Source: Acidobacteriota bacterium
GTDB lineage: Bacteria; Acidobacteriota; UBA6911; JACQSX01
DNA: 16,077 nucleotides
Reading direction: 5' to 3'
NCBI GenBank assembly: GCA_036507075.1
Contig: DASXQR010000104.1
Span: 1-16,077 of the forward strand
Made by a program: the position numbers and the translations under genes. Positions 1 to 16,077 of the stretch are shown here, one piece after another (positions within the stretch are counted from its first letter, which is position 1; each line of letters starts with the position of its first letter). The notes beneath the pieces are model-generated. The model worked only from the letters and a program-made list of their open reading frames with translations. It searched no databases and was not told the DNA's origin.

Positions 1-228
1 AATGTTCTGGTTCGAGATTTGGATGACGATGTCTTGAAGCGGTTGAAGGCCGCCGCCAAAGCCCACCGACGGTCTTTGCAGGCGGAAATCCACGAGGTCC
101 TGCGCAATGCCAGCGCACGAAGTCTTGCCGAAACACGACGCCTCTCAGCGCGGTGGCTGGAACGCCTTCGAGCATCTTCACAGAGCGACAGCGCCGCGTT
201 AATTCGCGAAGGCCGTGATGCCCGGTGA
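1..228 (+). CDS. FitA/Arc-like ribbon-helix-helix antitoxin, 5' end just outside the window
   Basis: Frame is open from base 1 (NVLVRDLDDDVLKRLKAAAKAHRRSLQAEIHEVL), a typical FitA RHH pattern. Its stop overlaps the PIN gene start (GTGA at 225-228). Confidence 0.88.
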   Translation, partial: NVLVRDLDDDVLKRLKAAAKAHRRSLQAEIHEVLRNASARSLAETRRLSARWLERLRASSQSDSAALIREGRDAR

Positions 229-653
229 GCGCATTCGTCGTCGACGCCAGCGTCGTCATTAAGTGGTTCGTCCCGGAGGTTCACAGCGAAGCTGCGTGCC
301 GTCTTCTCAGCCTGCCGCATCAGTATTTCGCGCCGGATCTAATCTTTGCCGAAACCGCCAATACCATCTGGAAGAAAATCCGACGCGGTGAGCTGAGCGC
401 CGAGCACGGCAATAAACTGGTGAAAGACATCGGGCGCGTCGCCGTTGAGATCCTCCAGTGCCGTGTGTTGACGGAGGACGCCTTCGATCTAGCGAACGCC
501 ACAGGATGCACCGTGTATGACACGCTATATCTGGCGCTCGCCATCCGACTCCAGACGCGAATGATTACCGCCGACGCCCGACTGGCAGCAGCTGTTGCCG
601 CGCTTCCCATGACGGTCGCTCACATCCAGCTTGTCCAGACATTCAAAAATTGA
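225..653 (+). CDS. vapC: PIN-domain type II toxin (VapC family)
   Basis: VVDASVVIKW N-terminal motif, conserved E (FAETAN), YDTLY and ITAD acidic tetrad. Translationally coupled to the RHH gene. Confidence 0.92.
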   Translation: MSAFVVDASVVIKWFVPEVHSEAACRLLSLPHQYFAPDLIFAETANTIWKKIRRGELSAEHGNKLVKDIGRVAVEILQCRVLTEDAFDLANATGCTVYDTLYLALAIRLQTRMITADARLAAAVAALPMTVAHIQLVQTFKN

Positions 654-1173
654 ACATGTTTGAAAATATTCTTGACATGCACTTGCAGGAAGCTTTCAGC
701 AATGCAATGGATATCCAGGCAGTGCCGCGTCCTTCGGAAACATAATCCGGATTAACTGCGGCTTTCGACTGCTTTCGCGCCGTCTGAGGCTTTTTGAGCT
801 CTAGTTCTTCGACGCCGTAGCCGGCCCGCTGCCAGAGGTCAAGACCTCCGTACAGCACGCGAATGTTACCAAAACCATGCCCGTACAGTTCCTGCGCCAC
901 ACGGTCGCTGAAAACTTCGTCGGGTCCGTCACAGTAGGTGATGATGCTGGTGTTTCGCGGAAGGTCTTTGAGACGTGTTTTTACGTCATCGGGCGACACA
1001 TGAAGAGCTCCGGGCAGTTTGACGTTGGATGCGGCCCATACTTTTGAATCGCGGTTGTCCAGGAGAATCAGCGACTCGCCGCGGTCCATTCTTCGCTTCA
1101 CTTCGTCAACTGTCACCTTGGTTGGCACCCTGCTGGTGGCCGGATTGACTATCGTGTGAAATTGGCTGATCAT
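643..1173 (-). CDS. Rhodanese-like domain protein
   Basis: LILLDNR, KLPGALHV, IITYCDGP and VLYGGLDLWQRAGY rhodanese motifs. GGAGGT RBS at 1181-1186 supports the ATG at 1173 rather than 1188. Confidence 0.88.
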   Translation of the reverse strand: MISQFHTIVNPATSRVPTKVTVDEVKRRMDRGESLILLDNRDSKVWAASNVKLPGALHVSPDDVKTRLKDLPRNTSIITYCDGPDEVFSDRVAQELYGHGFGNIRVLYGGLDLWQRAGYGVEELELKKPQTARKQSKAAVNPDYVSEGRGTAWISIALLKASCKCMSRIFSNMFNF

Positions 1174-1272
1174 CCGCGTTACCTCCACTCATTCACGAAT
1201 CACCGATGCCGATTAACACAAAGCTTTTGGATCTTGTATGGGCGATGTTCTGACATTTCGTCAGCGATCGCT

Positions 1273-1971
1273 CTAAGGGCGAAAGACGGCCTTGTTCGCC
1301 AGCCTGGCCTTCTCTTGCGCCACGCGGTTTTCCTCTTCCTGCTTCTTGTGACGTTCCAGTTCTCGTCGGGGAGCCTCTTGCACATCCAGCTGAACTGCTT
1401 CAACGATGGCGGTCCGGGCCAGGGCGTCCAGCGATTTGGAAACCACCACCATGCCAAAAGTAGGCTCGTAGGAGGATCGGAACAGGTTGAATGCGTACTG
1501 GGCGTCTTCCCAATAGGCTATGACATGCTGGCTGTCGCTATAAATCTGCGACGAAAAGAGGCTGATGCTCTTTGCAGTAGCAGGCCTTGTTGCCGTTCCG
1601 TACTTTAGAGAGACGGCTTCGATCATATCCGCGTCTGTCAGCCCTTCCGTCTTATAGCGATCGTAATTGACCACTATTCGAAAGAGATGGCCGTTGTAAA
1701 AACTGAAGAGGAGGCTTCTGGCCGAATCCGATTTGAGGGCAGGGCTGGTGGCGTATAAATAAGAAGACTGCCACTCCAGTTCTTGAATCAGCGCGGGACG
1801 CTCGTGGATAGTCGTTGCTTCAGACGGTTTCATGCCTGTCTGTTTCGCTATCGATGGAAGGTCCGCTCCGAACTGAAATTGCCGGTACCCGGACAAATCT
1901 TGCCCATAAATCAATGGCGTCAAAAACACCATCGAAAGAATTGAGATTGTCAGAGTGCGAGAGCTGATCAT
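1273..1971 (-). CDS. Hypothetical secreted protein
   Basis: 232-aa ORF with GGAGG RBS, a hydrophobic signal-peptide-like N terminus ending IYG-Q, and a charged helical C terminus. Confidence 0.75.
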   Translation of the reverse strand: MISSRTLTISILSMVFLTPLIYGQDLSGYRQFQFGADLPSIAKQTGMKPSEATTIHERPALIQELEWQSSYLYATSPALKSDSARSLLFSFYNGHLFRIVVNYDRYKTEGLTDADMIEAVSLKYGTATRPATAKSISLFSSQIYSDSQHVIAYWEDAQYAFNLFRSSYEPTFGMVVVSKSLDALARTAIVEAVQLDVQEAPRRELERHKKQEEENRVAQEKARLANKAVFRP

Positions 1972-1997
1972 TGGGATCCTCCAAAAGGAATTGATGA

Positions 1998-2327
1998 TTA
2001 CGATTGCAACGCGGCGTTTGCCTCGGCCTTCGTTGGCTTTGAGCGGCGCTTACGAGGATAATGTTGTTCTAGGTATTCTGCGATATCCTCGTTCCCGATA
2101 CGCAAGCAGGCCGGGGCGCGCAATGTCTGCGTTTCTCCATCGAGCTCCCGCTTGAGTCGTCCCCAACAGAGGCCCGGACCGTCCTGGAATTTTAAGGAGG
2201 ATGACCGAAATGCTTCGAATTGAACTTCGAGCATGAATTCGCGCGTCTCCTCGGCGGCCTGGACCACATGAAAATTATAGATACGCGAATCGGCCGCAAC
2301 ATTAAAGCCAACATACTGGATCTGCAT
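1998..2327 (-). CDS. Small hypothetical protein
   Basis: ORF MQIQYVGF... with AAGGA RBS before the ATG at 2327. Co-directional with, and 26 bp from, the next gene. Confidence 0.7.
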   Translation of the reverse strand: MQIQYVGFNVAADSRIYNFHVVQAAEETREFMLEVQFEAFRSSSLKFQDGPGLCWGRLKRELDGETQTLRAPACLRIGNEDIAEYLEQHYPRKRRSKPTKAEANAALQS

Positions 2328-2337
2328 AGTCGATTCC

Positions 2338-2355
2338 TTAATTGATCCCAATTAA
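2338..2355. promoter_or_regulatory. Putative operator TTAAT-N8-ATTAA
   Basis: TTAAT tgatccca ATTAA directly upstream of the RBS of 2327..1998. Confidence 0.6.
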
Positions 2356-2359
2356 TCCC

Positions 2360-2530
2360 AAGAATTTTTGCACCACAAAGGCACAAAGAACACAAAGTCA
2401 GATGAGGGGCAGTAAGAGTCCGGTCAGGTCTCAAAGTCAAAATGCGGCAACGTGTTATGGGACCTGATCGGACTTTACCTGCCCCTCGTCCCCGCTTTGT
2501 GCCCTTTGTGTCTTTGTGGTGCAAACTCCT
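2360..2530. repeat. ~165-bp long imperfect palindromic element (MITE/REPIN-like), copy 1
   Basis: Arms TTTGCACCACAAAGGCACAAAG... and ...CTTTGTGTCTTTGTGGTGCAAA (2367-2525). Homologous copy at 13113-13278. Confidence 0.9.
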
Positions 2531-2567
2531 GTTTCGTCAGAGTTTGCAACTGCCGAACGAGTCACAA

Positions 2568-2587
2568 GGGGCGGACCGGGCCGCCCC
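2568..2587 (-). terminator. GC-rich hairpin after the ABM-like gene
   Basis: GGGGCGG-accggg-CCGCCCC lies 18 bp past the stop codon. The U tract is weak. Confidence 0.35.
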
Positions 2588-2605
2588 ATCCGAGACCTGC
2601 CGCCT

Positions 2606-2926
2606 TCAGACTGCTGCAGGAACTGCAACCTTGTGGAAGGTCGAGTTGGAAACCTCATAGGTGTGAACCTGGGGAGTCCCCTCAACCACTTTCGCGAAGG
2701 CTTTCAGAACTTCCGCATAGGTTGTGCGGCCGTAAGTATCCGCGTTGTCCTTGTTGTCCCACAAACTAATTCCAACCGCTTCCGTGCCGTTCGGGGCGAC
2801 AAAGGCGATCTCGTCCTGGAAGCCTTTCTGTTTTCGGAGCAGCGGGATGATTTCGTTCTCAAGTGTCCGGGTAAAGTCGGTAATGCTATTGGGTTTCAAA
2901 CGCATCGAGACATTTCGTGCAAACAT
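2606..2926 (-). CDS. Small dimeric alpha-beta barrel (ABM-like) protein
   Basis: 106 aa with GGAGG RBS. The pattern IIPLLRKQKGF...GISLWD...YEV is typical of antibiotic biosynthesis monooxygenase-like folds. Confidence 0.78.
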   Translation of the reverse strand: MFARNVSMRLKPNSITDFTRTLENEIIPLLRKQKGFQDEIAFVAPNGTEAVGISLWDNKDNADTYGRTTYAEVLKAFAKVVEGTPQVHTYEVSNSTFHKVAVPAAV

Positions 2927-2969
2927 ATGGCAACCTCCATGGGTTGTCTTAAGCCTGGCGTGATTTCAG

Positions 2970-3114
2970 ATAACCTGACTTAGTTCAGGTAATCCGAATA
3001 AACACCTTAATTGAGGAAATAACTTTACTAGGTTAAGTTACTTTACTTAAAATGTCAATGGTACATTCTGAAAACGTCTTTGATTTAGGACTGCAATTAA
3101 TCAATATAGGTTAA
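2970..3114. promoter_or_regulatory. Divergent control region with three TTAAC-N8-GTTAA-like boxes and a leftward sigma70 promoter
   Basis: Boxes at 2970-2987, 3019-3036 and 3097-3114. On the minus strand, TTGACA (3058-3053)-N17-TAACCT (3035-3030). Confidence 0.75.
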
Positions 3115-3133
3115 CAGTAAAGGGATTGCGGAA

Positions 3134-3991
3134 ATGGATATCGCCCTTGTGATCAGGCATCGGCTGGAAGAATTGGGTCTTGAGCAGAAGAATCTGGCAA
3201 GCGCCGCACAGGTGACCGAGTCGTACATCTCACAGTTGCTGACACGGAAGAAGTCGCCTCCGGCACCTAATCGGACTGACATTTATGACAAGATGAGCGA
3301 ATTCTTGAGGCTGCCGAACGGTGAGCTTTCAAAGTTGGCCACACTCCAGCGCCAGGAAGAATTAAAGAGGAAGCTGGCGGACCCTCCCGCGCCCTTGTTC
3401 AAAGAGGTGCGAGATTTGGTGCTCAGTAAATGCAAACCCGACAAAAAACAACTGGTGCGGGGGATTTTTGAAAAGCAGCCCTTCGGTGAGCTGGAGCGCC
3501 TGGTCACACAGAAGCTTTTGGACGTAGTCAAGAGGGTAGCGAAAGAAGAATTGGACAACGAAAACTGGGTTCACCTGGTGGCTCGACTCGGCGGGCGAAG
3601 CTACGAACAAATGCGCGTTATCATCCTCGAGTTCCTCGACACGGATGTTTTTCATGTGTCGGTTGAAAACTGCGTATCTTTCCTGGACCCTCTGATTGAA
3701 TCCTGGGACATCGATCTTGCGACTTTTAGCATGGAAGTTGTCCTGAACCGAAGAGTAGCGCCTGGAGAGCCAAAGAAATTTGAGTTTGTCGAAAAGGAAA
3801 TCGAACCGGCTTTCCAAGAAGAACCAGGGCTCAAAGAATTCCTCCGGGATGTATCTCTCAGTGGTGACGTCACGCAGGAAGAAATTGAATTTCTCAAAAA
3901 TCTGAGATTCAAGAGAAAACGACCTACGGCTCTTTATTATTACCGCGAGCTGCAAAACTTCAGAGACCCCCTCCACTTTCGCAATTCATAA
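3134..3991 (+). CDS. XRE/Cro-C1 HTH transcriptional regulator with DdrO-like C-terminal domain
   Basis: N-terminal HTH (IRHRLEELGLEQKNLASAAQVTESYISQLL). C-terminal PGLKEFLRD..VTQEEIEFLKNLRFKRKRP resembles the DdrO dimerisation domain. Confidence 0.85.
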   Translation: MDIALVIRHRLEELGLEQKNLASAAQVTESYISQLLTRKKSPPAPNRTDIYDKMSEFLRLPNGELSKLATLQRQEELKRKLADPPAPLFKEVRDLVLSKCKPDKKQLVRGIFEKQPFGELERLVTQKLLDVVKRVAKEELDNENWVHLVARLGGRSYEQMRVIILEFLDTDVFHVSVENCVSFLDPLIESWDIDLATFSMEVVLNRRVAPGEPKKFEFVEKEIEPAFQEEPGLKEFLRDVSLSGDVTQEEIEFLKNLRFKRKRPTALYYYRELQNFRDPLHFRNS

Positions 3992-4047
3992 GGGAGGCTG
4001 CGCCGCATATCCGAATACAAAAAAGCATCCAAGATGGACGCGAGGTA

Positions 4048-4119
4048 TTAACCGACTTTAATTAACAGCAATCTCCGATCTATGTTTACAGCGATACTTA
4101 ATTAACGTATTATAGTTAA
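4048..4119 (+). promoter_or_regulatory. groESL sigma70-type promoter with two palindromic boxes
   Basis: TTTACA (4085-4090)-N17-TATTAT (4108-4113). Boxes TTAAC-N8-ATTAA at 4048-4065 and TTAAC-N8-GTTAA at 4102-4119. Confidence 0.75.
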
Positions 4120-4212
4120 GAAGTTCGGGAAAAAAGTTGTTTTGCGGTTTTCACGGGATCACGCCCGTGCGGCCGGAATCTACTAAATCTAACAAAGTAA
4201 AGGAGTTATATT

Positions 4213-4536
4213 ATGAGCAGTATTAAACCCTTACATGACCGAGTTTTGGTTAAGCGTATTGATTCCGACAAAGAAGAGATCAAAGGAGGAATCGTTATCC
4301 CCGATACCGCCAAGGAAAAACCACAGGAAGGGGAGGTCATTGCCGTAGGAAATGGCAAGATCCTGGACAACGGAACGAAATTGAACCTGGAAGTAAAAGT
4401 CGGCGACCGCATTCTGTTTGGCAAGTATGCGGGCACCGAAGTCAAGATTGATGACAGGGAATTCCTGATCATGCGCGAAGAGGAGATCCTGGGAATTATC
4501 AGCGCCGGCACAAAAAGCGAGAGCGCTGCCGCCTAG
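4213..4536 (+). CDS. groES: Co-chaperonin GroES
   Basis: [33 protein letters not shown] and KYAGTEVK motifs. AAGGAG RBS. Confidence 0.99.
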
Positions 4537-4603
4537 GCGCCCGGGAGACCGGCCGCACAACAGGTGCACTAAGCCTGTCATTGAATACCTTAGAGCTGTT
4601 TAG

Positions 4604-6259
<1,656 letters not shown>

Positions 6260-6288
6260 AGCGCCCGGTGTAAAGAATCACCCGCCGC

Positions 6289-6376
6289 TCACCGCCGAGG
6301 CGCCGAGATCGCCGAGTCTCGCAGAGTCTGCACCAAACCTCTGCGAATGTCAGCGTGCTCTGCGCCTCGGCGGTGA
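6289..6376. repeat. Palindromic element with 8/9-nt internal repeats
   Basis: TCACCGCCGAGGCGCCGAG...CTCTGCGCCTCGGCGGTGA inverted arms just after groEL. Confidence 0.8.
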
Positions 6377-6404
6377 ATACAAACTGACCGTATTCGCAGA
6401 ACGA

Positions 6405-6710
6405 ATGAAAAAGTGTCCCTATTGCTTGGAAAAAATTCAAGATGCGGCACGCGTGTGCAAACAATGCGGAGGCCTGTTACATCAGCAACAAAGCAATGTA
6501 TTTCGATCCGCGCTTTCAAATCTTTGCATTAACAAGAAGGTTCAGACTTTGGGAATCCTGCTCACAATAATTGGCACTGTGCTGATGTGCGTGCAGCTCG
6601 AAGCTGGAACTCCACCGGGTCGAGTCGGCTACGCTGGAATGGTGATCATGCTCCTTGGAATTGTGATGTGGGGTTTCGGCAAGTTCAACCGGTGGGCTAA
6701 CGCAAGATGA
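6405..6710 (+). CDS. Zinc-ribbon membrane protein
   Basis: N-terminal CPYC-x10-CKQC followed by two hydrophobic helices. Confidence 0.75.
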   Translation: MKKCPYCLEKIQDAARVCKQCGGLLHQQQSNVFRSALSNLCINKKVQTLGILLTIIGTVLMCVQLEAGTPPGRVGYAGMVIMLLGIVMWGFGKFNRWANAR

Positions 6711-7081
6711 GAAAGGCGAAATCCGAGGAATGTTCCAATAGCATGGCCAAGACTCGAACAGATGAGATGAGAAATCAGTGGATGGCGGCAATTCTGGAGG
6801 CATTGCGAGAGTTTCATCAGGTGGAACGTGATGTATTCGTTCTGAACCGCTATCGATCCCTCAGCCTGAATGAAATCGGGGCAAGGCTCTCGATTTCGGT
6901 CGCACACGCAGAAAGCCTGTTGTCTAAAGCAAGCGAGAAGTTGATGTCAAAGCTGAATTCGACGGTGCAGCGTACGGAACCGCAGGCGTTATTCGGTCTT
7001 CTCCGGCGGATTTTAGTCAGGTACGGTTTTTTTGCCGACCAGACCAGCAACAGATTCATTTTCTGGAAACCGGATGCTTAA
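6707..7081 (+). CDS. Stand-alone sigma70 region 4 (ECF-type) HTH protein
   Basis: ALREF..VERDVFVL.RYRSLSLNEIGARLSIS....ESLLSKASEKL matches the sigma 4.2 pattern. ATGA overlap with the upstream gene. Confidence 0.62.
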   Translation: MRKAKSEECSNSMAKTRTDEMRNQWMAAILEALREFHQVERDVFVLNRYRSLSLNEIGARLSISVAHAESLLSKASEKLMSKLNSTVQRTEPQALFGLLRRILVRYGFFADQTSNRFIFWKPDA

Positions 7082-7837
7082 TTCTTTGGCCAGTGCAGAT
7101 GCCTCGGCGAAAGATTTCTCCTGCTTGAGTATGTCCAGCAGGCTGAATTTCGCTTCAATCCTGTCAAAGAAATCGCACTGAACACACGCTGCCGCCTTTC
7201 GGAACTGTTTGAGCGCCGTTTTCTTGTTTCCGCCCCCCAAAACTGCTCGCACCAAAAAATTGCGGCCGGCAACGATATAGTTGATCCATGCCGAGGCGGT
7301 AAGCGCACGGACATTGTCAGGGTTGCGTGCGAGTACTTTCGCTAACAATTTTCTCGCCTCTTTATACTCTCGCCACCCTTCCCATTTGTCCAGAATCTGC
7401 AGGTTGAGCCAGAGCTTGTTGAGAGCTATTTTCGCGAGCAGGACCGTGGCTCGTTCATCATCGGGTCTGTTTACCAGTATCTGCCGTGCCAGCCGAGTCC
7501 CTTCGGCGGCATCGCTTTCAAATTGCTTTAGTAGTTCCGGACACACCCGGCACGCTGTCAGGATGTCTTTTGTTTTTTTGACGTTCCCTTCCTGCCGAGC
7601 TCCTTCAATTCCTGTGACATGCTTCAAGCGGAACAAGATAATAGTTGTCCTAAGCTCGTAACTTTCAGGATCAATGGGGTCAATGGTCCGTGCCTGCATC
7701 ACCAGTCGTTCCGCCTCCGCGTACTTGCCTGCATAAAAGCTTTCTTTCGCTTCCTTGATTTTCTCCTCGTACGTGGTTTGGTTGGCGAACGTGAACGTTA
7801 TCAGCAACGCTGCGACAAGGTTCATCTCCGTCTCCAT
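7013..7837 (-). CDS. Secreted TPR-like helical-repeat protein (start 7837 or 7825)
   Basis: Signal-peptide-like N terminus and repeated helix pairs ending IDP, RPDD, NPDN and FPEN. Confidence 0.78.
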   Translation of the reverse strand: METEMNLVAALLITFTFANQTTYEEKIKEAKESFYAGKYAEAERLVMQARTIDPIDPESYELRTTIILFRLKHVTGIEGARQEGNVKKTKDILTACRVCPELLKQFESDAAEGTRLARQILVNRPDDERATVLLAKIALNKLWLNLQILDKWEGWREYKEARKLLAKVLARNPDNVRALTASAWINYIVAGRNFLVRAVLGGGNKKTALKQFRKAAACVQCDFFDRIEAKFSLLDILKQEKSFAEASALAKELSIRFPENESVAGLVGKKTVPD

Positions 7838-7944
7838 CAAAAAGCATCTCCCCCGATTTTAACCCAGCAGACCAGATTTTAGTCGGGAGTTCCGGAGTAG
7901 AGAGAGAATTCCAAACACATCATAGAGAAACATTTGCATGATGC

Positions 7945-7975
7945 CCTTGGCGTTCTTTGTGTTCTTGGCGGTTCA
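7945..7975. repeat. Solo arm of the 8/9-nt palindromic element family
   Basis: CCTTGGCGTT CTTTGTGTT CTTGGCGGTT. No partner arm is visible. Confidence 0.55.
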
Positions 7976-8032
7976 ATTTTTTCATGCGTCCTGAACAAGG
8001 CGAAGGGCCGCAAGCCCCAGGCCTCCATTCTG

Positions 8033-8082
8033 GACCTGCGATTTGCGACCTTCGACTTACTGACCTTCGATCTGCGACTTAG
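8033..8082. repeat. Degenerate heptamer tandem repeat (7 units)
   Basis: gacctgc gatttgc gaccttc gacttac (t) gaccttc gatctgc gacttag. Confidence 0.75.
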
Positions 8083-8083
8083 A

Positions 8084-8968
8084 TCACCGGCGTAGGTAGA
8101 GCTCACGCTGCATGGTGAACTCCAGCACCGTCTCGGCAGGAATCTTGATCTTTTCGCCCTTGGTAAGGATCTGGTAGCCGGCTCCACCGGCGCCGCCAAC
8201 CACTGTCCCTATCGCCGCGCCCTTGCCGCCTCCGGCAATGGCTCCGATGATGGCGCCGAGCGCCGCTCCTCCGCCAACAACGATCGCTGTCTTCTTACCC
8301 TGACTGTCACCCCGTTGTGTAGCTTGAGAAGTGGTCACCGCGTAGGACCGGCCCTGGCTCGTCAATTCCACCAAATCGATGATCAGTTGGGAGCGTCCTT
8401 CGAATTTACCTGCCTGGTCCACCTGGGCGATGCGAAGTTTTACGGGAGCGCCTCTTTCGGCGAGCAATTCATTGTTGGCAATGATGTCGCTCTCCAAGGT
8501 TCCGCTGAACGCGTCGCCGACATGGGAGACATCAGAATCGATGACCTCACTGGTGCGTACACGCAGCACCGTCCCCGATGGAATTACGTACTGGTCCCGC
8601 ATGGCGGCACGCGGATAAGCGGACGACTGCGGATTGGTGGAGTACTCGCCCACGTGCGTACGCGAATGCGTTCCGCTAGTGTCGGTGTGGGTTCCGGAGT
8701 GTTTCCCATACTGAGTGGAGGACGAAGTCGGCCCAGTCGTCGTGGTTGCCATGTTATCCACAAAAGAAACATCCCGAACGTCGGCAAGGCGGAAGGTCTT
8801 AGCTACCCCTTCCGTTCTGAAACGTATGGTACTGGAGGTTCCGCCCAGGAAGGTCCCGTTGAATACACGCCCGTCCCTCAGCGTCAAAGTGCCTGCCTGC
8901 GCCCATGAAAACGTCAGAGACGCAAGTACAATGGACAAAGCAATCAGAAATGGCTTATTTCGGCTCAT
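8084..8968 (-). CDS. Secreted/envelope protein with glycine-zipper C-terminal region
   Basis: Signal peptide (SWA-Q), a Thr/Ser/His-rich linker, [10 protein letters not shown]...IPAETVLEF beta domain and [23 protein letters not shown] zipper. AAAGGAG RBS. Confidence 0.85.
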
Positions 8969-9106
8969 AAGACTCCTTTCAGGGTCTTGTTTCGACTCAG
9001 ATGCGTAAACTAAACTTTCTGGGAGAAATTCCCGTCGCTTCCCGCGAGGAGTCAGAGAGCAAGAAAGCGTTCTTGGTACAACGATTTGTCTAATAGTTGA
9101 CGATTG

Positions 9107-9149
9107 ATTGTCTCACTCGCATCGTAAGTGGTCAGTTCAAAAATGGACA
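9107..9149 (-). promoter_or_regulatory. Putative class II Crp-family promoter for 8968..8084
   Basis: Minus-strand TGTCCATTTTTGAACT-GAC (9149-9134) and TGn-GACAAT extended -10 (9112-9107). Confidence 0.55.
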
Positions 9150-9284
9150 TAGCCAAAAAAAAAACGCGCTTTTCTCAGGCAAGTTATATAGCTTTTCCCG
9201 AGCCCAACCTCGCCATTGACGGCGGCAGCGAATGTGCAATCAAACCACCAAGATGTCCTTAATTGAACAGACGCCCGTCTTTAC

Positions 9285-9347
9285 TTTACCTATAATGGTT
9301 AAGTTACTAGGGGAGCTCCGAAGGTCTAATAAACTAGATTTTGTTAA
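9285..9347 (+). promoter_or_regulatory. PBP promoter region with two palindromic boxes
   Basis: TTTAC ctataatg GTTAA (9285-9302) encloses a perfect TATAAT. TAAAC tagatttt GTTAA at 9330-9347. Confidence 0.65.
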
Positions 9348-9391
9348 TCTGGGATTCGGCCCCTTGGCCACGACAATCCAAGGAGATTGCC

Positions 9392-11659
9392 ATGTTTGGA
9401 CCCAGAGTTTGCGAGCGTCCGAAGCCCGGGAAGGAACAAGCAAAAGAATGGATGGCGACACTCCAAGGGCGAATCGCCTATTACCACCTCAAAACAAAAC
9501 AATGGTCGGTGCAACGGCTCTGTCGGTTGCGGGAGTTGCTGAAGCAGCACCCCTCTCTTCGCTACTCTTTATTTGCATGCGTGGGATTGCTGGCGTTTTG
9601 TCTGGCTGCCGGAACCTTTGTCCTCACCCAATCTGCGGCGGCAGCAGGAAAGCGGGACATTCAGTCGGTTTCCCGCATGGAAGAGAGCACGAACATTTTC
9701 GATCGGAACGGAAAACTCATTTATCAGTTTCACCAGAAACAGCGGACCGTGGTGCCCTTATCCCAAATCTCCAAAGAAATGCGGGACGCCATCCTTGCGG
9801 TGGAAGATCACAATTTCTATCGGCACTCGGGTTATGAAGGCAGTGCTATCGTTCGCGCCGCCTTTGCCAACCTGGTTTCTGGAAGGGTCACCCAGGGAGG
9901 CAGCACCCTTACGCAGCAACTCGCAAAGAATGTATTTTTGAATTCCGAGCGGTCTTACAGAAGAAAAATCCAGGAATTTTGGCTGGCGCGCAGAATTGAG
10001 CGCAACTACTCCAAAGACCAGATCCTTGAGATGTATGCCAATCGCATTTATTTCGGCTCCGGATACTACGGCGTGGAGGCGGCAGCGCAGGGCTATTTTG
10101 GAAAATCCGCGGCACAGTTGAGTCTGGAAGAAGCCGCCACGCTTGCCGGAATTGCCAAGGCTCCCGGCCTATATTCTCCTCACATCAGTCCTTCTTCGGC
10201 CGGGAAACGTCGCGATTTGGTGCTGAGCGCGATGGCCAGGTGCGGTTTTATCAGCGCCCGGCGCGCCGCGGCGGCAAAACAGCAGCCGCTTGTGGTCAAG
10301 GCTCGGACCGATGACTCCGAAGGCGTCGATTACGCCCTCGACTACGTGAAGGACCAACTGCAAGCGATGTTCGGATACAAAAAGATTTTCAACGGCGGCT
10401 TGCGTGTTTATACCAGTATTGATTCCGCTATGCAGAAAAGCGCTGAAACGGCCGTAGAGCATCATCTGGCTGGAATCGAGCATCAGCGGAGCTTCGCCGC
10501 CGATACTCGCGCGCAGTTTCTGGGGCGCCACAAAAACATCACCGGCGGTGAAGAAAGACCTGACTACCTGCAAGGCGCGCTGGTTTCCATGGATGTTCAC
10601 ACAGGCGAAATCTATGCGCTGGTGGGCGGACGCAATTTCAATGAGAGCAAGTTTAATCGCGCCGCTTACGCCAAGCGCCAGCCCGGTTCGGCCTTCAAGC
10701 CCATCGTTTATGCTGCGGCGCTGCATACGGGAATGACGCCCGCGACAATCATCGATGGCAGCCGTGAAGAGTATTGGACGGGAGATGCGGTGTATCGGCC
10801 CGCCAATGGTCATAGCAGACAGTATGGGTCTGTAACTCTTCGCGTTGCGCTAAGAAACTCGATTAACACTGTCGCAGTCCAAGTGGGGAAACTGCTTGGA
10901 CCGCAAACGATCATCCGCACCGCCCGTGATTTTGGGATGGAAGGGAACCTCCCTCCGGTGCTGTCGTTGCCCCTGGGCACCGGAGAAGTGACCCTGATGG
11001 AAATGGTCAGGGCCTATTCGGCTTTTCCGAACCAGGGGCGAGTGACTCAACCACGCATCATCCGCCGCGTAGAGACCAGAGACGGCCAGGTGCTGTACGA
11101 AGGGCACCCGGTGACACGATACGCCATCGATCCCCAGACTGCGTTCCTGATGACAACGATGCTTACCGACGCCGTGGATTACGGAACCGGAGCCGGTGTG
11201 CGCGGGGCTGGTTTTCGTCTGCCGGCGGGCGGGAAGACAGGAACGACGAATGATTTCCGCGACGCTTGGTTTATCGGCTTTACACCCGACGTGGTGACTG
11301 GCGTCTGGGTGGGTTTTGATGAGCCGCGAAAAATCATCCGCAACGGCTACGGAGCGACCCTTGCAGTTCCCATCTGGGCAGATTTCATGAAACACTGCTT
11401 CAACCGGCCTTCCGTCACGGGATTTTTGATGCCTGCTGGAATCGAGCGAGCCAGTATCTGTGCAGAGAGTGGGCTGCTGGCCACCCCGGCCTGCGACAAC
11501 GTGCATATGGAGTATTTCCCCGGCGGCAGCGTTCCTCAGTCTTCCTGCGATAAACACGGCATAACGGAGCCTTCAATCGATCCGGACACAGGCAACTCTT
11601 CGACCGACCCTAAGGCTGTGTCGATATCGATTTCACGCCTTCCCAAGTCTAGTCAATGA
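9392..11659 (+). CDS. Class A bifunctional penicillin-binding protein (PBP1A family)
   Basis: TM anchor, glycosyltransferase motifs EDHNFYRHSG, GGSTLTQQL and RKIQE, and transpeptidase motifs SAFK, SIN and KTG. AAGGAG RBS supports the ATG at 9392. Confidence 0.96.
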   Translation: MFGPRVCERPKPGKEQAKEWMATLQGRIAYYHLKTKQWSVQRLCRLRELLKQHPSLRYSLFACVGLLAFCLAAGTFVLTQSAAAAGKRDIQSVSRMEESTNIFDRNGKLIYQFHQKQRTVVPLSQISKEMRDAILAVEDHNFYRHSGYEGSAIVRAAFANLVSGRVTQGGSTLTQQLAKNVFLNSERSYRRKIQEFWLARRIERNYSKDQILEMYANRIYFGSGYYGVEAAAQGYFGKSAAQLSLEEAATLAGIAKAPGLYSPHISPSSAGKRRDLVLSAMARCGFISARRAAAAKQQPLVVKARTDDSEGVDYALDYVKDQLQAMFGYKKIFNGGLRVYTSIDSAMQKSAETAVEHHLAGIEHQRSFAADTRAQFLGRHKNITGGEERPDYLQGALVSMDVHTGEIYALVGGRNFNESKFNRAAYAKRQPGSAFKPIVYAAALHTGMTPATIIDGSREEYWTGDAVYRPANGHSRQYGSVTLRVALRNSINTVAVQVGKLLGPQTIIRTARDFGMEGNLPPVLSLPLGTGEVTLMEMVRAYSAFPNQGRVTQPRIIRRVETRDGQVLYEGHPVTRYAIDPQTAFLMTTMLTDAVDYGTGAGVRGAGFRLPAGGKTGTTNDFRDAWFIGFTPDVVTGVWVGFDEPRKIIRNGYGATLAVPIWADFMKHCFNRPSVTGFLMPAGIERASICAESGLLATPACDNVHMEYFPGGSVPQSSCDKHGITEPSIDPDTGNSSTDPKAVSISISRLPKSSQ

Positions 11660-11668
11660 AATGGAGAT

Positions 11669-12349
11669 TTAGTCACTCAGAACTACGTCGGTCAGGAGCG
11701 CTGCGCGCACGACGGTTTTGCCGTTATAGTCGATCAGGCCGAGCTTTCTAAACTTGTTCATGAAATAAGTGACACGCGGGCGGGTAGTGCCGATCATTTC
11801 CGCAAGAATCTCATGACTTACCAGGGGTATTGTGACATCAGGCGTGGCGTTCTCGTTACCCAACCGAGAGAGCTTCAAAAGCGCCCGCGCCAGCCGTTTT
11901 TCACTGTGATTGAAGAGCTGGTCACAGAGATCTTCTTCCAGGGCGATGTTGCGAGCCAGCAGCAGACTGACGAAAGTCTCGGCAAACTCGGGCCGGCTGT
12001 GTATGGCGCGCACCATGGCTGATTTGTCGAGTCGGAATATTTTAGAAGGTTCCAGCGTCTCGGCCGTGCCCATCTGTACAGTCTGGCCGACCAGGCATCC
12101 CTCACCGAAAAACTCTCGCGGCCCCAGCATAAAAAGTGTCGCTTCTTTCCCGGCCGTAGAAACCACGGAAATCTTGACCTTGCCGCTCTCGATAAAAAAC
12201 AGAGCCTCGGCTTGGTCTCCTTGTGAAAAAATTCTTTTGTGGGCGCCAAGATCGAGAGTCGTCTTTCCCTCCCTTACTTTTTTCAGGAGTTTCTCGATAT
12301 AGTGGTGCTGCTTCTTAACTTTTGGCGGTCGGAGTTCTTTAGTCGGCAC
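11669..12349 (-). CDS. Crp/Fnr family transcriptional regulator
   Basis: cNMP-binding fold (IFSQGD, SGKVKI, FFGEGCL) plus HTH (SHEILAEMIGTTRPRVTYFMNKFRKLGLI). GGAG RBS favours the GTG at 12349. Confidence 0.93.
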   Translation of the reverse strand: MPTKELRPPKVKKQHHYIEKLLKKVREGKTTLDLGAHKRIFSQGDQAEALFFIESGKVKISVVSTAGKEATLFMLGPREFFGEGCLVGQTVQMGTAETLEPSKIFRLDKSAMVRAIHSRPEFAETFVSLLLARNIALEEDLCDQLFNHSEKRLARALLKLSRLGNENATPDVTIPLVSHEILAEMIGTTRPRVTYFMNKFRKLGLIDYNGKTVVRAALLTDVVLSD

Positions 12350-12477
12350 CTTAGCGCTCCATGTCCAGCTTGGTTGGTTTCTGGTAGGGCTTAGCAATTA
12401 TCGCCCCGAAACAAGCTCGCGTCAAATATGAACACTGCAGCAAAAAAGCGCAGTGCCGAGCGAAAATTGCAGCCGGA

Positions 12478-12625
12478 ACCGCGAAGGCGCGAAAGCGCGA
12501 AATCAGTGAGATTTACTTGGCTAACCCAAATGTGACTAAGTAATGAAATGGCTGTGGTTCTGACCATCCAGGAAGACTAGAGCAGTTTTTGCTTTCGTGC
12601 TTTCGCGCCTTCTTACGCTCGCGGT
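12478..12625. repeat. Palindromic element of the 8/9-nt family
   Basis: ACCGCGAAGGCGCGAAAGCGCGAAA ... TTTCGTGCTTTCGCGCCTTC[ttacgctc]GCGGT. Confidence 0.7.
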
Positions 12626-12668
12626 ACCGATTTTTTCACCTGCTTAGTGTGCGACCAAAATACGAAGG

Positions 12669-12711
12669 TGTCCATAAGTGAACAGACACCCCTCTTTGAA
12701 GCTTCTAGTAT
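12669..12711 (+). promoter_or_regulatory. Putative class II Crp-family promoter for the GlsB/YeaQ gene
   Basis: TGTCCATAAGTGAACA-GAC (12669-12684) and TAGTAT -10 (12706-12711), giving a site centre of about -41.5. Confidence 0.62.
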
Positions 12712-12858
12712 AGAAGAGGTGTATCTTCTCGGGGCAGGTCAGGGACACCAGATCAATTTCGCAACCGCCCTTGGGGGAAAACGCTAAGTCTTGAAGTCCC
12801 ATCGATTCTCCGACGGGTTTTCAACGCCACGCGAAGTAACACCAGAAGGAGAACAGAA

Positions 12859-13110
12859 ATGTCAATTCTCGCTTGGATCGTCCTGGGCTTGCTGGCTGGA
12901 TTTATCGGCAGCAAGATTGTCAATAAGAGGGGTGAGGGCTTTTTGCTCGACATTGTACTCGGAATCGTGGGTGCAGTTGTCGGCGGTTTCTTATTCAACG
13001 CTCTCGGAGCCGGTGGGGTAAGTGGCTTTAATCTTTACAGCCTGTTTGTTGCTGTGGTGGGCTCGGTTTTACTTTTGGTAGCTTACCACGCCGTCATTCG
13101 ACGGGCGTAA
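12859..13110 (+). CDS. GlsB/YeaQ/YmgE family stress-response membrane protein (transglycosylase-associated)
   Basis: MSILAWIVLGLLAGFIG...DIVLGIVGAVVGG...SLFVAVVGSVLLL. AAGGAG RBS. Confidence 0.95.
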   Translation: MSILAWIVLGLLAGFIGSKIVNKRGEGFLLDIVLGIVGAVVGGFLFNALGAGGVSGFNLYSLFVAVVGSVLLLVAYHAVIRRA

Positions 13111-13112
13111 CT

Positions 13113-13278
13113 AAGAATTTTTGCACCACGAAGGCACAAAGGGCACAAAGTCAGACGAGGGGCAGGTAGAGCCGGGTCAGGTTTCAAAGTCAAAATGTGG
13201 CAGCGTGTTAGTTGACCGGACTCTGCCTCTCCTCGTCTCGCTTTGTGCCCTTTGTGTCTTTGTGGTGGAAACCTCCTG
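13113..13278. repeat. ~165-bp palindromic element, copy 2
   Basis: Same orientation, flank (AAGAATTTTTGCACCAC) and loop (TCAAAGTCAAAATGYGGCARCGTGTTA) as 2360-2530. Lies between convergent genes. Confidence 0.9.
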
Positions 13279-13300
13279 CGCGAATTTATGGAATCAGGTA

Positions 13301-15436
13301 CTAGGCGCTCAAAATACGGAAATCGTGCGTGTGGCCGTCGGGTTCGATGATACGGAACCAGACCTGATGCTTGGGTTTATCTCGCAGGTTCTCCCACGCT
13401 TTTCGGAAACGCTTCGCCTGCCCTGCTGGCGCCAGCACCGGTGATGGCCCGTCGATCACTTCCGCCGAATCGAGCTGCGCAGCAGTGCAGGCGATAGCGT
13501 CGAGAATATTGGAAGAGGGCACGACGAGCAGGTGCACGGGCTTGCCTTCCTTTTCCGCAAGCGCGACCACATGAGTGAACAACAATTGCTTGTGGCTGGT
13601 GAAAAGCCGGTGCTCAGCAATGCCCTGGTACCCGGTGTGGGGTCCTTTTAGAATCTTCACGGTCATCACCACCAGGTCTTTTTTTTCCGCGTCGGCCAGC
13701 TCCAGAGCTTTGCGCATGTGATCGAGTGAGTGGTAATCACGAACAAAACAGAGCGTGTTGCCGGGGCGGATGCCGAGGCTCTCGTTTGACACGCGCTCTT
13801 GCGCGTGGGTCTGGAATTGATCCATCTCGACATGGCCGGCCGCTCCCTCTTTTCGTTCGTTGATGCGCTCCGAGATTACAAAGAGGATAAAAAAGACCAG
13901 CGTGAAGGCCACTCCACTGATCGTTGCCACCTCTTTGGTAATCAGGTTTATTCCGGCTATCGAGAACAGCAGCGTTACGATCACGCCAAGCCCGATCGGA
14001 ATTTCATTGCCGGCCAGATTGATATTGAAGGGGACCTTCCACTCGCGCGGCGATTTGTCTTTGAAGCGCAGTACGATCACCGCCAATCCCTGGAAAGCAA
14101 ATGACCAGACGACGCCGAATGCGTAAGCCTCGCCCAGAACGTAGACGTTGCCGCGCGAGGCAATGATCGTCGCAAGTTGGAAGACCACTATCAGGTTGAT
14201 CATCCGATAGGTGGTGCCGTATTTCTTATGCGGCTCGCGGAACCAATCCGTCAGCACGCCGTCTTCAGAAACTCGGTTGAGGACACCGTTGGATCCGATG
14301 ATTGCTGTGTTCACTGCGCCCGACAGCATAAGAAACCCGACCATCACGATAAAAGCCTGGAAGAGGAGTTTTAACGGCATTGGGCCGATCAGGTGTAAGG
14401 CAATGCCGCTGATCAGGTTGTCGAAATACTGTGGCCGGGCGTTGTCGGGGATTATTGCATAGGCGAAGAACGAGACGAGCGAGGTGAACAGCAGCGAGTA
14501 AACGAAGATGACAAATCCAGCGCGCACCAGGTTTTGGTGCTTAGGGTATTCCAGCTCGCGGTTGACCTGCGCGAGAGATTCCTCGCCGGACATCGCCAGA
14601 AACGAGTGCCCGAAGGCAATCATGATGCCGATCAGCCCCAACAGAGCGCCTGCGTTGGGCGCCAGGCCGTGCAGCGGTTCCGGTGTTGCTTGCTCGGGCG
14701 CGGGCGTCGTGGCTGGAGGGGCGACAATGGTTAGTGGCCGCAGAGCGCCTGGCATGATCTTGGGCAACCACCCGACGGCATCGCGATTGAACGCGAGGTG
14801 GCCCGGCAGGGGCGCGGGCGGCAAGCGCTGCATTGCGGGCTGCGTCAGGATTGTCAACCCGCACCACCCAATCAGCATCACCACCATCACCGTGGTCACA
14901 TACATGATCTTCAGCGCATCGTCCGATGATTCGTGGATGCCTTTCCTGTTCCGCCACCAGAAGTAAAGGGTCACCAACACAGCCAGGGCCGCGGCCAACA
15001 AGTTTATCTTTGCTTTCGAGGGGGCCCACGCATATCCGAAATGGGTGGCCGTCTGTGCAGCCAGGCCGACGACGTACTGGCCTGCCGAAACAGCGGAGAT
15101 CGGCCCCGTCAGAATGTAGTCGAACATCAGGGCGGAAACCGAAAGTTTGGCGAGGGTACCGCCCATCGCCTCTTTGACGACGCGATAGACGCCGCCGCGC
15201 GTGAACATCCCGCAGGATTCGATATAGACGGCCCGCACGGCATAAGAGAAGAGCATCACACCGAAGATGAACCAGGGGGCCGCGCGTCCGACTGCTTGCT
15301 CGGCAATGCCGCCGACGTAGTAAGCCGACGAGCCGAGATCGTTGAGGACGATGGCGGCAGCGCGCCAGAAGGAAATAAACGAGAGCATCACCGATGTGAC
15401 GACAACTACTTTCGTCGCCCGTTTTGCCGGCTTCAT
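13301..15436 (-). CDS. APC-superfamily transporter with cytoplasmic C-terminal domain (KimA-like)
   Basis: About 12 hydrophobic segments, motifs DLGSSAYY, GGVY, DYILTGPIS and SGEES, and a soluble domain of about 180 aa. Confidence 0.9.
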   Translation of the reverse strand: MKPAKRATKVVVVTSVMLSFISFWRAAAIVLNDLGSSAYYVGGIAEQAVGRAAPWFIFGVMLFSYAVRAVYIESCGMFTRGGVYRVVKEAMGGTLAKLSVSALMFDYILTGPISAVSAGQYVVGLAAQTATHFGYAWAPSKAKINLLAAALAVLVTLYFWWRNRKGIHESSDDALKIMYVTTVMVVMLIGWCGLTILTQPAMQRLPPAPLPGHLAFNRDAVGWLPKIMPGALRPLTIVAPPATTPAPEQATPEPLHGLAPNAGALLGLIGIMIAFGHSFLAMSGEESLAQVNRELEYPKHQNLVRAGFVIFVYSLLFTSLVSFFAYAIIPDNARPQYFDNLISGIALHLIGPMPLKLLFQAFIVMVGFLMLSGAVNTAIIGSNGVLNRVSEDGVLTDWFREPHKKYGTTYRMINLIVVFQLATIIASRGNVYVLGEAYAFGVVWSFAFQGLAVIVLRFKDKSPREWKVPFNINLAGNEIPIGLGVIVTLLFSIAGINLITKEVATISGVAFTLVFFILFVISERINERKEGAAGHVEMDQFQTHAQERVSNESLGIRPGNTLCFVRDYHSLDHMRKALELADAEKKDLVVMTVKILKGPHTGYQGIAEHRLFTSHKQLLFTHVVALAEKEGKPVHLLVVPSSNILDAIACTAAQLDSAEVIDGPSPVLAPAGQAKRFRKAWENLRDKPKHQVWFRIIEPDGHTHDFRILSA

Positions 15437-15458
15437 CGGACCTCAGGGAATAAGGCGC

Positions 15459-15899
15459 TTAGCTATTCATGATCTTACGGTATGAGGTGTACAAATCGGA
15501 GAGACGATCTGCGGCAGCAGGATCGCTTCGAGCGAGCAAAGTAATGATCTCATCACGTTTTGTAAACAACGGCTGCACTCCTTCTCTTTGTGCCTGCGTG
15601 AGGACCGAATCGACCCCTCGGTCAATTTCTTCCCGTAAGGTGGTAAAGAAGCGGCTGGCAGCTTGGCGGGCCGGCTCATAATCGCCTCGCCGCGCGTCAA
15701 TTACTGCGGACGCAAGGGCATTCTGCATCCGGATTAAGCTTAATTGGTGGTTTGCCTCAGAAAGGCTGCCGGAGCATTCACGAGCCTTGAGCCACATTGG
15801 TATGAAGCCGAGCAGGAAGACAACGAGCAGCACGGCAGTATAGATGACGAACCGCCGCATCAAATGAGTTGACTGCTTAACTTGCACCTCTTCGCCCAT
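15459..15899 (-). CDS. Single-pass membrane hypothetical protein
   Basis: AAGGAG RBS, one TM helix and a helical soluble domain. Ends 22 bp upstream of the transporter start. Confidence 0.78.
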   Translation of the reverse strand: MGEEVQVKQSTHLMRRFVIYTAVLLVVFLLGFIPMWLKARECSGSLSEANHQLSLIRMQNALASAVIDARRGDYEPARQAASRFFTTLREEIDRGVDSVLTQAQREGVQPLFTKRDEIITLLARSDPAAADRLSDLYTSYRKIMNS

Positions 15900-15939
15900 A
15901 ATGACTCCTTTTGATGAGTGATAACCACAGCAGAGCCTC

Positions 15940-16077
15940 CTAAAGGGCTCGCAAAAATGCGACCAGATCCTTCTTCTCTTGAGCGCTCAACTTCGTCTGA
16001 AGAATCAAGTTGAAGAACTCGACGGTATCATCCAGCGTCAGCAATCTGCCGTCGTGCAGGTAGGGCGGCGAGTCCCT
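15940..16077 (-). CDS. 3' end of a cytochrome c peroxidase (CCP/MauG)-like protein, not in the ORF track
   Basis: Manual translation RDSPPYLHDGRLLTLDDTVEFFNLILQTKLSAQEKKDLVAFLRAL*. PYxHDG and DLVAFLxxL are CCP C-terminal motifs. Confidence 0.85.
   Translation of the reverse strand, partial: RDSPPYLHDGRLLTLDDTVEFFNLILQTKLSAQEKKDLVAFLRAL

Follow-up and report, generated by a model that had tools for sequence, protein, structure and literature searches.

The window, by which we mean the whole stretch of DNA that was analysed (16,077 nucleotides, contig DASXQR010000104.1 of the Acidobacteriota assembly GCA_036507075.1), includes a gene for an XRE-family regulator located between a divergent ABM-like gene and a second copy of groESL. 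An 18-bp palindrome linked to this gene, TTAAC(Y)-N6-(R)GTTAA, recurs in the vicinity. Is it the operator of the XRE protein and, if so, which genes does it control? The initial annotation listed eight sites with the consensus TTAACY-N6-RGTTAA, and a sequence check located all eight 18-mers where they had been placed. The sites are real, but none of the eight matches the full consensus exactly; the genome has a single exact match, which lies outside the window on contig C13. When the 5-bp arms were scored, the site at 4102 was exact, those at 3019, 3097, 4048, 9285 and 9330 had one mismatch, and those at 2338 and 2970 had two. The spacing of 45-54 bp proposed for paired sites does not describe the site at 3097, which is 73-78 bp from its partner, or that at 2338, which has none. 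The claim that coding sequences lack good matches was correct up to one mismatch, but matches with two mismatches occur in coding DNA at 4236 (groES) and 14485 (permease). Site 2338, one arm of which is not conserved in two related loci (L002 and L003), was set aside as solitary, as was a comparably weak match at 1199 (score 10.3).

A chance origin of the sites was assessed with a matrix trained solely on sites from other genomes, using shuffles of the same AT-rich intergenic segments. The 2,520 intergenic bases contain eight sites, compared with a mean of 0.21 after shuffling (maximum 3; eight in 0 of 1,000 shuffles). Matches with up to two mismatches number 12 in the window against a shuffled mean of 3.3, and none of 200 shuffles reached 12. 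Enrichment across the whole genome, also suggested as a check, was not observed: N8 spacing gave 44 sites with no more than one mismatch, while other spacings gave 25-61. The palindrome signal is therefore local. Six of those 44 near-perfect TTAAC-N8-GTTAA sites fall in the 16-kb contig, and of five site pairs in the genome separated by 38-82 bp, four are in the window and the fifth, on contig C232, consists of two identical sites. A genome-wide regulon in this organism was rejected, as there is no excess of sites and, outside the contig, no phased pair except that identical-site pair. The description of the regulon as local mostly stands, but in some genomes remote copies appear to drive Hsp20 and other genes.

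Footprinting upstream of related XRE genes supported the assignment. A palindrome was found within 300 bp upstream of the XRE gene in 73 of 80 loci, and exact N8 sites numbered 54 in 1.0 Mb of these loci, versus 0-3 at other spacings. The arms are symmetrically conserved and the spacer of operator O3 is freely variable (an earlier count of the arms excluded 15 of 76 regions for more than three mismatches). The same motif occurs in records labelled with seven phyla. Geometry and spacings were recounted by matrix on 78 regions, with three incomplete loci excluded; both the matrix and the module pattern were derived from the same loci as were counted. Operator O2 ends 11 nt (64 regions) or 12 nt (5 regions) from the -35 box in 69 of the 78 regions, has the centre xAxxxT in 67 of these 69, and is absent from the other nine. 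A site equivalent to O1 is present in 54 of 69 homologous regions, and O3 is conserved at about -34. The O1-O2 spacing (n = 54) is 43-45 bp in 36 cases and 52-55 bp in 18, with none at 46-51; the O2-O3 spacing (n = 57) is 51-53 bp in 6, 60-64 bp in 37 and 68-73 bp in 12, and two values, 37 and 47, fit no class. Partner sites thus mostly shift by steps of about 10 bp, and the spacing classes changed at least nine times on a quick tree, although O2-O3 phasing is weak if every distinct spacing contributes a single count (R 0.39). In four distant loci the sites are 132-144 bp apart.

This geometry led to a correction in the window. The site reported at 3019 overlaps another, O2, that the initial annotation missed; of the two, O2 is in register with the promoter (Table 1). 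O2 lies 11 nt from TGTCAA, 54 bp from O1 and 73 bp from O3, matching its homologues. The look-alike at 3019 has better arms, but its spacings of 49 and 78 bp are out of register; it may also be bound. The central bases of O2 (3030-3035) occupy the leftward -10 position and read TAACCT on the minus strand, a match of 3/6 that is under the scan threshold.

Table 1. Coordinates of the genes, promoters and palindromic sites discussed in the text.
Feature	Position	Strand	Remarks
Hypothetical 232-aa protein (hyp232), hydrophobic N-terminus	1273..1971	-	homologue in 22/80 loci
Hypothetical protein, hyp117 family	1998..2327	-	homologue in 18/80 loci
Doubtful solitary site	2338..2355		score 10.3, no partner; beside REP-like repeat
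ABM-like 106-aa gene, putative core target, divergent from XRE	2606..2926	-	Pfam ABM E 0.003, below cut-off
Putative operator O1, ABM-like leader	2970..2987		matrix score 12.7
O2 look-alike	3019..3036		score 15.6; overlaps O2, 5 bp off
Putative operator O2, in register	3024..3041		score 8.0 (weak)
Leftward (ABM) promoter, -35 TTGACA	3053..3058	-	sequence, module match
Putative operator O3	3097..3114		score 16.4; 37 bp before XRE start
285-aa XRE-family regulator	3134..3991	+	single copy in genome
Putative groES upstream operator	4048..4065		score 15.1; counterpart in L002 and L010
Predicted groES promoter	4085..4119	+	-35 TTTACA 4085-4090, 17 nt, -10 TATTAT 4108-4113
groES-groEL, second copy	4213..6259	+	Pfam; no CIRCE
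Second palindrome TGTCC-N6-GAACA	9254..9269	+	centred at about -41.5, upstream of the place of the lost -35
Captured copy of the 5' end of an ABM gene (promoter, leader, codons 1-12)	9281..9427	+	holds putative operators 9285-9302 and 9330-9347
PBP1A-family gene, lineage-specific recruit	9392..11659	+	TIGR02074 above cut-off

At the second groESL, the -10 box lies centrally in the putative operator 4102-4119, and the arms and both promoter boxes are retained in L002. A groESL paralogue that is 90-92% identical, located on contig C52, bears the only CIRCE of the genome. No CIRCE was found upstream of 23 cassette-linked groES genes, and 20 groES still within a target operon have neither a site nor a CIRCE. 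The inclusion of XRE itself, the ABM-like gene and groESL among the targets was supported by the way in which site pairs travel: they accompany groES, the ABM-like gene (with a homologue in 62 of the 80 loci) or Hsp20 upon rearrangement, suggesting that these genes are under their control. All 11 additional site-pair matches, in eight places, precede groES, ABM, Hsp20 or PBP1A, and five shuffles produced none. Remote modules precede Hsp20, hyp232, a second ABM gene and a probable secreted protein; the remote hyp232, in G069, has its own operator pair. In the window, the hyp117-family gene is likely read from the ABM promoter, with hyp232 on the same transcript. The two hypothetical genes are thus probably targets, as had been proposed, by read-through and not via site 2338, since a site adjacent to the start was found in only one of 19 homologues, the window's own.

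Within the phylum, the promoter module was found in 6 of 12 XRE-bearing genomes and in 0 of 289 that lack XRE, the strict module being absent from the other six XRE genomes. The exact consensus was present in 8 of the 12 and in 2 of 48 other relatives. Kinship among genomes inflates these counts, and the co-occurrence is not independent evidence because a single inherited cassette carries both gene and promoter.

The XRE protein was modelled (pLDDT 81) with three predicted domains: an HTH (residues 1-71), a middle domain (about 83-222) and a DdrO-like three-helix C-terminal domain (226-281). Pfam matches to HTH_3 and HTH_31 are weak and below cut-off (HTH_3, E 8e-4). Nonetheless, the N-terminal fold agrees with the five-helix HTH_XRE group, and Atlas neighbours carry PF01381. 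Structure matches of the HTH had Z 8-10, including 8.0-8.2 for P22 c2, 434 and the DdrO N-terminal domain and 9.0 for that of CapH. The C-terminal domain aligned to that of DdrO (6ro6) with Z 7.1 and rmsd 2.4 over 56 of 57 residues, in the 'possibly common' range of the tool and short of its safe range; a DdrO C-terminal profile matched with E 0.28-1.2. No clear fold match was found for the middle domain: the top five rows were all C-terminal regions of large serine recombinases (Z 4.5-5.5), a weak lead. A homodimer prediction scored 0.14 (mark 0.42). A basic loop is present, and residue 260, aligned to DdrO R107, varies; of two conserved cysteines, one is absent in distant members. The recognition helix is nearly invariant in the family, and the one member in which it is altered (L038) has no upstream sites. 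The family comprises at least 8,000 database clusters. The open-access literature searched gave no mention of TTAAC-N8-GTTAA, nothing relevant on XRE together with groESL and CIRCE, and nothing on the family as such.

Taken together, the footprint, the co-occurrence and the recognition helix make it probable that, as the initial annotation suggested, the palindrome serves as operator for the 285-residue XRE protein encoded next to it. Autorepression would then be combined with repression of the ABM-like operon and of the groESL copy that lacks CIRCE. The protein would cover the -10 boxes and start sites of its target promoters. One dimer would occupy each 18-bp site, with two HTH domains reading the DNA and the DdrO-like C-terminal domain joining the subunits. 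Because the spacings change by about one helical turn, two dimers likely cooperate on each site pair. Since most of the targets assist folding or the stress response (GroESL, Hsp20, RNA-binding proteins), conditions that damage proteins are the likely trigger for relief of repression. Of the possible routes of release, loss of the oligomer sensed by the middle domain leads, tentatively; an unlinked IrrE-type protease that cleaves the repressor is a less likely and rather doubtful alternative. No HExxH open reading frame fitting the search pattern was found in the 81 regions scanned, a search that an unlinked or divergent protease could escape; among the 11 XRE-bearing relatives with a completeness of 80% or more, three (G036, G041 and G052) gave no PF06114 match, and the match is weak in the genome studied here.

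Three other explanations of the sites were considered. A lambda-like two-way switch, in which XRE activates one promoter and represses the other, would account for three operators around back-to-back divergent promoters, for O2 ending about 5 nt before the rightward XRE -35, and for the fold kinship with phage repressors. It is nevertheless improbable: each target promoter bears a site on its -10, and O3 is at or just past the predicted start site of XRE, a location suited to repression. It is still less probable that a different, unlinked transcription factor binds the sites and the XRE gene is merely one target. G045 retains a decayed cassette but yielded no XRE gene, and the window includes a Crp-family gene. 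Against this, genomes lacking XRE do not have the module, one motif in seven labelled phyla is unlikely to have another regulator in common, no genome-wide excess of sites exists, and the Crp gene, which is present at no more than 6 of the 80 loci, has a separate candidate motif.

The least probable, and very unlikely, explanation is that the palindromic pattern arises incidentally, either from two AT-rich promoters placed back to back or from an RNA leader structure that is passed on with the cassette. In its favour, a -10 box lies inside O2, part of O1 coincides with a hairpin in the window leader (z -2.5), and secondary peaks, N7 in 35 loci and N12 in 21, originate near the -35 pair. However, the AT-matched shuffles do not reproduce the sites; O3 is outside the promoter boxes, with both arms retained and a free spacer; and the consensus folds are weakly stemmed, with two-sided changes in 2/7 and 0/6 pairs. 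An RNA thermometer or leader structure was rejected in view of these weak folds, the little covariation and the lack of Rfam matches at gathering score in the window.

The proposed repression by the XRE protein at these palindromes resembles known systems in part. In HrcA/CIRCE, a palindromic operator represses the groESL operon; both operator and protein fold differ from those described here, and the new sites are on the second groESL while CIRCE is on the other copy. For the HipB, P22 c2 and 434 repressors, several palindromes of comparable length surround a single promoter. These repressors have the HTH fold in common with XRE, which lacks a toxin partner or phage switch, is longer, has three domains and would recognize another arm sequence. 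In PMC6868357, on the DdrO/IrrE radiation-desiccation regulon of Deinococcus, a DdrO dimer binds its palindrome through the C-terminal domain, with tetramers possible, and the predicted C-terminal fold of XRE resembles that domain. DdrO has about 130 residues in two domains, a 17-bp operator (RDRM) and a regulon of 14-24 genes for DNA repair. In contrast, XRE has about 285 residues, with about 140 extra between domains, a putative 18-bp TTAAC-N8-GTTAA operator, and 2-4 promoters per genome serving ABM-like, groESL, Hsp20, hyp232 and unknown proteins; it occurs outside Deinococcus, and our searches found no IrrE partner. The XRE HTH and the divergent layout are common to CapH/CapP and ImmR/ImmA as presented in bioRxiv 2022.04.27.489752; oligomer-dependent repression like theirs may apply to XRE by analogy, although tetramers are dispensable for repression by CapH according to that text. 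Unlike those systems, XRE has no adjacent metallopeptidase in the scanned regions, and no CBASS or conjugative-element genes are among the 60 commonest neighbour clusters of XRE loci. For a very large unstudied regulator family there is now a putative operator, together with a promoter architecture and a set of targets, all open to experiment; the phyla concerned live in soil and groundwater, and binding sites are known for few of their regulators. The pairing of family and operator offers a possible answer to how duplicate groESL is controlled without CIRCE, and would extend the DdrO-like C-terminal fold beyond DNA repair.

The regulon appears to grow through copying of the promoter-operator cassette, and PBP1A is a clear case of such promoter capture, including a 12-codon fusion scar. 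Comparison with the 5' regions of ABM genes in L079, L048 and L023 (73-77% identity, best E 1e-17) showed, at the sequence level, that the sites before PBP1A belong to an ABM promoter that was copied and captured. The operator 9285-9302 has -10 TATAAT at its centre, and the copy is retained in G001 and, to the contig end, in G003. PBP1A had been listed as a target; the sites are indeed real and kept in two relatives, but they belong to a family-specific copy without a -35 box. Whether they still control PBP1A is an evenly balanced question. That they are a functionless leftover of the capture is only slightly less probable: the -35 was lost, the sites were seen only within one family, in three genomes with 85-93% overall identity across the region, and none of the other loci among the 80 carries such a pair upstream of a PBP gene. 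On the other hand, both sites retain their arms relative to the donor cassette, with a consensus or near-consensus -10, and G001 retains the arms although the DNA between the sites is altered. The second palindrome, TGTCC-N6-GAACA, is a candidate activator site. A broader and rather unlikely picture would be a mobile, HrcA-independent protein-stress switch in at least seven phyla, in which a DdrO-like three-domain repressor connects helically phased operators by DNA looping and detects stress via a new middle domain, its regulon being rebuilt in each lineage by cassette copying and here fused to a cell-wall synthase behind a Crp-type activator site as a two-input promoter. The Crp-family gene of the window was noted above with its own candidate motif. 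By itself, TGTYC-N6-GRACA shows no enrichment across the genome (33 versus 13-29). TGTCC-N6-GAACA recurs with the same spacing at 12669, and the second motif with a spaced -10 gave 15 matches in 7 of 61 genomes, against none for the control.

The TTAAC-N8-GTTAA sites likely form the operator of the 285-aa XRE protein, which is predicted to bind them and to act in repression. The eight sites listed by the initial annotation were all found in the window with the sequence as written, although the full consensus stated for them, TTAACY-N6-RGTTAA, has no exact match there. The sole one in the genome (6.1 Mb, 56% GC) is at position 51093 of contig C13, solitary and without -35 geometry. The window, all of contig C104, carries near the sites a rhodanese gene, two hypothetical genes, the ABM-like gene, the XRE gene (closest named records from Acidobacteriota), groES-groEL, several unrelated genes, and PBP1A-family, Crp-family regulator and GlsB/YeaQ-type genes. 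Of the genome's 44 sites with no more than one mismatch, 6 fall within the window, which is 0.26% of the genome, as do four of its five site pairs 38-82 bp apart; no genome-wide excess at N8 spacing was found. A matrix of 138 sites from other genomes, its six central columns masked, picked out eight sites in the 2,520 intergenic bases of the window, vs a mean of 0.21 and a maximum of 3 when those segments were shuffled 1,000 times. The site at 2338 is doubtful as an operator: it is solitary, adjoins a REP-like repeat, and one of its arms is missing from relatives.

In the protein set the XRE protein has at least 8,000 relatives. Footprinting was done on the best 80 of 165 genome loci that encode one (63-91% identity), whose record labels cover seven phyla. 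A site was present within 300 bp upstream of the XRE gene in 73 of the 80, and three of the other seven loci are truncated. The exact palindrome occurs 54 times in the 1.0 Mb of these loci, and other spacings 0-3 times; the side peaks seen at N7 and N12 apparently arise from half-sites next to -35 boxes. The layout is fixed: O1, O2, back-to-back overlapping -35 boxes, and O3, some 34 bp ahead of the XRE start. The distance from the end of O2 to the leftward -35 is 11 or 12 nt in 69/78 regions and the middle six bases of O2 read xAxxxT in 67/69, so O2 encloses the -10 of the ABM-like gene promoter. O1-O2 spacings are 43-45 and 52-55 (54/54) and O2-O3 spacings 51-53, 60-64 and 68-73 (55/57), with at least nine changes of class on a quick tree. 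Two results count against phased spacing: with every distinct O2-O3 value entered a single time the phasing is weak (R 0.39), and in four distant loci the sites are 132-144 bp apart. In the window, the site at 3024-3041 lies 11 nt from the -35, 54 bp from O1 and 73 bp from O3; because this matches the homologues' geometry, it is taken as O2 in place of the overlapping site at 3019 of the initial annotation.

In counts that are not independent, because gene and promoter travel together, the XRE gene was found in 12 and the promoter-operator module in 6 of 301 genomes of the phylum, all six among the 12 (5/11 without the unpublished module holder G209), and among 60 relatives the exact consensus was found in 8/12 gene holders vs 2/48 others. 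It sits just upstream of the XRE gene in all eight holders, and one of the two non-holders, G045, has a decayed orphan cassette. The recognition helix is nearly invariant among 40 aligned members; the only member in which it is altered, L038, lacks a site upstream. Within genomes, the XRE-ABM cassette also occurs in duplicate, broken or orphan form; such copies, at loci L175 (G045), L177 (G041), L163 and L166 (G068), L173 (G074) and L063, point to frequent duplication and loss.

Homologues of the neighbouring genes recur in the 80 loci (ABM-like 62, groEL 23, groES 22, hyp232 22, hyp117 18), and 81 regions include genes for RNA-binding RRM (15), Hsp20 (13), GlsB/YeaQ-like (11) and cold-shock-like proteins (6, our own reading of the sequence). 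One of the window's REP-like repeats lies between the ABM-like gene and hyp117. Beyond the XRE-upstream region, all 11 matches to site pairs (8 places) precede groES, ABM, Hsp20 or PBP1A genes, with none in five shuffles. The initial assignment of groESL to the site-linked set is supported: the window's promoter, TTTACA-17-TATTAT, has its -10 inside site 4102 and no CIRCE, and the three groES genes (of 23) detached from a target operon each have their own site pair. The remaining 20 have neither site nor CIRCE. A second groESL of the genome, 90-92% identical, stands behind its only CIRCE. In 25 whole genomes the module pattern was matched mostly at XRE genes. Remote copies lie before hyp232, a probable secreted protein and an Hsp20 gene 157 kb away, and G001 has sites at a second ABM gene too.

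Nucleotides 9281-9427 align with the promoter, the leader and the first 12 codons of ABM genes at other loci (73-77% identity, best E 1e-17), and the PBP1A-family protein starts MFGPRV where ABM proteins start MFARRV. By this alignment the PBP1A sites are a captured copy of an ABM-gene promoter, whose donor resembles the 44-bp class and not the window's own ABM leader. The -35 is lost. Genome G001 keeps both operators and G003 the second, its contig ending before the first. The PBP1A sites claimed for the regulon exist, and control of the gene by them is about as likely as not. A different palindrome, TGTCC-N6-GAACA, lies just upstream of the lost -35, centred about -41.5, the class II position of Crp/Fnr activators, and recurs at 12669 at equal distance to a -10; TGTGC lies 21 bp upstream of both copies. 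With the spaced -10, this second motif has 15 matches, spread over 7 of 61 genomes, vs none for the control. Several of them adjoin Crp-family genes, and targets include GlsB/YeaQ-type and CsbD-like (our own reading) small proteins. The window's own Crp-family gene (11669-12397) is the candidate regulator of this set.

The XRE model (pLDDT 81) combines an XRE HTH with a C-terminal domain whose predicted structure matches the dimerisation domain of DdrO (Z 7.1, rmsd 2.4, 56/57 residues); profile searches match that region weakly. According to published work, this domain drives the formation of dimers and possibly tetramers in DdrO, and IrrE cleaves it in the basic loop that separates the last two helices (PMC6868357; PMC10904395). 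The equivalent loop is basic here too, but the residue aligned with R107 varies, and no linked protease was found in the 81 regions scanned. DdrO is the closest likeness, yet size, operator and targets place the XRE protein outside it. The 140-residue middle domain folds confidently and gave no clear match in a structural search; two of its cysteines do not vary among 40 close members, one of them being absent from distant ones. An XRE dimer would bind the sites, pairs of which would cooperate, and would repress by occluding the -10 together with the start site; protein-damaging stress would release it. In this it would resemble other XRE repressors with several operators. No description of the motif or regulon was found in the open-access literature. 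A blastn query containing part of one REP-like repeat gave 510 matches in the genome.

Coordinates of further features in the window and its genome
Feature	Location	Remark
FitA-like RHH antitoxin and PIN-domain toxin pair	19-653	contig start
Weak solitary matrix match (10.3)	1199-1216	directly upstream of rhodanese gene
Long inverted REP-like repeats	2367-2524 and 13121-13270	
XRE middle domain (residues 83-222)	3380-3802	five best structural neighbours are each the C-terminal region of a large serine recombinase (Z 4.5-5.5, weak)
Stand-alone sigma-70 region 4 protein, 124 aa	6707-7081	overlaps zinc-ribbon membrane gene
Second motif TGTYC-N6-GAACAGA-N19-TAnnnT	9233-9296 and 12648-12711	centred about -41.5
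Other groESL copy	G000 (own genome), contig C52, about 4953-7100	perfect CIRCE

Follow-up and report, generated by a model that had tools for sequence, protein, structure and literature searches.

The window, by which we mean the whole analysed stretch of 16,077 nucleotides, carries a regulator gene at 3134..3991 on the forward strand. As the original prediction had proposed, this gene is a real open reading frame for an XRE regulator: an SD-like AAAGGGA precedes its ATG, and the encoded protein of 285 amino acids has an N-terminal helix-turn-helix (HTH) domain. A full-length AF2 model (mean pLDDT 85) showed three parts: the HTH domain plus a helix (residues 1-80), a unique alpha/beta insert (about residues 84-224) and a small helical tail, predicted to be a DdrO-type C-terminal domain (CTD). 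Divergent from the regulator, on the reverse strand, lie a gene for an ABM-like protein of 106 aa (2606..2926; Pfam ABM at E 0.003, under the cut-off) and two conserved hypothetical genes. The first of these encodes about 110 aa (1998..2351; 18 of 80 related loci), the second 232 aa (1273..1971; 22 of 80 loci) with an N terminus that by eye resembles a signal peptide and with no match in Pfam or NCBIfam. On the forward strand, the regulator is followed by second copies of groES (4213..4536) and groEL (4625..6259) and by a gene for PBP1A, a transglycosylase-transpeptidase (9392..11659, likely start ATG 9392).

Several further elements were observed in the window. Positions 1-653 hold a FitA-like RHH antitoxin gene, cut by the contig end, paired with a PIN toxin gene, and a rhodanese-like gene lies at 643-1188. 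A CRP/FNR-type regulator gene (11669-12397; CRP-type genes occurred in 5/80 related loci), an APC permease gene (13301-15436) and a gene for a membrane-anchored hypothetical protein of 146 aa (15459-15899) occupy the other end. An intergenic palindromic element of about 160 nt is present in two copies with 86% identity (2360-2526 and 13113-13272), and two further long inverted repeats were seen at 6289-6376 and 12483-12612. These palindromic elements look REP/MITE-type; Rfam gave only spurious microRNA matches.

The regulator belongs to a large, uncharacterised family that occurs in Acidobacteriota, betaproteobacteria, Nitrospira and others, mostly in Acidobacteriota. Each of the 8000 scored candidates passed; among the top 120 of them, nearly all were 78-92% identical, and 903 clusters (50% identity) matched the regulator at E ≤0.001. 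Its relatives in GTDB are encoded on 165 stretches; locus counts given here rest on 80 of these, many of them truncated. Distribution within the phylum of the window was patchy, with near-full-length genes in 11 of 301 genomes and in 14 when partial or paralogous matches were counted; the sample takes in the unpublished genome G073, on which no claim depends. No description of the family or its operator was found in the literature, with most subscription journals and supplements outside the coverage of the search.

Residues 1-80 (3134..3373, forward strand), the XRE/Cro HTH domain with the helix after it, gave a weak match to Pfam HTH_3 (E 8e-4, under the curated cut-off). Residues 1-79 matched the folds of HigA, 434 and the N-terminal domains of CapH and DdrO, the HTH feature of the latter being present at Z 8.2 (6rnz, rmsd 2.5, 66 aligned). 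The tail (residues 225-282; 3806..3979, forward strand) is a predicted dimerisation domain. An AF2 model of residues 225-285 (61 aa, pLDDT 80) was searched against 48,161 chains, as the original prediction had proposed, and DdrO took ranks 1 and 2 at Z 8.0 (rmsd 2.9, 56 aligned) and Z 7.1 (rmsd 2.7, 56 aligned), a range that for a small helical domain the fold tool calls possibly a common arrangement. The best non-DdrO row reached Z 4.0, at least 3 units below DdrO. Foldseek likewise placed DdrO chains in its top six rows (TM 0.63-0.72, probability 0.87-1.0), with E values of 0.16-1.3, none of which reaches 0.001. Because of the gap to the next row and the agreement of a sequence test, a DdrO fold of the tail is credible despite the modest Z.

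For the sequence test, D. deserti DdrOP3, taken from its plasmid record, served as DdrO reference. The claimed ungapped alignment to the DdrO C terminus was recovered with it: hhalign of a 63-sequence CTD profile gave 36 ungapped columns, residues 231-266 against 78-113, with 10/36 identities (probability 63.7, E 6.7e-5). The stretch EPGLKEFLRD...YYYRELQ had been read correctly but misplaced slightly, its true position being residues 230-274 and not ~229-280. On the family profile, the DdrO CTD scored 13.5 bits, a value reached by none of 5000 shuffles (maximum 7.5). BLASTP with the single regulator protein did not find the DdrO CTD match as a separate hit, phmmer and hmmsearch of the CTD alone against the PDB missed DdrO and returned only unrelated chance matches, and the full-length family profile found DdrO in the PDB only at E 0.53. 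The CTD sequence had no significant match in the PDB, Pfam, NCBIfam, PHROGs or the ESM Atlas. These results make it very likely that the regulator tail folds like the DdrO CTD. The original description of the domain as also CapH-like was not supported, as CapH matched the HTH only; in the text available of its preprint, the CapH CTD consists of two helices in a V, cut at F82|R83 within helix 1 (bioRxiv 10.1101/2022.04.27.489752). CapH was absent among the listed matches of the CTD model, which does not exclude it, and the helix arrangement of the model is that of DdrO.

In DdrO, the CTD, which has been described as a new fold, has three helices, and alpha8 is the dimer helix (PMC6868357). Among 80 GTDB relatives of the regulator, the last helix, LYYYRELQNxRDPLHF, was the most conserved CTD segment (mean 0.96), and it corresponds to DdrO alpha8. 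The DdrO pair D96-R107 maps to E249-K260; the R103-E105 pair is not kept. By analogy, the regulator probably dimerises through its DdrO-type tail as DdrO does. Close IrrE/DdrO homologues were placed in Deinococcota in the portion seen of one report (PMC12828697), and no short DdrO-like proteins without insert were found in the 301 phylum genomes.

The claim of an extra central domain that cannot be assigned was borne out, at about 140 aa as against the ~150 aa first estimated. This insert (residues 84-224; 3383..3805, forward strand) was predicted to form six helices followed by three strands and is folded in the model (pLDDT mostly 79-92). Neither Pfam and NCBIfam nor the PDB sequences contained a match to it, the inserts of 40 family members gave no consistent Pfam family, and in fold searches with the full-length model HTH matches filled the listed rows. 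Conservation in the 80 GTDB relatives was 0.83 for the insert versus 0.85 for the HTH, and only two of 641 candidates matched it within longer proteins. The insert is a candidate new sensory domain; it could instead be structural. A degenerate repeat of the DdrO CTD was considered as its origin and rejected (hhalign probability 3.6, E 0.012, 15/5000 shuffles as good), and the insert did not match the CTD of its own family. Residues 123-153 weakly resemble the DdrO CTD, a hint at most. In addition, residues 143-168 (window 3560-3637) contain two predicted helices joined by G-R-S, with A149, G153 and M159 in what we take to be an HTH-like spacing.

The upstream regions of the relatives share an 18-bp palindrome, TTAAC-N8-GTTAA. 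In 76 anchored promoters, the spacer of 8 gave 114 matches versus at most 41 for any other spacer. A PWM was built from 194 sites, with the window and its closest relative left out. With leave-one-out matrices, at least one site was found upstream in 74/77 relatives and at least two in 64/77, versus downstream sites in 1/75. All ten promoters outside the training set, including those of relatives with 53-59% identity, had a site scoring at least 11.6. In the window, 6 operator matches were found versus 0.24 expected (0/200 shuffles). Seven window sites, at 2970, 3019, 3097, 4048, 4102, 9285 and 9330, were among the 18 best in the genome (6.1 Mb, score ≥13), a concentration on this 16-kb contig with a binomial probability of 2.7e-14.

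Three of these sites lie between the divergent genes. The ABM-like gene has an operator-like site in its leader (2970..2987, PWM 14.4), an operator covers the -10 region predicted for the divergent promoter (3019..3036, PWM 15.7), and directly upstream of the regulator SD lies the best site of the genome (3097..3114, PWM 18.1), which makes autoregulation likely. Upstream of groES, an operator at 4048..4065 (PWM 17.1), present too in the close relative L003, is followed by a perfect TTAAC-N8-GTTAA (4102..4119) that encloses the -10 box TATTAT of a predicted groES promoter with its -35 TTTACA at 4085. A weak operator-like site is associated with the ~110-aa hypothetical gene (2338-2355, PWM 10.4). 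Outside the regulator promoter, 15 sites were counted in the 80 loci (control mean 4.3, maximum 11), and they mostly precede extra ABM copies, Hsp20 or groES. The genome-wide count at a score ≥13 was 18 versus a mean of 15.9 in column-permuted controls, that is, without enrichment; a global regulon was therefore rejected, and the regulon is read as a local module. In 5/5 inspected genomes without a detected regulator, the best operator score at ABM genes was ≤5.2, versus 17.5-20.4 in 4/4 regulator-bearing genomes, in one of which the ABM gene is on a contig apart from the regulator. From these patterns it appears highly probable that the regulator binds TTAAC-N8-GTTAA and represses.

A conserved leader RNA switch was also considered and was not supported, since the consensus had an energy of -0.4 kcal/mol with 6 pairs and Rfam gave no match at gathering level. 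The ABM leader (2927-3015, reverse strand) has a possible hairpin (z -2.85) that is missing from the PBP1A copy described below. A TTCAG...CTGAA arm pair like that of the hairpin persists in regulator-less genomes (L180, L181), and a CCTTGG/CCAAGG pairing in the leader could mask the SD, with a weak consensus fold.

The groES and groEL genes of the window are the second chaperonin operon of this genome. The groEL gene is 90% identical to a copy on contig C52, where the only perfect CIRCE of the genome precedes the other groESL; a true hrcA is present on contig C73. Using what we take to be the CIRCE consensus, no CIRCE was found at ≤3 mismatches in the window or in loci L001-L082, and the regulator had no Pfam match to an HrcA domain. 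Upstream of the CIRCE-bearing groES, at about 7150-7290 of C52, CCCTCCAT/CTCTCCAT tandem repeats were observed. Linkage of the regulator to groESL, the subject of a proposed synteny check, recurs in 21 of the 80 loci, but the same-strand layout of the window is unusual: groESL lies downstream of the regulator on one strand in 2/80 loci and usually at the end of the divergent operon. It is absent from 59/80 loci and from 33/49 of those with at least 5 kb of upstream flank. GroEL copies were compared from 14 carrier genomes, plus two from the genome of the window (25/30 loci were long enough). All 12 regulator-linked groEL genes were without CIRCE, 10 other copies had CIRCE and 5 were unassigned. 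The linked genes grouped by host lineage with the CIRCE copies, the window copy with that of its own genome, and monophyly of the 12 was rejected (p-AU 3.5e-44) in a test on 22 rows that omitted the 5 unassigned copies. Because linked groEL genes group with the HrcA-controlled copy of each host and their monophyly is rejected, chaperonins were probably captured repeatedly by the regulator module; repeated gene conversion by the host copy could mimic this pattern. Capture or conversion in at least three lineages would in either case point to selection for chaperonin induction outside HrcA control.

A second copy of the ABM promoter, leader and start lies at 9282..9409 (forward strand), fused to the PBP1A gene, with operators at 9285-9302, which encloses a TATAAT, and at 9330-9347. 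A promoter HMM (nhmmer) had only two significant matches in the genome, the ABM leader and 9282-9409 (E 1.8e-17), and the first PBP1A codons resemble those of the ABM gene. Judged by its sequence, this fusion of the ABM cassette, including first codons, to PBP1A is a promoter capture. Operator sites before groESL and PBP1A support the proposal that the controlled genes are those of chaperones and the envelope and not those of DNA repair. The envelope link is supported for this genome only, as PBP1A genes were found in 3/80 related loci (32-36% identity). The upstream half of the cassette (9233-9282) recurs at 12648-12697 with 80% identity over 50 nt; this repeat precedes a GlsB/YeaQ-type gene at 12859, and there is no operator there.

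Usually, the regulator is divergent from a series of genes in which ABM comes first, those for small hypothetical or membrane proteins follow and groES-groEL or Hsp20 come last. The ABM gene is the most conserved partner (62/80 loci). Further cargo of the 80 loci included groES (21), groEL (21), RRM (13), Hsp20 (12), GlsB-like (12; labelled by eye, the representative being without a Pfam match) and DUF6804 (12) and, less often, an RpoD copy (7), CspA (5) and a DEAD helicase (3). Since this cargo mixes heat-type and cold-type genes, it does not define the inducing signal. Among neighbour clusters present in at least three loci and put to Pfam, none was a DNA-repair or defence cluster, and no recurrent integrase was found among annotated neighbour clusters. 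Carriers with neither ABM nor chaperone neighbours included the Nitrospira loci L043 and L056 as well as L039, L118 and L119.

At roughly even chances, we consider the regulator a dimeric repressor that controls a local proteostasis module and owes its release to its unique insert, not to an IrrE-type cut. Held together by the DdrO-type tail, the dimer would bind two or three palindromes per promoter and thereby block RNA polymerase at its own gene, the divergent ABM-like operon, the CIRCE-less second groESL and, here, the PBP1A gene. Release would occur under protein-folding stress through the middle domain: the insert would tie repressor activity to folding capacity or temperature, and induced GroESL or Hsp20 would close a feedback loop. 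Repressor activity of HrcA depends on folding capacity or temperature, and by analogy such a sensor role of the insert, with GroESL/Hsp20 feedback, is conceivable, with chances that we put somewhat short of even.

The main competing explanation concerns the original prediction of a cleavable tail. As predicted, F259|K260 (3908..3913, forward strand) is in register with the DdrO scissile bond L106|R107 in the profile alignment, but the residues around it are not those of a PprI site. According to the part of PMC4374696 that was available, the DdrO residues required by PprI are E at P2, L at P1, G at P2' and R at P4'; at P1', R-to-A is tolerated but R-to-E is not, and DdrO proteins conserve the site strictly. 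The window protein has R258, F259, R261 and R263 at the four needed positions, one of which is as needed, and reads R-F|K-R-K-R where PprI recognises E-L|R-G-x-R. In the 80 GTDB relatives, P2 was R in 67 and E in 1, P1 was F, L or V (71, 6 and 3), P1' was K in 45, N in 22 and acidic in 5, and P2' was G in 58 and E in 10. The site is among the most variable positions of the CTD, in which the counterpart of the DdrO dimer helix is the most conserved, a pattern more in keeping with a dimer interface than with a substrate motif.

The scanned ORFs of the window included no IrrE/ImmA/CapP-like gene, in agreement with the original prediction. The cognate peptidase that it suggested seeking elsewhere in the genome did not emerge: at 95.7% completeness, which leaves a small gap, the genome had a single M78 match, a weak fragment (E 2.4e-5). 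This fragment, in L002 (G000:C146:65444-68635), looks degraded and adjoins an ORF identified by eye as a group II intron-type reverse transcriptase. Of the 79 genomes behind the loci, 50 were searched, and 29 of these carriers had an M78 match versus 161 of 301 phylum genomes, which is background frequency; 8/11 carriers within the phylum sample had some match, three of them weak. Comparison of 27 peptidase ORFs (25 from 30 loci plus two) yielded 23 groups, the largest of two members, and hence no shared orthologue, and 10/24 scanned peptidases were HTH-M78 fusions. In G106 an M78 gene lies 5 kb from the regulator, as part of a trio with a sigma-factor-like gene that in G090 is 35 kb from the regulator. 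In two related genomes (L113:14219-15816, L116:7236-8870), a sigma-factor-like gene and a 156-aa gene form a three-gene unit with a stand-alone peptidase gene, whose M78 assignment was confirmed. HExxH peptidases did not recur in the 80 loci, which contained 4 scattered motif matches. In Deinococcus, irrE and ddrO are unlinked, so that absence of a peptidase from the neighbourhood proves little. The combined genomic evidence nevertheless makes it likely that the regulator has no dedicated IrrE-type protease.

A switch with the same operator in which an unlinked, co-evolved peptidase disrupts the dimer by a cut at F259|K260, in the manner of IrrE and DdrO, is unlikely in our judgement. It would be in line with the conserved fold and loop register, the invariably hydrophobic P1, a mostly basic loop that ends in R263-P264 and the M78 proteins of 29 carriers, including the one near the G106 regulator. 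Furthermore, cleavage of ImmR follows F95 and falls in a loop that does not resemble that of DdrO (PMC6868357), so that peptidase specificities can co-evolve with their substrates. Against it stand the recognition residues, an acidic P1' that blocks PprI and is found in 5/80 relatives, the 21/50 carriers without an M78 match, the scatter of the peptidases over groups and fusions, the weak fragment in the genome of the window and the membership of the G106 peptidase in a separate trio. The cleavable tail is thus weakly supported, and an unlinked protease of another family may act on the regulator.

Rather less probable is that the ABM-like partner, or a small molecule bound or made by it, acts on the insert as anti-repressor or co-repressor. 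The ABM gene is adjacent and divergent in 52/71 loci with enough flank and is kept beside regulators that are only ~54% identical, and the five best-scoring ABM genomes of the phylum sample all have the regulator. However, 5 of the 11 phylum carriers are without ABM at E 1e-8 (G057, G268, G299, G313 and G335), close orthologues occur in G157, G201 and G260, in which no regulator was detected, and ABM behaves as a target gene. We regard as improbable a thiol or metal redox switch in which C100 and C180 of the insert sense oxidative or desiccation stress. These cysteines are present in 80/80 and 78/80 GTDB relatives, respectively, but four divergent members that keep the operator are without C180, one of them also without C100, and a nitroreductase-like gene in 4 loci was the sole recurring redox enzyme in the cargo. 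Self-repression with activation of the divergent operon (a cI-like dual switch), or use of the palindrome by another regulator, seems very improbable: the back-to-back promoters do share a palindromic TTGAC-GTCAA core with several sites, but the sites enclose -10 boxes or sit in leaders at target promoters, and the motif tracks the presence of the DdrO-type regulator.

A repressor released via its insert would differ from the known systems that it resembles. Like DdrO, the regulator combines an XRE HTH with a three-helix C-terminal fold, and it has a palindromic operator of similar size and a divergent neighbour with several intergenic sites (PMC6868357). DdrO, however, has 129 aa with a short flexible linker (~130 aa total), in contrast to 285 aa with a ~140-aa insert, and its RDRM is 17 bp as opposed to the 18-bp TTAAC-N8-GTTAA. 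Furthermore, DdrO targets recA/ssb/gyr/uvr genome-wide, while the putative targets of the regulator are chaperones and small stress proteins in a local module, with neither a kept PprI motif nor a co-occurring peptidase. CapH/CapP shares the XRE HTH (7t5u, Z 9.1 over residues 1-68) and, at the notional cleavage position, a Phe followed by a basic residue; an adjacent capP and defence-operon targets, both typical of CapH, do not recur in the 80 loci. With ImmR/ImmA and COG2856/XRE pairs, the regulator has in common its position divergent from putative targets and a patchy, apparently transferable spread, but it is without an adjacent M78 gene, recurrent integrase or detected phage, plasmid or viral relatives.

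Against the background of the known roles of HrcA/CIRCE, CtsR and HspR, the likeness to HrcA/CIRCE lies in a putative repressor that acts at the promoter of groESL through an inverted repeat. Sequence and operator are unrelated, and HrcA coexists in the genome with a CIRCE-bearing groESL, so that the DdrO-type regulator would control the other copy. Since linker, cleavage motif, peptidase, operator and regulon all differ from those of DdrO, the regulator is not placed in that family; it would be built like DdrO, would work like HrcA and would be a member of neither family. A very large family outside Deinococcota indicates that the DdrO fold can serve outside the context of IrrE and DNA repair. 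These results provide a regulator, an exact putative operator and target promoters for soil bacteria that are abundant and mostly uncultured, and they suggest a concrete way in which duplicated groESL operons may be regulated independently of HrcA. More tentatively, the family may represent a stress switch that has not been described before in soil bacteria and that parallels HrcA, the protease having been dropped and a sensor gained. An interphylum cassette of regulator, operator and ABM would then capture host groESL, Hsp20, RNA chaperones and PBP by promoter duplication, the stress being, for example, drying-rewetting or a temperature shift.

In a quick tree of the regulator with a midpoint root, 14 Pseudomonadota rows and two Acidobacteriota rows formed one supported branch among Acidobacteriota. 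This placement suggests horizontal transfer without proving it, given the midpoint root and the foreign contigs that bins may contain. An origin from phages, plasmids or viruses was rejected, as no relatives were found in such collections. tRNA genes were present in 10 of 60 regulator loci, of several kinds and without a common site. In L117, L064, L128 and L126, regulator copies are broken or duplicated and operators are duplicated, which suggests frequent rearrangement of the cassette. Finally, a subgroup of regulators (L008, L022, L026, L048, L058 and L067) extends ~60 aa past the CTD in a basic tail, and other regulators run 40-50 aa past the CTD.
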